NCBI RefSeq assembly: GCF_046105845.1 | Contig: NZ_CP151004.1 | Direction: 5' to 3' (one strand) | Length of the DNA stretch: 64,000 nucleotides | Origin: Escherichia coli | Lineage (GTDB): Bacteria > Pseudomonadota > Gammaproteobacteria > Enterobacterales > Enterobacteriaceae | In this document: piece by piece, positions 1-64,000 of the stretch | Numbering within the stretch: the first letter of the stretch is position 1 | Layout of the letters: the number at the start of each line of letters is the position of its first letter | Made by a program: the position numbers and the translations under genes | Notes under the pieces: model-generated | Databases searched by the model: none | Seen by the model: only the letters and a program-made list of their open reading frames with translations | Told to the model about the DNA's origin: nothing

Positions 1-50
1 GGAAAAGGCGTTTACGTTGCATCCGGCATAAAAACACGCGCACTTCGTTA

Positions 51-79
51 CGGCTTCCCCCAGGAGGCCGTTTTTTTTT
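51..79 (+). terminator. Candidate intrinsic terminator (GC stem cggcttcc/ggaggccg followed by a T9 run), probably ending the upstream gene that lies before the window
   Basis: Seen in sequence: 7-8 bp stem with 4-nt loop followed by ttttttttt at 71-79. Upstream gene not visible in the window. Confidence 0.5.
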
Positions 80-139
80 GCCTGTCATTCTGATTAATTT
101 TCATATTGTCGTTTTTGTGATCATTATCTCGACATTTAA

Positions 140-1075
<936 letters not shown>

Positions 1076-1076
1076 T

Positions 1077-2339
<1,263 letters not shown>

Positions 2340-2348
2340 GGACGGTAT

Positions 2349-2801
2349 ATGACTAACCTGTTTGTTCGTAGCGGAATTTCTTTTGTCGATCGTAGCGAAG
2401 TTTTAACCCATATCGGTAATGAGATGCTCGCGAAAGGTGTGGTTCATGATACCTGGCCACAGGCATTAATTGCCAGAGAAGCAGAATTCCCTACCGGGAT
2501 AATGCTTGAGCAGCACGCCATTGCAATACCGCATTGTGAGGCGATTCATGCTAAGTCGTCAGCCATTTATCTGTTAAGGCCTACAAATAAAGTTCATTTT
2601 CAGCAAGCGGATGATGATAACGACGTGGCGGTATCGTTGGTTATTGCGTTAATTGTGGAAAATCCGCAGCAGCAATTGAAACTTTTACGCTGTTTATTTG
2701 GCAAGTTACAACAGCCCGATATCGTCGAGACACTAATCACTCTTCCTGAAACCCAGTTAAAGGAATACTTCACAAAGTATGTTTTAGATTCAGACGAATA
2801 A
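2349..2801 (+). CDS. gatA: Galactitol-specific PTS enzyme IIA
   Basis: 150-aa ORF in gat operon order. Confidence 0.9.
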   Translation: MTNLFVRSGISFVDRSEVLTHIGNEMLAKGVVHDTWPQALIAREAEFPTGIMLEQHAIAIPHCEAIHAKSSAIYLLRPTNKVHFQQADDDNDVAVSLVIALIVENPQQQLKLLRCLFGKLQQPDIVETLITLPETQLKEYFTKYVLDSDE

Positions 2802-2831
2802 ATCCCTCTGTAACAATAAAAAGGACTATTT

Positions 2832-3116
2832 ATGAAACGCAAGATTATTGTCGCTTGCGGAGGCGCGGTTGCGACCTCCACGATGGCGGCGGAAGAAATT
2901 AAAGAGTTGTGTCAGAGTCATAATATTCCTGTTGAATTAATCCAGTGTCGGGTTAATGAAATAGAGACCTATATGGATGGCGTGCATTTGATATGTACTA
3001 CCGCCAAAGTTGACCGTAGTTTTGGCGATATTCCGTTAGTTCACGGCATGCCTTTTGTTTCTGGTGTCGGTATCGAAGCATTACAAAATAAAATTCTGAC
3101 TATCTTACAGGGGTGA
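2832..3116 (+). CDS. gatB: Galactitol-specific PTS enzyme IIB
   Basis: 94-aa ORF with N-terminal Cys motif ([11 protein letters not shown]) typical of EIIB; operon context. Confidence 0.9.
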
Positions 3117-3119
3117 CCT

Positions 3120-4475
3120 ATGTTTTCAGAAGTCATGCGTTATATTCTCGACCTCGGCCCTACGGTGATGCTGCCGATTGTCATCATTATTTTTTCTAAA
3201 ATATTAGGCATGAAGGCAGGCGATTGCTTTAAAGCGGGTCTGCATATCGGGATTGGCTTTGTTGGCATTGGCCTTGTGATTGGCTTAATGCTGGATTCCA
3301 TTGGTCCGGCGGCGAAAGCGATGGCGGAAAATTTCGACCTGAAACTGCATGTGGTCGATGTCGGTTGGCCGGGCTCTTCACCAATGACCTGGGCGTCGCA
3401 AATTGCGCTGGTGGCGATTCCGATTGCGATTCTGGTTAACGTGGCGATGCTACTGACCCGTATGACGCGGGTGGTAAATGTTGATATCTGGAATATCTGG
3501 CATATGACCTTCACCGGCGCATTGCTGCATCTGGCAACCGGTTCATGGATGTTAGGGATGGCGGGTGTGGTAATTCACGCGGCGTTTGTTTATAAGCTCG
3601 GCGACTGGTTTGCCCGCGATACCCGAAATTTCTTTGAGCTGGAAGGCATTGCTATTCCGCACGGTACGTCGGCGTATCTGGGGCCAATTGCGGTGCTGGT
3701 GGATGCTATCATCGAGAAAATCCCAGGCGTTAACCGTATTAAATTTAGCGCCGACGATATTCAGCGCAAATTTGGCCCATTTGGCGAACCTGTCACCGTG
3801 GGCTTTGTGATGGGGCTGATTATCGGCATCCTCGCGGGTTACGATGTCAAAGGTGTATTGCAGCTGGCGGTAAAAACGGCGGCAGTTATGCTGCTGATGC
3901 CACGGGTGATTAAACCCATCATGGATGGTTTAACGCCTATCGCTAAGCAGGCCCGTAGTCGTTTACAGGCGAAGTTCGGCGGTCAGGAGTTCCTGATTGG
4001 CCTTGATCCGGCGTTGCTGCTGGGGCATACGGCGGTGGTATCGGCAAGCCTGATTTTTATCCCGCTCACCATTTTAATTGCTGTTTGTGTGCCGGGTAAT
4101 CAGGTGCTGCCGTTTGGCGATCTTGCAACTATCGGCTTCTTTGTGGCGATGGCAGTTGCCGTGCATCGTGGAAATCTGTTCCGCACCTTAATCTCGGGTG
4201 TCATCATTATGAGCATCACCCTGTGGATCGCGACGCAAACTATTGGTTTGCACACCCAACTGGCGGCTAATGCTGGGGCGTTAAAAGCCGGAGGTATGGT
4301 GGCTTCAATGGATCAGGGCGGTTCTCCCATTACCTGGTTACTGATTCAGCTTTTCTCCCCGCAAAATATTCCCGGTTTCATTATTATCGGCGCAATTTAT
4401 CTTACCGGTATTTTCATGACCTGGCGTAGAGCGCGTGGTTTTATTAAACAAGAGAAAGCCGTTCTCGCAGAATAA
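3120..4475 (+). CDS. gatC: Galactitol-specific PTS enzyme IIC permease
   Basis: 451-aa highly hydrophobic polytopic ORF; operon context. Confidence 0.92.
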   Translation: MFSEVMRYILDLGPTVMLPIVIIIFSKILGMKAGDCFKAGLHIGIGFVGIGLVIGLMLDSIGPAAKAMAENFDLKLHVVDVGWPGSSPMTWASQIALVAIPIAILVNVAMLLTRMTRVVNVDIWNIWHMTFTGALLHLATGSWMLGMAGVVIHAAFVYKLGDWFARDTRNFFELEGIAIPHGTSAYLGPIAVLVDAIIEKIPGVNRIKFSADDIQRKFGPFGEPVTVGFVMGLIIGILAGYDVKGVLQLAVKTAAVMLLMPRVIKPIMDGLTPIAKQARSRLQAKFGGQEFLIGLDPALLLGHTAVVSASLIFIPLTILIAVCVPGNQVLPFGDLATIGFFVAMAVAVHRGNLFRTLISGVIIMSITLWIATQTIGLHTQLAANAGALKAGGMVASMDQGGSPITWLLIQLFSPQNIPGFIIIGAIYLTGIFMTWRRARGFIKQEKAVLAE

Positions 4476-4522
4476 TTTTTACCTGAGGGGGAGTTTATCC
4501 CCCTTAATAATCAGGAGTTTTT

Positions 4523-5563
4523 ATGAAATCAGTGGTGAATGATACTGATGGTATCGTACGCGTTGCCCAACGAGTCATTCCTGAAATTAAACATCAGGAT
4601 GAGGTGCGGGTAAAAATTGCCAGCTCGGGATTATGTGGTTCCGATTTACCCAGAATTTTTAAAAATGGTGCACATTATTATCCAATAACGTTAGGCCATG
4701 AATTTAGCGGCTATATTGATGCTGTGGGATCCGGTGTTGATGATTTACATCCTGGCGATGCGGTTGCCTGTGTGCCGTTATTACCCTGTTTTACTTGTCC
4801 AGAGTGTCTGAAAGGGTTTTATTCCCAGTGCGCAAAATATGATTTTATTGGTTCACGGCGTGATGGTGGGTTTGCCGAATATATTGTCGTTAACCGAAAA
4901 AATGTCTTTGCTCTACCTGCGGATATGCCTATTGAGGATGGGGCTTTTATTGAACCGATTACCGTTGGCCTGCATGCTTTTCATTTAGCGCAAGGTTGTG
5001 AGAATAAAAACGTTATTATTATTGGTGCCGGAACCATTGGCCTGCTGGCTATTCAGTGCGCTGTCGCGCTGGGAGCAAAGAGTGTGACGGCGATCGACAT
5101 TAGCTCAGAAAAACTGGCACTGGCAAAATCTTTCGGTGCGATGCAAACATTTAACAGCCTTGAAATGAGCGCGCCGCAAATGCAGGGCGTTTTACGCGAG
5201 CTGCGCTTTAATCAGCTTATCCTCGAGACGGCTGGCGTCCCGCAAACCGTCGAACTGGCGGTAGAGATTGCCGGGCCTCATGCCCAGCTGGCGCTGGTGG
5301 GCACGTTGCATCAGGATCTGCATTTAACATCGGCAACGTTTGGCAAAATATTACGTAAAGAGCTGACGGTTATCGGCAGCTGGATGAACTACTCCAGCCC
5401 TTGGCCGGGGCAGGAGTGGGAAACGGCGAGCCGGTTGCTGACAGAACGTAAGTTAAGCCTGGAGCCATTAATCGCTCACCGTGGAAGCTTTGAAAGCTTC
5501 GCCCAGGCGGTGCGTGACATCGCTCGTAATGCTATGCCGGGCAAAGTATTGCTCATTCCCTGA
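4523..5563 (+). CDS. gatD: Galactitol-1-phosphate 5-dehydrogenase (Zn-dependent MDR family)
   Basis: 346-aa ORF with zinc-ADH Cys/His motifs (GLCGSDL, CFTCPEC) and Rossmann motif GAGTIG. Confidence 0.92.
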   Translation: MKSVVNDTDGIVRVAQRVIPEIKHQDEVRVKIASSGLCGSDLPRIFKNGAHYYPITLGHEFSGYIDAVGSGVDDLHPGDAVACVPLLPCFTCPECLKGFYSQCAKYDFIGSRRDGGFAEYIVVNRKNVFALPADMPIEDGAFIEPITVGLHAFHLAQGCENKNVIIIGAGTIGLLAIQCAVALGAKSVTAIDISSEKLALAKSFGAMQTFNSLEMSAPQMQGVLRELRFNQLILETAGVPQTVELAVEIAGPHAQLALVGTLHQDLHLTSATFGKILRKELTVIGSWMNYSSPWPGQEWETASRLLTERKLSLEPLIAHRGSFESFAQAVRDIARNAMPGKVLLIP

Positions 5564-5569
5564 AACCGC

Positions 5570-5590
5570 GGGCCAGCGTGATGCTGGCCC
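5570..5590 (+). other. Perfect 8-bp stem-loop (gggccagc/gctggccc) between gatD and gatR, no U-tract
   Basis: Seen in sequence; could be an RNA-stability or partial termination element. Confidence 0.3.
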
Positions 5591-5668
5591 GGTATTGTGC
5601 AAAACAGATCATTCACCAATGGTCCCCCTTCGTTTACACTAGCCACAATTGAATATGGGTAAATGACG

Positions 5669-6442
5669 ATGAATTCATTCGAGCGAAGGAATAAGATCAT
5701 CCAATTAGTGAATGAACAGGGAACCGTGCTTGTTCAGGATCTGGCGGGAGTATTTGCTGCCTCGGAAGCGACAATCCGTGCCGATTTGCGCTTTCTTGAA
5801 CAAAAAGGCGTGGTTACGCGCTTTCATGGCGGTGCGGCGAAAATAATGTCCGGTAATAGTGAAACCGAGACCCAGGAAGTCGGGTTTAAAGAGCGATTTC
5901 AGCTCGCCAGTGCGCCAAAAAACAGAATAGCGCAGGCGGCAGTCAAAATGATCCACGAAGGGATGACCGTTATTCTCGACAGCGGAAGTACGACAATGCT
6001 TATCGCCGAAGGTTTAATGACCGCCAAAAATATCACGGTGATTACCAACAGTCTCCCGGCGGCGTTTGCCCTTTCCGAAAATAAAGACATTACTCTGGTC
6101 GTCTGTGGTGGGACCGTCCGCCATAAAACACGCTCGATGCATGGTTCCATTGCCGAGCGTTCATTGCAGGATATTAATGCCGATTTAATGTTTGTGGGTG
6201 CTGATGGTATTGATGCGGTTAATGGTATTACGACCTTTAATGAAGGCTATTCGATTAGCGGGGCGATGGTCACAGCCGCAAATAAAGTGATTGCCGTTCT
6301 CGATTCATCGAAATTTAATCGTCGCGGTTTTAATCAGGTACTGCCAATCGAAAAAATCGACATTATTATTACCGACGATGCTGTGTCAGAGGTGGATAAA
6401 CTGGCATTGCAGAAGACACGGGTGAAATTAATTACGGTGTAG
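5669..6442 (+). CDS. gatR: DeoR-family transcriptional repressor of the gat operon (apparently intact)
   Basis: ORF 5663..6442 (259 aa); N-terminal HTH, DeoR-type C-terminal domain. Start set at 5669 (MNSFERR...), with 5663 as alternative. Uninterrupted reading frame. Confidence 0.88.
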   Translation: MNSFERRNKIIQLVNEQGTVLVQDLAGVFAASEATIRADLRFLEQKGVVTRFHGGAAKIMSGNSETETQEVGFKERFQLASAPKNRIAQAAVKMIHEGMTVILDSGSTTMLIAEGLMTAKNITVITNSLPAAFALSENKDITLVVCGGTVRHKTRSMHGSIAERSLQDINADLMFVGADGIDAVNGITTFNEGYSISGAMVTAANKVIAVLDSSKFNRRGFNQVLPIEKIDIIITDDAVSEVDKLALQKTRVKLITV

Positions 6443-6455
6443 TATTGCTCTGTAT

Positions 6456-6484
6456 GCCGGATAAAGTTTTTACACCGCATCCGG
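6456..6484. repeat. REP-like palindromic element (gccggat...atccggc) in the convergent gatR/yegS intergenic region
   Basis: Seen in sequence: inverted repeat GCCGGAT / ATCCGGC typical of enterobacterial REP units. Confidence 0.6.
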
Positions 6485-6523
6485 CATTACGGATTCTCCC
6501 TGGTTCAAGAGAGAATAGTGTGA

Positions 6524-7423
6524 TTAACGCAACAATGGGCAATCTGGTGGTAATCGACAACGCAACGCCGCCGGAAGTATTTCAATATGAAAGTTTTGTC
6601 CGCTCAACGGTTCGCCATCAAGATTAAAAGTGATTTCGTGTGGGGCTTGTATATCAAACCACGACGAAGCGCCTTCGATAATATTCGGGTTATCTTCGTC
6701 AGATTTTAATGTTGATACGAGAGCCGGAAGAATTTCATCGCCGGTAAAAATGCGCAGTTGCAGCAAGCCATCGTTAATTAACGCGTTCGGGCACAATTGC
6801 TGACCGCCACCGGCCTGACGCCCGTTACCAATACCAATGACCAGGGCGTCACCTTGCCAGTGAAAGTTTTCACCGCGGATCTCACAACGGTCCGGTTGCA
6901 GAGTATCCATGCGCATTAAGCCATGAATGATGTAAGAGACGCCACCCAGCGCGGCTTTTAATTTTTCCGGCGTTTCTGTGGTAATACGCGTCCCAAATCC
7001 GCCTGTCGCCATATTAATAAAACAGGTTTGTTTGTTGACCTGCGCCATATCTATCGCAATGGCGTCACCGGCAATTGCCAGTTTCAGCGCCTTATCCAGT
7101 GCCTCAGGAATCCCTACACTGGTGGCAAAATCATTGGCGGTTCCTAATGGTAAAATTCCCAGCGCGGGTATGTCATCCCCCTCACACTGAATCAACGCCG
7201 TAGAAACTTCATTAATGGTGCCATCGCCACCACCGGCAATCACCGTTGCGACGCCCAACTTCCGGGCCTCCTCTACATATCGTGCGGCATCGCCTTTCTC
7301 CCAGGTGACCCGCACATGGATCGTCATTCCTTCCTCACGCAACAGCATAATTGCTTCGCGCAAGGGTAGATTGTCAGTACTTTTGCCATTAAGAATCAGT
7401 AAGCTGGCGGGAAAATCTGCCAT
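6524..7423 (-). CDS. yegS: Lipid kinase YegS (diacylglycerol-kinase catalytic-domain family)
   Basis: 299-aa ORF with GGDGT motif; recognised as YegS. Confidence 0.9.
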
Positions 7424-7836
7424 GATCGTATGTGCCTTTATGATTGGTCTGTAGATAGTGTAGAGCAGAAAAGAAAAGGTGGAGTCAGAACAGGATGAAA
7501 GTCTGAGGATAAAAAGTCAGTTCAAGTATGGGGGATTCAGTGGTTACCACCAGGAGCTTGCAATGGGAACCGCGAATATTAACGGTAGCCACCGATAAAT
7601 TTCAAAAAAGAGCATATGCCTAATATTCAACCAAACAGTGGCATCTTAAATATACTATTCCAAATATATTAAAGCCCCATGGAGTTACTTGGAAAGGGCC
7701 TTCATGTCTGTAATTCCTACTTATGTAGGAAATGTTGTACAGAACATTTATTATAATCCTATTCAAATATAATAATCAGCCATTATTATATTTAAACACT
7801 AGAGAGTGTCGTTGGTATTTAATGGGGGAAGGTGAG

Positions 7837-8154
7837 ATGAAAAAGATAGCTGCTATATCATTAATTAGTATTTTTATTATGTCTGGTTGTGCTGTGCATA
7901 ATGATGAGACAAGTATCGGTAAATTTGGTCTTGCATATAAAAGTAATATTCAGCGTAAACTCGATAACCAATACTACACCGAAGCCGAAGCTTCTTTAGC
8001 CAGGGGCAGAATATCTGGTGCAGAAAATATAGTAAAAAATGATGCAGCCCATTTCTGTGTTACTCAGGGCAAAAAAATGCAGATAGTTGACCTGAAGACA
8101 GAAGGTGCAGGATTACATGGCGTCGCTCGTCTGACATTCAAATGTGGAGAGTGA
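7837..8154 (+). CDS. yegR: Small predicted lipoprotein YegR (105 aa)
   Basis: ORF track gives 7732..8154, but the in-frame ATG at 7837 is preceded by an RBS (gggggaaggtgag) and starts a lipoprotein signal peptide MKKIAAISLISIFIMSGC (lipobox MSGC). Confidence 0.8.
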   Translation: MKKIAAISLISIFIMSGCAVHNDETSIGKFGLAYKSNIQRKLDNQYYTEAEASLARGRISGAENIVKNDAAHFCVTQGKKMQIVDLKTEGAGLHGVARLTFKCGE

Positions 8155-8312
8155 GAATATTTTTTGGTAAGCGTCAAACATGCGCGTTCTGGTTGTGCTT
8201 AGCCGGAACCAGTGCGAGCACGATGCCGTTACGTGAAAGGCATCGTGCTATGAAGGGAGATTCTATCGATGTGGTCAATGGAAGACGGTGACCAGGGATA
8301 GGGCTTATGCAT

Positions 8313-8399
8313 AAAAAATAAGCCCGTGTAAGGGAGATTACACAGGCTAAGGAGGTGGTTCCTGGTACAGCTAGCATTTTATGGGTTATGTTTTTCAGC
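8313..8399 (-). ncRNA. cyaR: CyaR (RyeE) Hfq-dependent small RNA
   Basis: Minus-strand sequence GCTGAAAAACATAACCCATAAAATGCTAGCTGTACCAGGAACCACCTCCTTAGCCTGTGTAATCTCCCTTACACGGGCTTATTTTTT matches my recollection of CyaR, including the terminator hairpin (CCCTTACACGGGC) plus U-tract; located downstream of yegQ as in K-12. Confidence 0.85.
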
Positions 8400-8433
8400 G
8401 AAACGGATGATAACCTTAATAAATGCAGCTGTA

Positions 8434-8449
8434 TGTGATCGGTTTCTAA
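8434..8449. promoter_or_regulatory. Candidate CRP site (TGTGA-N6-TCTAA) centred about 42 bp upstream of the CyaR 5' end
   Basis: Seen in sequence: TGTGATCGGTTTCTAA; CyaR is known to be cAMP-CRP activated. The right half-site is imperfect. Confidence 0.45.
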
Positions 8450-8483
8450 GAATTTTCCATCCGGGAAAAATAATCGAAATTAA

Positions 8484-9845
8484 TCACTTACCGTGGGGGT
8501 TACGCGTGGTTTCCCCGGAGAAATTACGCATCAGCAGCGCGTAATTTAGCTCAAGATCCTGCGGCACCGGGATCCACACAGTATAACCATCGCCCGGTGC
8601 GACCGGCATTGCTTCGCCTTTGGCGTTTTCCATCTGCTCAAGGGTAAAGTTAATGTTGCCATGCGGCGTCATCAGCTCAAGGCTGTCGCCAACGGAGAAT
8701 TTATTTTTCACCGCTACCGCCGCGAGGTCGCCCTTGCGCTCACCGGTAAACTCACCAACAAACTGCTGGCGGTCAGAAACTGAATAACCGTATTCGTAGT
8801 TCTGATAATCATCGTGAGTATGACGACGCAGGAAACCTTCGGTATAGCCACGATGCGCCAGACCTTCCAGAGTTTCCAGCAGGCTGGTATCGAACGGTTT
8901 GCCCGCAGCGGCGTCATCGATAGCTTTACGATAAACCTGCGCGGTGCGTGCGCAATAGTAGAAAGATTTGGTACGGCCTTCGATTTTCAGCGAATGCACG
9001 CCCATTTTGGTCAGGCGTTCAACGTGGGCGATGGCACGCAGATCTTTCGAGTTCATGATGTAAGTGCCGTGCTCATCTTCAAACGCGGTCATATACTCGC
9101 CCGGACGCTGGGCTTCTTCGATCATAAACACTTTGTCGGTCGGCGCGCCGATACCCAGCGTCGGCTCAACATTTTGCACCGGAATCGGCTCGTACTTATG
9201 TACGATGTTGCCAACATCATCTTCTTTCCCTTCCTGGACGTTGTACTCCCAGCGGCAGGCGTTGGTGCAGGTGCCCTGGTTCGGGTCGCGCTTGTTGATA
9301 TAGCCAGAGAGCAGGCAGCGACCGGAGTAGGCCATGCACAGCGCGCCGTGAACGAAGATTTCGATCTCCATATCTGGCACCTGATTGCGGATCTCTTCAA
9401 TCTCTTCCAGCGACAGCTCGCGAGAGAGGATCACGCGGGTCAGGCCCATTTGCTGCCAGAATTTCACCGTCGCCCAGTTCACGGCGTTAGCCTGTACCGA
9501 GAGATGGATTGGCATTTCAGGGAAGTGCTCACGCACCAGCATAATCAGCCCTGGATCAGACATAATCAGCGCATCCGGCCCCATTTCCACCACCGGTTTC
9601 AGGTCACGGATAAAGGTTTTCAGCTTGGCGTTGTGCGGTGCAATGTTGACCACGACATAAAACTTTTTCCCCAGCGCATGGGCTTCATTAATGCCGAGCT
9701 GAAGATTTTCGTGGTTGAATTCGTTGTTGCGCACACGCAGGGAGTAACGCGGCTGGCCCGCATAAACAGCATCTGCGCCATAAGCGAAAGCGTAACGCAT
9801 ATTTTTCAGCGTTCCCGCCGGGGAAAGGAGTTCCGGTTTAAACAT
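8484..9845 (-). CDS. yegQ: Peptidase U32-family protein (YegQ/TrhP-type, implicated in tRNA U34 hydroxylation)
   Basis: 453-aa ORF; recognised as YegQ by sequence and position. Confidence 0.88.
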   Translation of the reverse strand: MFKPELLSPAGTLKNMRYAFAYGADAVYAGQPRYSLRVRNNEFNHENLQLGINEAHALGKKFYVVVNIAPHNAKLKTFIRDLKPVVEMGPDALIMSDPGLIMLVREHFPEMPIHLSVQANAVNWATVKFWQQMGLTRVILSRELSLEEIEEIRNQVPDMEIEIFVHGALCMAYSGRCLLSGYINKRDPNQGTCTNACRWEYNVQEGKEDDVGNIVHKYEPIPVQNVEPTLGIGAPTDKVFMIEEAQRPGEYMTAFEDEHGTYIMNSKDLRAIAHVERLTKMGVHSLKIEGRTKSFYYCARTAQVYRKAIDDAAAGKPFDTSLLETLEGLAHRGYTEGFLRRHTHDDYQNYEYGYSVSDRQQFVGEFTGERKGDLAAVAVKNKFSVGDSLELMTPHGNINFTLEQMENAKGEAMPVAPGDGYTVWIPVPQDLELNYALLMRNFSGETTRNPHGK

Positions 9846-9992
9846 AATTCTCTCGTTCTGATGACAGGTCAGATCCGCTTCACCTGATGAAGCGGTTAGG
9901 GGAGTGCCCCCACTTTAAGGGCGGGCATTGTAGCGCTGTAGGGGGGAGCTGGTAAAGCGCCAGACGCCAACAACACGCGCCCGGCATCGTAA

Positions 9993-10325
9993 TTACGTAT
10001 TGTCTTTCACCGTCTGGCTTGTGCCATTGGCTTTAACGGAGGCAATTCCGGTTTCACGAGATTGCGCGGTGGCGTACATCTGGCTGGAGCCGATAATTTG
10101 ATGATTGGCGGCTTTCAGATTGAAATAGAATTTGCCGTTGCTTGCCGTTTTTTTCTCATAGCGTTCTTCTTGCGGGCTGTTGCTACGCACCGACGCGATA
10201 CCCTTTTCCGCAGAGGCTTTTGAGGTATATAGCTCGCTGGTGAGGATAGTCTCACCATTGCCCGCTTTTAGCACAAACCGGAACTGATTATCACTGCTCT
10301 TACTGAGTTCAAACCAACCAGCCAT
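9993..10325 (-). CDS. yegP: UPF0339/DUF1508 tandem-domain protein YegP
   Basis: ORF 9993..10364; likely true start is the internal ATG at 10325 (MAGWFELSKSSDNQFRF..., 110 aa). Two internal repeats of the KASAEKGIASV / RETGIASVKANG motif are visible. Confidence 0.8.
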   Translation of the reverse strand: MAGWFELSKSSDNQFRFVLKAGNGETILTSELYTSKASAEKGIASVRSNSPQEERYEKKTASNGKFYFNLKAANHQIIGSSQMYATAQSRETGIASVKANGTSQTVKDNT

Positions 10326-10463
10326 AATGACTCCTTGATTGAAATTGCGTATCGAAAACAGCATCTAAAAGGACTGTTTACCGATTAAAGTATGAGCGAT
10401 TTTCAGGCGGTTGCCAGGGCGAAGAGATAATGTCAGATAGCCGACAATGCATGGGATAATGTT

Positions 10464-10495
10464 GCCGGATGCGGCGTGAATGCCTTCTCCGGCAG
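10464..10495. repeat. REP element (gccggatgcggcgtgaatgccttctccggcag)
   Basis: Seen in sequence: classic REP consensus GCCGGATGCGGCGTGAA. Confidence 0.65.
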
Positions 10496-10504
10496 GTAAA
10501 AATG

Positions 10505-11227
10505 TTAAACGATGCGGCAGGCGTCGGCTTCCCAGCGGTAACCGACGCCGTAAACGGCACGGATAAAGGACTGTTCGGCGTCGAGAGATTCCAGCTTGCG
10601 ACGCAGGTTTTTAATGTGGCTGTCGATGGTGCGGTCGGTTACTACGCGGTAGTCGTCATAAAGATGATTGAGCAATTGCTCGCGGGAGAACACTTTTCCT
10701 GGTTCATGAGAGAGCGTTTTCAACAGACGAAATTCCGCAGGCGTCAGGTCAAGCATTTTTCCGCGCCAGGAAGCCTGAAAACGACCTTCGTCGATAATCA
10801 ACGGGCTTTCAGCATCCTGTTGCTGCAACTCACGCTGGGGTTTGCAACGGCGCAAAATGGTTTTGACGCGCGCTACCACTTCCCGTGGGCTGTACGGTTT
10901 GCAGATGTAGTCATCAGCGCCAATTTCCAGCCCCAGCAGGCGGTCGATCTCTTCGATTTTTGCTGTCACCATCACGATCGGAATGTCAGAAAAACGACGA
11001 ATTTCCCGGCACAGCGTCAGGCCATCGGTGCCAGGGAGCATCAGATCCAGCAGGATCAGATCCGGTGGTGTCTGGCGCACATACGGCAGTACCTGATCGC
11101 CGTGGCTGATAAGCGTCGGCGCATAGCTCGCAGCACGCAGATAATCAATGAGCAACTGCCCCAGCTTCGGTTCATCTTCCACGATCAAAATACGCGGTGT
11201 GTTTTCGTCGATTGGTAACTCGGTCAT
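10505..11227 (-). CDS. baeR: OmpR-family response regulator BaeR
   Basis: 240-aa ORF with receiver domain (ILIVEDEPK...LLDLMLPG) and winged-helix C-terminus; directly downstream of baeS. Confidence 0.93.
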
Positions 11228-12627
11228 ACTTCTCTCTGTAAATCCCGTTCCAGCGGTAACTCTACTGTAATGCTTACCCCGCCAAAAGGCGAATGGGTAG
11301 CAATAATGCGGCCATTATGTGCTTCAACAATGTTCAGGCAAATCGCCAGCCCCAGCCCGGAACCGCCGCTGGCACGGTTGCGGGAGCCTTCGGTGCGATA
11401 AAAACGTTCAAACAATTTTTGTAGTTGATCGTCACTGACACCCGGCGCGCTGTCGGCAAAGGTCAGGCGCACCGTTTTGTCGTGCTGCTCGGCAGAGATT
11501 TTCAGGCTGCCGCCGCTGTCAGTGTAGCGCAGGCTGTTTTCCAGTAAGTTATTGAATAACTGCATTAAACGGTCGCGATCGCCAAATACGGTAATACTGT
11601 CTGGCAGGGAAAATTGCAGTTTCAGGCCACGGCTGGCGAATCGTTCGCGAAATGCGCCGCCCGCCACTTCCAGCAGTGGGATCAAATCTACTGATGCTTT
11701 TTGATAGGCGAGAGCGCCTTCATCAGACATCGACAACTGATGAAGATCGTCAACCAGTTTGGTCAGTGTACCGACCTCCGCCTGTAAAGACGCCACCGTC
11801 TCCGGCGTGAATTTGCGCACGCCATCCTGAATGGCTTCCAGTTCACCGCGCAGCACCGCTAATGGCGTACGCAGTTCGTGAGAAATATCGGCCATAAAAT
11901 CGCGCCGCATTTGCTGGTTTTTCTCCAGCGTGCTGGCGAGCTGGTTGAAGTCCTGCGCCAGTTTGCCCAGTTCATCTTCACTGGTGGGCGTCACGCGGGT
12001 TGTGAAATCGCCCGCCGCCAGTTTGTGCGTGCCGTCCACCAGCCGTTTGACCGGGGCCAACAGACCACGCGCCAGCAGAAAGGTGGCGAGCGCCGCGAGT
12101 AACGTTGCCAGGGCGACAATCAGCCAGCTGGTTTGCCGCTGTTGTTTATCGAAATTGATATCAGTATTGCGGGTCAGTCGCTCAACAGGGGAGGCAATCA
12201 CCGCACCCACTTCCGCACCGTTGACCAGAATGGGTCGCCGTGTACCGTCAGGTGGAATCGGCGCTCGCGGACCAACCAGCACTTTGTTGTTTTGATCGAC
12301 CACCCAGAATTGAGTACGCCAGCCGTGCGGTGGCATACCCGGGCCGGGTTTATCTTCCGAATTATCGTGTTCAAATGAACGCAGGATCTGAAAGACAAAG
12401 CGATCATTGTTGCGCAGGAAGCGCCAGTTGCCATGCTGCGCATACTGCTCGCCAAGCGCATCACTTAACAGTTGTAATCGCTGTTCATTACCATGCTTGA
12501 TGTAATCAATAAAGCCACGCTCAAAACTGATACGCACCGCCCAGTGCATACTGATCAGCAAGACAATGCAGGTGGCGAAAATCGCCAGAAACAGTTTGCC
12601 AGTAATACCGGGTCGCCAGAACTTCAT
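11224..12627 (-). CDS. baeS: Envelope-stress sensor histidine kinase BaeS
   Basis: 467-aa ORF with two TM segments, HAMP, H-box (ISHELRTPL) and HATPase motifs; overlaps baeR start. Confidence 0.93.
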
Positions 12628-14039
12628 TGCGCGCTCCTTTTTCGCCGCGAAATAGCTACATTTTGATGCGTATCGTTCGGCACTCTGGCAAAGATGAACG
12701 CCGGAAGGGCGATGATAAACGCCATGCTAAGCCAGGTGTACATAAAGACGGTTTGTGTGGTGCCGCTGTCGACGCTGACATGCTGTGAACCAAAAAGTCC
12801 CAGCAACAGCCCGGCGATAGTGACACCGATACTCATCGACAATTGCATAATCATCGACAGCAGGCTGTTTCCGCTGCTCGCCAGATTGTCCGGGAGATCT
12901 TTCAGCGTCAGGGTGTTCATGGAGGAGAAACGCGTTGAGTTGACCATTCCTTGTAAAAACAGGACGAACGGCAAAACGTAGTACCAGCCCAGCAGGGCGG
13001 TAGTCATAAACAACAGGGTGACCAGCGACAGACCCAGCGTGGTCGCTACCAGTACCCGACGATAACCAAAGCGATTCACCACCTGTACCACAATTCGCTT
13101 CATTCCCATGCTGCCGAGTACCATCGGGATCATCATCAGTCCGGCATGAAACGGCGAGAAACCGAGGCCAATTTGCAGGAAAACCGGTGTCATAAAGGGC
13201 AACATGCCACTGCCAATACGTCCGGCAAAGCTCCCCGCCAGGCCCAGCGAAAAGGTACGAGTGCGGAACAGTTTCAGACTGAACAGGGCGCGGTTGTTAT
13301 TTCTGGCGTGCAGCAGATAAAGCACCAGTGCCACCACGCCAACTGCGACCAGGCCAGCAATCGCCAGCGGCGATAAACCTGTACCTTTACTGCCGTCCAG
13401 CGCCAGGGTTAATACCGCCATGCCAACCGCCAGCAATAAAAAGCCGGAGAGATCAAAGCGCCGCGTCTGCATGGTGTAGTTCGGCATTAACATCAGTGTG
13501 GCGATCGCACCGATAATCCCCACCGGAATGTTGATCAAAAAGATCCAGTGCCAGGAGGCGTACTCCACCAGCAGGCCGCCGAGCGCCGGACCGAGCAGCG
13601 GCCCGACCTGACCGGGTAACGTGACAAAGGTCATCGCCGCCATATATTGCTCGCGTGGTACGATTTTCATCACCGTCAACCTGCCGACCGGCACCATCAT
13701 CGCGCCGCCAACGCCCTGTAACGCGCGTGCCAGCAACAGTTCGTTCAGCGTGCCGGAAAGCGCGCAAAACAGTGAACCGAGAGTAAACAGCACGATGGCG
13801 GTAAAGAAAATATTGCGCACGCCGACTTTGTCCGCCAGCCAGCCGCTGGCGGGCAGCATCACCGCCACGGTCAGTACATAAGAGACAATGACCATGTGCA
13901 TATGCAACGGACTTTCCCCGAGGCTTTGCGCCATTGAGGGAAGCGCGGTGTTAACGATGGTGGTGTCCAGCGACTGCATAAAAAAGCCGAAAGCCACAAT
14001 CCACAATTGCCAGCGGGTGCTGTCGGGAAGATCTGTCAT
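12624..14039 (-). CDS. mdtD: MFS transporter MdtD
   Basis: 471-aa polytopic membrane ORF; operon position between mdtC and baeS. Confidence 0.9.
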
Positions 14040-17000
14040 TTACTCGGTTACCGCTTGTTTAGGTTTACGCGAAAAACGCAGCCGCAGACGGTCGAAAAAG
14101 AGATACACCACCGGAGTGGTATACAGCGTCAGAAGCTGGCTCATTACCAGACCGCCGACAATGGTGATCCCCAATGGTTGCCGCAGCTCCGAGCCGTCAC
14201 CGCCCGACAATACCAGCGGCAGCGCGCCAAACAGCGCCGCCAGGGTAGTCATCATAATCGGGCGAAAACGCAGCAGGCAGGCCTGGAAAATAGCTTCCTG
14301 CGGCGTCAGGTTACCGTGCCGTTGAGCTTCAAGCGCAAAATCGACCATCATAATGGCGTTTTTCTTCACGATGCCGATTAATAGCATGATCCCTATCAGG
14401 GCGATTAGGCTGAACGGGGCATTGAACAGCTCCAGCGCCAACAGCGCTCCAACGCCCGCCGAGGGCAGGGTGGAGAGAATCGTCAGCGGATGTACGTAAC
14501 TCTCGTAAAGGATACCCAGCACGATATACACCGTGGCGATGGCGGCGATAATCAGGATCACCTGCGAGTTCATCGTCTCCTGGAACACCTGCGCCGTGCC
14601 GGCAAAACTGCCGCGCACCGTCGAAGGCACACCAAGCTGGGTCATTGCGCGATCGATCGCCGTACTGGCGTCCGAGAGCGATTTCCCGGTCGGCAGGTTA
14701 AACGAAATGGTCGATGCCGCCGATAATCCCTGATGATTCACCGACAGCGGAGCATTCGCCGGTTGCCATTTAGCGAAATACGACAGCGGGATCGCTTTTC
14801 CTTCGTTATTGATAACGAACATTTTTTCCAGCGCGCTGATGTCCTGGGTATAGCGCGGATCCACTTCCATCACCACTTTGTACTGGTTCATCGGCTGGTA
14901 AATGGTCGAGATTTGCCGCTGACCGAAGGCGTTATTTAACAGGCTGTTGGCGGCCTGCACGTCGATTCCCAGCCGCGCCATGGTGTCGCGGTCGTAAACC
15001 AGATTCATCTCCGCGCCGTTATCCTGCTGATCGGAGTTCACGTCCGCCAGCTCTGGCAATGTCGCCAGTTTTTTGCTGATTTTCGGCTCCCATTCGCGCA
15101 GTGCCGCCAGGTCGTCGGATAGCAACGTGTACTGATAGCTGGCGTTCGACTGACGTCCGCCAACGCGAATATCCTGTACCGCCATCAGGAACAGATTCGC
15201 CCCCGGTTCTTTCGCCAGTTTTACGCGCAGACGGTCGATAATTTGCTGCGCCGTTTCGCTGCGTTCGTCGCGTGGCTTGAGGGTGATAAACATCATCCCA
15301 CTGTTCACCCGCGAACCGCCGGTAAATCCGGTGACATTATCCACCGCCGGATCGTCACGGATAATTTTCATGAAATCCTGCAACTTACCGCGCATTGCCT
15401 GAAACGAAATACTCTGATCCGCCTGTATCCCGCCCATCAACACGCCGGTGTCCTGCTCCGGGAAGAAGGTTTTCGGGATCGAGATATATAGCCAGATATT
15501 CAGCGCAATGGTGCCAAGCAGCACCACGCCCACCAGACGGGTATGATTGAGCACCCATTTCAGCGACTTGCCATAGCCTTGTTGCAGGGCTACCAACATG
15601 CGACCAAAACCACGCAGTCGCTTTTGCTCGCGCGGCTTGCTGGCTTTCAGCATCCAGCCACACATCATCGGCGTTAGCGTCAGGGAAACCAGCAACGAAA
15701 TACCAATGGCGACAGAAAGCGTCACGGCAAACTCGCGTAACAGTCGGCCCGGCAATCCGCCCATCAACAGCAGCGGCAGGAACACCGCCACCAGTGACAG
15801 ACTCATCGACAGCACCGTAAAACCGACTTCGCGAGTACCTTGCAGTGCGGCTTGCAACGGTTTCATTCCCGCTTCCAGATGACGTGCAATGTTTTCCAGC
15901 ACCACGATGGCGTCATCCACCACGAAACCAGTAGCAATGGTGAGCGCCATTAACGAAAGATTATTGAGACTGAAACCGCACAGGTACATCGCCGCAAACG
16001 TACCAATCAGCGAAACCGGCACCGCAACGGCGGGAATAATAGTGGCGCGACCCGAGCGCAGGAATAAAAAGACCACCAGAATGACCAGCGCCACCGAGAT
16101 AATCAGCGTTTGCTCGACTTCCTCCAGCGAGGCGCGAATAGTGGGGGAGCGATCCTGGGCAATTTGCAGATCAATCGCCGCCGGAATGGTCTCCTGCAAC
16201 TCCGGTAATTTTGCCCGGATGCTGTCAACCGTCTGGATAATATTGGCTTCCGGCAGCTTGCGGATCATCAGCAAAATAGCCGGTTTGGCATTGGTCATCC
16301 CGGCGTTACGTACATCCTGTACAGAGTCGGTCACCGTCGCCACATCGCCCAGACGAACCGCGCCGCCGTTGTTGTAATGAATAATCAACGGCTGATATTC
16401 AGCGGCTGTTTTCAGTTCATCGTTGGTCTGGATCTGCCAGCGGTGAGTGCCATCTTCCAGCGCGCCCTGCGGTTTACGCACGTTGGCATTGCTGATGGCG
16501 GTGCGTACGTCGTCCAGCGACACGCCCTGATTAAACAGCGCCTGCGGATTCAGCCCGACGCGTACGGCGGGCAGTGAGCTGCCGCCGACATCGACATCAC
16601 CAACACCGTCGATTTGCGAAATCGTCGGAGCCAGCTGCGTCGAGGCGAAATCGTACAGTTCACCCTGCGAATAAGTATCGGACGTCAGCGTGAGGATCAT
16701 AATTGGCGCATCCGACGGGTTCGCTTTGCGATAGGTCGGACGGCTGGGCATCCCACTGGGCAGCAAACTTTGTGCAGCGTTGATCGCCGCCTGCACATCA
16801 CGCGCTGCGCCGTTGATATCCCGGTCAAAATCAAACTGCAAAATAATGCGCGTGCTGCCGAGCGAACTGCTGGAGGTCATTTCACTAACCCCGGCAATGC
16901 GCCCAAGTGAGCGCTCCAGCGGTGTGGCAACGGAAGACGCCATTGTTTCTGGTGACGCACCGGGCAGCGAGGCGCTGACCATAATCACCGGAAAATCGAC

Positions 17001-17117
17001 CTGCGGCAGTGGGGCGACCGGCAGCATACGGAAGCCCAGTATGCCGCACAGGGTAATGGCGACCGACAGTAAAATCGTCGCCACCGGGCGGTAAATGAAG
17101 AGGGCAAAAAACTTCAC
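14040..17117 (-). CDS. mdtC: RND multidrug efflux pump subunit MdtC
   Basis: 1025-aa RND-family ORF. Confidence 0.93.
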
Positions 17118-20100
17118 TTACGCCTCCTCTTCATGACGGGCAAAGCGACTTTTGGTCCACAATGCCAGGCGGTCGAACAGCAGATAAATCACCGGCGTGG
17201 TGAACAGCGTCAGCACCTGGCTGACAATCAGACCGCCGACCATGCCGATACCTAACGGACGACGCAGTTCCGCGCCGACCCCGGTACTCAACATCAGCGG
17301 CAGCGCGCCAAGCAGAGCCGCCAGAGTGGTCATCAGGATCGGCCGAAAACGCAACAGACAAGCCTGGTAGATGGCATCGCGCGGCGACATGCCTTGCTCG
17401 CGCTCAGCAGCCAGCGCGAAGTCGATCATCATGATGGCGTTCTTCTTCACGATACCGATCAGCAAAATAATGCCGATAATTGCAATCACATCCAGTTCGC
17501 TACCAGCAATCATTAACGCCAGCAGTGCGCCAACACCTGCGGTGGGTAGCGTCGAGAGAATGGTGATCGGGTGAATAAAGCTCTCGTACAGAATGCCGAG
17601 CACGATATACATCGCCACCACCGCCGCGACAATCAGCCAGACAGTGCTGCCTAGCGCCGACTGGAAGGCGAGGGTGCTGCCCTGGAATTGCGTGGTGATA
17701 TCCACCGGCAGATTCAGCGTCTTTTCGGTGTCCATAATCGCCTGCACCGCATCGCCCAGCGAATAGTTATCCGGCACGTTAAAGGAGATAGTCGTTACCG
17801 GGAACTGATCCAGATGGTTGATGGAGAGCGGCGCAAAACGCTGCTCAATTTTGGCAATTGAGCTTAGCGGCACCACGCCGCCGTCGCTGCTGGTCAGGCG
17901 AATGGTATCCAGCGCCGCGAGGCCTGGGGTATTTTCGGTGTTGTGTTCCAGCACCACGCGATACTGGTTAGCCTGAGTATAAATAGTGGAAATCAGCCGC
18001 TGACCAAACGCGTTGTACAGGGCGTTATCGACGTCCGCCATGCTGATCCCCAGACGGCTGGCGCTGTCGCGATCAACATTGACATACGCCACCAGCCCTT
18101 TGTCCTGCCAGTCGCTGGAGACATCAGATAGCTGTGGCAACTGCTGGAGTTTTTCCATCAACTGTGGCACCCAGGTACTGAGCGCATCCAGTGACGTGGC
18201 CTGCAAGGTAAACTGGTACTGGGTGCGGCTGACCTGAGTATCGATGGTCAGGTCCTGCGTTGGTTGCAGGAAGAGATCGACGCCCGGCACTTTATCCACC
18301 GCCGTTTGCAGACGGGCGATGACTTTTTGCACCCGATCATCACGTTCATCCAACGGTTTGAGGTTGATCTGCAAACGCGCACTGTTCAGCGACGGGTTAG
18401 TGCCATCAACGCCAACAAATGAGGTCAGACTTTGCACTGCCGGATCCTGCAAAATCACATCCGCGACCTGGCGTTGCCGCTGGGCCATATTGGTAAAGGA
18501 GCTGGATTGCGGTGCCTGCAAAGTGCCCTGAATAATGCCGTTGTCCTGTACCGGGAAGAAACCTTTCGGAATGAACACCCACAACAGCACGCTAAGCAGC
18601 AGCGTGCTGAGCGCCACGCTTAAGGTCAGCCACGGATGATTCAGCACTTTCGCCAGTCCACGACCATAGGCGGCGATTATCCTGTCGAACATTTTCTCCG
18701 AGGCTCGGGAGAAGCGATTCTGTTTACGCAGCGACTCCTGGCTGAGCATCCGCGCGCACATCATCGGCGTCAGAGTCAGCGACACCACGGCTGAGATCAA
18801 AATCGCGACTGCCAGAGTAATAGCAAATTCGCGGAACAGTCGCCCGACGATATCGCCCATAAATAGCAGTGGGATCAACACTGCAATCAGTGAGAAGGTC
18901 AGCGAGATAATGGTAAAGCCGATTTCACCCGCGCCCTTGAGCGCCGCCGCCAACGGTTTTTCGCCTTTTTCGATATAGCGGGAAATGTTTTCGATTACCA
19001 CGATGGCGTCATCGACCACGAATCCGGTGGCGATAGTTAACGCCATCAGCGTCAGGTTATTGATTGAAAAATCGAGAAACACCATAACCGCAAAGGTGCC
19101 AATTAACGACAGCGGCACTGCGACGCCAGGAATGATGGTCGCCGGAATATTGCGCAAAAACAGGTAGATAATCATGACTACCAGCGCGATAGCCATCATC
19201 AGTTCAAACTGGGTATCGTCGACCGATGCGCGGATGTTGGTGGTGCGGTCAGAAAGCACCGTCACTTTTACCGATTTCGGCAAACTCTCGGTGAGTTGTG
19301 GCAGCATCTGCCGGATGCTGTCGGCGGTGGAGATAATGTTAGCACCGGGCTGGCGCTGAACATTCATCACAATGGCCTGTTCTTTGTTCGCCCACGCGCC
19401 GAGCCAGCTGTTTTCTGCTCCTTGCTCTACGGTTGCGACATCGCCCAGACGAATCGGCGCGCCGTTCTGGTAGGCGATGATCAGCTGGCGATACTCTTCG
19501 GCGGATTGCATCTGGTCGTTCGCGGAAAGTGTGACCGCACGGGAAGGGCCGTCGAGGCTACCTTTTGCCGAGTTAACGTTAGCGCCGGTAATAGCGGTGC
19601 GCACGGTTTCGCTGGTCAGGCCGAGGGCGGCAATCGCCTGGGCGTTAAGTTTGACGCGAACAGCCGGACGCTGGCCGCCGGAAAGCGTCACCAGGCCGAC
19701 GCCGGAAATCTGCGAGATTTTTTGCGCGACGCGGGTTTCCACCATATCTTCCACCTGGGTCATCGGCATGGCGGTTGAGGTGACAGCGAGCGTCATGATT
19801 GGCGGATCTGCCGGGTTCACTTTGCTGTAAACCGGCGGGTTAGGCAGATCGCTCGGTAGCAGGTTGGTCGCAGCGTTAATCGCGGCCTGCACTTCCTGCT
19901 CGGCGACATCCAGCGGTAATGTTAGCTGGAACTGCAAAGTGATAACTGACGCACCGCCGGAACTTTGCGACGACATCTGTTTCAGGCCAGACATCTGCCC
20001 AAACTGGCGTTCAAGCGGCGCGGTAACGGCAGAGGTCATGACATCCGGGCTCGCACCTGGGTAGAGCGTGACTACCTGAATGGTCGGATAGTCCACTTCC

Positions 20101-20240
20101 GGCAGCGCCGAAACGGGCAGGGCACGATAACCGATAATCCCGGCGAGTAAGATCGCCACCATCAGCAGCGTGGTGGCGACAGGACGCATAATAAACAGGC
20201 GCGATGGGCCGCCTGTGATGCTCGGGGGTAACACCTGCAT
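17118..20240 (-). CDS. mdtB: RND multidrug efflux pump subunit MdtB
   Basis: 1040-aa RND-family ORF immediately upstream of mdtC. Confidence 0.93.
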
Positions 20241-21487
20241 CAGGAGCGTGCTCCTTTTTTCGCGTATTCGCGGCTGGTGGCTTTCTCTTCCGGAGTGGTG
20301 GCGCTCTGGGCTTCCACTACTTCCACTTTCGCCCCTTCGGTCAGGCGATCAATGCCGTCTGTCACTACGCGGTCGCCCGCAGAAATACCTGCGCGGATCA
20401 CTACTTTCTGACTGTCCTGAATGCCCGGCGTCACCAGATGTTTGCTGACCTTGTTTTCGCTATTCAGCACCCAGACAAAATGGCCTTCGTTGCCCATTTG
20501 CAGAGCGGCGGTGGGGATCACCACGGCGTTTTGTTCGGTGTCGACTAACATACGCGCGTTAACAAACTGATTGGGAAACAGCGCATCATCCTGATTATTA
20601 AAGCGTGCTTTCACTTTAATCGTACCGGTAGTGGCATCGATTTGGTTATCGAGGCTTAACAGCGTGCCTTCACTTAATTTCTTCGAGTTGGTGCGATCCC
20701 AGGCTTCTACCACCAGCGGTTTTCCGGTTTTTTGCGCCTGTACTACGGTAGCGATATCGCTTTCCGGCAGGGTAAAGAGCAAATCGATAGGATGCGTCTG
20801 GGTGATCACCACAATCCCGGTGGTATCACCACTGGAGATTTGGTTACCAACATCAACCTGCTTGAGACCAACGCGACCATCGACTGGCGCGGTGATGCGG
20901 CTCCAGTCGAGTTGCAGCTGTGCGCTGGCGACGCTTGCTTCATCAGCCTTAATGGTGCCTTCGGTTTCACTGACCAGCGCCTGTTGGGCATCCAGTTCCT
21001 GACGAGATACGAGATTGGTTTTTACCAGTTGTTGATAACGCGCCAGGTCACGGCGGGCGTTGGCAAGCGTGGCTTTATCTTTTGCCAGTTGGCCCTGGGC
21101 TTGTGCTAATGCAACTTTGAACTGGCTTGGGTCAATTTCTGCCAGTAAATCGCCTGCTTTGACCTGCTGGCCTTCCTGGAAATGTAACGCCATCAGTTGA
21201 CCGTCCACGCGGCTGCGCACCGTAACGGTATTAGCGGCGGTAATGGTGCCAAGCCCGGTGAGATAACGTGGCACAGCTTGTTCTACGGCAGTCGCCGCCT
21301 GAACCGGGGCTAATGGACCGGAACGCATACCACGGCGACCACCCGCTGGCGATTGCTGCGCTTGTTTCGTCGCCCCTGGGGCTGCACTCTGGGAGTCATT
21401 GCGGCCTTGCCAGAACCAGAATGCGGCGATGGCGGCGATAACCACCACGATTACGATTACCCAACGGGATTTATAACTGCCTTTCAT
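20240..21487 (-). CDS. mdtA: RND efflux membrane fusion (periplasmic adaptor) protein MdtA
   Basis: ORF track extends to 21634, but the likely start is the ATG at 21487 ([16 protein letters not shown]..., 415 aa) with a signal/TM segment; the stop overlaps the mdtB start. Confidence 0.88.
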
Positions 21488-21540
21488 CGTTAAGAGTTTC
21501 TCTTCCTGAAACGTTTCGCGGAATGATACTAGTGTAGCCA

Positions 21541-21558
21541 GCCAATAAGGGAGAAAAA
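21541..21558 (-). promoter_or_regulatory. BaeR box upstream of mdtA (TTTTTCTCCCTTATTGGC on the minus strand)
   Basis: Seen in sequence; matches the published BaeR consensus TTTTTCTCCATDATTGGC at 16-17 of 18 positions and overlaps a putative -35 for mdtA. Confidence 0.7.
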
Positions 21559-21719
21559 TGGAGGAATTATGAAACACTGTCGGGAATCGTCTGAATGACG
21601 GGCACATTTGCGAGCACGCATCCAGTAATAACACATGAAACTATTTTATCTACGCGTTAGCGATAGACTACGTGCATGGCGAAAGGAGGTAAGCCGATGA
21701 TTTCAGCGGGACGCTGAAA

Positions 21720-21859
21720 CGGGAAAGCCCCTCCCGAGGAAGGGGCCATAAATAAGGAAAGGGTCATGATGAAGCTACTCATCATCGTGGTGCTCTTAGT
21801 CATTAGCTGGCCAGCTTACTAAGACTACCAGGGCGGGGGAAACCCCGCTCTACCCTCAC
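21720..21859 (-). ncRNA. Sib-family antisense sRNA (antitoxin) copy 1, approximate boundaries
   Basis: Minus-strand promoter: -35 TTGACA (rc of 21888-21893), 17-bp spacer, -10 TACTTT (rc of 21865-21870). Minus-strand terminator hairpin (rc of 21727-21746) plus U-rich tract. Fully overlaps the ibs ORF in antisense. Confidence 0.6.
21766..21822 (+). CDS. Ibs-family type I toxin peptide, copy 1 (MMKLLIIVVLLVISWPAY)
   Basis: 18-codon ORF with strong SD (aaggaaaggg) 6 nt upstream; hydrophobic single-TM peptide characteristic of Ibs toxins. The ibsA/ibsB/extra-copy assignment is uncertain. Confidence 0.8.
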   Translation: MMKLLIIVVLLVISWPAY

Positions 21860-22047
21860 TCCTGAAAGTATGCCTTCACGATAAGATTGTCAATCTGCAG
21901 GCTTTGCAGTCTGCGATCCTGCCAGCAAATATTCTTTGCGAGACGTTACGCAATAATCACACTGGAAACTATTTTATCCGCAAGTCAGCGATAGACTGCA
22001 TTCAGGGCGAAAGGAGGTAAGCCGACGATTTCAGCGGGACGCTGAAA

Positions 22048-22187
22048 CGGGAAAGCCCCTCCCGAGGAAGGGGCCTTAAATAAGGAAAGGGTCATGATGA
22101 AGATACTCATCATCGTGGTGCTCTTAGTGATTAGCTACCCAGCATACTAAGACTACCAGGGCGGGGGAAACCCCGCTCTACCCTCAC
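22048..22187 (-). ncRNA. Sib-family antisense sRNA (antitoxin) copy 2, approximate boundaries
   Basis: Same promoter (TTGACA-17-TAATTT) and terminator architecture as copy 1, shifted by one repeat unit. Confidence 0.55.
22094..22150 (+). CDS. Ibs-family type I toxin peptide, copy 2 (MMKILIIVVLLVISYPAY)
   Basis: Same architecture as copy 1 in the second repeat unit. Confidence 0.8.
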   Translation: MMKILIIVVLLVISYPAY

Positions 22188-22376
22188 TCCTGAAATTATG
22201 CCTTCACGATAAGATTGTCAATCCGCAGGCTTTGCAGTCTGCGATCCTGCCAGCAAATATTCTTTGCGAGTCGTTACGCAATAATCACAGAGGAAACTAT
22301 TTTATTCACGCGTTAGCGATAGACTGCATTCAGGGCGAAAGGAGGTAAGCCGACGATTTCAGCGGGACGCTGAAAC

Positions 22377-22520
22377 GGGAAACCCTCTCCCGGAGAAGAG
22401 GGCTTTTAATAAGGAAAGGGTTATGATGAAGCACGTCATCATACTGGTGATACTCTTAGTGATTAGCTTCCAGGCTTACTAAGAACACCAGGGGGAGGGG
22501 GAAACCTCTCCCTAACCCTC
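22377..22520 (-). ncRNA. Sib-family antisense sRNA (antitoxin) copy 3, approximate boundaries
   Basis: Minus-strand TTGACA (rc of 22551-22556), 17-bp spacer, TAATTT; terminator-like hairpin near 22385-22405. Confidence 0.55.
22423..22482 (+). CDS. Ibs-family type I toxin peptide, copy 3 (MMKHVIILVILLVISFQAY)
   Basis: 19-codon ORF in the third repeat unit with SD aaggaaaggg. Confidence 0.8.
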   Translation: MMKHVIILVILLVISFQAY

Positions 22521-22702
22521 ACTCCTGAAATTATGTCACTCCGCCCTTAGTGTCAATCGACGGCTCTCCGTTCTTGCGAGGCGAATAGCAAAATTTTCTG
22601 CGCCGCCGGGCCTAATTCTGAAAGTTTCTTCGTTTGCTCTTATTTCATTATTGCAATCGGTATGATACCGGACCTCGATAATTCTCTAAGAAAGGATTTC
22701 TT

Positions 22703-23362
22703 ATGAGCGAACAAATCACGTTTGCCACCAGCGATTTTGCCAGTAACCCGGAACCACGTTGCCCCTGCATTTTGCTGTTGGATGTTTCTGGTTCGATGAG
22801 TGGTAGACCTATTAATGAACTTAACGCCGGATTGGTTACCTTTCGCGATGAACTGCTTGCCGATTCGCTGGCCTTAAAAAGAGTGGAACTCGGCATTGTG
22901 ACGTTCGGCCCGGTGCATGTGGAACAACCCTTTACCAGCGCCGCTAATTTTTTCCCGCCCATCCTGTTTGCCCAGGGCGATACACCAATGGGCGCTGCCA
23001 TTACCAAAGCCCTGGATATGGTTGAGGAGCGCAAACGTGAGTATCGTGCAAATGGTATTTCCTATTATCGCCCGTGGATTTTCCTGATCACCGATGGCGC
23101 TCCAACCGATGAGTGGCAGGCTGCCGCCAACAAAGTGTTTCAGGGGGAAGAAGATAAGAAGTTTGCCTTCTTTACCATTGGTGTACAGGGGGCGGATATG
23201 AAGACGCTGGCACAAATCAGCGTTCGTCAGCCTTTGCCACTGCAGGGATTACAATTCCGTGAACTGTTTAGCTGGTTATCCAGTTCGCTGCGTTCGGTTT
23301 CCCGCTCCACGCCGGGAACGGAAGTTGTGCTGGAAGCGCCAAAAGGCTGGACGTCAGTGTGA
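22703..23362 (+). CDS. yegL: von Willebrand factor A (vWA) domain protein with MIDAS motif
   Basis: 219-aa ORF; MIDAS DxSxS motif visible ([11 protein letters not shown]); stop overlaps the yegK start. Confidence 0.88.
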
Positions 23363-24120
23363 GCTGGCGTCTGGTCTATGCATCAGCTGTTGGAACGTCG
23401 CACATCAGCGCGGACTTGCCTTGCCAGGATGCCTGCCAGATGCAGGTTGCCTGGCTAAATGACCAGCAGCCATTATTGACGGTATTTGTCGCTGATGGCG
23501 CAGGCAGTGTCTCGCAGGGTGGCGAAGGCGCGATGCTCGCCGTCAATGAAGCGATGGCTTATATGTCGCAAAAAGTGCAGGGTGGGGAATTGGGGCTTAA
23601 TGATGTCCTCGCCACGGATATTGTGCTGACTATTCGTCAGCGACTTTTTGCCGAGGCAGAGGCCAAAGAATTAGCGGTTCGCGATTTTGCCTGCACATTT
23701 CTGGGACTGATTTCATCGCCTGACGGCACCTTGATTATGCAGATTGGCGATGGCGGCATGGTGGTAGATTTGGGTCACGGTCTGCAATTGCCTCTCACGC
23801 CGATGGTGGGTGAATATGCCAATATGACGCACTTCATTACCGACGAAGATGCCGTTTCCAGACTGGAAACTTTCACCAGCACTGGGCGTGCGCACAAAGT
23901 TGCAGCATTTACGGATGGTATCCAGCGACTGGCGTTAAATATGCTGGATAATTCTCCTTATGTGCCTTTCTTTACCCCGTTTTTCAATGGACTGGCGTCA
24001 GCAACGCAGGAACAATTCGATTTATTACCTGAATTGTTAAAGCAGTTTTTGTCCAGCCCGGCGGTAAACGAGCGTACGGATGATGATAAAACGTTGGCAC
24101 TGGCGCTGTGGGCAGAGTGA
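23359..24120 (+). CDS. yegK: PP2C-like Ser/Thr protein phosphatase
   Basis: 253-aa ORF with PP2C-like Asp/Gly-rich motifs ([17 protein letters not shown]); translationally coupled to yegL. Confidence 0.85.
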
Positions 24121-24129
24121 GTTTCTCAT

Positions 24130-24157
24130 GGCGGTTGAAGACAACAATTCAACCGCC
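24130..24157. terminator. Perfect 10-bp stem-loop (ggcggttgaa/ttcaaccgcc) between convergent yegK and yegJ; probable bidirectional terminator
   Basis: Seen in sequence; 8-nt loop, T/A-rich flanks. Confidence 0.5.
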
Positions 24158-24184
24158 AGTTTAAACAATAAATATAACGGCTGA

Positions 24185-24646
24185 TTAGCGAACTAATTTT
24201 GCTCTTAGCTCGTCGGCTTCTTCTTTTGGATAGGTGACCAATAAAGGATCAATGGTATAACCGCCGTAAATTTTATCCCCGCGTGTATACATCCAGTCTG
24301 AAATATCTTCTTTCTTGATTTTCCACTCCTGGCCATATTCTACGTTTGTAACAATACCAGGGTCATTGCTAATTACGCCAATAAACATGCCGTTAGAATA
24401 AGTGACATCCGTAAGCCAGAAATGCTCGGTTCTTCCGTGATCGGTTATCGGGGCTTTGACTGCGAAAGTATCGGCATCTTTTTTATTCATAACCTCGATG
24501 AATTTATCGGTTTCTTTCCGCGCATGTTGAATGGCGTCAGACATCGCTTGTTTATCATAACCTCCCGTCACTAACGTATCCGAAACTTCACTAAAGCCCG
24601 CGGTAGTAAAAAATAGCAGACTCAACATAAGTAATATCTTTTTCAT
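24185..24646 (-). CDS. yegJ: Secreted/periplasmic protein of unknown function (DUF2314-like)
   Basis: 153-aa ORF with N-terminal signal peptide (MKKILLMLSLLFFTTAGFS); position between yegK and yegI. Confidence 0.8.
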   Translation of the reverse strand: MKKILLMLSLLFFTTAGFSEVSDTLVTGGYDKQAMSDAIQHARKETDKFIEVMNKKDADTFAVKAPITDHGRTEHFWLTDVTYSNGMFIGVISNDPGIVTNVEYGQEWKIKKEDISDWMYTRGDKIYGGYTIDPLLVTYPKEEADELRAKLVR

Positions 24647-24846
24647 CTTTTCTCCAGAATCCCTGTGTAGTAAAAGTTAGCAAAAAACCTGTGGAAGTGA
24701 ATCATTATCAGGTTGGAATTGAATTGTATCCTGATGAAATTGCATTATCATTTTTATTCTTGAGTGGGACTCTTCCAATATGGAAATAATTATAATGGGC
24801 AGTGTTATTATTCATTAAAATATAATATGACTGCCCTTGAAACATT

Positions 24847-26793
24847 ATGAAGACAAATATAAAAGTATTTACATCGACAAGTGAATTGACCACTCTCGGC
24901 CGTGAACTGGGCAAAGGTGGCGAAGGCGCGGTTTATGATATCGAGGAGTTTGTCGATAGCGTCGCTAAGATTTATCACACGCCGCCACCCGCCTTAAAAC
25001 AGGACAAACTTGCCTTTATGGCTGCGACAGCTGACGCGCAGTTGTTGAATTATGTCGCCTGGCCGCAGGCAACGCTTCACGGTGGACGAGGCGGAAAGGT
25101 TATCGGTTTTATGATGCCAAAAGTTTCTGGTAAAGAACCGATTCATATGATCTATAGCCCGGCACATCGTCGCCAGAGTTACCCTCATTGTGCGTGGGAT
25201 TTTCTACTCTATGTTGCGCGCAATATTGCTTCATCTTTTGCTACGATTCACGAGCACGGGCACGTCGTGGGTGACGTAAACCAGAACAGCTTTATGGTGG
25301 GCCGTGACAGCAAAGTGGTGTTGATTGATAGCGACTCCTTTCAGATTAACGCCAATGGCACGCTGCATTTATGCGAAGTCGGCGTGTCGCATTTTACGCC
25401 GCCAGAGCTGCAAACCTTGCCATCATTTGTCGGCTTTGAACGCACCGCGAATCACGATAATTTTGGCCTTGCGTTGCTGATTTTTCACGTCTTGTTTGGT
25501 GGGCGGCATCCTTATTCCGGTGTACCGCTTATCTCTGATGCGGGTAATGCACTGGAGACGGATATTGCCCATTTCCGTTATGCCTACGCGTCAGATAATC
25601 AGCGACGTGGTTTAAAACCGCCGCCACGATCTATTCCGCTGTCGATGTTACCGGGTGATGTTGAAGCCATGTTTCAGCAGGCATTCACGGAAAGTGGCGT
25701 GGCAACCGGGCGTCCGACGGCAAAAGCGTGGGTAGCGGCACTTGATTTACTACGCCAACAGTTAAAGAAATGTACCGTTTCGGCAATGCATGTTTACCCC
25801 GGTCATTTGACTGACTGCCCGTGGTGTGCGCTGGATAATCAAGGCGTTATCTATTTTATTGATCTCGGCGAAGAGGTCATTACCACCGGCGGTGATTTTG
25901 TGCTGGCGAAAGTCTGGGCAATGGTGATGGCGTCAGTAGCACCACCAGCATTGCAACTGCCATTACCCGATCATTTCCAGGCTGCTGGCAGGCCGCTTCC
26001 TTTAGGCCTGTTACGGCGTGAATACATCATTCTGATTGAGATCGCACTGTCAGCGTTATCGCTGTTGCTTTGCGGCCTTCAGACAGAACCGCGTTATATT
26101 ATTTTGGTTCCTGTGCTGGCGGCTATCTGGATTATTGGCAGCCTGACAAGCAAAGCGTACAAAGCAGAAATCCAGCAACGCCGTGAGGCGTTTAATCGTG
26201 CGAAAATGGACTATGACCATTTAGTCCGCCAGATCCAACAGTTGGGCGGGCTGGAAGGTTTTATCGCCAAACGGACGATGCTCGAAAAAATGAAGGACGA
26301 CATTCTTGGGTTACCGGAAGAAGAAAAGCGCGATCTGGCAGCATTTCAGGACACCGCAAGGGAACGGCAGAAGCAGAAGTTTCTGGAGGGATTTTTTATT
26401 GATGTTGCCTCTATTCCCGGCGTTGGCCCTGCGCGTAAAGCGGCGTTACGGTCCTTTGGTATTGAAACAGCGGCAGACGTTACCCGACGGAGCGTTAAGC
26501 AAGTTAAAGGTTTTGGTGATCATCTGACCCAGGCGGTTATCGACTGGAAAGCGAGTTGCGAACGCCGTTTTGTTTTCAGGCCGAACGAAGCGGTAACGCC
26601 TGCAGACAGACAAGCGGTAATGGCAAAAATGGCCGCCAAACGACATCGGCTGGAATCGGCGCTGACTGTCGGTGCGACAGAGTTGCAGCGATTCCGCCTT
26701 CATGCTCCAGCACGGACCATGCCGTTGATGGAACCGTTACGTCAGGCGGCAGAAAAACTGGCTCAGGCGCAGGCTGATTTAAGCCGTTGCTGA
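24847..26793 (+). CDS. yegI: Eukaryotic-like Ser/Thr protein kinase-fold membrane protein with C-terminal helix-hairpin-helix-like motif
   Basis: 648-aa ORF: N-terminal Gly-rich loop (LGKGGEGAVY), VAKIYH lysine, atypical catalytic loop (HVVGDVNQNS) and DSDSF in place of DFG; two hydrophobic helices (~res 390-430); C-terminal IPGVGPARKAALRSFGIETAADV resembles an HhH motif. Confidence 0.85.
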   Translation: MKTNIKVFTSTSELTTLGRELGKGGEGAVYDIEEFVDSVAKIYHTPPPALKQDKLAFMAATADAQLLNYVAWPQATLHGGRGGKVIGFMMPKVSGKEPIHMIYSPAHRRQSYPHCAWDFLLYVARNIASSFATIHEHGHVVGDVNQNSFMVGRDSKVVLIDSDSFQINANGTLHLCEVGVSHFTPPELQTLPSFVGFERTANHDNFGLALLIFHVLFGGRHPYSGVPLISDAGNALETDIAHFRYAYASDNQRRGLKPPPRSIPLSMLPGDVEAMFQQAFTESGVATGRPTAKAWVAALDLLRQQLKKCTVSAMHVYPGHLTDCPWCALDNQGVIYFIDLGEEVITTGGDFVLAKVWAMVMASVAPPALQLPLPDHFQAAGRPLPLGLLRREYIILIEIALSALSLLLCGLQTEPRYIILVPVLAAIWIIGSLTSKAYKAEIQQRREAFNRAKMDYDHLVRQIQQLGGLEGFIAKRTMLEKMKDDILGLPEEEKRDLAAFQDTARERQKQKFLEGFFIDVASIPGVGPARKAALRSFGIETAADVTRRSVKQVKGFGDHLTQAVIDWKASCERRFVFRPNEAVTPADRQAVMAKMAAKRHRLESALTVGATELQRFRLHAPARTMPLMEPLRQAAEKLAQAQADLSRC

Positions 26794-26805
26794 GCCAGTT
26801 TTCAA

Positions 26806-28158
26806 TTAACGAAACACGACTTCTGCCCAGCGTGCCAGCCCGGCGGTGACGGAGCCAAAGTCATCGCCACCTGCAATCGGAATGCCCGGCAACTGTTCTG
26901 TCAGCGCTTTTTTAATCAGCGGTGAACGGGCGCTACCGCCGGTCAGATAGATAACATCCGGTTTTTCCTGGGCGTTATCCAGCGCCAGTTGCACCTGTTC
27001 CAGAATCCGCGCCAGTGGCTGGTTGAGGGCGCTTTCCAGCCCTTGCTGGCTAATCAGCGTAGCCAGTTCATCGCTGATAAACGGCAGTGAGGCGCGGGTT
27101 TCCGCTACGCTTGAAAGCGCAATTTTGCTCTCTTCTGCGCTACGTACCAGGCGATAGCTTAAACGCTGACGCCAGACTTTCTGTAACAGGGCCACTTTTT
27201 CCGGTTCGCGGGCATCGCGTACCAGATCGTTAAGCAGACGACCGTTGGCACTACTGTAGAAATCACTTTGCGCAGGTACGTCGTTGATGGCAACCGCATT
27301 CCACCACGGCAGAATCGGCAGGGCGATGCCTTTTTCGGTTTCGCCACCCATGCCCAGTAACGGCATCAGGTTTTTAAACGCCAGTGCGATATCCAGATCG
27401 TTACCGCCAATACGGCAACCACTGTGACCCAGCAGGCTGGCTTCACGATCGAGACGCGAACGCCACTGCGGCCCCATCAGCAGCAATGAACAGTCAGTCG
27501 TACCACCGCCGATATCCACCACCAGCACCCGTTTTTCTTCCTGCAAGGTGGCTTCGTAATCCAGCCCAGCCGCGACCGGCTCGTACTGGAATACCACATC
27601 CTTAAACCCGGCACGCTTTGCCGCGCGTTCCAGAATCCCTTGCGCCTGGGTGTTTGCTTCATCGCCGCCCAGCCCCTGGAAGTTGATCGGGCGACCAATC
27701 ACCGCCTGAGTAATCGCATCCGGCAGCTGCGCCTGCGCCTGCTGGCGAATGTGCAACATCATTGCGCAGACCAGATCCTCAAACAGCGCTACCTGCTGCG
27801 GTTTTAAGCCGCTGGCACCGAGGAATGATTTTGGTGATTTCACAAACCACACCTCTTCTGGATCATCAATGTACTGTGCCAGTGAGGAAAGACCGAACTG
27901 CACGCTTTTCGCCGTAACATCGATATCTTCTTCGCGGTTATAACGAATCGCCCGACGCAAAAGCGCCTGCGTTTCATCGTCGTCTGCCGGAACATCATGA
28001 TGGCGGTACAGCCATTCGCTTACCGCTTCACGCGTTGGCGCGCAAAGCATTGAAGGCAGCAGCGTGCTGTCGTTTTCCATTTTTAGCAAATGCGGTTTAC
28101 CGTCGCGCATGACCGCCACTGAACAGTTTGCTGTACCGTAATCAAAACCAATAAACAC
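26806..28158 (-). CDS. yegD: Hsp70/actin-fold ATPase family protein YegD
   Basis: ORF track extends to 28221, but homology begins at the GTG at 28158 (V/MFIGFDYGTANCSVAV, DnaK-like phosphate-1 motif), giving 450 aa. Confidence 0.85.
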   Translation of the reverse strand: MFIGFDYGTANCSVAVMRDGKPHLLKMENDSTLLPSMLCAPTREAVSEWLYRHHDVPADDDETQALLRRAIRYNREEDIDVTAKSVQFGLSSLAQYIDDPEEVWFVKSPKSFLGASGLKPQQVALFEDLVCAMMLHIRQQAQAQLPDAITQAVIGRPINFQGLGGDEANTQAQGILERAAKRAGFKDVVFQYEPVAAGLDYEATLQEEKRVLVVDIGGGTTDCSLLLMGPQWRSRLDREASLLGHSGCRIGGNDLDIALAFKNLMPLLGMGGETEKGIALPILPWWNAVAINDVPAQSDFYSSANGRLLNDLVRDAREPEKVALLQKVWRQRLSYRLVRSAEESKIALSSVAETRASLPFISDELATLISQQGLESALNQPLARILEQVQLALDNAQEKPDVIYLTGGSARSPLIKKALTEQLPGIPIAGGDDFGSVTAGLARWAEVVFR

Positions 28159-28231
28159 GAAATAATCCCCATGCCGGTGAAGAAGGGGCGAGACTTTAGC
28201 GAAATGTTGCCGTCGCGACAACCGGAATATG

Positions 28232-28239
28232 AAAGCAAA
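28232..28239 (+). promoter_or_regulatory. Candidate Ada box (AAAGCAAA) in the alkA promoter
   Basis: Seen in sequence about 53 bp upstream of the alkA ATG; alkA is a known Ada-regulon member with an AAAGCAAA-type Ada site at the -35 region. Confidence 0.5.
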
Positions 28240-28291
28240 GCGTAGCGTCTGAATAACGTTTATGCTGAAAGCGGATTAAAAAGGAGATGCG

Positions 28292-29149
28292 ATGTATACC
28301 CTGAACTGGCAGCCGCCATATGACTGGTCGTGGATGTTGGGATTTCTCGCCGCCCGTGCGGTGAACGGTGTGGAAACGGTCGCGGACAGTTATTATGCCC
28401 GTAGTCTGGCGGTGGGCGAATATCGCGGCGTGGTGACTGCTATTCCGGATATAGCCCGCCATACTCTGCACATAAATTTAAGTGCAGGTTTAGAACCTGT
28501 TGCCGCAGAGTGTCTGGCGAAAATGAGCCGCCTGTTTGATCTGCAATGTAACCCGCAGATTGTTAACGGTGCGTTGGGCAAGTTAGGCGCGGCGCGGCCC
28601 GGATTGCGTTTACCCGGCAGTATTGATGCTTTTGAGCAGGGCGTGCGGGCGATTTTAGGCCAACTGGTGAGCGTGGCGATGGCGGCAAAATTGACCGCCA
28701 GAGTGGCACAGCTTTATGGCGAACGGCTGGATGATTTTCCGGATTATGTCTGCTTCCCCACGCCTCAGCGGCTGGCTGCAGCCGACCCGCAGGCATTAAA
28801 AGCGTTAGGTATGCCGTTGAAACGGGCAGAGGCACTGATTCATCTGGCAAATGCGGCGCTGGAGGGCACCTTATCAATGACAATTCCGGGCGACGTAGAG
28901 CAAGCGATGAAAACGCTGCAAACTTTTCCGGGTATCGGGCGCTGGACGGCGAATTATTTCGCCTTACGTGGCTGGCAGGCGAAAGATGTTTTCCTGCCGG
29001 ATGATTATCTGATTAAACAGCGATTTCCGGGAATGACACCGGCACAAATCCGCCGTTATGCCGAACGCTGGAAGCCCTGGCGTTCTTATGCGCTGTTGCA
29101 TATCTGGTATACGGAAGGCTGGCAACCAGACGGAACGGACGAATTGTAG
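28292..29149 (+). CDS. alkA: DNA-3-methyladenine glycosylase II
   Basis: 285-aa ORF starting MYTLNWQPPYDWSWMLGFLAARAV; HhH-GPD motif region present. Confidence 0.92.
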   Translation: MYTLNWQPPYDWSWMLGFLAARAVNGVETVADSYYARSLAVGEYRGVVTAIPDIARHTLHINLSAGLEPVAAECLAKMSRLFDLQCNPQIVNGALGKLGAARPGLRLPGSIDAFEQGVRAILGQLVSVAMAAKLTARVAQLYGERLDDFPDYVCFPTPQRLAAADPQALKALGMPLKRAEALIHLANAALEGTLSMTIPGDVEQAMKTLQTFPGIGRWTANYFALRGWQAKDVFLPDDYLIKQRFPGMTPAQIRRYAERWKPWRSYALLHIWYTEGWQPDGTDEL

Positions 29150-29170
29150 GCCTGATACGCCGCATCAGGC
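29150..29170. repeat. REP-like hairpin (gcctgat-acgccgc-atcaggc) between convergent alkA and dgcE
   Basis: Seen in sequence; 7-bp inverted repeat immediately after the alkA stop. Confidence 0.5.
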
Positions 29171-29186
29171 GATGGGGAAGCACGCC

Positions 29187-32100
29187 TTAGTTAATCGCGA
29201 AATAACTGCTATTCACCAGCAAATCCAGCGGTTGGGCATCGGCAATCACATCGCCATAAATCAGATCGACGCCGATGCCAGAAAGCGTATCCATCACCAG
29301 GGGTAAAACTACTGGCCCGGCGATGGTCTTCATCCCGAGCCGCTGAGCGTGCCCCTGAATGATCGTAATCAGCATCTCATCCATCAAATTTCCCTGCACG
29401 TTGGCGCATAACTCACCATCAAGTAGTAGGTAATCTGCCATATTTGCTTTCAGCGAGTTGAAGATTTGCAGATCGCGGCCCACCTGATTGAATACGATCC
29501 GACATCCCGCCAGCCGCAGTTTTTGCACGTTTTCTGCGTGATCTAAAATCGCGTCTGCCGGAATAATCAGATGTAATAACCGTGGTGGTAGAGGGCTATT
29601 TTCCAGCTGCTCAATTAGTTCATTCACCAGCGTGGCGCTACTCAAACCGGCAACGGAAAGCGGGAGGGCGATGCTTATACCTTTACTGGCAACCGCTTTG
29701 GCGGCCTGCTGGAAAAAATCGTGGAATACCCGTCGGTCAAGAGCATGGCTAAGTGCCGGATCGCTGAAGCTACGACGAAATGTTTGTTCATCAATAATCT
29801 CGCCTTCGCAACTCCAGAGCTTAAGTGAAATCAGCCACAAATTACGCGCTTCCGGGATCCGCGGCGAAGCGACACCGTGGGCGATCATCATCAACTGATT
29901 CTCTTTAATCATCCGCCACTGTTCATCAAGCGACATCGCCGCCCGTTCGCTATGTGCGGTAGCTTGCTGCGGTTCGTAAATCGTCACCCGGCCCCGGCCA
30001 CCATTTTTGGAGGCATAACAGGCGATATCAGCCTGCGACATCACTTCAGCCGCCTGATGATTGTTGTCATCAATCAAGGTAATCCCGGCACTGGCACCTA
30101 CCCGATGTACACGTCCTTCCCAGATAAAGTGATAGTCATTCACGGCGCTGATAATGCGTGTAGCGATAAAACGCGCACTTTCGACATTACAATCTGGCAG
30201 CAGCAGACCAAATTCATCGCCACCGAGTCGCGCTAGCACGTCGCTGGAGCGCAGCATACTCAGCATCAATGACGCCAGTTCGCGCAACAAAGCGTCGCCA
30301 GCGGCGTGCCCGGCGCTGTCATTCACCGCTTTAAAGCGATCAAGATCGATAAACACCAGTGCATGTCGCTGATGTGTACTGTTTACCGTTTGCAGCAGGA
30401 TGCGTAGTTGCTTCTCAAAACTGGCGCGATTGGCGAGATGCGTCAGTGCATCATGGGAGGCGCTGTAGCTCAGCTGGCGCAGCATTTTGCGTGATTCGGT
30501 GACGTCCTGAATCACCAGAACCGAGCCTATATTGCTGCCGTCCAGAGTACTTAACGGCGTAATACTGTAATGCACGTCGTAGCTGCCGCCGCTCCGACAG
30601 TGCAACACCACATCTTGTTCAATCGCGGAACGTGAGGTGTCGGCACTGTAAATGTTCTCCATTAATGGTCCGTTGTCGCCAAAAGTAATATGCAACACCG
30701 TCAGGAGCGGAACACCTAATGCTTCTTCCTGCGTCCAGCCGCTCATCTTCTCCGCCACCGGATTCATAAAGGTAATTTTCATTGCCATATCAATACAGAC
30801 CACGGCTTCGCCGATGGAATCCAGCGTTATGTGCAGGCGCTCTTTTTCCTGAAACAATGCCTCGTTAAGCTGTTTCACTTCGGTCATATCCATATTAATG
30901 CCGAGCAGGCGTTCGACTTCGCCTTCTTTATTCAGTACCCGGTTAGCGAGGGCGCGGATATGGCGAATGCCGTCTTTCACGGTAATGCGAAATTCCAGTT
31001 TAAAGGGAGAGCGCGATTGCAATGAATCGCGAATCACTTTTTCGGCGTGCTGGCGATCTTCCGGCAGCACGCACTCGTACCACACCTGCCAGTTCGGTTT
31101 GATATGCGGAGGAATTTCATACAGCTCGAACATCCGCTTATCCCAGCTAAAAATATTCGGCTTAAGCTCCCACTCCCAGATGCCAATTCCGCCCGCTTCG
31201 TTAGCCAGCGTGATGCGCTCCATCAGTTGCTGGTTCACCTGTTCGGTGCGTTTTAGCTCGTTAATGTCTTCAATCTGAGCGATAAAATAGAGCGGCGTAC
31301 CATCGGTGTGGCGCACCAGTGAGACGGCAAGCAACGCCCAGACAACATCGCCATTGCGGTTGTAGTAGCGTTTTTCCATTGAATAGGTGTTTATTTCACC
31401 GCTGATCAGCTTTTCAACCTGTTGCAGATCTTTATTGAGATCCTCCGGCCAGGTCAGTTGCTGAAAGGTGAGTCCGCGCAGTTCTTCCTGACTGTAACCG
31501 AGAAACTGGCAGAGCGCTTTGTTGGATTGCAGCCATTGCCCCTCGGTGCCCACTAATGCCATGCCGATGGCGGAATATTCCATGGCATTACGAAAACGGG
31601 TTTCGCTTTCAGAGATGTGTTTGCGTTCCGCACGAAAGGCATACATCACCATGGTCATGATGTTGGCGGGCAGCAGGATCAGCAAAAACGGTAGCCACGG
31701 CATATGGCTCATCAGGTATGTACGCGGCGTAGCAAGCAGGGAGGGATCAGCGGCCATCATCAGTGACACCATCATCACCGTGGTAAGGAAGATCAAAAAG
31801 GCTTCCATTCGTGGCAGGCGCACGGCGCTCCACATCAACAGCACAATAATGAAAGTAAAAGGCCACGGCAGATACAGCATCGAAAGCCAGCTTAACGTCA
31901 GTGTGATGGCTAACGTGAGCAGCGACTCAAAAAGCAACCGTGGGTTGCGATGGCGCAGCAGATAGTGTGGTTTAAATAACAACCCCAGCGGCACCAGTGC
32001 CAGTGCGCCGATGGATTCTGAAAGTACCCATATCAAAAATGCCCTGAGAGGATCGTCTCCGGGCGTCAGCAGGACAACCAGAACACCCCCCAACAGAGGC

Positions 32101-32504
32101 GGAACAATGGCGCTGCCGAGTGCCAGACGCAGCCAGTCAGCCAGATTTTGCAATGGGTTATACCACGGCAGCAATTTACGCAGTAGCACTGCCCCGACCA
32201 CGGCTTCAACAATATTGATGGTCGTCCAGGTCATGTTCAGCGAGCTGGTGGAAAAAAGCAGGATGGATGCGGCGATATTTCCCAGCGAGCAGCTCAGCGC
32301 AATCCCCGGCCACATGCGCCCGGCATGGCGATAAAACGCCACCATCATGATGGACGTCGGGAACCACAATGGGGCGAGTTGGGTGCCAAACTGCGAAAGC
32401 TCAAGCGAGAAAAGGGTAAAGATAAACGAGACTAAACCTAAACTGACCAGGTGAAGCAGCGGGTGGGGCAGGGCAATTAATACATGCTGTGATTGTTTGC
32501 TCAT
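29187..32504 (-). CDS. dgcE: Multidomain diguanylate cyclase DgcE (MASE1 membrane domain, PAS domains, GGDEF, degenerate EAL)
   Basis: 1105-aa ORF; hydrophobic N-terminus; GGDEF motif (RLGGDEFGLLL) seen; EAL-like C-terminus. Confidence 0.9.
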   Translation of the reverse strand: MSKQSQHVLIALPHPLLHLVSLGLVSFIFTLFSLELSQFGTQLAPLWFPTSIMMVAFYRHAGRMWPGIALSCSLGNIAASILLFSTSSLNMTWTTINIVEAVVGAVLLRKLLPWYNPLQNLADWLRLALGSAIVPPLLGGVLVVLLTPGDDPLRAFLIWVLSESIGALALVPLGLLFKPHYLLRHRNPRLLFESLLTLAITLTLSWLSMLYLPWPFTFIIVLLMWSAVRLPRMEAFLIFLTTVMMVSLMMAADPSLLATPRTYLMSHMPWLPFLLILLPANIMTMVMYAFRAERKHISESETRFRNAMEYSAIGMALVGTEGQWLQSNKALCQFLGYSQEELRGLTFQQLTWPEDLNKDLQQVEKLISGEINTYSMEKRYYNRNGDVVWALLAVSLVRHTDGTPLYFIAQIEDINELKRTEQVNQQLMERITLANEAGGIGIWEWELKPNIFSWDKRMFELYEIPPHIKPNWQVWYECVLPEDRQHAEKVIRDSLQSRSPFKLEFRITVKDGIRHIRALANRVLNKEGEVERLLGINMDMTEVKQLNEALFQEKERLHITLDSIGEAVVCIDMAMKITFMNPVAEKMSGWTQEEALGVPLLTVLHITFGDNGPLMENIYSADTSRSAIEQDVVLHCRSGGSYDVHYSITPLSTLDGSNIGSVLVIQDVTESRKMLRQLSYSASHDALTHLANRASFEKQLRILLQTVNSTHQRHALVFIDLDRFKAVNDSAGHAAGDALLRELASLMLSMLRSSDVLARLGGDEFGLLLPDCNVESARFIATRIISAVNDYHFIWEGRVHRVGASAGITLIDDNNHQAAEVMSQADIACYASKNGGRGRVTIYEPQQATAHSERAAMSLDEQWRMIKENQLMMIAHGVASPRIPEARNLWLISLKLWSCEGEIIDEQTFRRSFSDPALSHALDRRVFHDFFQQAAKAVASKGISIALPLSVAGLSSATLVNELIEQLENSPLPPRLLHLIIPADAILDHAENVQKLRLAGCRIVFNQVGRDLQIFNSLKANMADYLLLDGELCANVQGNLMDEMLITIIQGHAQRLGMKTIAGPVVLPLVMDTLSGIGVDLIYGDVIADAQPLDLLVNSSYFAIN

Positions 32505-32821
32505 TACCGCTTTATCCGCAAGACCAGGTCGCCAGTATTCGTTTCTGTGTTTATGCTAGTACAAAAGTTTTACATTTTATATGCGAATTGCTCATAAAGT
32601 GACGTAAAGGCGGATAATTTGCGCAACTTCGTATAACAATTTTTACCTTGCATTAAAACTGAACAACGTAATTTGCCACCGGGAATTATTCGTCAACAAT
32701 TACTCTGAGCGCGCGGCAACGCTATTCGACTGGTATCAGGCGGATGAAATCCCTATAATTGCCGCGTTTGGCGCTTCGTCGCCCCCTTCCTAACATCCAG
32801 GTTAATCAGGTCGCTAAATAT

Positions 32822-33463
32822 ATGACTGATCAGTCTCATCAGTGCGTCATTATCGGTATCGCTGGCGCATCGGCTTCCGGCAAGAGTCTTATTGCCAGTA
32901 CCCTTTATCGTGAATTACGTGAGCAAGTCGGTGATGAACACATCGGCGTAATTCCCGAAGACTGCTATTACAAAGATCAAAGCCATCTGTCGATGGAAGA
33001 ACGCGTTAAGACCAACTACGACCATCCCAGCGCGATGGATCACAGCCTGCTGCTTGAGCATTTACAAGCATTGAAACGCGGCTCGGCCATTGACCTGCCG
33101 GTTTACAGCTATGTTGAACATACGCGTATGAAAGAAACGGTGACGGTTGAGCCGAAGAAAGTCATCATTCTCGAAGGCATTTTGCTGCTAACGGATGCGC
33201 GTTTGCGTGATGAACTTAACTTCTCAATTTTCGTTGATACCCCGCTGGATATCTGCCTGATGCGCCGCATCAAGCGTGACGTTAACGAGCGTGGGCGTTC
33301 AATGGATTCAGTGATGGCGCAATATCAAAAAACCGTGCGCCCGATGTTCCTGCAATTCATTGAGCCTTCTAAACAATATGCGGACATTATCGTGCCGCGC
33401 GGCGGGAAAAACCGCATCGCGATCGATATATTGAAAGCGAAAATAAGTCAGTTCTTTGAATAA
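32822..33463 (+). CDS. udk: Uridine/cytidine kinase
   Basis: ORF track starts at 32759; likely true start is the ATG at 32822 ([22 protein letters not shown], Walker A), giving 213 aa. Confidence 0.92.
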
Positions 33464-33554
33464 GCTTGATAAATTGTGTACCGTTCAGTGATAACCTGGT
33501 ATGCCCTTGACGTAATTGGCGTTAAGGGAGTGATGCACGAAAGGAGAAAATGCC

Positions 33555-34136
33555 ATGCGTCTGTGTGACCGAGATATTGAAGCCTGGCTTGATGAAGGCC
33601 GTTTGTCGATCAACCCACGTCCGCCAGTGGAGCGTATTAATGGCGCGACGGTGGATGTACGCCTGGGCAATAAATTTCGTACCTTCCGTGGTCACACGGC
33701 AGCGTTTATCGATCTGAGCGGTCCCAAAGATGAAGTGAGCGCCGCGCTTGACCGCGTGATGAGCGATGAGATCGTACTCGATGAAAGCGAGGCGTTTTAT
33801 CTTCACCCAGGAGAGCTGGCGCTGGCGGTGACGCTGGAGTCGGTGACGCTGCCAGCCGATCTGGTGGGATGGCTGGACGGTCGTTCCTCACTGGCGCGTC
33901 TGGGGCTTATGGTGCACGTCACCGCGCACCGTATCGATCCGGGCTGGTCTGGCTGCATTGTGCTGGAGTTCTACAACTCCGGTAAGTTGCCGCTGGCGCT
34001 GCGTCCGGGCATGTTAATTGGTGCGCTGAGCTTTGAGCCGCTTTCCGGCCCGGCGGCGCGACCTTACAACCGCCGTGAAGATGCGAAATATCGCAACCAG
34101 CAGGGCGCGGTAGCCAGCCGAATCGATAAAGACTAA
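33555..34136 (+). CDS. dcd: dCTP deaminase
   Basis: 193-aa ORF starting [17 protein letters not shown]. Confidence 0.93.
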
Positions 34137-34157
34137 TTCAGGCCCATTGAGGATACC

Positions 34158-36011
34158 ATGAGACGATTTCTGACGACGCTGATGATACTCCTGGTCGTGC
34201 TGGTGGCCGGGTTATCTGCGTTAGTGTTGCTGGTGAATCCGAATGATTTCCGCGACTATATGGTCAAGCAAGTTGCTGCACGTAGCGGTTATCAATTGCA
34301 GCTCGACGGGCCACTGCGTTGGCACGTCTGGCCGCAGCTTAGTATCCTCTCCGGGCGAATGTCTCTCACCGCCCAGGGCGCGAGCCAGCCACTGGTTCGC
34401 GCCGACAACATGCGTCTGGACGTGGCGCTTTTACCACTACTGAGTCATCAACTGAGCGTTAAGCAGGTGATGCTAAAAGGGGCAGTGATCCAACTGACGC
34501 CGCAGACGGAAGCGGTGCGCAGTGAAGACGCTCCGGTTGCACCGCGCGACAATACCTTGCCGGATCTGTCAGACGATCGCGGATGGTCGTTTGATATATC
34601 CAGTCTTAAGGTGGCGGACAGCGTGCTGGTGTTCCAGCATGAAGATGACGAGCAGGTGACAATCCGCAATATCCGTCTGCAAATGGAACAAGATCCCCAA
34701 CATCGTGGCTCATTTGAGTTCTCCGGGCGGGTTAATCGCGATCAGCGCGATCTCACGATATCCCTTAACGGTACGGTAGATGCTTCTGATTATCCGCATG
34801 ATTTAACGGCGGCTATTGAACAAATTAACTGGCAGTTGCAGGGTGCAGATTTACCAAAACAAGGTATTCAGGGGCAGGGGAGTTTCCAGGCCCAGTGGCA
34901 GGAGTCACATAAACGCCTTTCATTTAACCAAATTAGTTTGACCGCCAATGACAGTACGCTGAGCGGGCAAGCACAGGTCACGCTGACAGAGCAACCGGAA
35001 TGGCAGCTGAGACTGCAATTTCCGCAACTGAATCTTGACAACCTCATCCCGCTTAATGAAACAGCGAACGGTGAAAACGGTGCCGCGCAGCAGGGGCAGA
35101 GCCAATCAACGTTGCCGCGCCCGGTCATTTCTTCGCGTATTGATGAACCGGCCTATCAGGGACTGCAAGGCTTTACGGCTGATATTTTGTTGCAGGCCAG
35201 TAACGTGCGCTGGCGCGGAATGAATTTTACAGATGTTGCCACGCAAATGACCAACAAGTCGGGTTTGCTGGAAATTACTCAACTGCAGGGCAAACTTAAC
35301 GGTGGACAGGTTTCACTGCCGGGCACGCTGGACGCGACATCAATAAATCCGCGGATAAACTTCCAGCCACGGCTGGAAAACGTTGAGATTGGTACCATTC
35401 TGAAGGCGTTTAACTATCCGATTTCGTTGACCGGAAAGATGTCACTGGCTGGTGATTTCTCCGGTGCTGACATAGATGCCGACGCATTCCGCCATAACTG
35501 GCAAGGACAGGCACATGTCGAAATGACCGACACGCGCATGGAAGGGATGAACTTCCAGCAGATGATTCAGCAAGCGGTAGAACGTAATGGTGGTGATGTG
35601 AAGGCCGCTGAAAACTTCGATAACGTAACGCGTCTTGACCGCTTTACCACCGATTTGACGTTGAAGGATGGCGTCGTGACGTTAAACGACATGCAAGGTC
35701 AATCGCCCATGCTGGCGCTTTCCGGGGCTGGTACGTTGAATCTGGCGGAGCAAACCTGTGACACCCAGTTTGATATTCGGGTCGTGGGGGGCTGGAACGG
35801 GGAAAGCAAACTGATTGATTTCCTCAAAGAAACGCCAGTACCGCTGCGGGTTTATGGCAACTGGCAGCAACTCAATTACAGTCTGCAAGTGGATCAGTTA
35901 CTGCGCAAACATCTACAGGACGAAGCGAAACGTCGCCTGAATGACTGGGCCGAGCGGAATAAAGATTCCCGCAATGGCAAAGATGTGAAGAAGTTGCTGG
36001 AGAAGATGTAG
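34158..36011 (+). CDS. asmA: Outer-membrane assembly protein AsmA
   Basis: 617-aa ORF with N-terminal TM anchor; recognised as AsmA. Confidence 0.9.
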   Translation: MRRFLTTLMILLVVLVAGLSALVLLVNPNDFRDYMVKQVAARSGYQLQLDGPLRWHVWPQLSILSGRMSLTAQGASQPLVRADNMRLDVALLPLLSHQLSVKQVMLKGAVIQLTPQTEAVRSEDAPVAPRDNTLPDLSDDRGWSFDISSLKVADSVLVFQHEDDEQVTIRNIRLQMEQDPQHRGSFEFSGRVNRDQRDLTISLNGTVDASDYPHDLTAAIEQINWQLQGADLPKQGIQGQGSFQAQWQESHKRLSFNQISLTANDSTLSGQAQVTLTEQPEWQLRLQFPQLNLDNLIPLNETANGENGAAQQGQSQSTLPRPVISSRIDEPAYQGLQGFTADILLQASNVRWRGMNFTDVATQMTNKSGLLEITQLQGKLNGGQVSLPGTLDATSINPRINFQPRLENVEIGTILKAFNYPISLTGKMSLAGDFSGADIDADAFRHNWQGQAHVEMTDTRMEGMNFQQMIQQAVERNGGDVKAAENFDNVTRLDRFTTDLTLKDGVVTLNDMQGQSPMLALSGAGTLNLAEQTCDTQFDIRVVGGWNGESKLIDFLKETPVPLRVYGNWQQLNYSLQVDQLLRKHLQDEAKRRLNDWAERNKDSRNGKDVKKLLEKM

Positions 36012-36031
36012 GTTACCAGGTGACCTGTCCT

Positions 36032-36069
36032 GTAGGCCTGATAAGACGCGTAAAGCGTCGCATCAGGCG
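36032..36069. repeat. REP element (gtaggcctgataagacgcgtaaagcgtcgcatcaggcg)
   Basis: Seen in sequence: canonical REP-type imperfect palindrome just after the asmA stop. Confidence 0.65.
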
Positions 36070-36169
36070 TTCGTGGCGGCACCATTATATTCTGAATATG
36101 TAAGATCGAAGGCTGTTCCGTTCACTTGATGTTCCTCGCTACTATGGAACGCTCAAGCCGGTGAACGTG

Positions 36170-36198
36170 CCAGGGTGGCTCAATCTCCACCACCCTGG
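36170..36198. other. Perfect 9-bp stem (ccagggtgg/ccaccctgg) with 11-nt loop in the asmA/yegH convergent spacer
   Basis: Seen in sequence; additional nested inverted repeats upstream (cgttcac...gtgaacg, 36119-36167). Confidence 0.4.
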
Positions 36199-36303
36199 CA
36201 ACCCGGACCCACACCCCCGCTGTGATGTCCGTTTACCACAGACAATGCTTCATTGCTGAAGTTGTAAGGCGTTACGCAGCATTGGGTAAAATGGCCGATA
36301 CCA

Positions 36304-37887
36304 TCACACCTCGTACTCTATCTCGCTATCCTTACGCAGCGGTATAATCTGCACCTTCTGCACGCGATGGCTTTCCACCTGCAACGTTTTAAGCAAATAA
36401 TCCCCCACCTGAACTTCTTCGCCAGGTTTTGGAATACGCTGCAAATATTCCATCAGCAGCCCGGCAATGGTGTGATATTCGCGTTTCTCATCCAGCGGTA
36501 GCGGCACATATTGCACCAGATCTTCCAGTGGCATATGACCATTCGCCGTCCAGGAACCGTCGGCGTTTTTCTGAATATCATGGCGGGCGTCGATCTCTTC
36601 CACTTCGTTCGGCAAGTTACCGGCAATAGTTTCCGTGACGTCACTTAATGTCACAATCCCTTCCACCGAGCCAAACTCATCCACTACAAAAGCAAAGTGC
36701 GTGCGGGCATTACGGAACTGCTCCAGGGCAGGTAACAACGGCAAGGTTTCCGGGAACACCAGCGGCTGGCGAATCAACACCCGCAGGTTGAGCGGTTCGC
36801 CGCGCAGTGACTGTTGTAACAGGTCGATAACGTGAACAACACCGAGCAAATCTTCTGCGTCATCACCGTCGGTAACCACCAGCCGCGTATGCTGATTTCG
36901 CTCCAGCAACTGGCGGATTTCTTCTTCCGGCGCGTTGAGATCGATATGCTCAATATCGTGGCGCGACGTCATAATGCTGCTGACGGTACGCTGATTAAGA
37001 TTAAGTACCCGCTCAATCATCCGCCGTTCCTGCGGATTAAAGATCTGCTGGTTACCATGATCCACCAGCATGGACGCGGTTTCGGCGTCCAGTTCCGCAT
37101 CTTCTTTTTGCCCGCTAAGCAGGCGCATTACCGCTTCGGTAGTCCGCTGGCGCAGTGTCTGGTTAGCGGAAAGAAAACGTCGACGGTTAAAGATAGCCAA
37201 CTGATTGAGCGCCTCGATCATCACCGAGAAACCAATGGCAGCGTACAGGTAGCCTTTCGGAATGACGAAGCCGAAACCTTCTGCCACCAGGCTAAAGCCA
37301 ATCATCAACAGGAAGCTTAAGCAGAGAATAACGATGGTCGGGTGACTGTTAACAAATTGCGTTAACGGCTTGCTGGCCATCAACATCAGGCTGATAGCGA
37401 TAACCACGGCGGCCATCATGACCAGTAAATGGTCGACCATCCCGACGGCGGTAATCACTGAGTCGAGTGAGAAGATGGCGTCCAGTACCACAATTTGTGT
37501 CACCACCCCCCAGAACTTCGCACCTTTGCGTTGCGTGGGGTTATTGCTGTCTTTCCCTTCCAGCCGTTCGTTCAGCTCCATCGTGGCTTTGAACAGCAGG
37601 AAGAAACCACCAAACAGCATGATTAAGTCGCGGGCGCTAAAGGTAAACGAGCGAAAGCTGAATAGCGGTTGTGTCAGGGTGACCAGCCAGGAGATTGACG
37701 CCAGCAGTAACAGGCGCATTAACATCGCCAGCAGCAGCCCGGTAACCCGTGCGCGGTCGCGCTGCTTCGGCGGTAGTTTTTCGGCGAGGATGGCAATAAA
37801 GACCAGGTTATCAATGCCGAGGACCAGTTCGATCACAATCAGCGTGATTAACCCGGCCCAGATAGACGGATCGGCAATCCATTCCAT
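36304..37887 (-). CDS. yegH: TerC-family integral membrane protein with C-terminal CBS and CorC/HlyC transporter-associated domains
   Basis: ORF track extends to 37953; likely start is the ATG at 37887 ([16 protein letters not shown]...), giving 527 aa. Confidence 0.85.
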
Positions 37888-38048
37888 AGTAAGTACAAAA
37901 CCTATTCGTTGTATGACAAATGTCACAATTCGATCATGGATAAATCGGGGCAAAAATGCAATGTTGCAGCACTATTTATCTCATATTATTTGAGGTTTAT
38001 AACCTCACATTATCCCTGAATTAAAAGTGGTAATAATAAAACATTATT

Positions 38049-38062
38049 TAAGAAATATCGCA
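38049..38062 (+). promoter_or_regulatory. Candidate RcsAB box (TAAGAAATATCGCA) upstream of the colanic-acid operon
   Basis: Seen in sequence; partial match to the RcsAB consensus TaAGaatatTCctA, about 490 bp upstream of the wza ATG. Assignment is tentative. Confidence 0.35.
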
Positions 38063-38327
38063 TGTGGAGACACTATATTAAATATTGTCAACCTAAAGAA
38101 ACTCCTAAAAACCATATTGAATGACACTTAATATAATTCTTAAAAATAGCCAATTGCCGAATTGTTACCTTGCCTGCTATTCCGTTAGCTGTAACACTTC
38201 CTCCTGCATTATTGGAGAGCCAATATTCAATTACCATAATGTCACCTTATATTCGGAAGTTAATTTCCGCAATAACCCTTTCTCATCAACGACTGCATGC
38301 TGAGAGGGTGTAAAAACTAAACTAAAT

Positions 38328-38366
38328 CAGTGTATTGGTAGCTAAAAAGCCAGGGGCGGTAGCGTG
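38328..38366 (+). promoter_or_regulatory. JUMPStart element with ops site (GGCGGTAGCGTG at 38355-38366) in the wza 5' leader; RfaH recruitment site
   Basis: Seen in sequence: cagtgtattggtagctaaaaagccaggggcggtagcgtg. The ops core matches GGCGGTAGnnTG exactly, and the 3' end of the element is shared with the rfb JUMPStart at 62406-62444. Confidence 0.8.
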
Positions 38367-38544
38367 TCTGGATGCCTGAAAGACCAGTCTGAATTATTCT
38401 GTCAATAGCCTGCGGATGAAATCAATTTTTTTAGGACTGATGCCAGTTAAATTTTTATTCAATTAACTGCAAGGTAAATGTGCATGGCGACATTGCTATT
38501 AATAGTGCACAGGATAATTACTCTGCCAAAGTGATAAATAAACA

Positions 38545-39684
38545 ATGATGAAATCCAAAATGAAATTGATGCCATTATTGGTGTCAGTAACCTTGATAAG
38601 CGGTTGCACAGTACTTCCGGGCAGCAATATGTCGACGATGGGTAAAGACGTCATCAAACAGCAGGACGCTGATTTCGATCTCGACAAAATGGTGAATGTT
38701 TATCCGTTGACCCCGCGCCTGATTGATCAATTACGACCACGCCCGAATGTAGCGCGCCCCAATATGACGCTGGAAAGTGAGATCGCGAATTATCAGTATC
38801 GCGTCGGGCCGGGGGACGTTCTTAATGTCACCGTCTGGGATCACCCGGAACTCACCACGCCAGCCGGTCAGTACCGCAGCTCCAGCGACGCCGGCAACTG
38901 GGTACAGCCTGACGGCACTATGTTTTACCCGTATATCGGCAAGGTTCACGTCGTGGGGAAAACGCTCGCTGAAATCCGCAGTGATATTACCGGGCGCTTA
39001 GCGACGTACATCGCTGACCCGCAGGTGGACGTTAATATCGCCGCCTTCCGCTCGCAAAAAGCCTATATCTCCGGTCAGGTGAATAAATCCGGTCAACAGG
39101 CCATCACCAACGTGCCACTGACCATTCTTGATGCCATCAACGCCGCAGGTGGCCTGACCGACACCGCTGACTGGCGCAACGTAGTGCTAACACACAATGG
39201 TCGTGAAGAGCGCATTTCTTTGCAGGCGCTGATGCAAAACGGCGACCTCAATCAGAACCGACTGCTTTACCCCGGCGATATTCTCTACGTGCCGCGTAAT
39301 GATGATCTGAAAGTGTTTGTGATGGGTGAAGTGAAGAAACAGAGCACCCTGAAAATGGACTTTAGCGGCATGACCCTGACTGAAGCCCTTGGTAATGCTG
39401 AAGGCATCGACATGACCACCTCCAACGCCAGCGGCATCTTTGTCATTCGTCCGCTGAAAGGCGAGGGTGGGCGTAACGGCAAGATTGCCAATATCTACCA
39501 GCTGGATATGTCCGATGCCACGTCGCTGGTGATGGCGACAGAATTCCGCCTGCAACCTTATGACGTGGTGTATGTCACCACCGCCCCGGTTTCCCGCTGG
39601 AATCGTCTGATCAATCAGTTGCTGCCAACTATTAGCGGTGTCCGTTACATGACGGATACAGCCAGCGACATTCATAACTGGTAA
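38545..39684 (+). CDS. wza: Outer-membrane polysaccharide export lipoprotein (OPX family)
   Basis: 379-aa ORF with lipoprotein signal (LISGC). Confidence 0.93.
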
Positions 39685-39689
39685 TCGTC

Positions 39690-40133
39690 ATGTTTAACAA
39701 CATCTTAGTTGTCTGTGTCGGCAATATTTGCCGTTCCCCGACGGCGGAACGCTTACTGCAACGTTATCACCCGGAGCTGAAAGTGGAGTCCGCTGGACTC
39801 GGCGCGCTGGTCGGTAAGGGCGCTGACCCTACTGCTATCAGCGTCGCCGCAGAACATCAACTGTCTCTGGAAGGTCACTGTGCACGGCAAATCAGCCGTC
39901 GCCTGTGTCGCAACTACGACCTGATTTTGACCATGGAAAAGCGCCATATCGAACGCTTATGCGAGATGGCACCCGAGATGCGCGGCAAAGTGATGCTGTT
40001 TGGTCACTGGGATAACGAATGTGAAATCCCCGATCCGTATCGCAAAAGCCGGGAAACGTTTGCAGCGGTGTACACATTACTTGAACGGTCTGCCCGCCAG
40101 TGGGCGCAGGCATTGAACGCAGAGCAGGTATAA
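39690..40133 (+). CDS. wzb: Low-molecular-weight protein-tyrosine phosphatase
   Basis: 147-aa ORF with CX5R P-loop (VCVGNICRSP). Confidence 0.93.
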   Translation: MFNNILVVCVGNICRSPTAERLLQRYHPELKVESAGLGALVGKGADPTAISVAAEHQLSLEGHCARQISRRLCRNYDLILTMEKRHIERLCEMAPEMRGKVMLFGHWDNECEIPDPYRKSRETFAAVYTLLERSARQWAQALNAEQV

Positions 40134-40135
40134 GA

Positions 40136-42298
40136 ATGACAGAAAAAGTAAAACAACATGCCGCTCCGGTAACGGGCAGTGATGAAATCGATATTGGTCG
40201 CCTGGTCGGCACCGTCATTGAAGCGCGCTGGTGGGTGATTGGCATCACCGCCGTATTTGCCCTCTGTGCCGTGGTTTACACCTTCTTCGCCACGCCGATT
40301 TATAGTGCCGACGCACTGGTACAAATCGAGCAAAACAGCGGCAATTCGTTAGTGCAGGACATTGGTTCGGCATTAGCCAACAAACCGCCAGCATCGGACG
40401 CCGAGATCCAGTTGATTCGTTCGCGTCTGGTGCTTGGTAAAACGGTGGACGATCTCGACCTCGATATTGCGGTGAGCAAAAACACGTTCCCGATTTTCGG
40501 TGCGGGCTGGGATCGCCTGATGGGACGTCAGAACGAGACGGTGAAAGTGACCACCTTTAACCGCCCGAAAGAGATGGTGGATCAGGTGTTTACGCTTAAT
40601 GTGCTTGATGACAAAAACTACACCCTGAGCACTGATGGCGGCTTTAGCGCCCGTGGGCAAGCGGGCCAGATGCTGAAAAAAGAAGGCGTCACGCTGATGG
40701 TTGAAGCCATTCACGCCAGCCCGGGGAGTGAGTTTACCGTCACCAAATACTCCACGCTGGGGATGATCAACCAACTGCAAAACAGCCTGACGGTAACGGA
40801 GAACGGCAAAGACGCAGGCGTACTGAGCCTGACTTATACCGGTGAAGATCGTGAACAGATCCGCGACATTCTTAACAGCATCGCTCGTAACTATCAGGAA
40901 CAAAATATTGAGCGCAAATCGGCGGAAGCGTCGAAAAGCCTCGCTTTCCTCGCGCAACAGTTACCGGAAGTACGTAGCCGCCTTGATGTTGCCGAAAACA
41001 AACTGAATGCCTTCCGTCAGGATAAAGATTCTGTTGATCTGCCGCTGGAAGCGAAAGCGGTGCTCGATTCGATGGTGAACATCGACGCGCAGTTGAACGA
41101 ACTGACCTTTAAAGAAGCGGAAATCTCCAAGCTATACACCAAAGTTCACCCGGCGTATCGCACGCTGCTGGAGAAACGGCAGGCGCTGGAAGACGAAAAA
41201 GCCAAACTTAATGGTCGCGTAACGGCGATGCCGAAAACCCAGCAGGAAATTGTCCGTCTGACCCGCGATGTCGAGTCTGGGCAGCAGGTCTATATGCAAC
41301 TGCTGAATAAAGAACAGGAGCTGAAAATCACCGAAGCCAGCACCGTCGGCGATGTGCGCATTGTTGACCCGGCAATCACCCAGCCTGGTGTGCTGAAACC
41401 GAAGAAAGGGCTGATTATCCTCGGGGCGATTATCCTCGGCCTGATGCTCTCTATCGTGGGTGTGCTGCTGCGCTCTTTGTTCAATCGCGGCATTGAAAGC
41501 CCGCAGGTGCTGGAGGAACATGGCATCAGCGTCTATGCCAGCATCCCGCTGTCGGAGTGGCAGAAAGCGCGCGATAGCGTCAAAACCATCAAAGGGGTTA
41601 AACGCTATAAACAGAGCCAGCTACTGGCGGTGGGGAATCCAACCGATCTGGCGATTGAAGCCATCCGTAGTCTGCGTACCAGTCTGCACTTCGCGATGAT
41701 GCAGGCACAGAACAATGTGTTGATGATGACCGGGGTTAGCCCGTCAATCGGTAAAACCTTTGTCTGCGCCAACCTGGCGGCGGTGATCAGCCAGACCAAT
41801 AAACGGGTGTTGTTGATCGACTGCGATATGCGCAAAGGCTACACCCACGAGCTGTTGGGCACCAATAACGTCAATGGCCTGTCGGAAATTCTGATTGGTC
41901 AGGGCGATATTACTACCGCTGCTAAACCGACCTCTATTGCCAAATTTGACCTGATCCCGCGCGGTCAGGTACCGCCAAATCCTTCTGAACTGTTGATGAG
42001 CGAACGCTTTGCCGAACTGGTGAACTGGGCGAGTAAAAACTACGACCTGGTGTTGATTGATACGCCGCCGATTCTGGCAGTGACCGATGCGGCAATTGTT
42101 GGTCGTCATGTCGGAACCACGTTAATGGTGGCGCGTTATGCGGTCAACACATTGAAAGAAGTGGAAACCAGTCTGAGCCGCTTTGAGCAAAACGGTATTC
42201 CGGTGAAAGGGGTGATTCTGAACTCCATCTTCCGCCGCGCCAGCGCGTATCAGGATTATGGCTATTACGAATACGAATATAAGTCGGATGCGAAATAA
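40136..42298 (+). CDS. wzc: Tyrosine autokinase / polysaccharide co-polymerase (PCP-2a)
   Basis: ORF track starts at 40100; start set at the ATG at 40136 (MTEKVKQHAAP). Walker A motif (GVSPSIGKT) and C-terminal Tyr-rich cluster (YQDYGYYEYEY). Confidence 0.92.
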   Translation: MTEKVKQHAAPVTGSDEIDIGRLVGTVIEARWWVIGITAVFALCAVVYTFFATPIYSADALVQIEQNSGNSLVQDIGSALANKPPASDAEIQLIRSRLVLGKTVDDLDLDIAVSKNTFPIFGAGWDRLMGRQNETVKVTTFNRPKEMVDQVFTLNVLDDKNYTLSTDGGFSARGQAGQMLKKEGVTLMVEAIHASPGSEFTVTKYSTLGMINQLQNSLTVTENGKDAGVLSLTYTGEDREQIRDILNSIARNYQEQNIERKSAEASKSLAFLAQQLPEVRSRLDVAENKLNAFRQDKDSVDLPLEAKAVLDSMVNIDAQLNELTFKEAEISKLYTKVHPAYRTLLEKRQALEDEKAKLNGRVTAMPKTQQEIVRLTRDVESGQQVYMQLLNKEQELKITEASTVGDVRIVDPAITQPGVLKPKKGLIILGAIILGLMLSIVGVLLRSLFNRGIESPQVLEEHGISVYASIPLSEWQKARDSVKTIKGVKRYKQSQLLAVGNPTDLAIEAIRSLRTSLHFAMMQAQNNVLMMTGVSPSIGKTFVCANLAAVISQTNKRVLLIDCDMRKGYTHELLGTNNVNGLSEILIGQGDITTAAKPTSIAKFDLIPRGQVPPNPSELLMSERFAELVNWASKNYDLVLIDTPPILAVTDAAIVGRHVGTTLMVARYAVNTLKEVETSLSRFEQNGIPVKGVILNSIFRRASAYQDYGYYEYEYKSDAK

Positions 42299-42390
42299 CG
42301 ACGCCTGCATTCGCACCGCCCCGTAGGCCGGATAAGGCGTTCACGCCGCATCCGGCAAGCAAACCAGCTCATAAGTCGGGAGAACAACCT

Positions 42391-43230
42391 ATGAAAGACA
42401 ATCCGCTGATCTCAATCTATATGCCGACCTGGAATCGCCAACAACTGGCGATTCGGGCGATAAAATCGGTCCTGCGCCAGGACTACAGTAACTGGGAGAT
42501 GATCATCGTGGATGATTGCTCCACCTCCTGGGAACAGCTGCAACAGTACGTCAGCGCCCTCAACGATCCGCGTATCACCTACATTCACAACGACATTAAC
42601 AGCGGGGCGTGCGCGGTACGTAACCAGGCGATTATGCTGGCGCAAGGGGAATACATCACCGGGATCGATGATGATGATGAATGGACACCCAACCGCCTGA
42701 GCGTCTTCCTCGCCCATAAACAGCAACTGGTCACACACGCCTTTTTGTACGCTAACGACTACGTTTGCCAGGGCGAAGTCTATTCCCAACCGGCAAGTTT
42801 GCCGCTGTATCCCAAATCGCCGTATTCACGCCGCCTGTTCTACAAACGCAATATCATTGGCAATCAGGTCTTTACCTGGGCGTGGCGTTTCAAAGAGTGT
42901 TTGTTCGATACCGAACTGAAAGCGGCACAGGATTACGACATCTTCCTGCGGATGGTGGTGGAGTACGGCGAACCGTGGAAAGTGGAAGAGGCGACGCAGA
43001 TCCTGCATATCAATCACGGCGAAATGCAGATCACCTCGTCACCGAAAAAATTCTCCGGATACTTCCACTTTTACCGCAAGCACAAAGACAAATTTGACCG
43101 CGCCAGCAAAAAATATCAGCTGTTTACCCTCTACCAGATCCGCAATAAAAGTATGACCTGGCGCACTTTGCTGACGCTGCTGTCGGTGCGTAACGGCAAA
43201 CGTCTGGCTGATGGTATTCGGGGGCGCTAA
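42391..43230 (+). CDS. wcaA: Colanic acid biosynthesis glycosyltransferase (GT2)
   Basis: 279-aa ORF; cluster position. Confidence 0.9.
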   Translation: MKDNPLISIYMPTWNRQQLAIRAIKSVLRQDYSNWEMIIVDDCSTSWEQLQQYVSALNDPRITYIHNDINSGACAVRNQAIMLAQGEYITGIDDDDEWTPNRLSVFLAHKQQLVTHAFLYANDYVCQGEVYSQPASLPLYPKSPYSRRLFYKRNIIGNQVFTWAWRFKECLFDTELKAAQDYDIFLRMVVEYGEPWKVEEATQILHINHGEMQITSSPKKFSGYFHFYRKHKDKFDRASKKYQLFTLYQIRNKSMTWRTLLTLLSVRNGKRLADGIRGR

Positions 43231-43232
43231 AG

Positions 43233-43721
43233 ATGCTGGAAGATCTGCGCGCCAACAGCTGGAGTTTACGCCCGTGCTGCATGGTTCTTGCCTATCGCGT
43301 CGCTCATTTTTGTTCGGTGTGGCGCAAAAAGAACGTCCTCAACAATATTTGGGCGGCCCCGCTGCTGGTGCTGTATCGCATTATCACCGAAGGCTTTTTC
43401 GGTTATGAAATCCAGGCTGCCGCGACCATTGGCCGCCGCTTTACTATCCATCACGGTTACGCCGTAGTGATCAATAAAAACGTGGTAGCGGGGGATGATT
43501 TCACCATTCGCCACGGCGTCACTATCGGCAATCGTGGTGCCGATAACATGGCATGTCCACACATTGGCAACGGCGTCGAGCTCGGTGCCAACGTCATTAT
43601 TCTTGGTGATATCACGCTTGGTAACAACGTCACCGTGGGCGCGGGCAGCGTGGTGCTCGACTCTGTCCCGGACAACGCGCTGGTGGTGGGAGAAAAAGCG
43701 CGAGTGAAGGTAATTAAATGA
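43233..43721 (+). CDS. wcaB: Colanic acid biosynthesis acetyltransferase (hexapeptide-repeat)
   Basis: 162-aa ORF with left-handed beta-helix repeats. Confidence 0.9.
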   Translation: MLEDLRANSWSLRPCCMVLAYRVAHFCSVWRKKNVLNNIWAAPLLVLYRIITEGFFGYEIQAAATIGRRFTIHHGYAVVINKNVVAGDDFTIRHGVTIGNRGADNMACPHIGNGVELGANVIILGDITLGNNVTVGAGSVVLDSVPDNALVVGEKARVKVIK

Positions 43722-44935
43722 ATATTCTGCAATTTAATGTGCGATTGGCGGAAGGCGGGGCGGCAGGTGTGGCGTTAGATCTCCACCAGCGTGCGCTGCA
43801 ACAGGGGCTGGCGTCACATTTTGTCTACGGTTACGGCAAAGGCGGCAAAGAGAGCGTCAGCCATCAGAACTATCCGCAGGTCATCAAACATACGCCGCGG
43901 ATGACCGCGATGGCGAACATTGCCCTGTTTCGTCTGTTTAATCGCGATCTGTTTGGCAATTTCAATGAGTTATATCGCATCATTACTCGCACAGCGGGTC
44001 CGGTGGTCCTGCATTTTCATGTGCTGCACAGCTACTGGCTAAATCTTAAGAGCGTGGTGCGCTTTTGCGAAAAAGTGAAATACCATAAACCGGATGTCAC
44101 TCTGGTCTGGACGCTGCACGACCACTGGAGCGTTACCGGACGCTGCGCCTTTACCGACGGTTGTGAAGGCTGGAAAAAGGGCTGCCAGAAATGCCCGACC
44201 TTAAATAATTATCCGCCGGTGAAGATTGATCGCGCGCACCAACTGGTGGCGGGCAAACGCCAGTTATTCCGCGAGATGCTGGCACTGGGCTGTCAGTTTA
44301 TTTCCCCCAGCCAGCATGTGGCTGATGCTTTCAATAGTCTGTACGGTCCAGGGCGTTGCCGGATTATCAATAATGGCATTGATATGGCAACCGAAGCGAT
44401 TCTGGCGGATCTGCCTCCGGTGCGCGAAACTCAGGGCAAGCCGAAAATCGCGGTGGTAGCGCATGACCTGCGTTACGACGGCAAGACTAACCAGCAACTG
44501 GTGCGTGAGATGATGGCGCTGGGCGACAAAATCGAACTGCATACCTTTGGTAAGTTCTCGCCGTTCACCGCTGGCAACGTGGTTAATCACGGCTTTGAAA
44601 CTGACAAGCGCAAGTTGATGAGCGCGCTCAATCAGATGGATGCGCTGGTATTCAGTTCTCGCGTCGATAACTACCCGCTAATTTTGTGTGAGGCGCTATC
44701 GATTGGCGTGCCGGTGATTGCCACCCATAGCGACGCGGCGCGGGAAGTGCTGCAAAAATCCGGCGGTAAAACCGTCAGTGAAGAAGACGTGCTGCAACTG
44801 GTCCAGTTAAGCAAACCGGAAATCGCGCAGGCGGTATTTGGTACCACGCTGGCTGAGTTCAGCCAACGCAGCCGTGCCGCCTACAGTGGACAACAGATGC
44901 TGGAGGAGTATGTCAACTTCTATCAGAATCTGTAG
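43718..44935 (+). CDS. wcaC: Colanic acid biosynthesis glycosyltransferase (GT1/GT4)
   Basis: 405-aa ORF; start overlaps the wcaB stop. Confidence 0.9.
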   Translation: MNILQFNVRLAEGGAAGVALDLHQRALQQGLASHFVYGYGKGGKESVSHQNYPQVIKHTPRMTAMANIALFRLFNRDLFGNFNELYRIITRTAGPVVLHFHVLHSYWLNLKSVVRFCEKVKYHKPDVTLVWTLHDHWSVTGRCAFTDGCEGWKKGCQKCPTLNNYPPVKIDRAHQLVAGKRQLFREMLALGCQFISPSQHVADAFNSLYGPGRCRIINNGIDMATEAILADLPPVRETQGKPKIAVVAHDLRYDGKTNQQLVREMMALGDKIELHTFGKFSPFTAGNVVNHGFETDKRKLMSALNQMDALVFSSRVDNYPLILCEALSIGVPVIATHSDAAREVLQKSGGKTVSEEDVLQLVQLSKPEIAQAVFGTTLAEFSQRSRAAYSGQQMLEEYVNFYQNL

Positions 44936-46127
44936 CTACCTGCTGCTGCCGCTGATCTACCTGCTGGTTAACGTCAAAATCGCCCAGCTTGGCGAAAGTT
45001 TTCCCATCACCATCGTCACTTTTTTACCTGTCTTGTTACTGCTTTTTTTAGAGCGCATCAGCGTTAAAAAATTGATGATTGCCTTAGGGATTGGTGCGGG
45101 ACTCACGGCGTTTAACTACCTGTTTGGTCAGTCGTTGGATGCCAGTAAATACGTCACTTCAACCATGCTGTTTGTCTATATTGTGATCATTATTGGCATG
45201 GTGTGGAGTATTCGCTTTAAAACGATTTCGCCCCACAACCACCGCAAGATATTACGCTTTTTTTATCTGGTGGTCGGGTTGGTGGTGGCGCTGGCGGCGG
45301 TGGAGATGGCGCAAATTATCCTCACCGGTGGCAGCAGTATTATGGAGTCGATTTCGAAATATCTGATTTACAGCAACAGCTATGTGCTGAATTTCATTAA
45401 ATTCGGCGGTAAGCGCACGACAGCACTTTATTTCGAACCGGCATTTTTCGCTCTGGCATTAATCTCAATTTGGCTCAGCATCAAACAGTTTGGTATCAAA
45501 ACGCCTAAAACCGATGCTATGATTCTCGCAGGGATAATATTATCCGGATCGTTTTCAGGGGTTATGACCTTTATCCTGTTTTATTTGCTGGAGTGGGCAT
45601 TTCAATATCTGAATAAAGAGGCGATTAAGAAAAAGTTACCGTTAGCATTGATTTCTCTGGCTGTATTCCTGGTTGGTGTGGTAATTGCATTTCCTTATAT
45701 TTCCACCCGTCTGGGCGATTTAGGTACGGAAGGATCGTCATCATATTATCGTATTGTCGGTCCGCTGGTGATGGTCGGTTATTCTTTGACCCATATTGAC
45801 GGTGTAGTCAGATTTGGCTCACTTTATGAATATGTCGCATCATTCGGAATATTTAACGGTGCGGATGTCGGAAAAACCATAGACAATGGTTTGTATCTGC
45901 TGATTATTTATTTTTCCTGGTTCGCGGTGTTTTTATCACTGTGGTACATAGGGAAAGTGATAAAAATGATGATCAACGCTTTTGGTGATAACCGCAATTT
46001 TCGCGTGCAATTATATCTTTTTACTCCGGTATCGCTGTTTTTTACCGGTTCGATATTTAGCCCGGAATATGCATTTTTAATCGTCTGTCCGTTTATTTTG
46101 CGAAAAGCGTTAAATATTACGAGGTAA
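44910..46127 (+). CDS. wcaD: Colanic acid polymerase (Wzy-type polytopic membrane protein)
   Basis: ORF track starts at 44838; start set at the ATG at 44910 ([15 protein letters not shown]), 405 aa; overlaps the wcaC 3' end by 26 nt. Confidence 0.85.
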
Positions 46128-46137
46128 GAATAAGAAC

Positions 46138-46884
46138 ATGTTGCTTAGCATAATCACTGTCGCGTTTCGTAACCTCGCAGGGATAGTCAAAACACACGCC
46201 TCGCTGGCGCATCTGGCGCAGGCGGACGATATCAGCTTCGAATGGATTGTTGTCGATGGCGGTTCCAATGACGGCACCCGTGAGTACCTGGAAAATCTCA
46301 AGGGTATCTATAACCTACGCTTTGTCAGCGAGCCAGATAACGGTATCTACGACGCCATGAACAAAGGCATTGCGATGGCACAAGGCAAGTTCGCGTTGTT
46401 TCTCAACTCAGGTGATATTTTTCATCAGGATGCCGCAAATTTTGTCCGTAAGTTAAAAGTACAAAAAGATAACGTGATGATCACTGGCGATGCGCTGCTG
46501 GATTTTGGCGACGGGCATAAAATTAAACGTAGCGCCAAACCGGGCTGGTATATTTATCACAGCCTGCCCGCCAGTCATCAGGCGATATTTTTCCCGGTAT
46601 CCGGCTTGAAAAAATGGCGTTATGACCTGGAATATAAAGTTTCTTCCGATTACGCGCTGGCAGCCAAAATGTATAAAGCCGGTTATGCATTTAAAAAACT
46701 CAATGGCCTGGTGTCTGAATTTTCTATGGGTGGAGTATCTACCACCAATAATATGGAATTGTGTGCTGACGCCAAAAAAGTCCAACGGCAGATATTACAT
46801 GTGCCTGGCTTCTGGGCAGAATTATCCTGGCATTTACGCCAGCGTACGACGGGTAAGACTAAAGCCTTATATAACAAAGTCTAA
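46138..46884 (+). CDS. wcaE: Colanic acid biosynthesis glycosyltransferase (GT2)
   Basis: 248-aa ORF; cluster position. Confidence 0.9.
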
Positions 46885-46899
46885 ATATAAGGAATACCA

Positions 46900-47448
46900 A
46901 TGCAAGATTTAAGCGGTTTCTCGGTGCCGAAAGGGTTCCGGGGCGGCAACGCTATTAAAGTGCAATTGTGGTGGGCAGTACAGACAACATTATTTGCCTG
47001 GTCGCCACAAGTATTGTATCGCTGGCGGGCTTTTTTATTACGTTTATTCGGCGCAAAAATAGGAAAAAACGTAGTTATTCGTCCGTCAGTAAAAATTACC
47101 TATCCGTGGAAATTAACCTTAGGTGATTACGCGTGGGTCGGCGATGAGGTCAATTTATATACCCTCGGTGAAATAACCATTGGCGCACATTCGGTGATAT
47201 CGCAAAAAAGTTATTTATGCACCGGGAGCCACGACCATGCAAGTCAACATTTCACCATTAACGCCACGCCTATTGTGATTGGCGAGAAATGCTGGCTGGC
47301 GACAGATGTTTTTGTTGCCCCAGGCGTCACGATTGGCGACGGCACCGTCGTGGGTGCACGAAGCAGTGTTTTTAAATCGCTTCCGGCAAATGTGGTTTGC
47401 CGGGGGAATCCCGCAGTGGTGATACGCGAACGCGTTGAAACTGAATAA
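46900..47448 (+). CDS. wcaF: Colanic acid biosynthesis acetyltransferase (hexapeptide-repeat)
   Basis: 182-aa ORF. Confidence 0.9.
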   Translation: MQDLSGFSVPKGFRGGNAIKVQLWWAVQTTLFAWSPQVLYRWRAFLLRLFGAKIGKNVVIRPSVKITYPWKLTLGDYAWVGDEVNLYTLGEITIGAHSVISQKSYLCTGSHDHASQHFTINATPIVIGEKCWLATDVFVAPGVTIGDGTVVGARSSVFKSLPANVVCRGNPAVVIRERVETE

Positions 47449-47474
47449 ATTCAAAAAATATAGAGGAATAAGAC

Positions 47475-48596
47475 ATGTCAAAAGTCGCTCTCATCACCGG
47501 TGTAACCGGACAAGACGGTTCTTACCTGGCAGAGTTTCTGCTGGAAAAAGGTTACGAGGTGCATGGTATTAAGCGTCGCGCATCGTCATTCAACACCGAG
47601 CGCGTGGATCACATTTATCAGGATCCGCACACCTGCAACCCGAAATTCCATCTGCATTATGGCGACCTGAGTGATACCTCCAACCTGACGCGCATTTTGC
47701 GTGAAGTGCAGCCGGATGAAGTGTACAACCTGGGCGCAATGAGCCACGTTGCGGTTTCTTTTGAGTCACCGGAATATACCGCAGACGTCGATGCGATGGG
47801 TACGCTGCGCTTGCTCGAGGCGATCCGCTTCCTCGGTCTGGAAAAGAAAACCCGTTTTTATCAGGCTTCTACCTCTGAACTGTACGGTCTGGTGCAGGAA
47901 ATTCCGCAGAAAGAAACCACGCCGTTCTACCCGCGATCTCCGTATGCAGTCGCCAAACTGTACGCCTACTGGATCACCGTTAACTACCGCGAATCCTACG
48001 GCATGTATGCCTGTAACGGTATTCTCTTCAACCATGAATCCCCGCGCCGCGGCGAAACCTTCGTTACCCGCAAAATCACCCGCGCAATCGCCAACATCGC
48101 CCAGGGGCTGGAATCGTGCCTGTACCTCGGCAATATGGATTCCCTGCGTGACTGGGGCCATGCCAAAGACTACGTAAAAATGCAGTGGATGATGCTGCAA
48201 CAGGAACAACCGGAAGATTTCGTAATTGCTACCGGCGTTCAGTACTCCGTGCGTCAGTTCGTAGAAATGGCGGCGGCACAGTTGGGTATCAAACTGCGTT
48301 TTGAAGGCACGGGTGTTGAAGAGAAGGGCATTGTGGTTTCCGTCACCGGGCATGACGCGCCGGGCGTTAAACCGGGTGATGTGATTATCGCCGTTGATCC
48401 GCGTTACTTCCGTCCGGCTGAAGTTGAAACGCTGCTCGGTGACCCGACCAAAGCGCACGAAAAACTGGGCTGGAAACCGGAAATCACCCTCAGAGAGATG
48501 GTGTCTGAAATGGTGGCTAATGACCTCGAAGCGGCGAAAAAACACTCTCTGCTGAAATCTCACGGCTACGACGTGGCGATCGCGCTGGAGTCATAA
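47475..48596 (+). CDS. gmd: GDP-mannose 4,6-dehydratase
   Basis: 373-aa SDR-family ORF ([13 protein letters not shown]-binding motif). Confidence 0.95.
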
Positions 48597-48598
48597 GC

Positions 48599-49564
48599 AT
48601 GAGTAAACAACGCATTTTTATTGCTGGCCATCGCGGGATGGTCGGTTCCGCCATCAGGCGGCAGCTCGAACAGCGCGGTGATGTGGAACTGGTATTACGC
48701 ACCCGCGACGAGCTGAACCTGCTGGACAGCCGCGCTGTGCATGATTTCTTTGCCAGCGAAAGCATTGACCAGGTCTATCTGGCGGCGGCGAAAGTGGGCG
48801 GCATTGTTGCCAACAACACGTATCCGGCGGATTTCATCTACCAGAACATGATGATTGAGAGCAACATCATTCACGCCGCGCATCAGAACGACGTGAACAA
48901 ACTGCTGTTTCTCGGATCGTCCTGTATCTACCCGAAACTGGCAAAACAGCCGATGGCAGAAAGCGAGTTATTGCAGGGTACGCTGGAGCCGACCAACGAG
49001 CCTTACGCCATTGCCAAAATCGCCGGGATCAAACTGTGCGAATCTTACAACCGCCAGTATGGACGCGATTACCGCTCGGTCATGCCGACCAACCTGTACG
49101 GGCCACACGACAACTTCCATCCGAGTAATTCGCATGTGATCCCTGCATTGCTGTGTCGCTTCCACGAGGCGACGGCACAGAATGCGCCGGACGTGGTGGT
49201 GTGGGGCAGTGGTACACCGATGCGCGAATTTCTGCATGTCGATGATATGGCGGCGGCGAGCATTCATGTGATGGAGCTGGCGCATGAAGTCTGGCTGGAG
49301 AACACCCAGCCGATGCTGTCGCACATTAACGTCGGCACGGGCGTTGACTGCACTATCCGCGAGCTGGCGCAAACCATCGCCAAAGTGGTGGGTTACAAAG
49401 GTCGGGTGGTTTTTGATGCCAGCAAACCGGATGGCACGCCGCGCAAACTGCTGGATGTGACGCGCCTGCATCAGCTTGGCTGGTATCACGAAATCTCACT
49501 GGAAGCGGGGCTTGCCAGCACTTACCAGTGGTTCCTTGAGAATCAAGACCGCTTTCGGGGGTAA
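48599..49564 (+). CDS. fcl: GDP-L-fucose synthase (GDP-4-keto-6-deoxymannose 3,5-epimerase/4-reductase)
   Basis: 321-aa ORF ([10 protein letters not shown]). Confidence 0.95.
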
Positions 49565-49566
49565 TG

Positions 49567-50046
49567 ATGTTTTTACGTCAGGAAGACTTTGCCACGGTAG
49601 TGCGCTCCACTCCGCTTGTCTCTCTCGACTTTATTGTCGAGAACAGTCGCGGCGAGTTTCTGCTTGGCAAAAGAACCAACCGCCCGGCGCAGGGTTACTG
49701 GTTTGTGCCGGGAGGGCGCGTGCAAAAAGACGAAACGCTGGAAGCCGCATTTGAGCGGCTGACGATGGCGGAACTGGGGCTGCGTCTGCCGATAACAGCA
49801 GGCCAGTTTTACGGTGTCTGGCAGCACTTTTATGACGATAACTTCTCCGGCACGGATTTCACCACTCACTATGTGGTGCTCGGTTTTCGCTTCAGAGTCG
49901 CGGAAGAAGAGCTGTTACTGCCGGATGAGCAGCATGACGATTACCGCTGGCTGACGCCGGACGCGCTGCTCGCCAGTGACGATGTTCACGCTAACAGCCG
50001 CGCCTATTTTCTCGCTGAGAAGCGTGCCGGAGTACCCGGATTATGA
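49567..50046 (+). CDS. gmm: GDP-mannose mannosyl hydrolase (Nudix)
   Basis: ORF 49564..50046 begins MMFLRQ; second ATG chosen (159 aa), with 49564 as alternative. Confidence 0.9.
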
Positions 50047-51266
50047 AAATACTGGTCTACGGCATTAACTACTCGCCGGAGTTAACCGGCATCGGCAAAT
50101 ACACCGGAGAGATGGTGGAATGGCTTGCGGCACAAGGTCATGAGGTGCGGGTCATTACCGCACCGCCTTACTACCCGCAGTGGCAGGTGGGCGAGAACTA
50201 TTCCGCCTGGCGGTACAAACGAGAAGAGGGGGCCGCCACGGTGTGGCGCTGCCCGCTGTACGTGCCAAAACAGCCAAGCACCCTGAAACGCCTGTTGCAT
50301 CTCGGCAGTTTTGCCGCCAGCAGTTTCTTTCCTCTGATGGCGCAACGTCGCTGGAAGCCGGATCGCATTATCGGCGTGGTGCCAACGCTGTTTTGCACGC
50401 CGGGAATGCGCCTGCTGGCGAAACTCTCTGGTGCGCGTACCGTGCTGCATATTCAGGATTACGAAGTGGACGCCATGCTGGGGCTGGGCCTTGCCGGAAA
50501 AGGCAAAGGCGGCAAAGTGGCACATCTGGCGACGGCGTTCGAACGTAGCGGACTGCATAACGTTGATAACGTCTCCACGATTTCGCGTTCGATGATGAAT
50601 AAAGCCATCGAAAAAGGCGTGGCGGCGGAAAATGTCATCTTCTTCCCCAACTGGTCGGAAATTGCCCGTTTTCAGCATGTCGCAGAGGCCGATGTTGATG
50701 CCCTTCGTAACCAGCTTGGCCTGCCGGATAACAAAAAAATCATTCTTTACTCCGGCAATATTGGTGAAAAGCAGGGGCTGGAAAACGTTATTGAAGCTGC
50801 CGATCGCCTGCGTGATGAACCGCTGATTTTTGCCATTGTCGGGCAGGGCGGCGGCAAAGCGCGGCTGGAAAAAATGGCGCAGCAGCGTGGACTGCACAAC
50901 ATGCAATTTTTTCCGCTGCAATCGTATGACGCTTTACCCGCACTGCTGAAGATGGGCGATTGCCATCTGGTAGTGCAAAAACGCGGCGCGGCAGATGCCG
51001 TATTGCCGTCGAAACTGACCAATATTCTGGCGGTAGGTGGTAACGCGGTGATTACCGCAGAGGCCCACACAGAACTGGGGCAGCTTTGCGAAACCTTTCC
51101 GGGCATTGCGGTTTGCGTAGAACCGGAATCGGTCGAGGCGCTGGTTGCGGGGATCCGTCAGGCGCTCCTGCTGCCCAAACACAACACGGTGGCACGTGAA
51201 TATGCCGAACGCACGCTCGATAAAGAGAACGTGTTACGTCAATTTATAAATGATATTCGGGGATAA
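50043..51266 (+). CDS. wcaI: Colanic acid biosynthesis glycosyltransferase (GT1/GT4)
   Basis: 407-aa ORF. Confidence 0.9.
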
Positions 51267-51268
51267 TT

Positions 51269-52705
51269 ATGGCGCAGTCGAAACTCTATCCAGTTGTGAT
51301 GGCAGGTGGCTCCGGTAGCCGCTTATGGCCGCTTTCCCGCGTACTTTACCCCAAGCAGTTTTTATGCCTGAAAGGCGATCTCACCATGCTGCAAACCACC
51401 ATCTGTCGCCTGAACGGTGTGGAGTGCGAAAGCCCGGTGGTGATTTGCAATGAGCAGCACCGCTTTATTGTCGCGGAACAGCTGCGTCAACTGAACAAAC
51501 TCACCGAGAACATTATTCTCGAACCGGCAGGGCGTAACACTGCACCTGCCATTGCGCTGGCGGCGCTGGCGGCAAAACGTCATAGCCCGGAGAACGACCC
51601 ATTAATGCTGGTGCTGGCGGCGGATCATGTGATTGCCGATGAAGACGCATTCCGTGCCGCCGTGCGTAATGCCATGCCGTATGCCGAAGCGGGCAAGCTG
51701 GTGACCTTCGGCATTGTGCCGGATCTACCTGAAACCGGATATGGCTATATTCGTCGCGGTGAAGTGTCGGCGGGTGAGCAGGATACGGTGGCCTTTGAAG
51801 TGGCGCAGTTTGTCGAAAAACCGAATCTGGAAACTGCGCAGGCCTATGTGGCAAGCGGCGAATATTACTGGAACAGCGGTATGTTCCTGTTCCGTGCCGG
51901 ACGCTATCTCGAAGAACTGAAAAAATATCGCCCGGATATTCTCGATGCCTGTGAAAAAGCGATGAGCGCCGTCGATCCGGATCTCGATTTTATTCGTGTG
52001 GATGAAGAGGCGTTTCTGGCCTGCCCGGAAGAGTCGGTGGATTACGCGGTCATGGAACGCACGGCAGATGCCGTTGTGGTGCCAATGGATGCGGGCTGGA
52101 GCGATGTCGGTTCCTGGTCTTCATTATGGGAGATCAGCGCCCACACCGCCGAGGGCAACGTTTGTCACGGCGATGTGATTAATCATAAAACTGAAAACAG
52201 CTATGTGTACGCCGAATCTGGCCTGGTCACCACCGTCGGGGTGAAAGATCTGGTGGTGGTGCAGACCAAAGATGCGGTGCTGATTGCAGACCGTAACGCG
52301 GTACAGGATGTGAAAAAAGTGGTCGAGCAGATCAAAGCCGACGGTCGCCATGAGCATCGGGTGCATCGCGAAGTGTATCGCCCGTGGGGCAAATATGACT
52401 CTATTGACGCGGGCGACCGCTATCAGGTGAAACGCATCACCGTGAAACCGGGCGAAGGCTTGTCGGTACAGATGCATCATCACCGCGCGGAACACTGGGT
52501 GGTTGTCGCAGGAACGGCAAAAGTCACCATTGATGGTGATATCAAACTGCTTGGTGAAAACGAGTCGATTTATATTCCGCTGGGGGCGACGCACTGCCTG
52601 GAAAACCCGGGGAAAATTCCGCTCGATTTAATTGAAGTGCGCTCCGGCTCTTATCTCGAAGAGGATGATGTGGTGCGCTTCGCGGATCGCTACGGACGGG
52701 TGTAG
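51269..52705 (+). CDS. cpsB: Mannose-1-phosphate guanylyltransferase
   Basis: 478-aa ORF ([24 protein letters not shown]). Confidence 0.95.
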
Positions 52706-52806
52706 CAGTTGCATAATCAACCGGATTAATTCTTCGGTAAATAACGACAAAAACAAAATTGGCCGCTTCGGTCAGGGCCAACTATTGCCTGAAAAAGGGT
52801 AACGAT

Positions 52807-54177
52807 ATGAAAAAATTAACCTGCTTTAAAGCCTATGATATTCGCGGAAAACTAGGCGAAGAACTGAATGAGGATATTGCCTGGCGCATTGGTCGCGCTT
52901 ATGGCGAATTTCTCAAACCGAAAACCATTGTGTTAGGCGGTGATGTCCGCCTCACCAGCGAAACCTTAAAACTGGCGCTGGCGAAAGGTTTACAGGACGC
53001 GGGCGTCGATGTGCTGGATATTGGCATGTCCGGCACCGAAGAGATCTATTTCGCCACGTTCCATCTCGGCGTGGATGGCGGCATTGAAGTTACCGCCAGC
53101 CATAACCCGATGGATTACAACGGCATGAAACTGGTGCGCGAAGGGGCTCGCCCGATTAGCGGCGATACCGGACTGCGCGACGTCCAGCGTCTGGCAGAAG
53201 CCAATGACTTCCCTCCTGTCGATGAAACCAAACGCGGTCGCTATCAGCAAATCAATCTGCGTGACGCTTACGTTGATCACCTGTTCGGTTATATCAACGT
53301 CAAAAACCTCACGCCGCTCAAGCTGGTGATCAACTCCGGGAACGGCGCAGCAGGTCCGGTGGTGGACGCCATCGAAGCCCGCTTTAAAGCCCTCGGCGCA
53401 CCGGTGGAAATGATCAAAGTGCACAACACGCCGGACGGCAATTTCCCCAACGGTATTCCTAACCCGCTGCTGCCGGAATGCCGCGACGACACCCGTAATG
53501 CGGTCATCAAACACGGCGCGGATATGGGCATTGCCTTTGATGGCGATTTTGACCGCTGTTTCCTGTTTGACGAAAAAGGGCAGTTTATCGAGGGCTACTA
53601 CATTGTCGGCCTGCTGGCAGAAGCGTTCCTCGAAAAAAATCCCGGTGCGAAGATCATCCACGATCCGCGTCTCTCCTGGAACACCATCGATGTGGTGACT
53701 GCCGCAGGCGGCACCCCGGTAATGTCGAAAACCGGACACGCCTTTATTAAAGAACGTATGCGCAAGGAAGACGCCATCTACGGTGGCGAAATGAGCGCCC
53801 ACCACTATTTCCGTGATTTCGCTTACTGCGACAGCGGCATGATCCCATGGCTGCTGGTAGCCGAACTGGTGTGCCTGAAAGGAAAAACGCTGGGCGAACT
53901 GGTGCGCGACCGGATGGCAGCATTTCCGGCAAGCGGTGAGATCAACAGCAAACTGGCGCAACCCGTTGAGGCGATTAACCGCGTGGAACAGCATTTTAGC
54001 CGTGAGGCGCTGGCGGTGGATCGCACCGATGGCATCAGCATGACCTTTGCCGACTGGCGCTTTAATCTGCGCTCCTCCAACACCGAACCGGTGGTGCGGT
54101 TGAATGTGGAATCGCGCGGTGATGTACCGCTGATGGAAGCGCGAACGCGAACTCTGCTGACGTTGCTGAACGAGTAA
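52807..54177 (+). CDS. cpsG: Phosphomannomutase
   Basis: ORF track starts at 52759; start set at the ATG at 52807 ([14 protein letters not shown]), 456 aa; active-site TASHNP motif present. Confidence 0.93.
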
Positions 54178-54230
54178 TGTCGGATCTTCCCTTCCCCCAC
54201 TGCGGGTAGGGGCTAATAACAGGAACAACG

Positions 54231-55625
54231 ATGACAAATCTAAAAAAGCGCGAGCGAGCGAAAACCAATGCATCGTTAATCTCTATGGTGCAACGCTTTT
54301 CAGATATCACCATCATGTTTGCCGGACTATGGCTGGTTTGCGAAGTGAGCGGACTGTCATTCCTCTACATGCACCTGTTGGTGGCGCTGATTACGCTGGT
54401 GGTATTCCAGATGCTGGGTGGCATCACCGATTTTTATCGCTCATGGCGCGGTGTTCGGGCAGCGACAGAATTTGCTCTGTTGCTACAAAACTGGACCTTA
54501 AGCGTGATTTTCAGCGCCGGACTGGTGGCGTTCAACAATGATTTCGACACGCAACTGAAAATCTGGCTGGCGTGGTATGGGCTGACCAGCATCGGACTGG
54601 TGGTTTGCCGTTCATGTATTCGCATTGGGGCGGGCTGGCTGCGTAATCATGGCTATAACAAGCGTATGGTCGCCGTAGCGGGGGATTTAGCCGCCGGACA
54701 AATGCTGATGGAGAGCTTCCGTAATCAGCCGTGGTTAGGGTTTGAAGTGGTGGGCGTATACCACGACCCAAAACTGGGCGGCGTTTCTAACGACTGGGCG
54801 GGCAATCTGCAACAGCTGGTCGAGGATGCGAAAGCGGGCAAGATTCATAACGTCTATATCGCGATGCAAATGTGCGACGGCGCACGAGTGAAAAAACTGG
54901 TCCATCAACTGGCGGATACCACCTGTTCGGTGCTGCTGATCCCCGATGTCTTTACCTTCAACATTCTCCATTCACGTCTCGAAGAGATGAACGGTGTTCC
55001 GGTGGTGCCGCTTTACGACACGCCGCTTTCCGGGGTTAACCGCCTGCTCAAACGTGCGGAAGATATTGTGCTGGCGACGCTTATTCTGCTGCTGATCTCC
55101 CCGGTGCTGTGCTGTATTGCTCTGGCGGTAAAACTCAGTTCACCAGGGCCGGTTATTTTTCGCCAGACTCGCTACGGCATGGATGGCAAACCGATCAAAG
55201 TGTGGAAGTTCCGTTCGATGAAAGTGATGGAGAACGACAAAGTGGTGACTCAGGCGACGCAGAACGATCCGCGCGTCACCAAAGTGGGGAACTTTCTGCG
55301 CCGCACCTCGCTGGATGAACTGCCGCAGTTTATCAATGTGCTTACCGGGGGGATGTCGATTGTGGGTCCACGTCCACACGCGGTGGCGCATAACGAACAG
55401 TATCGCCAGCTCATTGAAGGCTACATGCTGCGCCATAAGGTGAAACCGGGCATTACCGGCTGGGCGCAGATTAATGGCTGGCGCGGCGAAACCGACACGC
55501 TGGAGAAAATGGAAAAACGCGTCGAGTTCGACCTTGAGTACATCCGCGAATGGAGCGTCTGGTTCGATATCAAAATCGTTTTCCTGACGGTATTCAAAGG
55601 CTTCGTTAACAAAGCGGCATATTGA
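54231..55625 (+). CDS. wcaJ: UDP-glucose:undecaprenyl-phosphate glucose-1-phosphate transferase
   Basis: 464-aa ORF with N-terminal TM segments and C-terminal sugar-transferase domain. Confidence 0.93.
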   Translation: MTNLKKRERAKTNASLISMVQRFSDITIMFAGLWLVCEVSGLSFLYMHLLVALITLVVFQMLGGITDFYRSWRGVRAATEFALLLQNWTLSVIFSAGLVAFNNDFDTQLKIWLAWYGLTSIGLVVCRSCIRIGAGWLRNHGYNKRMVAVAGDLAAGQMLMESFRNQPWLGFEVVGVYHDPKLGGVSNDWAGNLQQLVEDAKAGKIHNVYIAMQMCDGARVKKLVHQLADTTCSVLLIPDVFTFNILHSRLEEMNGVPVVPLYDTPLSGVNRLLKRAEDIVLATLILLLISPVLCCIALAVKLSSPGPVIFRQTRYGMDGKPIKVWKFRSMKVMENDKVVTQATQNDPRVTKVGNFLRRTSLDELPQFINVLTGGMSIVGPRPHAVAHNEQYRQLIEGYMLRHKVKPGITGWAQINGWRGETDTLEKMEKRVEFDLEYIREWSVWFDIKIVFLTVFKGFVNKAAY

Positions 55626-55626
55626 T

Positions 55627-57105
55627 ATGAGCTTACGTGAAAAAACCATCAGCGGCGCGAAGTGGTCGGCGATTGCCACGGTGATCATCATCGGCCTCGG
55701 GTTGGTGCAGATGACCGTGCTGGCGCGGATTATCGACAACCACCAGTTCGGCCTGCTTACCGTGTCTCTGGTGATTATCGCGCTGGCAGATACGCTTTCT
55801 GACTTCGGTATCGCTAACTCCATTATTCAGCGAAAAGAAATCAGCCACCTTGAACTCACCACGTTGTACTGGCTGAACGTCGGGCTGGGGATCGTGGTGT
55901 GCGTGGCGGTGTTTTTGTTGAGTGATCTCATCGGCGACATGCTGAATAACCCGGACCTGGCACCGTTGATTAAAACATTGTCGCTGGCGTTTGTGGTGAT
56001 CCCCCACGGGCAGCAGTTCCGCGCGTTGATGCAGAAGGAGCTGGAGTTCAACAAAATCGGCATGATCGAAACCAGCGCGGTGCTGGCGGGCTTCACTTTT
56101 ACGGTGGTTAGCGCCCATTTCTGGCCGCTGGCGATGACCGCGATCCTCGGTTATCTGGTCAATAGTGCGGTAAGAACGCTGCTGTTTGGCTACTTTGGCC
56201 GCAAAATTTATCGCCCTGGTCTGCAGTTCTCGCTGGCGTCGGTGGCACCGAACTTACGCTTTGGTGCCTGGCTGACGGCGGACAGCATCATCAACTATCT
56301 CAACACCAACCTTTCAACACTCGTGCTGGCGCGTATTCTCGGCGCGGGCGTGGCAGGGGGATACAACCTGGCGTACAACGTGGCCGTTGTGCCACCGATG
56401 AAGCTGAACCCAATCATCACCCGCGTGTTGTTTCCGGCGTTTGCCAAAATTCAGGACGACACCGAAAAGTTGCGCGTCAACTTCTACAAGCTGCTGTCGG
56501 TGGTGGGGATTATCAACTTTCCGGCGCTGCTGGGGCTGATGGTGGTGTCGAATAACTTTGTACCGCTGGTCTTTGGTGAGAAGTGGAACAGCATTATTCC
56601 GGTGCTGCAATTGCTGTGTGTGGTGGGGCTGCTGCGCTCAGTGGGTAACCCGATTGGTTCGCTGCTGATGGCGAAAGCGCGGGTCGATATCAGCTTTAAA
56701 TTCAACGTATTCAAAACCTTTCTGTTTATTCCGGCGATTGTTATTGGTGGGCAGATGGCGGGCGCAATCGGCGTCACGCTTGGCTTCCTGCTAGTGCAGA
56801 TTATCAACACCATTCTGAGCTATTTCGTGATGATTAAACCGGTGCTCGGTTCCAGTTATCGCCAGTACATCCTGAGTTTACGGCTGCCGTTTTATCTCTC
56901 GCTGCCGACGCTGGTGGTCAGTTATGCGCTGGGCATTGTGCTGAAAGGGCAACTGGCGCTGGGGATGCTGCTGGCGGTGCAAATAGCCGCGGGCGTGCTG
57001 GCGTTTGTAGTGATGATTGTGCTGTCGCGCCATCCGCTGGTGGTGGAAGTGAAGCGTCAGTTTTGTCGCAGCGAAAAAATGAAAATGCTTTTACGGGCGG
57101 GGTGA
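55627..57105 (+). CDS. wzxC: Colanic acid repeat-unit flippase (Wzx/MOP family)
   Basis: 492-aa polytopic membrane ORF. Confidence 0.92.
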   Translation: MSLREKTISGAKWSAIATVIIIGLGLVQMTVLARIIDNHQFGLLTVSLVIIALADTLSDFGIANSIIQRKEISHLELTTLYWLNVGLGIVVCVAVFLLSDLIGDMLNNPDLAPLIKTLSLAFVVIPHGQQFRALMQKELEFNKIGMIETSAVLAGFTFTVVSAHFWPLAMTAILGYLVNSAVRTLLFGYFGRKIYRPGLQFSLASVAPNLRFGAWLTADSIINYLNTNLSTLVLARILGAGVAGGYNLAYNVAVVPPMKLNPIITRVLFPAFAKIQDDTEKLRVNFYKLLSVVGIINFPALLGLMVVSNNFVPLVFGEKWNSIIPVLQLLCVVGLLRSVGNPIGSLLMAKARVDISFKFNVFKTFLFIPAIVIGGQMAGAIGVTLGFLLVQIINTILSYFVMIKPVLGSSYRQYILSLRLPFYLSLPTLVVSYALGIVLKGQLALGMLLAVQIAAGVLAFVVMIVLSRHPLVVEVKRQFCRSEKMKMLLRAG

Positions 57106-57176
57106 ATGGTTGTTTTAGGCTACGGCAATAAAAACAACAACATAACCTCACCTGGCATCAAATTTATGAGGAAAAA

Positions 57177-58457
57177 ATGAAATTACTTATTCTGGGTAAC
57201 CACACTTGCGGCAACCGCGGCGACAGCGCCATCCTGCGCGGCTTACTTGATGCCATCAACATCCTCAATCCACACGCCGAAGTGGACGTAATGAGCCGCT
57301 ATCCGGTCAGTTCTTCCTGGCTGCTCAACCGCCCGGTGATGGGCGATCCGCTGTTCCTGCAAATGAAACAACACAACAGCGCGGCGGGCGTTGTCGGGCG
57401 CGTTAAAAAAGTCCTCCGTCGCCGCTATCAGCACCAGGTATTGCTCTCACGCGTCACCGACACTGGCAAGCTGCGTAATATCGCGATCGCCCAGGGATTC
57501 ACTGACTTCGTGCGCCTGCTGTCAGGTTACGACGCCATTATTCAGGTCGGCGGATCGTTTTTTGTCGATCTCTACGGCGTGCCGCAGTTTGAGCACGCGC
57601 TTTGCACATTTATGGCGAAAAAGCCGCTGTTTATGATTGGTCACAGCGTCGGCCCCTTCCAGGATGAGCAATTTAACCAACTGGCGAACTACGTTTTTGG
57701 TCACTGTGACGCGCTGATCCTGCGCGAGTCGGTTAGCCTCGATCTAATGAAACGCAGCAATATCACCACTGCAAAAGTGGAACATGGCGTCGATACCGCG
57801 TGGCTGGTCGATCACCACACCGAAGATTTCACCGCCAGCTATGCCGTTCAACACTGGCTGGACGTTGCCGCACAACAGAAAACGGTGGCAATTACCCTGC
57901 GCGAACTGGCACCGTTCGACAAACGCCTCGGCACCACTCAACAAGCGTATGAAAAAGCCTTTGCCGGGGTGGTCAATCGCATTCTCGATGAAGGGTATCA
58001 GGTGATTGCGCTTTCCACCTGTACGGGCATCGACAGCTATAACAAAGACGACCGCATGGTGGCGCTCAACCTGCGCCAGCACATCAGCGATCCTGCCCGT
58101 TACCACGTGGTGATGGATGAACTCAACGATCTGGAAATGGGCAAAATTCTTGGTGCCTGTGAACTCACCGTCGGTACGCGCCTGCACTCCGCCATTATCT
58201 CAATGAACTTTGCCACTCCGGCGATTGCCATCAACTATGAACATAAATCCGCCGGGATTATGCAGCAGCTGGGGCTGCCAGAGATGGCGATTGATATCCG
58301 TCATTTACTGGACGGCAGCTTACAAGCGATGGTTGCGGATACCTTAGGCCAACTTCCGGCGCTGAACGCACGACTTAGCGAAGCCGTCAGTCGCGAACGT
58401 CAGACGGGAATGCGGATGGTGCAATCTGTGCTTGAACGCATTGGGGAGGCGAAATGA
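57177..58457 (+). CDS. wcaK: Colanic acid biosynthesis pyruvyl transferase
   Basis: 426-aa ORF. Confidence 0.9.
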   Translation: MKLLILGNHTCGNRGDSAILRGLLDAINILNPHAEVDVMSRYPVSSSWLLNRPVMGDPLFLQMKQHNSAAGVVGRVKKVLRRRYQHQVLLSRVTDTGKLRNIAIAQGFTDFVRLLSGYDAIIQVGGSFFVDLYGVPQFEHALCTFMAKKPLFMIGHSVGPFQDEQFNQLANYVFGHCDALILRESVSLDLMKRSNITTAKVEHGVDTAWLVDHHTEDFTASYAVQHWLDVAAQQKTVAITLRELAPFDKRLGTTQQAYEKAFAGVVNRILDEGYQVIALSTCTGIDSYNKDDRMVALNLRQHISDPARYHVVMDELNDLEMGKILGACELTVGTRLHSAIISMNFATPAIAINYEHKSAGIMQQLGLPEMAIDIRHLLDGSLQAMVADTLGQLPALNARLSEAVSRERQTGMRMVQSVLERIGEAK

Positions 58458-59674
58458 AGGTCGGCTTCTTTTTACTGAAATTTCCGCTGTCTTCGGAAAC
58501 CTTCGTCCTCAACCAAATCACTGCGTTTATTGATATGGGCTTTGAGGTGGAGATTGTCGCGCTGCAAAAAGGCGATACAGAGAACACCCACGCGGCATGG
58601 ACGAAATACAACCTTGCCGCCAGAACCCGCTGGTTACAGGACGAACCTACGGGCAAAGTGGCGAAGCTGCGCCACCGAGTCAGTCAGACCTTACGCGGCA
58701 TTCATCGTAAAAATACCTGGCAGGCGCTCAACCTCAAACGCTATGGCGCAGAGTCGCGGAATCTGATTTTGTCTGCCATTTGCGGCCAGGTCGCAACACC
58801 GTTTCGCGCCGATGTGTTCATCGCTCATTTTGGTCCAGCGGGGGTAACCGCAGCAAAACTCCGCGAACTGGGTGTCATTCGCGGCAAAATTGCCACTATC
58901 TTCCACGGCATTGATATCTCCAGTCGGGAAGTTCTCAACCACTACACCCCCGAATATCAACAACTGTTTCGCCGTGGCGACCTGATGCTACCGATAAGCG
59001 ATCTGTGGGCCGGAAGGCTGCAAAAAATGGGCTGCCCGAGGGAAAAAATCGCCGTATCGCGCATGGGCGTGGACATGACGCGCTTTAGCCCGCGTCCGGT
59101 GAAAGCGCCCGCAACACCGCTGGAAATCATTTCCGTCGCACGCTTAACCGAGAAAAAAGGCCTGCATGTGGCGATCGAAGCCTGCCGTCAGTTGAAAGAG
59201 CAGGGCGTGGCATTTCGCTATCGCATCCTCGGCATTGGCCCGTGGGAACGACGCCTGCGCACCCTCATCGAACAATATCAACTGGAAGATGTGGTAGAGA
59301 TGCCAGGCTTTAAACCGAGCCATGAAGTGAAAGAGATGCTCGATGACGCGGATGTCTTCCTGTTGCCATCGGTAACGGGCGCGGATGGCGATATGGAAGG
59401 TATTCCGGTGGCACTAATGGAAGCGATGGCGGTCGGCATTCCGGTTGTTTCCACTCTGCATAGCGGAATACCGGAACTGGTGGAGGCCGATAAATCCGGC
59501 TGGCTGGTGCCTGAGAACGATGCTCGCGCACTGGCGCAACGACTGGCGGCGTTTAGCCAACTGGACACCGACGAATTGGCTCCGGTCGTCAAACGCGCGC
59601 GCGAAAAAGTTGAACACGATTTTAACCAGCAGGTGATCAATCGAGAACTCGCCAGCTTGCTGCAGGCTTTATAG
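58454..59674 (+). CDS. wcaL: Colanic acid biosynthesis glycosyltransferase (GT1/GT4)
   Basis: 406-aa ORF; start overlaps the wcaK stop. Confidence 0.9.
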
Positions 59675-59684
59675 AGGAGAACGT

Positions 59685-61079
59685 ATGCCATTTAAAAAAC
59701 TCTCCCGACGCACCTTCCTGACGGCAAGCTCGGCGCTTGCCTTCCTCCATACCCCTTTCGCTCGCGCACTTCCCGCCCGACAAAGCGTTAACATTAACGA
59801 CTACAACCCTCACGACTGGATCGCCTCATTTAAACAAGCCTTCAGCGAAGGGCAAACGGTCGTCGTGCCTGCCGGATTCGTTTGTGACAATATCAACACC
59901 GGCATCTTCATCCCTCCCGGCAAAACGTTACACATTCTTGGAAGCTTGCGCGGCAACGGCAGAGGGCGATTTGTCTTACAGGACGGCAGCCAGGTGACAG
60001 GGGAGGAGGGCGGCAGTATGCATAACATCACCCTGGATGTGCGTGGTTCTGACTGCACCATCAAAGGGCTGGCGATGAGCGGCTTTGGTCCGGTAACGCA
60101 GATTTATATCGGCGGCAAAAACAAACGGGTCATGCGCAACCTGACCATCGATAACCTGAACGTTAGCCACGCTAATTACGCCATCTTACGCCAGGGATTT
60201 CATAACCAGATTATCGGTGCCAACATCACCAATTGTAAGTTCAGCGACTTACAGGGCGACGCCATTGAATGGAACGTGGCAATTAACGACAGTGATATTT
60301 TGATCTCCGACCACATCATCGAGCGCATCAACTGTACTAACGGAAAAATCAACTGGGGCATCGGCATAGGCCTTGCGGGGAGTACTTATGATAATAACTA
60401 CCCGGAAGACCAGACAGTGAAAAACTTTGTCGTGGCGAATATCACGGGATCGGATTGTCGGCAGTTGATACATGTTGAAAATGGTAAACATTTTGTTATT
60501 CGTAATATCAAAGCCCGCAATATCACACCGGATTTCAGTAAGAAAGCAGGTATTGATAACGCCACGGTCGCTATTTACGGTTGTGACAATTTCGTGATTG
60601 ATAATATTGAAATGATTAATAGCGCCGGGATGTTAATCGGCTATGGGGTAATTAAAGGCAAATATCTCTCGATACCGCAAAATTTCCGAGTGAATAATAT
60701 TCAACTGGATAATACCCACCTTGCTTATAAATTGCGCGGCATCCAAATCTCTGCCGGGAATGCCGTCTCCTTTGTGGCACTGACTAACATTGAGATGAAG
60801 CGTGCCTCGCTTGAGCTACACAATAAACCGCAACACCTTTTTATGCGTAATATCAAAGTGATGCAGGAATCCTCTGTTGGACCAGCATTGAGCATGAACT
60901 TCGACATGCGCAAAGACGTACGAGGTGTCTTTATGGCGAAAAAAGAAACACTGCTGTCACTTGCAAATGTTCATGCGGTGAATGAAAGAGGGCAAAGCTC
61001 AGTCGATATCGACAGGATTAATCACCATATTGTTAATGTGGAAAAGATTAACTTTAGATTGCCGGAACGGAGGGAGTAG
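59685..61079 (+). CDS. wcaM: Colanic acid biosynthesis protein WcaM (secreted, beta-helix-like)
   Basis: 464-aa ORF with Tat-like/signal N-terminus ([13 protein letters not shown]). Confidence 0.9.
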
Positions 61080-61253
61080 ATTTGCGACCATTCCTGGAAA
61101 AATGGAGCCATACTTAGGAACAATGCTACAGCAATCCACAACGAAGCGGCGTAACATCACAAGTAATTCAGTAATCAATTCAGGGTAATTGATGCTGGCG
61201 AAAAAAATCGAACAAGCTATAATTCAGCAACCATTTTACAGGTGGATGAAATA

Positions 61254-62147
61254 ATGACGAATTTAAAAGCAGTTATTCCTGTAGCGGGTCTTGGGATGCA
61301 TATGTTGCCTGCCACTAAGGCGATTCCCAAAGAGATGCTACCGATCGTCGACAAGCCAATGATTCAGTACATTGTTGACGAGATCGTGGCTGCAGGGATC
61401 AAAGAAATCCTCCTGGTAACTCACGCGTCCAAGAACGCAGTCGAAAACCACTTCGACACCTCTTATGAATTAGAATCTCTCCTTGAACAGCGCGTGAAGC
61501 GTCAGCTGCTGGCGGAAGTACAGTCCATTTGCCCGCCGGGCGTGACCATTATGAACGTGCGTCAGGGCGAACCTTTAGGTTTGGGCCACTCCATTTTATG
61601 TGCACGACCTGCTATTGGTGACAACCCATTTGTCGTGGTGCTGCCAGACGTTGTGATTGACGACGCCAGCGCCGACCCGCTGCGCTACAACCTTGCTGCC
61701 ATGATTGCGCGCTTCAACGAAACGGGCCGCAGCCAGGTGCTGGCAAAACGTATGCCGGGTGACCTCTCTGAATACTCTGTCATCCAGACCAAAGAGCCGC
61801 TGGACCGCGAAGGTAAAGTCAGCCGCATTGTTGAATTCATCGAAAAACCGGATCAGCCGCAGACGCTGGACTCAGACATCATGGCCGTTGGTCGCTATGT
61901 GCTTTCTGCCGATATTTGGCCGGAACTTGAACGCACTCAGCCAGGTGCATGGGGACGTATTCAGCTGACTGATGCCATTGCCGAACTGGCGAAAAAACAG
62001 TCTGTTGACGCCATGCTGATGACTGGTGACAGCTACGACTGCGGTAAAAAAATGGGCTATATGCAGGCATTTGTGAAGTATGGACTACGCAACCTCAAAG
62101 AAGGGGCGAAGTTCCGTAAAGGGATTGAGAAGCTGTTAAGCGAATAA
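61254..62147 (+). CDS. galF: UTP-glucose-1-phosphate uridylyltransferase regulatory subunit
   Basis: ORF track starts at 61242; start set at the ATG at 61254 ([30 protein letters not shown]), 297 aa. Confidence 0.93.
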
Positions 62148-62187
62148 TGAAAATCTGACCGGATGTAACGGTTGATAAGAAAATTAT

Positions 62188-62248
62188 AACGGCAGTGAAG
62201 ATTCGCGGCGAAAGTAATTTGTTGCGAATATTCCTGCCGTTATTTTAT
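62188..62248 (+). terminator. Candidate galF terminator: long stem-loop (aacggcag...ctgccgtt) followed by a T-rich tract
   Basis: Seen in sequence: outer 8-bp stem with inner attcgc/gcgaat stem, followed by attttat. Confidence 0.35.
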
Positions 62249-62405
62249 ATAAACAATCAGAATAACAACGAGTTAGCAATAGGATTTTAGTCAAAGTTTT
62301 CCAGGATTTTCCTTGTTTCCAGAGCGGATTGGTAAGACAATTAGCGTTTGAATTTTTCGAGTTAAGCGCGAGTGGGTAACGCTCGTCACATCGTAGACAT
62401 GCATG

Positions 62406-62444
62406 CAGTGCTCTGGTAGCTGTAAAGCCAGGGGCGGTAGCGTG
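62406..62444 (+). promoter_or_regulatory. JUMPStart element with ops site (GGCGGTAGCGTG at 62433-62444) in the rfb operon leader
   Basis: Seen in sequence: cagtgctctggtagctgtaaagccaggggcggtagcgtg; matches the JUMPStart consensus as I recall it, and the ops core is exact. Confidence 0.85.
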
Positions 62445-62519
62445 CATTAATACCTCTATTAATCAAACTGAGAGCCGCTTATTTCACAGCATGCTCTGAA
62501 GTAATATGGAATAAATTAA

Positions 62520-63605
62520 GTGAAAATACTTGTTACTGGTGGCGCAGGATTTATTGGTTCTGCTGTAGTTCGTCACATTATAAATAATACGCAGGATAGT
62601 GTTGTTAATGTCGATAAATTAACGTACGCCGGAAACCTGGAATCACTTGCTGATGTTTCTGATTCTGAACGCTATGTTTTTGAACATGCGGATATTTGCG
62701 ATGCAGCTGCAATGGCGCGGATTTTTGCTCAGCATCAGCCGGATTCAGTGATGCACCTGGCTGCTGAAAGCCATGTTGACCGTTCAATTACAGGTCCTGC
62801 GGCATTTATTGAAACCAATATTGTTGGTACTTATGTCCTTTTGGAAGCGGCTCGCAATTACTGGTCTGCTCTTGATGGCGACAAGAAAAATAGCTTCCGT
62901 TTTCATCATATTTCTACTGACGAAGTCTATGGTGATTTGCCTCATCCTGACGAAGTAAATAATAAAGAACAATTACCCCTCTTTACTGAGACGACAGCTT
63001 ACGCGCCTAGTAGTCCTTATTCCGCATCAAAAGCATCCAGCGATCATTTAGTCCGCGCGTGGAAACGTACCTATGGTTTACCGACCATTGTGACTAATTG
63101 CTCTAACAATTATGGTCCTTATCATTTCCCGGAAAAATTGATTCCACTAGTAATTCTTAATGCTCTGGAAGGTAAGGCATTACCTATTTATGGCAAAGGG
63201 GATCAAATTCGTGACTGGCTGTATGTTGAAGATCATGCGCGTGCGTTATATACCGTCGTAACCGAAGGTAAAGCGGGTGAAACTTATAACATTGGTGGGC
63301 ACAACGAAAAGAAAAACATTGATGTAGTGCTCACTATTTGTGATTTGCTGGATGAGATTGTACCGAAAGATAAATCTTACCGCGAGCAAATTACTTATGT
63401 TGCCGATCGTCCGGGACACGATCGCCGTTATGCGATTGATGCTGAGAAGATTGGTCGCGAATTGGGATGGAAACCACAGGAAACGTTTGAGAGCGGGATT
63501 CGGAAGACAGTGGAATGGTACCTGTCCAATACAAAATGGGTTGATAATGTGAAAAGTGGTGCCTATCAATCGTGGATTGAACAGAACTATGAGGGCCGCC
63601 AGTAA
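62520..63605 (+). CDS. rmlB: dTDP-glucose 4,6-dehydratase
   Basis: 361-aa ORF with GTG start; SDR motif TGGAGFIGS; first gene after the JUMPStart element. Confidence 0.93.
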
Positions 63606-64000
63606 TGAATATCCTCCTTTTTGGCAAAACAGGGCAGGTAGGTTGGGAGCTACAGCGTGCTCTGGCACCGCTGGGTAATTTGATTGCTCTTGATGTTCAC
63701 TCCACTGATTGCTGTGGTGATTTTAGTAATCCTGAAGGTGTAGCTGAAACCGTAAGAAGCATTCGGCCTGATATTATTGTCAACGCAGCCGCCCACACCG
63801 CAGTAGACAAAGCAGAATCAGAACCGGAGTTTGCACAATTACTTAACGCGACGAGTGTCGAAGCGATCGCGAAAGCAGCCAATGAAGTCGGCGCCTGGGT
63901 TATTCACTACTCTACTGACTACGTATTTCCGGGAACCGGTGAAATACCATGGCAGGAGGCGGATGCAACCGCACCGCTGAACGTTTATGGTGAAACCAAG
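63605..64000 (+). CDS. rmlD: dTDP-4-dehydrorhamnose reductase (partial, continues beyond the window end)
   Basis: ATG at 63605 overlaps the rmlB stop (TAATG). Translation [20 protein letters not shown]... runs to the window end with no stop; absent from the ORF track because it is truncated. Confidence 0.88.
   Translation, partial: MNILLFGKTGQVGWELQRALAPLGNLIALDVHSTDCCGDFSNPEGVAETVRSIRPDIIVNAAAHTAVDKAESEPEFAQLLNATSVEAIAKAANEVGAWVIHYSTDYVFPGTGEIPWQEADATAPLNVYGETK

Follow-up and report, generated by a model that had tools for sequence, protein, structure and literature searches.

An intact gatR gene behind an intact gatYZABCD operon predicts galactitol-inducible gat expression in an Escherichia coli strain, unlike in K-12

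The galactitol repressor gene gatR of Escherichia coli has been described in both a disrupted and a functional state. In K-12 MG1655 (NC_000913.3), gatR (b4498) is annotated as a two-piece pseudogene around an IS3E element at 2170171-2171428 that carries insE5/insF5, and expression of the gat genes in this strain is constitutive through an IS element in gatR (PMC5850726; bioRxiv 10.64898/2026.01.05.697630). The element is named IS1 in one passage of PMC5850726 but IS3E in bioRxiv 10.64898/2026.01.05.697630 and in the annotation. This K-12 defect shapes the outcomes of evolution experiments in the mouse gut (PMC5850726). When the gatR gene of E. coli HS was put in place of the MG1655 pseudogene, regulation of the gat operon was restored, and new IS insertions in the restored gene again gave rise to constitutive mutants in mice (PMC5850726). 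LF82 and CFT073, which are natural isolates, gain an advantage in the gut when gatR is silenced by CRISPRi (bioRxiv 10.64898/2026.01.05.697630), which argues that the repressor is active in natural isolates. A wild-type gatR allele, that of strain EC3132, was described by Nobelmann and Lengeler (1996), as their work is cited in PMC9997739. The GatR protein of Salmonella enterica serovar Typhimurium is likewise the repressor of the gat promoters, and deletion of its helix-turn-helix abolishes repression (PMC7972205); it belongs to another species. Within E. coli, a further relative is AgaR, the repressor of the N-acetylgalactosamine aga cluster, which has the same two-domain architecture as GatR and whose curated model is the nearest to it, although its locus and its substrate are different. 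Judged by product names, the aga and gat pathways both end at tagatose-1,6-bisphosphate aldolases, namely KbaY/KbaZ and GatY/GatZ.

We analyzed the gat locus of another E. coli strain in a stretch of 64,000 nt from contig NZ_CP151004.1, here called the window (table 1). According to the open reading frame listing and its translation, a single uninterrupted frame of 259 codons with an ATG start runs along the plus strand from 5663 to 6442. Re-translation of this interval revealed neither a frameshift nor a premature stop, and the continuous DeoR-family frame of 257-259 codons that a preliminary description of this DNA had reported is confirmed, with both domains of the family present. In 259-aa numbering, Pfam PF08220 (HTH_DeoR) matches residues 8-60 (E=1.3e-16, 60.5 bits against a cut-off of 21) and PF00455 (DeoRC) matches residues 85-238 (E=2.5e-51, 174.2 bits against a cut-off of 31.8), and these E-values exclude a chance open reading frame. 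A further sequence match (E=1.9e-11) is to the solved structure 7l6l, which is that of the C-terminal domain of the deoxyribose operon repressor. Its N-terminal HTH_DeoR domain, followed by a C-terminal DeoRC domain for sensing and oligomerisation, places it in the DeoR/GlpR family. With regard to the start codon, ATG 5669 gives a product of 257 aa and is the start used by RefSeq, whose CDS in other strains measures 774 nt. On inspection, a GGG at 5657-5659 lies 9 nt ahead of this ATG and only 3 nt ahead of ATG 5663, a better Shine-Dalgarno spacing that makes ATG 5669 the likelier start of gatR.

All six genes of the upstream gatYZABCD operon (194-5563, plus strand) are intact, contain no internal stops, and have the lengths of the HS genes. 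This includes gatC, which in MG1655 is an annotated pseudogene with a +2 frameshift. In the ST131 strain NZ_CP063774.1, a frameshifted gatC adjoins an intact gatR. At 188-193, just 5' of the annotated gatY start, the window reads GTG AAA ATG where K-12 and HS have ATG AAA ATG, so a possible two-codon N-terminal extension of GatY would start with GTG here.

Table 1. Positions of the gat genes and of predicted or candidate elements in the window
Feature	Position	Strand	Remarks
fbaB terminator-like hairpin	50-71		Upstream of predicted gatY promoter
CRP-like site	117-135		TGTGATCATTATCTCGACA; resemblance by inspection
Predicted sigma-70 promoter of gatY	129-158	+	TCGACA, 18-nt spacer, CATTAT; consensus match 9/12
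Candidate GatR operator, AgaR type	150-163	+	TTTCATTATGTTTT; overlaps predicted -10 hexamer of gatY
gatY	194-1048	+	
gatZ	1077-2339	+	
gatA	2349-2801	+	
gatB	2832-3116	+	
gatC	3120-4475	+	Intact, 451 aa
gatD	4523-5563	+	
gatD-gatR spacer	5564-5668	+	9-bp G+C-rich hairpin at 5569-5591, without clear T-run
gatR CDS	5669-6442	+	257 aa plus stop; no internal stop; alternative in-frame ATG 5663 gives 259 aa
Equivalent of K-12 IS3E insertion	5965-5967	+	GAC, 3-bp target duplication; insertion point between 5967 and 5968
REP-like hairpin between convergent gatR and yegS	6450-6492	+	Fold of 6443-6523: -25.4 kcal/mol, z = -3.0

Since the encoded protein is that of the regulating HS allele and gatYZABCD is intact, repressible and galactitol-inducible gat expression is a well-supported prediction for this strain from its sequence. 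We consider it very probable that 5669-6442 encodes a wild-type GatR that represses the upstream gatYZABCD operon, which comprises the galactitol PTS and catabolism, and that the operon is off without galactitol and induced by it. In the mechanism that we propose, the N-terminal winged-helix domain of GatR would bind operators in the promoter of gatY. The strongest candidate lies over the -10 element and has weaker sites on its flanks, and GatR bound there would block RNA polymerase. The DeoRC sensor domain would then bind an effector derived from galactitol, most likely a phosphorylated intermediate of the pathway, and release the DNA. Phosphorylated pathway intermediates are the usual type of effector in the DeoR family. 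Because effector-bound GatR would leave the promoter DNA, the gat operon is expected to be off in the absence of galactitol and induced in its presence. The CRP-like site may place gat under catabolite control as well.

The candidate operators were recognized by their resemblance to the pattern TTTCRTTTYRTTTY, which we take to be the AgaR operator core. When this pattern was checked on the aga control regions of K-12, several 14/14 matches were found upstream of agaR-kbaZ and agaS. On both strands of the 64 kb, TTTCATTATGTTTT is the only match of at least 13/14, and a nearly identical site, TTTCATTATGTTTC, occurs in the agaR-kbaZ region of K-12. Matches of 11/14 are found at 99-112 (plus strand), 165-178 (minus strand), and 170-183 (minus strand), and the region of these candidate operators also contains inverted repeats, at 102-114/176-188 and 134-144/158-168. 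The predicted gatY promoter region is conserved in HS, K-12, MEW, and the ST131 strain. This arrangement suggests that GatR may occlude the gatY promoter at several AgaR-like candidate operators. Whether GatR goes so far as to share the operator code of its paralogue AgaR, such that the gat and N-acetylgalactosamine regulons would be cross-regulated by both repressors, is more doubtful, and we think it rather unlikely; such cross-regulation is conceivable because both regulons feed tagatose-bisphosphate aldolases. The intact gatR and its contrast with K-12 are already known from genome annotation and several papers, and the AgaR-type candidate operator, together with the possible cross-talk between GatR and AgaR, is the only thread here that is even mildly new. 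In the spacer between fbaB and gatY (1-50), alignment reveals that a 78-bp REP-like block of K-12 and HS is absent both here and in MEW.

An intact gatR need not entail a gat operon that is properly repressible and inducible, given that polymorphisms in the promoter or operator, or poor expression of gatR itself, could interfere. Within the last ~100 bp before gatY there are four SNPs relative to HS and K-12, at 123, 133, 159, and 188. Position 133 belongs to the predicted -35 hexamer and position 159 to the candidate operator. In addition, a consensus scan of 5564-5668 found no recognisable gatR promoter, with hand inspection yielding poor hexamers only, and in the mouse gut gat reportedly stays repressed in LF82 and CFT073 despite the would-be benefit of de-repression (bioRxiv 10.64898/2026.01.05.697630). 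We nevertheless regard a failure of regulation as improbable. MEW has three of the four SNPs as well, and the ST131 strain has two of them, which argues that they are common lineage polymorphisms, and the change at 159 (G for A) retains a purine, as the operator pattern allows. Furthermore, the protein is identical to the HS allele, which is proven to be functional, and the spacer between gatD and gatR is unchanged. We thus continue to favor regulated expression under a wild-type GatR.

The gatD-gatR spacer itself differs at no position from HS or K-12 and at one from the ST131 strain, and as the flanking genes show a dS of ~0.12 it looks to be under constraint. Its predicted fold has an energy of -33.6 kcal/mol (z = -2.4). 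The spacer probably serves as a partial terminator, carries expression signals of gatR, or both, and it may contain a regulatory element of gatR that has not been described before. No AgaR-type site in it reaches 10/14 to the operator pattern. Downstream of gatR, no plus-strand stem with a T-run behind it was found in a terminator scan of the gap to yegS.

Several lines of evidence identify the gene as gatR. The product shares 257/257 residues with HS GatR (WP_001295426.1) and with the rejoined b4498 product of K-12, and the HS gene also agrees in its position after gatD, in its operon, and in the gatD-gatR spacer, the only differences from HS being synonymous nucleotide changes in gatR, 20 in number, and the four SNPs of the gatY promoter region. 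Public protein data include the exact 257-aa and 259-aa sequences, each from 1000 contigs or more, and both start variants are named "DeoR family galactitol utilization operon repressor" there. The gene order gatYZABCD, gatR, and convergent yegS (6524-7423) is also annotated in K-12, MEW, HS, and the ST131 strain. A different sugar repressor of the DeoR family could be proposed in place of GatR, given that in NCBIfam the protein scores best against the models of AgaR (232.9 bits) and SrlR (226.3 bits). Both scores, however, fall below the curated cut-offs, which are 260 bits for AgaR (NF040755, an equivalog model) and 350 bits for SrlR, and GatR is only 38% identical to K-12 AgaR, even if the recognition-helix regions of the two are similar. 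AgaR is rejected on its score and its identity, and SrlR on its score. With complete identity to the HS and K-12 gatR products, the same position between gatD and yegS, and a public name that specifies galactitol utilization, we give hardly any weight to a paralogue and conclude from these sequence comparisons that the open reading frame at 5669-6442 is gatR.

Alignment to the K-12 gene locates the point at which the insertion sequence entered, as the preliminary description had expected of such an alignment. The fragments of K-12 gatR measure 299 nt and 475 nt, and their junctions read GAAGGGATGAC, then IS3E, then GAC CGTTATTC, from which GAC is recognized as the target duplication. Transferred to the window, the insertion point splits codon Thr100 (257-aa numbering) after its second base, just ahead of the conserved ILDSGST stretch at which the sensor domain begins. 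K-12 MG1655 therefore has the same gene with the same flanks, and rejoining its two fragments restores an identical protein, but it carries the 1258-bp IS3E and the GAC duplication after the position that matches 5967. In the window, 5960-5974 reads GGGATGACCGTTATT without interruption, so the K-12-type gatR::IS3E is absent from this strain, and inspection of 5965-5970 disclosed neither a duplicated GAC nor an IS scar. The earlier statement that gatR is disrupted by an insertion sequence in K-12 agrees with the annotation of b4498 as split by IS3E, and its corollary, that gat expression is constitutive there owing to this disruption, is so stated in both papers cited above. The possibility that the reference gene is itself intact was also checked, and it is not so, the reference copy being a split pseudogene. 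The idea that a K-12-like genome recently reverted to the intact frame, or that the frame arose there through faulty assembly, for which we found no point in favor, is refuted by the 20 synonymous differences from K-12 in gatR alone, by a best match among complete E. coli genomes of no more than 97.8% identity across 25 kb, by the absence of both the PR-X remnant beside cyaR and the gatC frameshift of K-12, and by the unscarred insertion point, and it retains practically no credibility.

The nucleotide differences within gatR indicate how the gene has been maintained. Relative to HS there are 20 synonymous and no non-synonymous differences (dS 0.12, dN 0), and all 20 differences from the rejoined K-12 copy are likewise synonymous. 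For the neighbors gatZ, gatC, gatD, and yegS, dN is 0.004-0.010. In the comparison with the ST131 strain, gatR differs at 30 nucleotides and its product at a single residue (I196V). A dS of 0.12 with a dN of 0, and a single change against ST131, indicate that gatR is under strong purifying selection. Taken alone, gatR is 99.5% identical to that of strain MEW, which came from an ivory gull. Across 25 kb (1-25000), the closest of 5426 complete E. coli genomes is only 97.8% identical. It seems that the strain either represents a lineage that has been little sampled or is mosaic at this locus.

We then consider how common the intact state is. A gatR match of any kind is present in 5109 of the 5426 complete E. 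coli genomes, and in 4756 of the 5426 the gene is in one piece with at least 80% covered, a count that reflects one-piece BLAST coverage, which reveals IS-type splits and truncations, and that may include pseudogenes caused by point mutations. The exact K-12 gatR::IS3 junction, sought with an 80-nt probe, is present in 349 of the 5426. Records with gatR matches in two pieces number 348, and essentially all of them are accounted for by the 349 junction carriers. In an evenly spaced sample of 60 records, 55 have a full-length gene in a single piece, 4 are broken as in K-12, at query nt 303, and 1 is truncated. Based on the 4756 one-piece genes as against the 349 K-12 junctions, intact gatR is the wild-type norm, that is, the ancestral and common state in E. 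coli. The carriers of the K-12 junction among the matches listed are ER1709, RP437, and MG1655, and since all of these are laboratory strains of K-12, disruption by IS3E with constitutive expression looks restricted to such strains. The preliminary description had presented the intact gene as notable, and in this respect it does not hold, the intact gene being the usual state. It is the K-12 reference that is atypical at the gat locus, with gatR::IS3E and a frameshifted gatC, and the difference of this strain from K-12 is thus the wild-type state and no discovery. Unlike K-12 with its loss of GatR, this strain is expected to regulate its use of galactitol normally.

Other features of the window were noted along the way. 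The sRNA gene cyaR lies at 8316-8401 on the minus strand, in the 330-bp gap between yegR and trhP (8155-8483), as it does in HS; the cryptic P2 remnant PR-X (ogrK, yegZ), which is found beside cyaR in K-12, is absent here. Three tandem Sib antitoxin RNAs are located at 21751-22556 (Rfam RF00113, 140-150 bits each), and in HS two genes for Ibs toxins are annotated at the equivalent yegL-mdtA locus. Finally, two JUMPstart elements and an algC RNA motif are found at 38328-38366, 52753-52802, and 62406-62444, and are probable markers of polysaccharide gene clusters in the later part of the window.

What the first reader, a model, noticed from the sequence alone, without database searches (positions are those of the whole stretch)
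7714..7748. Two abutting perfect palindromes in the yegS/yegR divergent intergenic region
ttcctac-ttat-gtaggaa (7714-7731) is immediately followed by aatgtt-gtacag-aacatt (7731-7748) in an AT-rich promoter region about 90 bp upstream of the yegR start. Adjacent dyad symmetries of this kind are typical of dimeric regulator operators, and no regulator is assigned here to my knowledge.
Basis: seen in the sequence. Interest (0 to 1): 0.3.

Follow-up and report, generated by a model that had tools for sequence, protein, structure and literature searches.

The report
Known EvgA operator upstream of yegR
The first palindrome is the already-described binding site of the acid-stress response regulator EvgA in front of the E. 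coli yegR gene, and the second palindrome next to it loses its symmetry in diverged relatives, so this is ordinary, known biology.

Summary
Both palindromes are real. TTCCTAC-TTAT-GTAGGAA lies at 7714-7731. The second is slightly longer than reported: AAATGTT-GTACAG-AACATTT, 7730-7749. They lie in the 37% GC spacer between yegS and yegR of E. coli.

The claim that no regulator is assigned is wrong. Palindrome 1 fits the EvgA box, TTCYTAC-N4-GTARGAA. In K-12 that pattern marks the promoters of emrK/evgA, frc, yfdX, safA, ydeP and yegR. The K-12 yegR site is identical to the one here, and a review states that EvgA binds the yegR promoter. In a lineage whose promoter is only 66% identical, all 14 arm bases are kept and 3 of 4 spacer bases differ, as expected for a dimer operator.

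Palindrome 2 shows the opposite pattern. Its arms are broken without compensation in both diverged alleles (5/7 and 2/7 complementary). The two common E. coli polymorphisms fall in its loop. No second copy exists in the window. It is most likely incidental symmetry in the AT-rich stretch between the EvgA box and the core promoter.

The most likely mechanism is that an EvgA~P dimer activates a sigma-70 promoter (TTCAAA-16-TATTAT, 7762-7789) from about -73. This geometry is inferred, not shown.

Novelty: already known. Interest: low.

The parts
7714..7731 (.). EvgA box: 18-bp inverted repeat TTCCTAC-TTAT-GTAGGAA (arms 7714-7720 and 7725-7731)
   Evidence: perfect dyad; the same pattern within 2 mismatches lies upstream of emrK/evgA, frc, yfdX, safA and ydeP in K-12; 1 hit against 0.01 expected; identical in K-12; arms 14/14 conserved and spacer 1/4 conserved in the most diverged allele; top hit of the window for a PWM built without yegR.
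7730..7749 (.). Second palindrome AAATGTT-GTACAG-AACATTT, sharing 2 nt with the EvgA box; probably incidental symmetry in the AT-rich stretch between the box and the core promoter
   Evidence: perfect 7-nt arms; arms broken in the N96-type allele (AAATTCT, 5/7) and in L005 (AAAGAGT/AACAAAT, 2/7); the two common E. coli variants fall in the loop; no second copy in the window.
7762..7767 (+). Candidate -35 hexamer TTCAAA of the favoured core promoter (Pb)
   Evidence: TTCAAA-16-TATTAT, 9/12. TATTCAA is invariant in all seven aligned alleles.
7784..7789 (+). Candidate -10 hexamer TATTAT of Pb; predicted start near 7796, which puts the EvgA box centre near -73.5
   Evidence: a -10-like hexamer 52-54 nt after the box recurs at yegR (all alleles), safA, frc, the proximal yfdX box and emrK; that recurrence is only suggestive (P=0.064). 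L005 has TATTGT, which keeps -12T, -11A and -7T.
7752..7757 (+). Alternative -10 hexamer TATAAT (Pa); it would place the EvgA box at -41.5 and palindrome 2 in the spacer
   Evidence: 6/6 match, no -35. L005 has TGTAAT, which loses the critical A at -11, so this option is less favoured.
7837..8154 (+). yegR, a 105-aa lipoprotein (lipobox MSGC); the gene controlled by the site
   Evidence: annotated yegR / lipoprotein YegR. (PF27694). (alignment).
6524..7423 (-). yegS (lipid kinase), the divergent neighbour; its start lies 291 nt from the EvgA box

Best explanation
Palindrome 1 (7714-7731) is the EvgA box of the yegR promoter. It is the operator for a dimer of phosphorylated EvgA, the NarL/FixJ-type response regulator of the acid-sensing EvgS/EvgA phosphorelay. 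Each 7-nt arm (TTCYTAC) is contacted by one subunit, and the 4 central bases are not read. When EvgS is activated (mild acid), EvgA~P binds and activates sigma-70 transcription of yegR, a small lipoprotein gene. yegR is induced together with yfdX, ydeO and emrK. The core promoter is most likely TTCAAA(7762-7767)-16-TATTAT(7784-7789), with a start near 7796. That puts the box centre near -73.5, an upstream, class-I-like position. Palindrome 2 (7730-7749) fills the AT-rich gap between the box and the -35 hexamer. It is most likely incidental symmetry, possibly serving only as AT-rich DNA where the RNA polymerase alpha C-terminal domain docks, and not a separate operator. Shown here: the match to the EvgA-box pattern, identity to the K-12 site, and the conservation pattern. 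Taken from the literature: EvgA binding and induction. Inferred: promoter geometry, start site and the role of the gap.
For: (1) Pattern TTCYTACN4GTARGAA within 2 mismatches hits K-12 DNA in the upstream regions of emrK/evgA, frc, yfdX, safA, ydeP and yegR. The only other hits in 44 kb have 3 mismatches.
(2) There is one hit in the 64-kb window against 0.01 expected. A PWM built from the five non-yegR sites ranks 7714-7731 first in the window.
(3) From 7711 to the ATG the window differs from K-12 by one substitution and one 1-nt indel. The 54 nt just upstream are only 36/54 identical, so the box is the upstream edge of the conserved promoter module.
(4) In L005 the promoter is 66% identical. 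The arms are 14/14 conserved and the spacer 1/4 (TTAT to AAAC).
(5) The 40-mer 7712-7751 is identical in 4683 of 5418 E. coli records. The box is intact in at least 98.9% of records. evgA is present in 5398 of 5426 genomes.
[quoted passage not shown] An EvgA binding site is found in all directly regulated genes (PMC4283999). EvgA binds inverted repeats at yfdX and yfdW (PMC3720670). yegR rose 11.9-fold together with yfdX, ydeO and emrK (PMC5811628).
(7) From memory: Masuda and Church 2002 reported the 18-bp motif TTCPyTACA-TGTAPuGAA upstream of the EvgA-regulated operons, including yegR.
(8) Against a role for palindrome 2: its arms are broken in both diverged alleles while the EvgA arms stay intact.
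(9) For promoter Pb: -35 TTCAA is invariant, the -10 keeps its key bases in L005, and -10-like hexamers sit at +52 to +54 in 5 of 7 EvgA boxes.
Against: The leave-one-out PWM score is only marginally above chance for a 64-kb search (null maximum reaches it in 4.5-10% of resamples). The yegR site deviates from the other sites at an inner position (ACT instead of ACA). No transcription start data could be obtained. The shared -10 offset is only suggestive (P=0.064), so the -73.5 geometry could be wrong; the alternative is -41.5 with TATAAT at 7752-7757. An abutting perfect second palindrome is rare by chance (about 0.001 per spacer). Within typical E. coli its arms carry no common polymorphism while its loop carries two. 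A lineage-restricted function for palindrome 2 is therefore not excluded.
Confidence: 0.85

Rival explanations
1. Palindrome 2 is an operator for a second, still unassigned dimeric regulator (for example a repressor that blocks EvgA or RNA polymerase). It would act only in mainstream E. coli and would have been lost or replaced in the diverged alleles.
For: Perfect 7-nt arms directly abut a real operator, and such a pair is expected about 0.001 times per spacer. In 5396 mainstream E. coli records the two frequent variants (297 and 347 records) both fall in the loop and not in the arms. The outer bases AAATGT...ACATTT resemble the flanks of CRP-type and GlpR/DeoR-type dyads (from memory). An intact DeoR-type gatR lies 1.3 kb away.
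Against: The arms are not maintained in the N96-type allele (22 complete genomes plus a metagenome contig; 5/7) or in L005 (2/7), with no compensatory changes, while the EvgA arms are 14/14 in both. In L005 the loop is conserved (6/6) and the arms are not, the reverse of an operator signature. Everything from 7711 to the ATG is nearly invariant in mainstream E. coli, so the absence of arm polymorphisms is not significant (about 1.1 expected, my estimate). There is no second copy in 64 kb. The spacing is 2 bp too short for CRP or GlpR-type sites. The gatY promoter (1-193) shows a different dyad, TGTTTT-N7-AAAACA.
Confidence: 0.1
2. Palindrome 2 is part of an extended EvgA footprint. A second EvgA dimer binds cooperatively next to the primary box, as described for the homologue BvgA at Bordetella promoters (from memory), bridging the primary site to RNA polymerase.
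For: The palindrome directly abuts the primary box on its promoter-proximal side. The core T..ACA.AACA is invariant across all alleles. yfdX carries two EvgA-like boxes.
Against: There is no resemblance to the EvgA half-site. The best PWM score anywhere in 7732-7800 is -7.1, against +11.8 for the primary box under the same PWM. The centre-to-centre distance is 17 bp, which is not an integral number of helical turns. The symmetry is not conserved.
Confidence: 0.08
3. Alternative geometry for the same EvgA mechanism: the box is centred at -41.5 and replaces the -35 element (class II, like the lux box of LuxR). It would use TATAAT at 7752-7757, with palindrome 2 simply being the promoter spacer.
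For: A perfect TATAAT starts 21 nt after the box and no -35 hexamer is present. T.TAATC is invariant across alleles.
Against: L005 has TGTAAT, which loses the essential A at -11, although its EvgA box is intact. None of the other EvgA-box promoters has a good -10 at that offset, whereas 5 of 7 have one at +52 to +54.
Confidence: 0.25
4. Both palindromes are chance products of AT-rich DNA with no function.
For: Single 7-nt-arm palindromes are common: 68 in the window, and P=0.23 for at least one in this spacer.
Against: Palindrome 1 matches a specific consensus shared by six EvgA-controlled promoters. Its arms survive 34% promoter divergence. The literature reports EvgA binding at this promoter.
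Confidence: 0.02

Closest known systems
EvgA box of the E. coli K-12 yegR (yegRZ) promoter, and the EvgA boxes of emrK/evgA, frc (yfdW), yfdX, safA-ydeO and ydeP
   Same: The 18 bp are identical to K-12. The arms TTCYTAC/GTARGAA are the same as at the other five promoters. The site sits about 115 nt upstream of the ATG, comparable to safA (120 nt) and yfdX (106-144 nt).
   Different: The window's allele lacks the PR-X remnant (ogrK, yegZ) that follows yegR in K-12, so the transcription unit here is yegR alone. The inner bases are ACT-TA-TGT rather than the usual ACA-NN-TGT. The candidate promoter spacer is 16 bp here and 17 bp in K-12. The DNA upstream of the box is highly diverged (36/54).
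BvgA binding sites of Bordetella (inverted TTTCCTA-type heptads; BvgA is the closest characterised homologue of EvgA). Recalled from memory.
   Same: Inverted heptads with the shared core TTCCTA, bound by a phosphorylated NarL/FixJ-family dimer that activates from upstream of the core promoter.
   Different: BvgA promoters use several cooperatively bound dimers reaching the -35 region. No secondary EvgA-like half-sites were found here. The organism and regulon are different.
Other NarL/FixJ (LuxR-type HTH) operators: NarL 7-2-7 heptamer pairs and the 20-bp lux box at -42.5. Recalled from memory.
   Same: A short inverted repeat read by a dimer of GerE/LuxR-type helix-turn-helix domains. A class II position like that of the lux box is the alternative geometry (Pa).
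   Different: The half-site sequence and spacing differ. The favoured position here is about -73, not -42.5.
CRP site consensus AAATGTGATCTAGATCACATTT (compared with palindrome 2). Recalled from memory.
   Same: The outer six bases on each side (AAATGT / ACATTT) are identical.
   Different: Palindrome 2 is 20 bp, not 22 bp (TGT-N8-ACA instead of TGT-N10-ACA). It lacks the TGTGA/TCACA cores, so it does not fit a CRP dimer.

Membership tests
EvgA box (operator of the EvgS/EvgA regulon) | 18-bp inverted repeat with arms TTCYTAC(A)/(T)GTARGAA separated by a short unread spacer | tested here: met
   14/14 arm positions match. Both arm variants (TTCTTAC and TTCCTAC) occur among the five other K-12 sites. 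One hit against 0.01 expected in the window.
EvgA box (operator of the EvgS/EvgA regulon) | Scores as a site with a model built only from other EvgA sites | tested here: inconclusive
   It is the top hit of the 64-kb window at all three pseudocounts tested. A random 64 kb reaches the same score in 4.5-10% of resamples, because the model rests on only five sites.
EvgA box (operator of the EvgS/EvgA regulon) | Lies in the promoter region of a gene induced through EvgA | tested here: met
   The gene is the orthologue of K-12 yegR. yegR is listed among EvgA-bound promoters (PMC8147483). It is co-induced with yfdX, ydeO and emrK (PMC5811628).
EvgA box (operator of the EvgS/EvgA regulon) | Arms under stronger constraint than the spacer and flanks in diverged orthologues | tested here: met
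   In L005 the arms are 14/14, the spacer 1/4, the upstream 54 nt 28/54, and the whole promoter 117/177. In N96 the arms are 14/14. The box is intact in at least 98.9% of 5418 E. coli records.
EvgA box (operator of the EvgS/EvgA regulon) | Direct binding of EvgA~P (EMSA or footprint) and loss of induction when the arms are mutated | not testable with these tools
   Known only from the literature for the identical K-12 sequence (review PMC8147483). The primary paper, Itou et al. 2009, is not held.
EvgA box (operator of the EvgS/EvgA regulon) | The cognate regulator is encoded in the same genome | not testable with these tools
   evgAS lies outside the window (about 315 kb away in K-12). evgA is present in 5398 of 5426 complete E. 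coli genomes and is described as present in virtually every isolate (PMC5706723).
Independent dimeric-regulator operator (palindrome 2) | Dyad symmetry beyond chance | tested here: inconclusive
   The 7-nt arms are perfect. A single such dyad is expected 0.33 times per spacer. An abutting pair has P of about 0.001, but this is a post hoc statistic.
Independent dimeric-regulator operator (palindrome 2) | Arms conserved, or changed in a compensatory way, in orthologous promoters | tested here: not met
   N96-type: left arm AAATTCT, right arm unchanged (5/7). L005: AAAGAGT/AACAAAT (2/7), with the loop 6/6 conserved.
Independent dimeric-regulator operator (palindrome 2) | The motif recurs at other promoters (a regulon) | tested here: not met
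   There is no other match within 2 mismatches in the 64-kb window. The relaxed ATGTT-N6-AACAT hits are all imperfect and at chance level (6 against 2.4 expected). A genome-wide scan was not possible.
Independent dimeric-regulator operator (palindrome 2) | Match to a known operator consensus (CRP, GlpR/DeoR-type, LexA, TyrR) | tested here: not met
   Comparison by eye with consensus sequences recalled from memory. The spacing is 2 bp too short for CRP and GlpR-type sites, and there is no LexA or TyrR core. No motif database was available.

The most novel reading that the evidence does not exclude
In mainstream E. coli, the second palindrome (AAATGTT-N6-AACATTT, 7730-7749) is the operator of an unassigned dimeric regulator that gates EvgA-dependent activation of yegR. 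One speculative candidate is a DeoR-type protein such as the neighbouring GatR, whose gene is disrupted by IS3E in K-12, where much of the cited EvgA work was done. No evidence found here points to GatR. The site would have been lost in the N96-type and L005-type alleles.
Probability: 0.08. Interest if true: 0.4.

Novelty: already known. Interest (0 to 1): 0.1.

Why it matters
The result removes a false lead. The regulator of this promoter is known: EvgA, of the acid-resistance phosphorelay. Two things may be of modest use to specialists. First, there is a clean natural mutagenesis series for the EvgA box: the arms are invariant across 34% promoter divergence, the spacer is free, and the box forms the sharp upstream edge of the conserved promoter. 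Second, a -10-like hexamer recurs 52-54 nt after the box at most EvgA targets, which predicts activation from about -73 and can be tested by a single start-site mapping. YegR itself remains a lipoprotein of unknown function.

Tried and rejected
**Literature**
- The primary EvgA papers were not held: Masuda and Church 2002 (PMC151933), Ma et al. 2004 (PMC523220), Eguchi et al. 2011 (PMC3067605) and Thomason et al. 2015 (PMC4288677).
- Text searches for the consensus string found nothing useful.

**Start-site data for yegR**
- The Cappable-seq GTF is truncated when stored.
- The Kim 2012 supplements have no yegR entry.
- No supplements are held for Conway 2014.
- The CsrA paper gives no safA or yegR start site.

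**Nac as a regulator of this promoter (rejected)**
- The Nac ChIP-seq peak assigned to yegR (PMC5217608) converts, by my estimate of the offset between the old and current K-12 coordinates, to a position 3' of yegR in the yegZ/PR-X region.
- That region is absent from this window.
- Nac also represses evgA, so the drop in yegR can be indirect.

**Protein-guided search for more diverged orthologous promoters**
- Most hits of lower identity were ordinary E. coli with frameshifted gene calls and an identical promoter.
- Only L005 and the N96 type (L012, L019) were informative.

**Other ideas considered and rejected**
- P2 Ogr/Delta-type TGT-N12-ACA element: rejected, because the spacing here is N8.
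- CRP, LexA, TyrR, LysR-type T-N11-A and GlpR-type sites for palindrome 2: rejected on spacing or core sequence, judged from memory of the consensus sequences.
- RNA structure in the putative 5' UTR 7796-7850: none (z = -0.10).
- Other Rfam families in 6000-10500: only CyaR.
- The promoter predicted by Shimada et al. (TAAACA-18-TATATT) lies in the hypervariable stretch upstream of the box and is not conserved here.

Full report
**Observation**

The window around the finding is the gat-yegS-yegR-cyaR-yegQ(trhP) region of E. coli. yegS is at 6524-7423 on the minus strand and yegR at 7837-8154 on the plus strand. The ATG is at 7837 (after a frame error).

Both dyads exist. The first is TTCCTAC-TTAT-GTAGGAA at 7714-7731. 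The second has 7-nt arms rather than 6-nt arms: AAATGTT-GTACAG-AACATTT at 7730-7749, overlapping the first by two bases.

The 413-bp spacer is 37% GC, against 52% for the window. Perfect 7-nt-arm inverted repeats with loops of 8 nt or less occur about once per kb in the window (68 in total). About 0.33 are expected in this spacer, so one such palindrome means little by itself. An abutting pair arose in only about 0.1% of resampled spacers, and this is the only such pair in the window.

**Palindrome 1 is the EvgA box**

From memory, EvgA-activated operons of K-12 carry an 18-bp inverted repeat, TTCPyTACA-TGTAPuGAA (Masuda and Church 2002). That paper is not in the held library, so I tested the idea directly.

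I fetched three K-12 regions and scanned them for TTCYTACN4GTARGAA. Every hit within 2 mismatches lies in the upstream region of a known EvgA target:

| Target | Mismatches |
|---|---|
| emrK/evgA spacer | 1 |
| frc | 0 |
| yfdX | 1 |
| safA | 1 |
| ydeP | 2 |
| yegR | 0 |

yfdX also has a weaker proximal copy with 3 mismatches.

- In the 64-kb window the pattern hits once, at 7714-7731, against 0.01 expected.
- A weight matrix built from the five non-yegR sites ranks this site first in the window at every pseudocount. With only five training sites, a random 64 kb reaches the same score in 4.5-10% of resamples.
- The K-12 yegR site is identical to the site in the window.

Accessible literature supports the assignment:
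[quoted passage not shown] - EvgA binds inverted repeats at yfdX and yfdW (PMC3720670).
- yegR rose 11.9-fold together with yfdX (9.8-fold), ydeO and emrK under an acidifying treatment (PMC5811628).

**Comparative evidence**

The yegS-yegR spacer is unusually variable. It is only 92.8% identical to K-12.
- The 54 nt immediately upstream of the box are 36/54 identical to K-12.
- From 7711 to the ATG there is one substitution and one 1-nt indel.
- The box therefore forms the upstream edge of the conserved promoter module.

Two diverged alleles were found.
- **L005.** This is a GTDB species representative labelled E. coli. Its yegS-yegR segment is 83% identical to the window, against 95% for the flanking trhP segment. 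Its promoter is 117/177 identical. The EvgA arms are 14/14 conserved and the spacer changes from TTAT to AAAC.
- **N96 type.** This allele is found in 22 complete genomes and one metagenome contig. Its EvgA box is intact.

Across 5418 E. coli records:
- The 40-mer 7712-7751 is identical in 4683.
- The two common variants, in 297 and 347 records, lie outside the box.
- At most 62 records (1.1%) carry any other change in 7711-7740.
- Two such changes were seen: T7715C in strain GmM077, and A7731G in strain P276M, where yegR itself is decayed.

evgA is present in 5398 of 5426 genomes. More distant yegR homologues (76-83% identity) in other Enterobacteriaceae have a different upstream region; those with readable flanks sit in a different gene context. 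None has an EvgA-like box upstream of the gene.

**Palindrome 2**

Its behaviour is the reverse of an operator's.
- In the N96 type the left arm is AAATTCT and the right arm is unchanged, so complementarity falls to 5/7.
- In L005 the arms are AAAGAGT and AACAAAT (2/7), while the loop is 6/6 conserved.
- Only T..ACA.AACA is invariant across alleles.
- In mainstream E. coli the two frequent polymorphisms (G7737T and G7742A) fall in the loop. The whole promoter is so conserved there that the absence of arm polymorphisms is not informative: I estimate about 1.1 expected.
- No second copy exists in the window.
- It does not resemble an EvgA half-site; the best local PWM score is -7.1.
- By eye its outer bases match the flanks of the CRP consensus, but the spacing is 2 bp too short. 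The same holds for GlpR/DeoR-type dyads.
- The gatY promoter in the window shows a different dyad.

I conclude that it is most likely incidental symmetry. I leave about 10% for a lineage-restricted second regulator and about 8% for an extended EvgA footprint.

**Mechanism**

Two core promoters are possible.
- **Pa.** It uses the perfect TATAAT at 7752-7757. This puts the box at -41.5 and palindrome 2 in the promoter spacer.
- **Pb.** This is TTCAAA (7762-7767), a 16-bp spacer, then TATTAT (7784-7789). K-12 has a 17-bp spacer. The start would be near 7796 and the box near -73.5.

I favour Pb at roughly 2:1, for three reasons.
- In L005 the Pa hexamer becomes TGTAAT, which loses the essential A at -11. 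The Pb hexamer becomes TATTGT, which keeps -12T, -11A and -7T.
- TATTCAA is invariant in all alleles.
- A -10-like hexamer starts 52-54 nt after the box at yegR, safA (with an extended TG), frc, the proximal yfdX box and emrK. A rotation test gives only P=0.064 for this recurrence.

No start-site data could be obtained, so this step is inference. Under Pb, palindrome 2 occupies about -66 to -47. That is the AT-rich gap where the alpha C-terminal domain of RNA polymerase would sit next to an upstream activator.

**Comparison and verdict**

The site is a member of the EvgA-box family. It is in fact the same site already described for K-12 yegR. It resembles the inverted heptads bound by BvgA and other NarL/FixJ-type operators (from memory). 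Novelty: already known. Interest: low.

Noticed in passing
window 8316-8401 (-) and 8155-8315: The CyaR sRNA (Rfam RF00112, 100.7 bits) lies 161 nt after yegR. The 629-bp cryptic P2 remnant PR-X (ogrK, yegZ) that separates yegR from cyaR in K-12 is absent, so the K-12 'yegRZ' unit is yegR alone in this strain.
   Followed up: partly
window 5663-6442 (+): gatR is an intact 259-aa DeoR-type ORF here. In K-12 it is split by IS3E, so regulation that depends on GatR would be invisible in K-12 experiments.
   Followed up: no
window 7640-7713; L005 1703-3318: The DNA just upstream of the EvgA box is hypervariable within E. coli (36/54 identical to K-12, with an 8-bp indel). In L005 the whole yegS-yegR segment is 83% identical to the window, against 95% for the adjacent trhP segment. 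This suggests an old divergent allele or a recombination patch.
   Followed up: partly
window 7762-7796: The longest dyad of the spacer has 15-nt AT-rich arms (TTCAAATATAATAAT / ATTATTATATTTAAA, 93% complementary). It embeds mirror-image promoter-like hexamer pairs on both strands: plus strand TTCAAA-16-TATTAT and minus strand TTTAAA-16-TATTAT. The minus-strand pair matches the TTTAAA-17-TATTAT that Shimada et al. predicted for yegS.
   Followed up: partly
window 7593-7601: CGATAAATT matches 9 of 10 positions of the H-NS high-affinity motif TCGATAAATT (consensus recalled from memory). Shimada et al. 2014 flag H-NS for the yegR/yegS spacer.
   Followed up: no
L022 (strain GmM077) and L024 (strain P276M): Rare natural variants hit the EvgA box arms: TTCCTAC to TCCCTAC in GmM077, and GTAGGAA to GTAGGAG in P276M. 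In P276M the downstream promoter and yegR are rearranged and no gene is annotated.
   Followed up: partly
window 7776-7777: This allele has a 1-nt deletion relative to K-12 and most E. coli (TCAGCC against TCATGCC). It shortens the candidate promoter spacer from 17 to 16 bp and moves the EvgA box one base closer to the core promoter.
   Followed up: no
L007, L008, L009, L020: YegR homologues of 76-83% identity exist in a few other Enterobacteriaceae (records labelled Klebsiella sp. and Cedecea sp., plus a MAG and an unlabelled sequencing-run contig). Where flanks are readable they lie in a different gene context. None has an EvgA-like box upstream of the gene. The YegR family (PF27694) is very narrow (78 clusters found).
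   Followed up: partly
window 70-193: The gatY promoter region carries a dyad TGTTTT-N7-AAAACA (about 158-176) just upstream of the gatY start. It is a candidate GatR operator and differs from palindrome 2.
   Followed up: no

Follow-up and report, generated by a model that had tools for sequence, protein, structure and literature searches.

Phage integration at the 3' ends of RNA genes is documented for 186 (tRNA-Ile), for Fels-2 and SopE-phi (ssrA) and for the Salmonella sdsR/ryeB locus (PMC3448106, PMC3603311, PMC3333887). The short spacer between yegR and yegQ in Escherichia coli, within which the small RNA CyaR is encoded, raises a similar question: is the 3' end of the CyaR gene a phage attachment site, does that site stand empty in the DNA analysed here and, if so, is the locus around it still in its ancestral state? 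A preliminary description of this DNA had answered the first two points affirmatively and had suggested the third. In this study we examined the locus within a 64,000-nt stretch of E. coli DNA (NZ_CP151004.1), hereafter the window, by comparison with phage P2, with other E. coli genomes and with the corresponding loci of other species.

The P2 attachment core in the CyaR gene

The spacer measures 329 bp (8155-8483), in agreement with the roughly 330 bp first described, and holds the gene for CyaR (RyeE), as identified by a full-length match to Rfam RF00112 (model positions 1-85; 100.7 bits against a gathering score of 47) whose fold has a z-score of -2.97 and beats 200 of 200 shuffles. The coordinates of this and the other features of the locus are collected in Table 1. 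yegQ lies upstream of cyaR in the same orientation, and the CyaR promoter region (8402-8483) includes a candidate CRP-like site, read by eye and centred some 41 bp upstream of the CyaR 5' end, which fits the literature on the control of CyaR transcription by cAMP-CRP (PMC3333887). On the far side of yegS, gatR (5663-6442) looks intact and encodes 259 aa; at the corresponding place the K-12 record has an incomplete DeoR/GlpR regulator.

Table 1. Features of the yegS-yegQ interval, with positions in the window.
Feature	Position	Strand	Basis or remark
yegS (lipid kinase)	6524-7423	-	ORF; tblastn synteny
Ancestral yegS-upstream DNA (original B arm)	7424-7510		90% identical to Escherichia sp. E1V33; conserved across Enterobacteriaceae
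802-bp "yegR island"	7511-8312		Inserted into the ancestral yegS-cyaR junction; core repeats at both ends
Degenerate core copy (proposed fossil attL core), AAAAAGTCAGTTCAAGTATGGGGGATT	7511-7537	+	19/27 to core
P'-proximal-like sequence	7538-7566	+	Follows the proposed fossil attL core
yegR CDS	7837-8154	+	Stop at 8154; named from matching annotated E. coli records
Hairpin with 14-bp arms	8217-8249		Inverted repeat I3, downstream of yegR
Proposed fossil P arm, homologue of the P2 Int arm-type site	8266-8297	+	TCGATGTGGTCAATG GAAGACG GTGACCAG
27-bp P2 attachment core (putative attB)	8313-8339	+	Exact identity to the attP core
CyaR (RyeE) sRNA gene	8316-8401	-	Rfam RF00112
CyaR intrinsic terminator hairpin	8321-8348		Followed by T-run
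Candidate CRP-like site, TGTGA-N6-TCTAA	8434-8449		Read by eye; within the CyaR promoter region
yegQ (= trhP) CDS	8484-9845	-	Stop end at 8484; ORF and matching annotated records

The 27-bp P2 attachment core, AAAAAATAAGCCCGTGTAAGGGAGATT, was used as a query and has a single exact match in the window, at the 3' end of the CyaR gene, and none in 100 shuffles. It is identical to the annotated attP core, or Int binding site, of phage P2 (AF063097, 24356-24382). Similarly, when the spacer was compared by BLAST with 50,697 phage records, phage P2 24355-24382 matched at 28/28, i.e. the 27-bp core and the preceding T. The proposal that the 3' end of CyaR is a phage attachment site was thus borne out by an identity of 27/27 with the attP core. 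Read on the CyaR strand, the core spans the terminator from its loop (AAUCUCCCUU) through the 3' stem arm to the U-tail. Judged by its sequence, 8313-8339 is a putative unoccupied attB of P2 and closely related phages (Peduovirus), and we take it to be the classical P2 primary site locI of E. coli C.

The tyrosine recombinase Int of P2, together with IHF, would recombine this core with an attP in which the expected order is P arm, IHF site, core, Cox sites and P' arm. The last ~24-27 nt of cyaR are present unchanged in attP, and integration would therefore rebuild an intact CyaR gene at attR. We infer this action of Int and IHF from established P2 biology and from the natural junctions described below.

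The title of a 1992 article by Barreiro and Haggard-Ljungquist (J Bacteriol 174:4086) names attachment sites of P2 and, in K-12, a P2-like remnant. In addition, ryeE (cyaR) has been recorded as a phage target (PMC3603311, citing Wassarman 2001). Given that record and, as far as its title goes, the 1992 article, an empty P2 attB at the CyaR terminator is already known and belongs to textbook-level P2 and sRNA biology. Compared with locI there is no difference in the core, which is identical to attP, occupies the position of the K-12 remnant and is used by natural P2-type prophages. As in other integrations at tRNA, tmRNA and sRNA 3' ends, the core duplicates the 3' end of a structured RNA, so that the gene is regenerated, and the site is a recurrent hot spot; unlike the tRNA-type targets, the one in CyaR is the intrinsic terminator of an Hfq-dependent sRNA and not a tRNA-like structure. 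Furthermore, whereas P2-type integrases were described by Nilsson et al. as integrating mostly "between genes" (PMC3448106), the CyaR case lies inside an sRNA gene.

Position 13 of the core (window 8325) is polymorphic among E. coli genomes (GCC[C/T]GTGT). The window carries C, the base of the P2 core, which gives a G-U wobble in the CyaR terminator, while T, found in ~541 genomes, gives a perfect terminator stem and is also the base of the outgroups E. albertii, E1V33 and Citrobacter. The polymorphism might be a footprint of past P2 occupancy, with C as a phage-imprinted allele.

Occupancy of the site in E. coli

In K-12, 641 bp of P2 DNA (96.7% identical to P2) sit exactly between the CyaR 3' end and yegR, in line with what the preliminary description had said of ogrK and yegZ, and the two flanks of this segment align with the window. 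In it, the 3' part of gene D (the yegZ pseudogene, D') is followed by ogrK with the ogr terminator, by the P arm and IHF site and finally by the core. At the left junction, the window-type flank runs up to 8330, inside the core, and is there fused to gene D. In this comparison the ogrK/D' remnant proved absent from the window, where the site is indeed empty of the 641 bp. As K-12 keeps the same left flank together with a partial core, the K-12 form derives from an empty form such as that of the window.

To place this state among E. coli at large, 5,426 complete genomes were surveyed for insertions at this position. The site is uninterrupted over 8240-8400 in 4,207 of them (77.5%), 358 have the K-12-type junction of flank, partial core and D' (a count that agrees with the difference between two genome-survey counts), and 817 have the junction of flank, core, P' and integrase (attL-int) that marks a P2-type prophage. 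The empty state is the norm and the K-12 remnant a minority, and the suggestion that this strain in particular preserves attB is not upheld, emptiness being the majority state. For annotation purposes, the strain should be able to accept P2-type prophages at the primary site and is without the K-12 remnant.

Both junctions of natural prophages at this site were found. In the record of vB_EcoM-720R8 the attL junction runs from yegR through the flank and the core into P2 P' sequence and int, and in strain elppa10 the resident prophage ends with D-ogr beside yegQ (attR). The match to 720R8 was also considered as an indication that the flank 8159-8312 is phage DNA and was rejected, the record being a prophage cut-out with the host genes gatR, yegS and yegR; the match to "Phage TP" (AY639599) was rejected likewise, as that record includes host chromosome. 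Two records in the phage collection thus include host chromosome, ON470606.1 (720R8, with gatR, yegS and yegR) and AY639599.1, in which yegQ is labelled "putative protease".

Some E. coli carry a 170-bp AT-rich insertion directly after the yegR stop (window 8159), as in the S10EC record (830-1000) and in that of 720R8 (2498-2668); one record annotates a 41-aa hypothetical protein in it. The closest of the 5,426 genomes is 97.8% identical to the window over 25 kb (1-25000), so that the lineage of the window seems not to be closely represented among them; the segment 8240-8400 is 100% identical to that of many strains.

An inserted segment between yegS and CyaR

Species-representative genomes were scanned with the CyaR pattern, in a sample that covered neither E. 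fergusonii nor the cryptic clades, and at least 120 loci were recovered. In most of the 120 loci listed, from Yersinia and Serratia to Enterobacter, Klebsiella and Kosakonia, yegS starts ~95-130 bp from the core reference point (up to ~460 bp in some Yersinia and Serratia), and in the loci listed it has the orientation of cyaR and yegQ. None of the 120 listed loci of other species contains a homologue of YegR or of the island. The sole close outgroup with the ancestral junction in the sample, Escherichia sp. E1V33, shares 88.6% identity with the window across 4.2 kb and has yegS ~100 bp from CyaR with no yegR between them; in its genome the segments corresponding to window 7106-7508 and 8312-8449 are contiguous, and the BLAST breakpoints (7515/8313) agree. 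The DNA upstream of yegS retained on the left of this junction contains a motif (...GTGTAGAGCAG...CAGAACAGGATGAAAG...) seen in many genera.

Since these outgroups have yegS ~100 bp from cyaR, E. coli carries an 802-bp insertion at 7511-8312, and yegS is the ancestral immediate neighbour of cyaR. In Salmonella, STM2137 and not yegS follows cyaR (PMC2515195). The inserted segment has a GC content of 39.5% (51.8% for the window) and its right end is the exact left edge of the P2 core. It is present in essentially all E. coli, the ancestral junction occurring in 0 of the 5,426 genomes.

Of the idea that the window preserves an ancestral attB, therefore, one half stands, i.e. the derivation of the K-12 form from the empty form, and the other does not: the arrangement of the locus is not ancestral, its left flank having been inserted. 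Nor is 8155-8312 simply unoccupied spacer, as had been assumed, because it is part of an insertion with a degenerate core repeat and P2-arm-like ends, which makes the spacer to the left of the core best read as an old att scar.

The left end of the insertion is the degenerate core copy AAAAAGTCAGTTCAAGTATGGGGGATT, located exactly where the homology to E1V33 breaks. With 19 of 27 positions it is the second-best core-like 27-mer in the 64-kb window on both strands (the next best has 17), and a repeat finder returned the same pair as its top direct-repeat family (D1, 7509-7537 and 8311-8339, 21/29, spacing 802). Together with the bases that follow, the segment 7509-7566 matches the P2 core and P' side at 41/58 with one gap; the local score of core and P' is 29, against a null maximum of 23 in 12,678 segments, and the P' part alone is weaker (empirical p ~0.013). 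At the offset of the P' arm Int site in P2 (+115) nothing convincing follows the degenerate core, the nearest candidate by our own reading being AGTGGCAT at +126, with 5/8.

The right end is more distinctive. There, TCGATGTGGTCAATG GAAGACG GTGACCAG corresponds to TCGATGTGGTCAATG TGTGGAC GTGACCAG in P2, with 15/15 and then 8/8 identities, and BLAST aligns 8266-8295 with P2 24293-24322, annotated "Int P arm", at 27/31. The local score of 38 compares with a null maximum of 26 (mean 13.8, sd 2.3) among 12,732 other segments of 100 nt taken from both strands of the window. The match includes the arm-type repeat, for which the consensus tgTGGaCa has been reported in P2-type integrases (PMC3448106), and its side of the core and its orientation are those expected of a P arm, at a distance from the core 16 bp shorter than in P2. 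No IHF site accompanies the P-arm-like sequence in an alignment of the region with the attR arms of P2, K-12, Citrobacter and Buttiauxella. The hairpin downstream of yegR has the position of the P2 ogr terminator and is non-homologous to it, without a T-run, and intrinsic-terminator prediction did not report it. The right 10 nt of the core recur exactly at 8253-8262 (AAGGGAGATT; repeat D6), maybe by chance, 3 bp before the P-arm-like sequence; K-12 reads AAGGAGGATT at this place.

The anatomy expected of a fossil integration is therefore found in its main parts, i.e. absence from outgroups with breakpoints at the core (7508/7511 and 8312), repeats at both ends, and arms in order, of which the P arm is strong and the P'-proximal sequence moderate.

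Origin of the island

Our analyses favour a reading, which we hold to be quite probable, in which 8313-8339 is an unoccupied P2 attB and 7511-8312 a decayed P2-family remnant, so that the present attB is the attR of the fossil. Att anatomy and comparative genomics are the whole basis of the fossil part of this reading. An earlier P2-family element would have integrated at the same core in an ancestor of E. coli and subsequently decayed, leaving a fossil attL next to yegS, with the 19/27 core copy and P'-like bases, and a fossil attR, with the P-arm-like Int site and the intact core. The core would have stayed intact because it is at the same time the CyaR terminator. An "empty" attachment site can, in such a case, itself be the scar of earlier integrations.

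The proposed fossil shares with the K-12 remnant its site and the retained attR end, in the order P arm, core and cyaR. The K-12 remnant is an internally deleted prophage whose left junction lies within the attL core, whereas the older fossil would be far more decayed, with no phage gene, the IHF site lost and 19/27 of the attL core. It would also be fixed in E. coli, whereas the K-12-type remnant occurs in 358 of the 5,426 genomes.

The decay proposed for E. coli has an intermediate stage in the type strain of E. albertii, NBRC 107761, where a 3.37-kb P2-type element separates yegS from cyaR (positions -3386 to +10, counted from the core). Its attL consists of a 25/27 core copy, 87 bp upstream of yegS, and, after it, of sequence that shares 84% identity with the P' side of P2; its attR, beside cyaR, consists of P arm, IHF site and core. 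BLAST aligns the E. albertii attL with window 7297-7566, through the degenerate core and the P'-like bases (7511-7566). The two insertions have the same insertion point, the E. albertii element being younger, larger and without yegR.

P2-type attR arms abut cyaR not only in E. albertii, but also in Citrobacter youngae, C. amalonaticus, two Citrobacter sp., an Enterobacter sp., a Buttiauxella MAG and another E. coli. In Pseudescherichia vulneris, Lelliottia nimipressuralis and a Pluralibacter MAG, inserts of 0.5-1.2 kb separate yegS from cyaR, and at each of them 11-18 nt of the core remain as a partial copy, ~80-93 bp away from the start of yegS, which suggests independent site-specific insertions into the CyaR terminator in these three genera. 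The E. albertii element, the attR arms and the small inserts together make the CyaR terminator a recurrent integration point across the family. Such a hot spot at the CyaR 3' end in several genera of Enterobacteriaceae is relevant to the way in which sRNA loci seed genomic islands.

The contents of the E. coli island are less telling than its ends. yegR, its only intact gene, encodes a predicted lipoprotein of 105 aa (lipobox ...IMSGC). YegR matches carry the precomputed family PF27694 (labelled YegR), and those with names are nearly all from E. coli or Shigella. No recognisable phage gene or fragment was found inside the island: tblastn with P2 Int found no Int fragment, and DNA similarity to P2 does not extend beyond the arms. 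Among the phage matches there is no genuine homologue of YegR, the only ones being contamination by host flank, from which the match of PHROG 21109 to YegR probably derives as well. yegR may be either phage cargo or a later arrival; in either case the reading as an island offers an origin for an orphan lipoprotein gene restricted to E. coli. One of the 5,426 genomes, that of E. coli FDAARGOS_1077, lacks yegR because 306 bp have been deleted between perfect direct repeats of 12 bp (TCTGGTTGTGCT; 7882-7893 and 8188-8199 in the window) and has a correspondingly shorter island.

The alternative that survives best concerns this gene. All that an old P2-type prophage left might be its att scars, of ~56 bp to the left and ~50-75 bp to the right. 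The AT-rich segment with yegR would then have come separately, either inserted, as something unrelated, into the prophage while this decayed, or brought by a different integrative element or satellite that used the same core, and yegR would never have been phage cargo. Such a composite origin differs from the preferred reading only in the route by which yegR entered, and we regard it as possible, if distinctly the less probable account. It agrees with the lack of P2 gene fragments beside yegR and with the independent small inserts at the same core in other genera. It also agrees with the places where homologues of YegR are found elsewhere, which are IS-rich or ordinary chromosomal contexts and never P2-like prophages; indeed, the three contexts of divergent homologues that were examined are unrelated ones, none of them P2-like. 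Around yegR there is neither a second set of repeats nor IS ends, as a separate insertion might have left, and nothing decisive speaks against it.

An extended form of the preferred reading, in which locI is the attR of a P2-family element that is fixed in all E. coli and delivered yegR, and in which the arm site may still bind P2 Int, is in our view improbable, if worth stating for its consequences. Should 8266-8297 still bind P2 Int, this could be one reason why P2 so strongly prefers the location to secondary ones. Alternatively, it could affect excision, since in a modern lysogen attL would then have arm-type sites to either side and resemble a crippled attP.

Much less credible still is a pristine attB, i.e. 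a flank of host DNA that was never occupied, with its similarities to the P2 arm and core due to chance. The site is uninterrupted in 78% of E. coli and no phage genes lie between yegS and cyaR, as such a history would predict. Nevertheless, outgroups lack the whole 802-bp segment, with breakpoints that coincide with the core and its degenerate copy, the scores of both ends exceed their null maxima (38 against 26 for the P arm, 29 against 23 for core and P'), and both arm matches are ordered and oriented as attL and attR; the breakpoints of E1V33 and these two scores already largely refute it.

The least probable history of all, to which we give hardly any credence, runs in the opposite direction, P2 having captured its P arm from the yegR-cyaR spacer of E. 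coli, as the original, by aberrant excision. Aberrant excision is an established phage process and the homology between spacer and P arm exists, yet the geometry is wrong, because in a lysogen the yegR-side flank abuts P' and not P. Moreover, tgTGGaCa is a functional Int motif found also in the P' arm and across P2-type phages (PMC3448106), the same P arm and IHF site occur in Citrobacter and Buttiauxella prophages whose hosts have no E. coli flank, and it is the host copy that is degenerate, its second repeat reading GGAAGACG and its IHF site being absent.

Other RNA elements were noted elsewhere in the window. Three tandem Sib RNA genes lie on the minus strand at 21751-22556 (RF00113, 140-150 bits each); at the corresponding locus K-12 has two (sibA and sibB). 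Two JUMPstart elements (38328-38366 and 62406-62444) and an algC RNA motif (52753-52802) presumably belong to the colanic-acid and O-antigen clusters.

Follow-up and report, generated by a model that had tools for sequence, protein, structure and literature searches.

Three tandem sib/ibs cassettes lie between mdtA and yegL in this Escherichia coli genome. Positions given here are those of the window, i.e. the entire 64,000-nt stretch of DNA that was analysed. The array consists of three head-to-tail units of ~328 bp and occupies 21607-22600 of the intergenic region. It is flanked by mdtA (20240-21487, minus strand), which lies outside the array and whose start was assigned by homology to the annotated mdtA genes of strains 042 and K-12, and by yegL (22703-23362, plus strand), a 219-aa ORF that encodes a vWA-domain protein and is annotated as yegL in both 042 and K-12.

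Anatomy of the three units

A direct-repeat search of the locus yielded start-to-start spacings of 328 and 328-335 bp. Tandem Repeats Finder reported one array at 21626-22535 with a period of 328, 2.8 copies, 90% matches and a score of 1436. Unit 1 (21607-21934, 328 bp) adjoins mdtA and is of the sibB/ibsB type; it is supported by the direct repeats, the 328-bp period and alignment to K-12. When 15 units from six strains were aligned, the mdtA-proximal unit always contained a characteristic upstream segment. Unit 2 (21935-22262, 328 bp), characterised by alignment to unit 1 and to K-12, is a cassette that K-12 is without. Unit 3 (22263-22600, ~335 bp), identified by alignment to K-12 sibA/ibsA, carries sibA/ibsA and adjoins yegL. 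Unit 2 was ~91% identical to unit 1, i.e. ~9% diverged, and 76% identical to unit 3, and the identity of unit 3 to units 1 and 2 was 73-76%. An earlier sequence-only reading of this DNA had described three near-identical units of ~328 bp. The number of units stands, as does the length of units 1 and 2, but unit 3 is longer and far from identical to the other two. With ~330-bp units in tandem, the same flanking genes as the K-12 array and 97-99% identity to K-12, the array belongs to the SIB/QUAD tandem repeats.

Every unit contains an intact ibs ORF on the plus strand preceded by the Shine-Dalgarno-like sequence GGAAAGGG. The ORF of ibs gene 1 (21766-21822) encodes the 18-aa peptide MMKLLIIVVLLVISWPAY, which is identical to the product of the 042 CDS WP_100249772.1, and that of ibs gene 2 (22094-22150) encodes the 18-aa peptide MMKILIIVVLLVISYPAY, identical to the product of the 042 CDS WP_012767742.1; both 042 products are annotated as Ibs family toxins. 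The third ORF is ibsA (22423-22482), and its 19-aa product, MMKHVIILVILLVISFQAY, is identical to IbsA of K-12 and 042 (WP_010723109.1). All three ORFs are nested inside, and antisense to, the spans of the Sib RNAs described below, and their highly hydrophobic products qualify as Ibs type I toxin peptides. The peptides had been said to differ at a few residues, with W, Y or F at position 15 and a P to Q change in copy 3. This description was incomplete: the F of copy 3 is residue 16 of 19, this peptide is one residue longer than those of copies 1 and 2 and departs from them at many positions, and copies 1 and 2 differ at residue 4 (L versus I) as well. Reading of the conserved upstream segment of the units gave no convincing -35/-10 pair for an ibs promoter. 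Han et al. (2010, PMC2943612) mapped ibs transcription start sites for two genes only, ibsC and ibsD.

The Rfam SIB_RNA model (RF00113; gathering score 56) matched the minus strand once per unit, each time over its full length (1-147) and with E-values of 1e-30 to 1e-32, which makes chance an implausible cause. The corresponding RNAs are Sib1, which is SibB-type (~137 nt, 21721-21857; 140.2 bits, match at 21751-21893), Sib2, which is antisense to ibs gene 2 (~137 nt, 22049-22185; 142.2 bits, match at 22079-22221), and SibA (~144 nt, 22377-22520; 149.5 bits, match at 22408-22556). The ends of these RNAs were placed by homology to SibC, whose coordinates follow from the Northern-probe oligonucleotides of Han et al. 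(2010, PMC2943612), an error of 1-2 nt being possible for Sib1. Each Sib RNA covers the entire ibs ORF, its ribosome-binding site and ~45 nt upstream. The Sib genes had previously been described as convergent and antisense to ibs; the antisense orientation is correct, but rather than converging on ibs, each Sib overlaps the whole ORF and the ribosome-binding site as a true cis-antisense RNA. The identification of the locus as Ibs/Sib type I loci between mdtA and yegL was upheld by the Rfam matches, by the Ibs peptides identical to RefSeq entries and by the orthologous position in K-12.

A promoter for each Sib RNA was located on the minus strand by sequence reading and from the Rfam matches. 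The Sib1 promoter (21865-21893, Rfam model positions 1-29) consists of TTGACA at 21893-21888, a 17-nt spacer and TACTTT at 21870-21865. The promoters of Sib2 (22193-22221) and SibA (22528-22556) both consist of TTGACA, a 17-nt spacer and TAATTT. These elements are exactly those that had been proposed.

The three Sib RNAs had folding free energies between -58.5 and -59.6 kcal/mol (z from -3.8 to -4.9), and 0 of 200 shuffled sequences folded as well. The values were -59.0 kcal/mol and z = -3.82 for Sib1, which forms a terminator hairpin, and -59.6 kcal/mol and z = -4.53 for Sib2, which has an 11-bp terminator stem; for SibA z was -4.91. In the predicted architecture, a P1 stem closes the structure, three hairpins lie inside it, and a G+C-rich terminator stem of 9-11 bp is followed by UUUCCCGUUUC. 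At the sequence level, each unit has its own promoter and terminator for a Sib RNA of ~140 nt, the predicted lengths being 137, 137 and 144 nt. The sense strands of the three units also folded alike, with two 5' hairpins, an unpaired ribosome-binding-site segment, a start-codon hairpin and 3' hairpins. These folds agree with the ibsC mRNA model of Han et al. (PMC2943612), in which the target of recognition domain TRD2 lies in J2/3.

We considered whether at least one unit is a relic in decay, its promoter or terminator being broken or its peptide non-functional, such that fewer than three pairs would be functional. A generic consensus scan flagged no Sib promoter and no Sib terminator on the array, as would be the case for a relic, and regulation of IbsA is reported to be dispensable in K-12, where SibA-deficient cells are viable (PMC2943612). 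The promoters escaped the scan because their -10 boxes, TAATTT or TACTTT, match TATAAT at only three of six positions, and the terminators escaped it because their U-tract is interrupted (UUUCCCGUUUC). The sole terminator-like match of the scan lies on the plus strand at 22383-22402 and corresponds to the SibA terminator read from the opposite strand. The promoter and terminator elements of the array are identical or almost identical to those of the experimentally characterised SibA and SibB of K-12. Moreover, a perfect TTGACA, a 17-nt spacer, a full-length Rfam match, a Sib-like fold, a 9-11 bp terminator stem and an intact ORF behind GGAAAGGG were found in 3 of 3 units, and all three units are conserved across strains. 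As promoters, folds, terminators and ORFs are intact throughout, we rejected the relic explanation, which we regard as very unlikely. The specific concern that folding would reveal a defective promoter or terminator in the extra unit was likewise not borne out, as all three units were intact on both sequence reading and folding.

Copy number and cassette order in E. coli

The alignment to the K-12 units that the sequence-only reading had proposed resolved the identity of each cassette. Unit 3 corresponds to K-12 sibA/ibsA (99.4% identity); the IbsA peptide is identical and the SibA RNA differs from K-12 SibA by 1 nt. Unit 1 corresponds to K-12 sibB/ibsB (97% identity). Four differences separate Sib1 from K-12 SibB, all within the region equivalent to recognition domain TRD1, and compared with K-12 IbsB (MMKLLIIVVLLVISFPAY) the copy 1 peptide has W instead of F at residue 15. 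Unit 2 is distinct. It was 92% identical to the K-12 sibB unit, and this middle cassette is absent from K-12. The earlier statement that K-12 has two copies at this locus was correct: MG1655 contains an ibsB-type gene and ibsA.

The closest genome at the locus is that of E. coli 042 (NC_017626.1; 99.4-99.5% identity), which encodes peptides identical to all three, in unchanged order. The 042 array differs from that of the window by a few bases, and the -10 box of its Sib2 promoter is TACTTT rather than the TAATTT found here. The O157:H7 array likewise comprises three units, the last of which carries ibsA, but the order and content of the cassettes are different (IL/Y, WI/F, A). In 042, O157:H7 and others, RefSeq annotation covers all three Ibs genes.

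A query with the locus found 5,422 matching records, which cover 5,419 of the 5,426 complete E. coli genomes in RefSeq. Sixty of these records, taken at even spacing and classified by match span, included ~27 arrays with three units, 23 with two, 5 with four and 4 with one. A second, independent sample of 40 records included 19 arrays with three units, 17 with two and 2 with four. Identity of at least 95% to the whole three-unit query was observed for 53 + 2,344, or ~2,397, of the 5,422 records (44%); among the matches listed, three-unit arrays had 95.0-99.5% identity and two-unit arrays had at most 94.5%, so that this band is close to a count of the three-unit arrays. Three units is thus the plurality state, at about 44-47% of matching records, followed by two units at about 40% and one or four units at a few percent each, these frequencies being estimates based on the two evenly spaced samples and on the identity band, in a database biased towards clinical lineages. 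Examples of three-unit strains are O157:H7, O104:H4, O145 and 042. Two-unit strains include K-12, O55:H7, and LF82 and other B2-type strains that are without ibsA altogether.

These frequencies bear directly on the proposal that the strain carries an extra copy. The proposal had been qualified by the possibility that three copies might prove to be the norm at this locus, and three units was indeed the most frequent state in our samples. With ~44-47% of matching records in the three-unit class, and with 042 and O157:H7 already annotated accordingly, the third unit is no oddity. Because K-12 is a reference of the minority type at this locus, the apparent extra copy is not a peculiarity of this strain. 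The three-copy array is already known and annotated in public genomes, and no other copy number is as common in E. coli.

The third unit could still be a genuine extra copy that arose by a recent strain-specific duplication, given that tandem repeats duplicate easily and that K-12 and many other strains have two units only. At ~91% identity to unit 1 and 76% to unit 3, however, unit 2 is far too diverged for this explanation. Its exact peptide allele (WP_012767742.1) recurs in 042, in unit 1 of O157:H7 and in unit 3 of DG341-1. On the basis of this divergence, the presence of the allele in other strains and the population frequency of three-unit arrays, we rejected a recent duplication of unit 2, the probability of which we judge to be very small. 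Its ~9% divergence from unit 1 argues that unit 2 is instead a separate, long-established cassette type rather than a fresh duplicate. Tandem repeats can also mis-assemble, and the triplication could in principle be a mis-resolved repeat. Since the units are readily distinguished from each other (9% and ~25% divergence) and the same arrangement of three units recurs co-linearly in thousands of independent complete genomes, an assembly artefact was rejected as well; we consider its probability negligible.

The cassettes also vary in arrangement. Among the 15 aligned units of the six strains, the cassette cores were A, LL/F (K-12 IbsB), LL/W, IL/Y, LL/Y and WI/F, and these stood in different orders in different strains. 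In the one-unit strain WCHEC035123, the upstream segment characteristic of the mdtA-proximal, unit-1-type cassette is fused directly to an ibsA core, as expected if the first and last units had undergone unequal crossing-over. Arrays of four units, such as that of DG341-1, would be products of the reciprocal type. The differing cassette orders and the hybrid units suggest unequal crossing-over, in which homologous recombination between ~328-bp units would alter both cassette order and copy number (1-4). Individual E. coli or Shigella strains have been reported to contain 4-7 Ibs genes (S. flexneri, 4; EDL933, 6; Sakai, S. boydii, S. sonnei and also E. fergusonii, 7 each), from which Fozo et al. 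(2010, PMC2887945) concluded that type I loci evolve by lineage-specific duplication. Taken together, we consider it highly probable that the array is a three-cassette allele of a polymorphic sib/ibs tandem array in which each cassette is a type I toxin-antitoxin pair and copy number varies by unequal recombination.

Predicted repression and cross-talk between cassettes

In K-12, Ibs peptides are toxic without the cognate Sib RNA, and the cognate Sib represses this toxicity. Two domains of each K-12 Sib mediate pairing with the cognate ibs mRNA: TRD1 recognises the ORF and TRD2 the translation initiation region. One of the two is enough for repression, and pairing results in degradation of the ibs mRNA (PMC2943612, and Fozo et al. 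2008 as cited there). IbsA of Salmonella is reported to inhibit the FoF1 ATP synthase (2025 preprint). We infer that expression, toxicity and repression in the array would follow the K-12 pattern. The plus strand would give rise to ibs mRNAs encoding hydrophobic inner-membrane toxins of 18-19 aa, and the minus strand to Sib RNAs of ~137-144 nt, each from its own promoter with a strong -35 element. Each Sib, perfectly complementary to the entire ibs ORF and its ribosome-binding site, would nucleate pairing via two recognition domains by analogy with the K-12 pairs, with TRD1 pairing to the 3' half of the ORF and TRD2 to the translation initiation region. Translation would then be blocked and the ibs mRNA degraded, such that the toxin would normally not be made.

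The two sibB-type RNAs of the array are closely similar. Only six of 137 nt distinguish Sib1 from Sib2 (+42, +48, +49, +57, +83 and +110). The TRD1-equivalent region (+42 to +64) contains four of these mismatches, and a fifth, at +83, is in the P6 loop. The TRD2-equivalent region (+92 to +108) is identical in the two RNAs and lies inside a 26-nt identical run (+84 to +109); the other perfect runs are 41, 25 and 27 nt long. SibA differs extensively from Sib1 and Sib2, with a longest common run of 14-16 nt.

Han et al. (2010, PMC2943612) found that a contiguous TRD2 helix of 25 bp redirected SibC to ibsD. Given this result and the identity of TRD2 in Sib1 and Sib2, we predict, with slightly better than an even chance of being correct, that Sib1 and Sib2 cross-repress ibs1 and ibs2. 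As TRD2 requires additional structural context (Han et al., PMC2943612), the P6-loop difference at +83 could matter and cross-repression may fail. SibA shares no more than 14-16 contiguous nt with Sib1 or Sib2, and it should therefore be orthogonal to them, with no productive pairing to ibs1 or ibs2 predicted.

The alternative is that the three pairs are strictly orthogonal, each Sib repressing its own ibs mRNA only, in which case the array would comprise three independent switches rather than a partly redundant pool. This arrangement would be in line with K-12, where the Sib RNAs discriminate between cognate and other targets, ibsA excepted (PMC2943612). It would also fit the location of the differences between Sib1 and Sib2, four of six being in the TRD1-equivalent region and one in the P6 loop, regions that are specificity-determining or accessory according to Han et al. 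Against it stand the TRD2-equivalent region, identical within its 26-nt perfect run, the further runs of 41, 25 and 27 nt, and the finding of Han et al. (PMC2943612) that a match in one TRD alone represses. We assign strict orthogonality somewhat less than an even chance.

Among the aligned units, the TRD2/ribosome-binding-site region of the sibB-type cassettes was invariant, and variation was confined to TRD1 and codons 4-5. More tentatively, sibB-type cassettes in general may form a mutually cross-repressing set served by a shared antitoxin pool, a possibility that we regard as rather unlikely. If it were true, such a pool would let the cell survive gain, loss and reshuffling of cassettes by unequal crossing-over, and it would explain both the polymorphism of 1-4 copies and the hypervariable C-terminal residue of the toxin (W, Y or F). 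The array would then be a freely evolving toxin library and not a set of independent switches.

Comparison with other tandem type I arrays

Beyond its correct annotation, the three-copy state of the array is of little consequence, as it is a textbook type I toxin-antitoxin array. Cross-regulation of near-identical neighbouring cassettes with identical TRD2 sequences bears on how tandem toxin-antitoxin arrays could expand and contract safely. The array of the window shares its mdtA-yegL position, unit length and architecture with the SIB/QUAD repeats of K-12 (Fozo et al. 2008; Han et al. 2010), and K-12 is unrepresentative of the species at this locus. The ldr/rdl system (LDR repeats) and the zorO-orzO/zorP-orzP system are similar in that small hydrophobic toxins paired with antisense RNA antitoxins are arranged in tandem within one intergenic region and vary in copy number among strains (PMC2887945), although the sequences of both systems are unrelated to sib/ibs.

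Copy number of the sib/ibs array

The number of tandem sib/ibs units between mdtA and yegL differed among the strains compared. The single unit of strain WCHEC035123 (NZ_CP058651.1; locus 402-730) is a hybrid in which an ibsA core is fused to the mdtA-proximal upstream segment, and strain DG341-1 (NZ_CM144243.1) carries an array of four units. The occurrence of a one-unit hybrid and a four-unit array, as judged from their sequences, is consistent with reciprocal unequal crossing-over inside the array. O55:H7 is a close relative of O157:H7. The O55:H7 strain TB182A contains two units, whereas both O157:H7 records among the matches listed contain three. Given this relationship, the unit count between mdtA and yegL may have shifted within a short span of evolutionary time.

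Elements upstream of ibs and mdtA

Sequence comparison identified a Shine-Dalgarno-like box upstream of ibs in all three units; in unit 1 it is accompanied by a mini-ORF (21682-21717), and units 2 and 3 have the corresponding segment. The box, AAGGAGGT, is a strong Shine-Dalgarno-like sequence located ~75 nt 5' of the ibs start, and a cross-strain alignment of sib/ibs units from six strains showed that it was retained in 14 of 15 units. In the K-12 sibA unit, as in unit 1, an ATG situated 7 nt past AAGGAGGT opens a 6-codon mini-ORF, which in unit 1 reads ATG ATT TCA GCG GGA CGC TGA (21697-21717). In units 2 and 3 this ATG is replaced by ACG. Because the mini-ORF is polymorphic at the sequence level, it is probably not functional.

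Each unit also contains an 8-bp hairpin, TTTCAGCG-GGA-CGCTGAAA (21702-21720, 22030-22048 and 22358-22376), which is perfectly conserved and lies directly downstream of the Sib terminator on the − strand. This placement puts the hairpin near the presumed 5' end of the ibs mRNA, which is encoded on the + strand. The hairpin could form stem P1 of that mRNA; alternatively, it could serve as a back-up terminator for Sib.

A consensus scan of the spacer returned a sole promoter-like match, TTCAGA and CATAAT separated by 18 nt, at 21566-21595 on the − strand. This predicted site, which may be the promoter of mdtA, is ~80-110 nt 5' of the annotated start of that gene. Annotated homologues place the mdtA start at 21487, whereas the mechanical ORF list has the gene reach further 5', to a GTG at 21634.

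Genomic surroundings and other RNA elements

No match exceeding 98.1% identity to the 24 kb from 10000 to 34000 was found among complete RefSeq E. coli genomes, whereas the sib/ibs locus alone was 99.4-99.5% identical to strain 042, its closest genome. Gene order in this segment is standard (mdtABCD, yegI, dgcE and others). The sequence comparison suggests a mosaic or an under-sampled lineage; there may be a link with the region around the colanic-acid and O-antigen clusters, which is prone to recombination.

Rfam searches identified two JUMPstart elements (RF01707) on the + strand at 38328-38366 and 62406-62444, scoring 57 and 60 bits, as well as an algC RNA motif (RF02929, 77 bits) on the same strand at 52753-52802. 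These elements presumably mark a phosphomannomutase leader and the points where the colanic-acid and O-antigen gene clusters begin. The CyaR/RyeE sRNA gene (RF00112, 100.7 bits) was found on the − strand at 8316-8401. It lies beyond the mdt operon, a location that seems to be in line with the K-12 map.

Follow-up and report, generated by a model that had tools for sequence, protein, structure and literature searches.

The TerY-P triads were described as a class by Anantharaman, Iyer & Aravind (2012), and one such system was shown to be anti-phage by Gao et al. (2020), Costa et al. describing a variant from P. aeruginosa; the protection conferred by TerY-P systems is directed against T7-like phages. 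In Escherichia coli, much of the biochemistry of the yegL–yegK–yegI locus is likewise published: Rajagopalan & Dworkin (2018, 2020) reported that YegI acts as a kinase and YegK as a phosphatase, and described the unusual catalytic motifs and the way YegI is threaded through the membrane. YegI is a two-pass Ser/Thr kinase of the inner membrane, dependent on Mn2+ or Mg2+, whose kinase domain and C-terminus face the cytoplasm; PhoA-LacZalpha topology mapping puts both termini inside. Its autophosphorylation, at serines of the activation loop, follows second-order kinetics, and these phosphates are removed by YegK, also called PphC, whose phosphatase activity is Mn-dependent and which lacks two of eight canonical residues (Rajagopalan & Dworkin 2018, 2020). 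The VGDxxQxS loop of YegI and its DSD motif in place of DFG have been published too, together with mutagenesis in which K39D and D141N were both dead and the DSD motif was tested (646-aa numbering).

Here, we analysed this locus in a window of 64,000 nucleotides of E. coli DNA (GCF_046105845.1 NZ_CP151004.1). The features discussed below are, in positions of the window:

22703-23362, + strand: yegL, 219 aa
22781-22795, + strand: MIDAS DxSxS of YegL, aa 27-31, completed by T94 and D131
aa 189-202 of YegL, + strand: conserved tail motif FSWLSSSL...S
23359-24120, + strand: yegK (pphC), 253 aa, GTG start
24112-24897: lineage-specific replacement segment carrying yegJ, from alignment to the yegJ-less O157 allele
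24129-24158: perfect 11-bp inverted repeat between the convergent yegK and yegJ stops, a possible bidirectional terminator
24185-24646, - strand: yegJ, 153 aa
24847-26793, + strand: yegI, 648 aa
24847-25746, + strand: YegI kinase domain, aa 1-300, with P-loop GKGGEG, K41, HVVGD143VN145QNS, and D161-S-D163-S164-F for DFG
25759-25836, + strand: zinc-knuckle/zinc-ribbon-like motif of YegI, C309-x5-H315-x8-C324-P-W-C327 (candidate ligands)
26017-26157, + strand: YegI membrane hairpin, hydrophobic helices aa 391-413 and 415-437, loop of about 1-5 residues
26395-26571, + strand: YegI (HhH)2 domain, aa 517-575, hairpins G525-V-G527 and G555-F-G557
26599-26787, + strand: long C-terminal helix of YegI, aa 585-647, ending in conserved LAQAxADL

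An earlier note on this DNA had recognized four ORFs, all of which lie where it had placed them, and the motifs it quoted (HVVGDVNQNS, DSDSF and IPGVGPARKAALRSFGIETAADV) were each found in the YegI translation. It was silent on the prior publication of most of these features and on yegJ lying outside the conserved module. The triad is indeed mostly known already, since kinase activity, unusual motifs, topology, dephosphorylation of YegI by PphC and the status of yegJ as a strain-specific insert have all been published; what is added here is the conserved L-K-I gene order, the lack of a conserved fourth gene, the near-universal presence in E. coli, the purifying selection, the frequency of yegJ and the defence contexts.

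Regarding the two smaller proteins, YegL is a vWA protein of TerY type whose MIDAS is complete, in line with the vWA assignment of the earlier note: Pfam VWA matches it at 6.9e-10, and D27, S29, S31, T94 and D131, as well as the tail serines, are at least 95% conserved among 73 homologues. TerY1 of an IncHI2 ter cluster shares 31% identity with YegL (E 2e-25) over an alignment that takes in the C-terminal F-x-W-[LV]-S-x-S motif, and a tblastn search matched thousands of ter plasmids. YegK, which the note had called PP2C-like, is the PP2C phosphatase PphC: Pfam PP2C_2 (PF13672) matches aa 11-231 at 6.1e-52, and the metal-site residues of the PPM fold are conserved (D46-G47, D131-G132, D186-G187 and D242-D243, with D46, D131, D186, D242 and D243 at least 95% conserved among homologues).

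The third protein, YegI, is a divergent yet active Hanks-type kinase. Its kinase fold, proposed from the sequence in the earlier note, is upheld by an AlphaFold2 model (pLDDT 93.8) for which Foldseek returned PknB, CaMKII and BRAF with target-normalized TM-scores of 0.65-0.73; Pfam Pkinase matches 38 of 50 family members, although not YegI itself at E <=10, for which HHH_5 was the sole Pfam match. The marks of a Hanks-type kinase are present in YegI, namely the bilobal fold, the Gly-rich loop, the catalytic Lys (K41), the catalytic Asp (D143), the metal-binding Asp (D161) and an APE-like Glu (E187), whereas the canonical HRDxKxxN and DFG are replaced by HVVGDVNQNS and DSD. Across 50 diverse homologues, the GKGGEG loop is invariant and the family invariants include G24, E26, K41, D143, N145, D161, D163, S164, Q166, P186 and E187; S164 corresponds to the S162 published as essential (646-aa numbering). 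The pairs PknB/PstP and PrkC/PrpC resemble this system by their bilobal kinase (TMt about 0.7 to PknB), activation-loop autophosphorylation, operon-encoded PP2C and membrane anchor. They differ from it in that YegI has VGDxNQ and DSD against HRDxKxxN and DFG, has no extracytoplasmic sensor such as PASTA and carries instead a cytoplasmic sensor-like domain of DNA-binding type, and in that the triad includes an obligatory vWA partner.

Beyond the kinase domain, C309, H315, C324 and C327, together with W326, are invariant in the 50 homologues and are modelled as a beta-hairpin followed by a helix; the four Cys/His residues are candidate zinc ligands of a putative metal site. The two transmembrane helices announced in the earlier note correspond to strongly hydrophobic stretches at aa 391-413 and 415-437 in a Kyte-Doolittle scan, the model placing the helices at aa 391-411 and 417-467. 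Its C-terminal HhH call also held up: Pfam HHH_5 matches aa 517-553 at 7.6e-4, a YegI family profile matches the HhH regions of DinB, REV1, UvrC and RAD51 with E-values of 0.006-0.1, and two G-hydrophobic-G hairpins occur within a five-helix packing, as in (HhH)2 domains. In E. coli this domain, which is of a DNA-binding type, is basic (pI 10.2, net charge +5) and could bind nucleic acid. (HhH)2-like folds (RNAP alpha-CTD, Rad51 NTD, SAM) can bind proteins rather than DNA. Finally, aa 585-647 are modelled as a single helix (pLDDT >90), which is probably a coiled coil mediating dimerization, and the published autophosphorylation sites S602 and S644 (646-aa numbering) map to this region.

At the level of the locus, the translational coupling of yegL and yegK that the earlier note had suggested fits the 4-nt overlap between the yegL TGA stop and the yegK GTG start (GTGTGA), an arrangement common to many homologous loci. 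The note had yegI follow yegK, which is correct as to order, but the two genes do not adjoin: 726 nt, holding the oppositely oriented yegJ, separate them in the window. Against the O157 alleles, dN/dS is 0.06-0.19 over dS of 0.13-0.24 for yegL, pphC and yegI (0.06 for yegL), which shows ongoing purifying selection on all three genes. Given this ratio, their length and the thousands of homologues found by database search, these ORFs are not chance. The inverted repeat at 24129-24158 was not called by a consensus terminator scan because it has no T-run; by its position it would be a possible bidirectional terminator.

The three genes are conserved as a unit, as the earlier note had anticipated. 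Among the 75 loci with enough upstream DNA for this to be tested, L-K-I were contiguous and co-directional in 73, the remaining two being pseudogenized, and in the larger non-redundant set (n=82) no conserved fourth gene appeared, no other neighbour recurring in more than 11 loci. Triad loci occur in Proteobacteria, Firmicutes, Actinobacteria, Acidobacteria, Cyanobacteria and Methanoregula archaea; homologues lie on 43 non-Escherichia plasmid records, and one in Chromobacterium is within about 9 kb of Tn7-like transposition genes. Within E. coli, the cassette was found in 5,417 of 5,426 complete genomes as a chromosomal, single-copy element at a fixed site, and 5,390 of them retain, at the DNA level, no less than 80% of the 4.4-kb locus with 90-99% identity. 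Outside Escherichia, the closest relatives share only about 60% identity and have other genomic surroundings. The yegL–pphC–yegI set is a TerY-P-type triad, complete in itself and able to move horizontally, which is now fixed in the chromosome of Escherichia.

Like TerY-P systems, this three-gene cassette associates co-directionally a TerY-type vWA protein with MIDAS, a PP2C phosphatase and a Ser/Thr kinase with a C-terminal module of nucleic-acid-binding type, in frequent defence neighbourhoods, and the Cys/His motif of YegI directly follows the kinase domain, the position taken in CoCoNuT-associated TerY-P kinases by their C-terminal zinc ribbon. The differences are that YegI has a membrane hairpin, a coiled coil and (HhH)2, whereas the system of Gao et al. 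has an OB fold and the CoCoNuT-linked kinases the zinc ribbon alone, that the E. coli cassette is core rather than accessory, and that the PADLOC TerY-P HMMs do not recognize the E. coli proteins: YegL scores E 0.013 against the TerY model, and YegK and YegI have no TerY-P match at E <=10. Classical TerY1-3 were missed by the TerY model as well, so this miss is weak evidence; the model covers just the narrow, experimentally tested subfamily. Among the PADLOC models, PD-T4-6 matched the kinase domain of YegI best (E 1.3e-4, aa 20-240); it is an E. coli Ser/Thr kinase used as anti-phage effector or sensor. The staphylococcal Ser/Thr kinase Stk2 is reportedly anti-phage too. Both differ from the triad, to which the similarity is weak, as single-gene systems with no vWA, PP2C, membrane hairpin or HhH. 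The likeness to DisA, the DNA integrity scanning protein, is one of design logic only: instead of a kinase, DisA is a diadenylate cyclase, which forms soluble octamers and has no membrane anchor, vWA or PP2C.

From this perspective, our leading interpretation, to which we give a probability of roughly 0.45, is that the triad is a defence switch that senses invaders or stress and is akin to the anti-phage TerY-P systems. The neighbourhood analysis proposed in the earlier note bears on this: about 10 of 22 sampled triad contexts contained defence genes, a raw share taken without a matched random control, and the count was 7 of 10 for relatives sharing 50% identity or more with YegI of E. coli. 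In P. alcaligenes, a Gabija system ends 57 bp upstream of the triad (GajA 715 bits, GajB 736 bits); Avs2 (2,926 bits), a type II methyltransferase and PD-Lambda-2_C adjoin triads at other loci, a type I restriction enzyme and a WYL regulator lie nearby in two further ones, and the Pfam families of neighbours include type I RM, Mrr, GmrSD, AbiH, KAP NTPase, BrxR and JetB. Also in favour of this reading are the similarity of YegL to TerY1, the protection that TerY-P systems give against T7-like phages, the mobility of the cassette and the selection that maintains it, and signs of a tie to DNA and of a fitness cost: more endogenous DNA damage when YegL or YegI is overproduced, slower growth on YegI overexpression, silence of the locus in the laboratory and repeated yegI mutations in long-term evolution. 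Anti-phage activity of yegLKI would be a prediction from gene context. In such a switch, the basic (HhH)2, held on the cytoplasmic stalk of YegI near the inner membrane face, could bind nucleic acid, for instance DNA that is damaged or that enters the cell from a phage or another source, which would bring kinase domains together for trans-autophosphorylation; active YegI might then phosphorylate YegL and/or other targets, the MIDAS metal site of YegL could bind a phosphorylated or acidic ligand, and phage growth would be blocked or the cell arrested, while PphC would hold the switch off and reset it.

Several observations speak against a defence role. In E. coli, one copy of the cassette sits at a constant site as part of the core genome, which is not usual for defence systems, these being mostly accessory. 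The cassette is flanked there by housekeeping genes except for Ibs/Sib toxin-antitoxin modules, about half of the sampled triad contexts lack defence genes, and the PADLOC TerY-P models miss the E. coli proteins, although this last point weighs little. No phage or stress phenotype for yegLKI was reported in the literature searched; the earlier note was right that its physiological role in E. coli is poorly defined. With regard to the DNA-sensing step, the (HhH)2 may serve protein contacts, and its net charge ranges from -6 to +10 across the family, both of which count against it.

Some of these same observations would fit an endogenous stress or physiology module with no anti-phage role, tuning host proteins by reversible Ser/Thr phosphorylation, an explanation we consider rather unlikely though the foremost of the alternatives. 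Its cues, to which we attach the same low credence, would be metal/tellurite-type stress through the YegL MIDAS, DNA damage sensed by the HhH, the state of the membrane sensed by the hairpin, or the onset of stationary phase. In E. coli the triad belongs to the core genome and keeps its synteny, it evolves under purifying selection as the neighbouring yegD does, and around half of the sampled contexts are free of defence genes, homologous loci lying about as often among housekeeping genes; TerY proteins are members of gene clusters for resistance to tellurite and stress, the original TerY-P triad proposal was a metal-sensing phospho-switch, and yegI expression is published as weak and confined to stationary phase. 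In addition, overproduced YegL or YegI raises endogenous DNA damage, which, along with the neighbouring alkA, fits a link to DNA metabolism. However, published work gives such a module no known substrate or phenotype, a patchy, plasmid-borne and cross-domain spread with frequent defence neighbours is unusual for a housekeeping regulator, and those TerY-P systems that have been tested experimentally are anti-phage.

It is less probable still, and in our view improbable, that the E. coli cassette is either a domesticated remnant that has been silenced or a selfish module of addiction-like type, in which a potentially toxic kinase is checked by its phosphatase and which persists with no present-day cellular function. 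The locus is silent in laboratory culture, no yegLKI transcription having been detected in any condition tested (published), YegI overexpression slows growth and overproduction of YegL or YegI is harmful, yegI is repeatedly mutated in the long-term evolution experiment, the operon is split by yegJ in 36% of genomes, and broken copies exist elsewhere (pseudogenes at two loci, L020 and L024, and a split yegI in L006, from another Escherichia clade). These features are nevertheless hard to reconcile with the purifying selection that continues on all three genes and with the near-universal retention of the locus at the DNA level, and the replacement that brought in yegJ kept both reading frames and supplied YegI with a family-like N-terminus.

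As for yegJ itself, which the earlier note had described as a secreted protein gene embedded in the triad, it does lie between yegK and yegI, but its secretion rests solely on a signal-peptide-like N-terminus (MKK, then hydrophobic aa 4-22) resembling a Sec signal peptide. Mature YegJ, matched by Pfam DUF2314 at 2.9e-25, would thus be periplasmic, and the failure to detect N-terminally tagged YegJ in published work is consistent with this. The segment carrying it, of low GC content (0.39-0.43), alters PphC at its two C-terminal residues and YegI over its N-terminal 17 residues relative to the O157 allele and separates yegI from yegLK; it occurs in 1,932 of 5,426 complete E. coli genomes, the cassette being intact in the other 64%, and yegJ was found at none of the 82 non-redundant homologous triad loci, other Escherichia clade included. 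The gene is a later, lineage-specific insertion and not part of the conserved triad. That yegJ should be a functional fourth component linking the triad to RNase E or the envelope is very hard to credit: its embedded position and a 2026 study, in which YegJ binds the N-terminal domain of RNase E, its overproduction is toxic with a leaky membrane, and its overexpression induces yegD, with action in the same pathway speculated, are outweighed by its absence from most E. coli genomes and all other triad loci examined, its opposite strand and arrival as a replacement segment, and a likely periplasmic location apart from RNase E and the cytoplasmic kinase.

The four open reading frames of the window agree exactly with those that the earlier note had placed there, all of the peptide strings it quoted are found in the translation, and the coupling it described between yegL and yegK is seen in a yegK start that shares four bases with the yegL stop (GTGTGA); overall, its observation is confirmed and its interpretation supported. 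The genes are as follows:

22703-23362, + strand: yegL, 219 aa
23359-24120, + strand: yegK (pphC), 253 aa, GTG start
24185-24646, - strand: yegJ, 153 aa
24847-26793, + strand: yegI, 648 aa

RefSeq names their products "vWA domain-containing protein", "protein-serine/threonine phosphatase PphC", "YegJ family protein" and "protein kinase YegI", and the cassette is flanked by mdtB and mdtA upstream and by yegD, alkA and dgcE downstream.

The genes, the enzymology and the system class of this locus are already known, and in view of the published enzymology and of the TerY-P literature, the finding re-identifies known genes of a known class. YegK (PphC) is an atypical but active PP2C phosphatase that dephosphorylates YegI, and YegI is an active kinase with a preference for Mn2+, in which K39, D141 and the DSD motif are essential and which autophosphorylates, with second-order kinetics, on S153, S160, S162 and two C-terminal serines (Rajagopalan and Dworkin; in the 648-aa protein studied here, K39, D141 and S162 become K41, D143 and S164). 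The same authors remarked on the VGDxxQxS catalytic loop and the loss of the DFG motif, and placed YegI in the inner membrane as a two-pass protein with both ends in the cytoplasm; expression was undetected, substrates were not found, and a physiological role was sought by the characterizers of YegI and PphC and none was found. Their papers do not discuss an HhH domain, the function of YegL or TerY-P. As outlined by Anantharaman (2012), the TerY-P triad unites a TerY-like vWA protein, a PP2C phosphatase and a Ser/Thr kinase in a predicted metal-sensing phospho-switch tied to DNA-processing and restriction systems. According to Gao (2020), a TerY-P system with an OB-fold kinase defends E. coli against T7-like phages; a zinc ribbon is reported in CoCoNuT-associated TerY-P kinases, and a Pseudomonas aeruginosa variant that detection tools overlooked, and that was found by hand for this reason, gives protection from Autographiviridae with no killing of the cell. 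To this body of work we add near-universal three-gene synteny, an invariant Cys/His motif, fold-level support for an (HhH)2 domain, defence neighbourhoods, a description of what the yegJ replacement is and how far it extends, and evidence of purifying selection, which sharpen a testable hypothesis and leave the classification of the locus unchanged.

The domains proposed for YegL and YegK were borne out by Pfam and by conservation. YegL matches VWA at 6.9e-10, each of its MIDAS residues (D27, S29, S31, T94 and D131) being at least 95% conserved among 73 homologues, and in an alignment of 181 residues (E 2e-25) it is 31% identical to TerY1 of an IncHI2 tellurite-resistance cluster, with a C-terminal F-x-W-[LV]-S-x-S motif common to both proteins. 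A phospho-acceptor role for this Ser-rich tail was set aside as speculation only, the motif being also present in classical TerY1 and possibly structural. YegK matches PP2C_2 at 6e-52, and its metal-site aspartates are conserved among homologues. YegI itself has no match to the Pfam kinase families, its sole Pfam match being HHH_5, and an NCBIfam search of the proteins returned sub-threshold matches only (LanL/LanKC kinase domains, the HhH region of DinB, Stp1). The kinase fold claimed for it is nonetheless upheld: Pkinase matches 38 of 50 diverse full-length relatives, and in an AlphaFold2 model built on a 50-sequence family alignment (pLDDT 93.8, pTM 0.81), residues 1 to ~300 align structurally with PknB, CaMKII, BRAF, Aurora and further kinases (target-normalised TM scores 0.65-0.73). 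Invariant in the family alignment are G24 and E26 of the P-loop, the catalytic lysine K41, D143 and N145 of the catalytic loop, the D161-x-D163-S164-F-Q166 segment, and P186 and E187 of the PPE motif. So is a Cys/His motif, C309-x5-H315-x8-C324-P-W-C327, which we did not find described for YegI in the literature searched and which is modelled as a beta-hairpin followed by a helix, resembling a zinc knuckle or zinc ribbon.

Beyond the kinase domain, YegI comprises two hydrophobic helices joined by a very short loop (aa 391-413 and 415-437), a coiled-coil stalk, a domain with two conserved G-hydrophobic-G hairpins (GVG 525-527 and GFG 555-557), and a single 63-residue helix at the C-terminus. 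The HhH call made from the sequence proved right at the level of fold: residues 517-553 match Pfam HHH_5 at 7.6e-4, a search of PDB sequences with the family profile picks up the HhH regions in L32e, DinB, REV1, UvrC and RAD51 (E 0.006-0.1), and the domain, modelled alone, reaches a pLDDT of 91, Foldseek returning the same fold class with non-significant E-values. It is thus an (HhH)2 domain by fold, with putative DNA binding; it is basic in E. coli (pI 10.2), some relatives being not basic, and NCBI names YegI homologues "helix-hairpin-helix domain-containing protein". Two YegI-like kinases on Sphingobium and Sphingomonas plasmids (matches H65 and H67), ~33% identical to YegI over residues 17-575, carry, by annotation, a C-terminal DNA-binding zinc finger of the topoisomerase C4 type where YegI has HhH, which suggests that family members can exchange their C-terminal nucleic-acid-binding module.

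The YegI family is large, with 9640 representatives (50% identity clusters) at E <=0.001 and at least 3193 such clusters at E <=1e-30, and its ~645-residue architecture is retained down to ~35% identity. A synteny scan with one genome per species returned 80 loci, found in Proteobacteria, Firmicutes, Actinobacteria, Acidobacteria, Cyanobacteria, Planctomycetes and archaea (Methanoregula/Methanomicrobiales). At 75 non-redundant loci 1.5 kb or more of upstream DNA was available, and at 73 of these, homologues of yegL and yegK lie immediately upstream of yegI on the same strand, the other two being frameshifted remnants of the same arrangement; the three genes are hence co-conserved as a unit, as had been proposed. 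Broken copies exist: in Escherichia sp. MOD1-EC7003 (locus L006, 8671-10620), yegI consists of two separate ORFs, a Nitrosomonas MAG has both yegL and yegI split, and a Methylophosphatis MAG has the triad genes dispersed and in fragments (the last two being loci L020 and L024). Homologues are also present on 43 non-Escherichia plasmid or megaplasmid records, pQBR103 included. A phage-encoded cassette was rejected, a search of 50,697 phage records yielding one weak partial match only.

Many triads neighbour defence genes: an SLFN-like helicase, a McrA-like protein, a nuclease, BrxR and JetB in Piscinibacter; AbiH and a KAP NTPase in Chromobacterium, where genes for Tn7-like transposition follow a few kb further downstream; GmrSD and type I RM in Klebsiella spallanzanii; type I RM and Mrr, directly adjacent, on one metagenomic contig; Avs2 in Rhodoferax; a type II methyltransferase in Chromatium; PD-Lambda-2_C in a Bacillus; a type I restriction enzyme and a WYL regulator at two further loci; and a complete Gabija system in P. 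alcaligenes (locus L025, 4224-8185; GajB 736 bits, GajA 715 bits). Only 57 bp separate the end of this Gabija from the triad's vWA gene, which lies downstream of it, the tightest adjacency to a defence system that we observed. No defence genes were seen among the neighbours tested at other triad loci. Defence genes occur in ~10 of 22 contexts, a raw tally on uneven sampling and with no random-locus baseline, and, with sampling just as uneven, in 7 of 10 contexts where the relative shares at least 50% identity with E. coli YegI; as evidence for a defence link, this tally is suggestive only.

On the basis of class membership, mobility, these neighbourhoods, silence in culture and harm on overproduction (YegL and YegI both scored as DNA-damage-promoting when overproduced, and YegI overexpression slowed growth), we regard the triad as most likely a defence switch that senses invaders or stress, with a probability of roughly 45%. 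In such a switch, the membrane-proximal (HhH)2 module of YegI would bind nucleic acid and thereby promote kinase dimerisation and trans-autophosphorylation, YegL may serve as substrate or adaptor by way of the MIDAS site and possibly also of the conserved Ser-rich tail, and PphC would reset the system; the enzymology and the topology are the steps established by published work. A more specific and rather doubtful version makes YegI a membrane-tethered nucleic-acid sensor kinase driving species-wide, as yet unrecognised immunity of the TerY-P class against T7-like phages or incoming mobile DNA: the transmembrane hairpin and the coiled coil would keep its (HhH)2 domain against the inner membrane surface, where the domain would sense entering DNA or a DNA lesion and turn on the kinase-YegL-PphC circuit. 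If the defence reading is true, E. coli holds a near-universal, chromosomally fixed immune module unflagged by PADLOC; if the sensor version is, a defence system has escaped current defence finders within the core genome of the most thoroughly studied bacterium. YegL, PphC and YegI would then gain a physiological role, and the locus would offer a tractable model for the mechanism of TerY-P triads, so far unexplained despite the protection from T7-like phages that such systems give E. coli and P. aeruginosa. If the defence reading is wrong, the locus encodes two orphan signalling enzymes, well annotated and of concern chiefly to those who specialise in bacterial Ser/Thr phosphorylation.

The main arguments against a defence switch are the core-genome status of the cassette in E. 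coli, where the 4.4-kb region is a single chromosomal copy in 5417 of 5426 complete genomes, the absence of phenotype reports from the literature searched, and the ability of (HhH)2 domains to bind protein. A rival reading, possible if on the unlikely side, makes the triad an endogenous regulator of stress or physiology. That PADLOC misses the cassette, making no TerY-P assignment for the four proteins, is a weak argument against the defence switch: its 'TerY' model also misses all three classical TerY proteins of the IncHI2 tellurite-resistance cluster (locus L089, plasmid pMCR1-51133, NZ_OP950835.1, 8995-12969) and is therefore narrow, so that the miss was not counted against family membership. 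On this same plasmid, a hypothetical ORF of 302 aa comes immediately after the TerY-C gene, and ISApl1-mcr-1 lies ~120 bp downstream of this ORF.

The closest non-Escherichia relatives, from Klebsiella spallanzanii, K. aerogenes and Betaproteobacteria, are only ~60% identical and sit in contexts unrelated to the E. coli locus, so that the cassette fits an old horizontal acquisition followed by fixation. A silenced remnant or a selfish module, which we judge quite improbable, is contradicted by purifying selection, dN/dS between the window and O157 being 0.06 for yegL, 0.19 for yegK and 0.10 for yegI (0.07 for the neighbour yegD). Across the 5426 complete RefSeq E. coli genomes, the best match to window positions 22500-26900 is 98.1% identical and typical strains are at 95-96%; the lineage of the window is therefore not closely represented in this set.

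A four-gene system including yegJ is very improbable, contradicted as it is by the distribution of this gene: yegJ is beside no other triad among the homologous loci compared and yegD only in Escherichia, and both were rejected as system parts, being confined to Escherichia. When 957 flanking ORFs from 82 loci were clustered, no other family stood beside the triad in more than 11 of the 82, and recurring neighbours were lineage-specific or generic (TetR, response regulators, histidine kinases, ABC ATPases, Pgi, HrpA). Within E. coli, yegJ was described as an insertion in K-12 and not in B or O157 strains (Rajagopalan and Dworkin), and two papers limit it to K strains; we found it in 1932 of 5426 complete genomes (36%); one avian pathogenic strain and a derivative of E. 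coli W are among the carriers outside K-12, a wider spread than the literature allows. Alignment with the O157 allele ruled out a simple insertion: in the window, a low-GC segment of ~785 bp (~24112-24897) stands in place of a ~55 bp ancestral junction, and PphC is altered in its two final residues and YegI in its initial 17. This new start of YegI (MKTNIKVFTSTSELTTLG) still matches the family consensus xFTSxGxxxxLG, which hints at recombination from a diverged triad rather than de novo insertion. Between the convergent yegK and yegJ stops lies a perfect 11-bp inverted repeat (TGGCGGTTGAA / TTCAACCGCCA, window 24129-24158), a possible bidirectional terminator that the consensus terminator scan did not call. 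Since the replacement puts this hairpin after yegK and a 200-bp AT-rich spacer before yegI, yegI must be expressed apart from yegLK in yegJ strains. YegJ itself has a DUF2314 domain (Pfam) and a signal-peptide-like N-terminus; a recent report has it binding the N-terminal domain of RNase E and being toxic when overproduced, and a 2026 study found yegD induced by yegJ overexpression. The signal-peptide-like N-terminus sits uneasily with a cytoplasmic RNase E interaction, and would explain why N-terminally tagged YegJ went undetected.

At the downstream edge, the yegI and yegD stops are convergent, on opposite strands and 12 nt apart (window 26793-26806), and a 2025 RNA-seq survey classed the pair as an 'excludon' of overlapping transcripts. 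Promoter and terminator scans of the locus gave counts no higher than in shuffled sequence, and therefore no regulatory conclusions are drawn from them. Directly upstream of yegL, three tandem type I toxin-antitoxin modules occupy window 21751-22556, each pairing a short + strand ORF for an Ibs toxin (MMKLLIIVVLLVISWPAY, MMKILIIVVLLVISYPAY, MMKHVIILVILLVISFQAY) with an opposing SIB antitoxin RNA (Rfam RF00113, 140-150 bits). K-12 carries two such modules at this site, and O157, like the window, has three annotated Ibs genes upstream of yegL.

Follow-up and report, generated by a model that had tools for sequence, protein, structure and literature searches.

An imperfect palindrome in the promoter/leader region of yegI within the yegJ accessory segment of Escherichia coli

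The spacer between the divergent genes yegJ and yegI of Escherichia coli harbours an imperfect palindrome of 40 bp, which is genuine but represents an ordinary kind of element, namely an inverted repeat of the promoter/leader type. We tentatively favour a reading in which yegI is transcribed from a promoter of the form TTGAGT-N18/19-AATAAT, with the repeat forming a stem-loop at the 5' terminus of a leader of ~50 nt. The palindrome was resolved by a repeat finder into two arms of 15 nt, complementary at 13/15 positions, around a loop of 10 nt (Table 1). From the outside inwards it is built of a GC-rich stem of 7 bp, a 2x2 internal loop, an AT stem of 6 bp and the 10-nt loop. In the window (the whole stretch of 64,000 nt that was analysed) its surroundings read ...ATAATTATAATGGGCAGTGTTATTATTCATTAAAATATAATATGACTGCCCTTGAAACATTATGAAG....

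The initial annotation had described the element as a 7-bp inverted repeat. A perfect 7-bp repeat with a 26-nt spacer does indeed exist, its two heptamers being present and perfectly complementary, but the dyad is really longer, with 15-nt arms, and both intervals had been placed one base off (gggcagt at 24798-24804 and actgccc at 24829-24835; the true positions are listed in Table 1). The coordinates of the TATAAT motif were right in the window sequence, as was its distance of 20 nt to the ATG of yegI at 24847. A further copy of TATAAT is found at 24791-24796.

Table 1. Features of the yegJ-yegI region, in window coordinates.
Feature	Position	Strand	Remarks
Accessory segment, 785 bp	24113..24897	.	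50 bp stands in its place in yegJ-less E. coli
yegJ, DUF2314 / YegJ family, 153 aa	24185..24646	-	divergent from yegI
Candidate yegJ promoter, ATGATA-17-TACAAT	24751->24723	-	back to back with TTGAGT
Candidate yegI promoter, TTGAGT (24760-24765) - 19 bp - AATAAT (24785-24790)	24760..24790	+	sigma-70-like, predicted
Alternative yegI promoter, TGGGCA (24796-24801) - 19 bp - TATAAT (24821-24826)		+	10/12; predicted start ~24833, inside right arm
Left arm, GGGCAGT GT TATTAT	24797..24811	+	outer 7 nt, 24797-24803, are the gggcagt of the initial annotation
Loop, TCATTAAAAT, 10 nt	24812..24821	+	24817 is A or G across alleles
TATAAT, perfect	24821..24826	+	invariant across all alleles
Right arm, ATAATA TG ACTGCCC	24822..24836	+	outer 7 nt, 24830-24836, are the actgccc of the initial annotation
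yegI, Ser/Thr protein kinase YegI, 648 aa	24847..26793	+	first 17 codons in accessory segment

The 40-bp palindrome is real and moderately unusual. In fact, the 7-bp perfect repeat with its 26-nt spacer is by itself commonplace and within chance. Perfect 7-bp inverted repeats with a spacer of 3-30 nt number 232 in the window and 133 +/- 18 in simulated first-order Markov sequences, and at least one is expected with P=0.45 in 200 bp of the composition of the spacer. The longer dyad is rarer. Repeats of 13/15 quality gave 12 hits at 6 loci in the 64 kb, against 1.6 hits expected, and the probability of finding one in a 200-bp spacer of matching composition is about P=0.016. Folded in isolation as RNA, the 40-nt hairpin reaches -15.1 kcal/mol (z=-4.4, with 0/200 shuffles equally good), and as DNA -8.0 kcal/mol (z=-3.9). 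A chance origin stays possible, since the initial annotation arose from a survey of the whole window. The other five loci with 15-nt arms and at least 13 matches are at 7760-7800, 8216-8250, 11982-12041, 26752-26804 and 50364-50410; the repeat at 26752 sits at the convergent junction of yegI and yegD, and that at 8216 adjoins CyaR (8316-8401).

The locus corresponds to the yegL-pphC / yegJ / yegI / yegD region of E. coli, and the spacer that houses the palindrome measures 200 bp and is AT-rich (28-35% GC). The form that carries yegJ was found in 1901 of the 5415 complete E. coli genomes (~35%), whereas in the remaining E. coli pphC and yegI overlap by ATGA (10.1101/819920, 10.1101/303594, PMC13232886). 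An alignment with two yegJ-less strains revealed that the polymorphism is a segment replacement and not a clean insertion, as the common sequence ends at 24112 and restarts at 24898. Therefore, the accessory segment includes codons 1-17 of yegI (MKTNIKVFTSTSELTTL) as well as the final two of pphC. Between these pphC codons with their stop and the yegI codons, the 785 bp hold a hairpin at 24130-24157, yegJ and the AT-rich spacer that includes the inverted repeat. The corresponding N-terminus of YegI in the yegJ-less strains is MKPTLYTATGECVTP, recognisably related to the present one and strongly diverged. The hairpin near the left end, situated between the convergent pphC and yegJ, is perfect over 10 bp (GGCGGTTGAA-N8-TTCAACCGCC) and has no obvious U-tract on either side. 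In addition, the left junction of the segment (24109-24118) and the left arm of the repeat (24796-24805) both carry TGGGCAG[A/T]GT, which amounts to a 9/10 direct repeat flanking yegJ.

It is this setting, an accessory segment that uncouples yegI from pphC, that makes the palindrome somewhat interesting. YegI and PphC constitute a eukaryote-like Ser/Thr kinase/phosphatase pair of E. coli, and because the yegJ segment parts the two genes in about one third of the strains, yegI there requires expression signals of its own. Were both the stem-loop and the conserved promoter real, they would provide a concrete handle on how and when yegI is expressed in yegJ-containing strains such as K-12; were they not, the element would be an ordinary promoter-region palindrome in H-NS-silenced DNA. 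The K-12 spacer has been reported to bind the RNA polymerase sigma-70 (RpoD) holoenzyme and H-NS in vitro, by genomic SELEX (PMC3946193), and under standard conditions yegI, yegJ and pphC are expressed at barely detectable levels (10.1101/819920, 10.1101/303594, PMC13232886). The only other regulatory connection of yegI or yegJ that we found in the literature is a Cra site inside yegI.

The spacer varies to an unusual degree, with 85-88% identity between the K-12 type and the window, and sampling of the identity classes yielded four forms of the repeat. Allele A, that of the window, is present in ~349 genomes and serves as reference (GGGCAGT GT TATTAT ... ATAATA TG ACTGCCC). Allele B (~399 genomes) has TT GCTGCCC in the right arm, which turns a U:A pair into U.G and the GxG mismatch into G.U. 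Allele C, the K-12 form, is the commonest (~1158 of 1906 genomes) and reads GGTTAGTT GT TATTAT ... ATAATA T AACTACCC. Compared to allele A it shows a compensatory double change (C24800:G24833 to U:A), a T insertion together with G24829->A by which one pair is gained, and the conversion of the G24799:C pair to a UxC mismatch by which one is broken. Allele D (GGGAAGT) is rare, occurs in strain LR-28 and has one pair broken. The calculated energies of the 40/41-mers on the plus and minus strand are -15.1 and -13.3 kcal/mol for allele A, -15.3 and -11.2 for B, -7.7 and -4.6 for C, and -8.4 and -6.6 for D. The shape of the predicted fold is identical in all four, and in every allele the plus-strand fold is the more stable one. 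Moreover, the changes in allele B are neutral for plus-strand RNA only, as they give rise to A.C mismatches on the minus strand.

Various other observations concern the same sequences. In strain LR-28 (L009) the stem-breaking C->A change in the left arm coincides with a shortened yegJ annotation (128 aa), and this allele may be decaying. The yegJ-yegI spacer is interrupted by IS1 in two genomes (L005, NZ_CP168035; L020, NZ_CP062871). In L020 the right arm directly adjoins the end of IS1 (GCTGCCC|GGTAATGACTCC), which parts the repeat from yegI.

The location of the repeat near the promoter, as put forward in the initial annotation, was borne out: every sigma-70-like candidate promoter for yegI falls on the repeat or just upstream of it. 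The candidate TTGAGT/AATAAT, with a spacing of 18 bp, is the sole plus-strand sigma-70-like site of at least 9/12 in the K-12 allele. The spacing is 18 bp in K-12, in B and in some A alleles, and 19 bp in the window, which is unfavourable for this promoter. Both hexamers are invariant in 12/12 sequences, whereas the stretch between them carries 6 differences (5 substitutions and a 1-bp indel); conserved hexamers around a drifting spacer form the pattern that a used promoter would show. The predicted start, 7 nt past the -10 hexamer, is G24797, the first base of the repeat (in K-12 the counterpart is G3148 of L002). The alternative promoter TGGGCA/TATAAT, an equally good candidate in the window allele, has a counterpart in K-12 with 20-bp spacing and a poorer -35. 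A further promoter, TTGTTA-18-TATAAC, was predicted from the sequence inside the repeat of K-12 (Shimada et al. 2014, PMC3946193), the -10 of which reads TATGAC in allele A and TATTGC in allele B. For yegJ, the hexamers of the candidate promoter are the same as those given for K-12 in that study (Shimada et al. 2014, PMC3946193), and because this candidate lies downstream of the repeat, the yegJ mRNA would exclude it. The Cappable-seq supplements contain no entries for yegI or yegJ and Srinivasan 2015 nothing on either, so that no experimental start site was found in these sources.

The yegJ side of the spacer contains some repeats as well. There is a second palindrome at 24707-24735 (ATCAGGTTGGAATT / AATTGTATCCTGAT), the 14-nt arms of which are 79% complementary and separated by 1 nt. 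It overlaps with the -10 of the yegJ promoter candidate, and its ATCAGG/CCTGAT ends are kept in K-12. The sequence CATTATCA constitutes a direct repeat, with two copies 40 bp apart (24697-24710 and 24743-24750). Within this region, GAATCATTATC presumably resembles the 3' half of the Fur-box consensus.

In the reading that we prefer, yegI transcription would be driven by the sigma-70-type promoter at 24760-24790 and would start at or within 1-2 bases of G24797. The repeat would then give a stem-loop at the very 5' end of a leader of ~50 nt, leaving 10 nt between its last base and the AUG. A stem-loop at the 5' terminus is known to impede the RppH- and RNase E-dependent attack on the 5' end in E. 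coli mRNA decay, and the yegI stem-loop would be expected to hinder 5'-end-dependent decay by RppH / RNase E likewise. It could also set a low rate of yegI translation. A structure that ends at -11 lies within the 30S footprint, and neither the stem nor the stretch 24830-24846 contains a Shine-Dalgarno-like sequence; because the stem-loop would be situated inside the ribosome landing zone of a leader that lacks a Shine-Dalgarno sequence, it could keep translation low. The effects to be expected are thus on mRNA lifetime and low basal translation, and not on the accessibility of the start codon. We infer the start site, and likewise that the hairpin forms in vivo and that expression may be affected.

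Folding of the predicted transcript is in line with this expectation, as the hairpin dominates the structure and leaves the AUG and the bases around it single-stranded in alleles A, B and C. An RNA hairpin in the leader, one of the possibilities raised in the initial annotation, agrees with the data: all alleles retain the fold, one pair is compensatory and G.U changes are tolerated on the plus strand only. The accompanying proposal that the hairpin sequesters the start region was not supported, given the unpaired AUG region in these three alleles and the stem without Shine-Dalgarno sequence. In allele A only, positions 24790-24796 can pair with AUUAUGA around the AUG, a pairing that is absent in the K-12 allele and would fall outside the transcript if the conserved promoter, with its start at ~24797, is used. 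We hold it distinctly unlikely that the full scenario applies, in which the yegJ segment uncoupled yegI from pphC while supplying its own promoter and a 5'-terminal stem-loop that is maintained by compensation and sets yegI mRNA stability or translation. If it did, the allelic hairpin strength (-15 vs -8 kcal/mol) would tune the dosage of the kinase between lineages.

A leader peptide encoded over the left arm was considered and rejected. In the K-12 allele (L002 3146-3202) an ORF of 18 codons (MVSCYYSLKYNITTREIL) begins with an ATG where the repeat starts, and its TGA overlaps the yegI ATG. The counterpart in the window allele (24780-24818) is in another frame, has 12 or 7 codons and stops in the loop. 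As it is not conserved between the window and K-12 alleles, the left-arm ORF is probably not a leader peptide.

A possible, if doubtful, alternative to the 5'-terminal stem-loop is that the repeat has no dedicated function, and is a quasi-palindrome that arose by chance or is maintained by mutation, in DNA that is AT-rich, horizontally acquired and silenced by H-NS. The AT-rich inner part would then be conserved for promoter or H-NS elements and not for the dyad. In 64 kb, chance alone would yield ~1.6 such repeats, and 6 loci were found; as the initial annotation arose from a scan of the whole window, it may plausibly include one chance case, although for this particular spacer the probability is P=0.016. 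The inner arms are of low complexity (TATTAT/ATAATA) in a region of 28-30% GC, whereas the two perfectly complementary GC-rich heptamers are less readily expected within 28% GC. The arms are no better conserved than the flanks and evolve as fast. Moreover, the stability of the hairpin is halved in the commonest allele, which in its context folds no better than shuffled sequence (z -0.9 to -1.2), and pairs are broken in two alleles. The statistics of covariation are weak, with one compensatory event and unimpressive shuffle and slide controls. Over the alleles, which fall in four classes only, 92.8% of the cells are paired, with 1 double-change and 1 wobble-change pair; 10 of the 14 stem pairs never vary and 2 are broken in some alleles. 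Absence of function would also agree with the fact that yegI is essentially silent in the laboratory (PMC13232886; 10.1101/303594). The double compensatory change, the G.U-compatible changes that favour one strand, and the predicted start that falls exactly at the base of the stem nevertheless argue against it.

We regard it as unlikely that the repeat acts at the level of the DNA, either as a dyad operator for some repressor or activator or as a structural component of the core promoter. A -35-like TGGGCA would in that case come from the left arm of the window allele and the TATAAT of the -10 from the inner portion of its right arm, and a protein bound there would control the access of RNA polymerase to yegI and possibly yegJ. 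The position of the dyad is suggestive in this respect, as it spans -35 to +1 of both TGGGCA-19-TATAAT (10/12) and TTGTTA-18-TATAAC of Shimada, and the spacer binds RNA polymerase and H-NS in vitro. In addition, the outer heptamers are 33 bp apart from centre to centre, which is ~three helical turns and would put them on one face of the helix. The differences between alleles A and C gather at 24769-24782, 24792-24802 and 24829-24843, with 24737-24768, 24783-24791 and 24803-24828 nearly invariant; the last stretch, the inner 26 nt of the repeat, is almost invariant among alleles that are 85% identical overall. However, the outer arms, the only sequence-specific part, are the most variable: relative to A, 5 positions differ in K-12 (4 substitutions and a 1-bp insertion) and 2 in allele B. 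The half-sites are unequal in allele B (GGGCAGT vs GGGCAGC) and in K-12 (GGTTAGT vs GGGTAGT), and the T insertion in K-12 alters their spacing. Moreover, the repeat is present once per genome, unlike a regulon site, the neighbourhood contains no transcription factor gene, and no report of a yegI or yegJ regulator was found in the literature. Of the operator that the initial annotation had offered as an alternative, the dyad at the promoter (13/15, overlapping candidate promoters) thus holds, whereas conservation of its half-sites among the alleles does not.

It is highly improbable that the hairpin acts on minus-strand RNA, as a terminator-like or processing hairpin of antisense transcripts that begin within the 5' end of yegI, or else as a portion of an extended yegJ leader: promoter-like sites are present on that strand at 24885->24856 and 24851->24822, and the hairpin of the window allele (-13.3 kcal/mol) is followed by the U-rich AUUAUAAUUAUUU, but there is no contiguous U-tract and no terminator-like site in the scan, the fold is weaker in every allele, allele B gains A.C mismatches, and transcription from the best candidate promoter of yegJ (24751->24723), downstream of the repeat, would leave the repeat outside the yegJ mRNA.

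The repeat matched none of the following classes of known elements. In a search of the whole window, no Rfam family exceeded its gathering threshold at the repeat, and a permissive search of 24000-25500 gave no more than two overlaps there, both at chance level (CRISPR-DR5 with 19.3 bits at a threshold of 40 and mir-2001 with 15.1 at a threshold of 74, both with E ~8). A scan for intrinsic terminators, defined by a GC-rich stem, a loop of 3-8 nt and a run of U directly after the stem, gave no hit on either strand in the window or the K-12 allele, the respective tails being UUGAAACAUU (+) and AUUAUAAUUAUUU (-). A dispersed repeat (REP/BIME, ERIC, MITE) or the end of a mobile element was rejected because the 86-nt region that surrounds it occurs in a single place per genome in 1906 genomes. 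Within the plasmid collection, matches were restricted to E. coli records of chromosomal type. An integron attC site was discarded as well: the repeat lies 150 bp upstream of the yegJ start and not at the 3' end of a cassette, and inspection revealed no RYYYAAC / GTTRRRY core sites.

No orthologous repeat was found outside E. coli in the species genomes and metagenomes that were searched. A scan of 100,044 species genomes on basis of YegJ returned only Superficieibacter electus, where yegJ follows a yegD-like gene, the similarity ends ~60 bp upstream of yegJ and the repeat is absent. The YegJ homologues in metagenomes (86-93% identity) correspond to the E. coli K-12-type sequence, and homologues of the YegI N-terminus outside E. 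coli are at most 71% identical. A metagenome scan with the conserved core of 25 nt recovered one E. coli contig and one unrelated, Bacteroidetes-like contig. The latter (L022 8274-8298) has the exact core (GTTATTATTCATTGAAATATAATAT) between an SDR-like and an acetyltransferase-like ORF, a match that we judge to be a chance AT-rich one.

Elsewhere in the window, the region 21751-22556 contains three ORFs for ibs toxins (21766-21822, 22094-22150 and 22423-22482), with a SIB antitoxin RNA opposite each; the K-12-like and strain 789 loci have two ibs copies. The Rfam matches in other parts of the window include two JUMPstart elements (38328-38366 and 62406-62444) and an algC RNA motif (52753-52802).

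The repeat can be compared with several known systems. Like Rho-independent terminators it has a stem-loop shape with a GC-rich stem base; unlike these, it has a 10-nt loop and a 2x2 internal loop, is followed by a U-tract on neither strand and lies upstream of a gene. In common with the operators of LacI, LexA or Fur it has a dyad that spans -35 to +1 of candidate promoters, here between divergent genes. It departs from them in its 15-nt arms with a 10-nt gap, its unconserved outer half-sites, its single copy and the lack of a cognate regulator encoded nearby, and no LexA or CRP pattern can be recognised in it by eye. Template-switch mutation in quasi-palindromes (the Ripley model) can produce concerted changes of the arms without selection, and the yegI repeat is similarly imperfect, with arms that change in concert between alleles. 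In contrast to the prediction of that model, some of the changes (U.G, G.U) are neutral only for the RNA of one strand. Finally, the hairpin in the 5'-UTR of ompA reportedly is a stabilising stem-loop at the 5' terminus of an E. coli mRNA (Emory, Bouvet and Belasco 1992). The yegI case differs from it in that the start is a predicted one, the K-12 hairpin is weak, the leader is devoid of a Shine-Dalgarno sequence and the occurrence of the element is limited to a single accessory segment in E. coli. As in the ompA type, the yegI hairpin is stable, is predicted at or within 1-2 bases of the 5' end, and lies upstream of the ribosome-binding region with the start codon unpaired.
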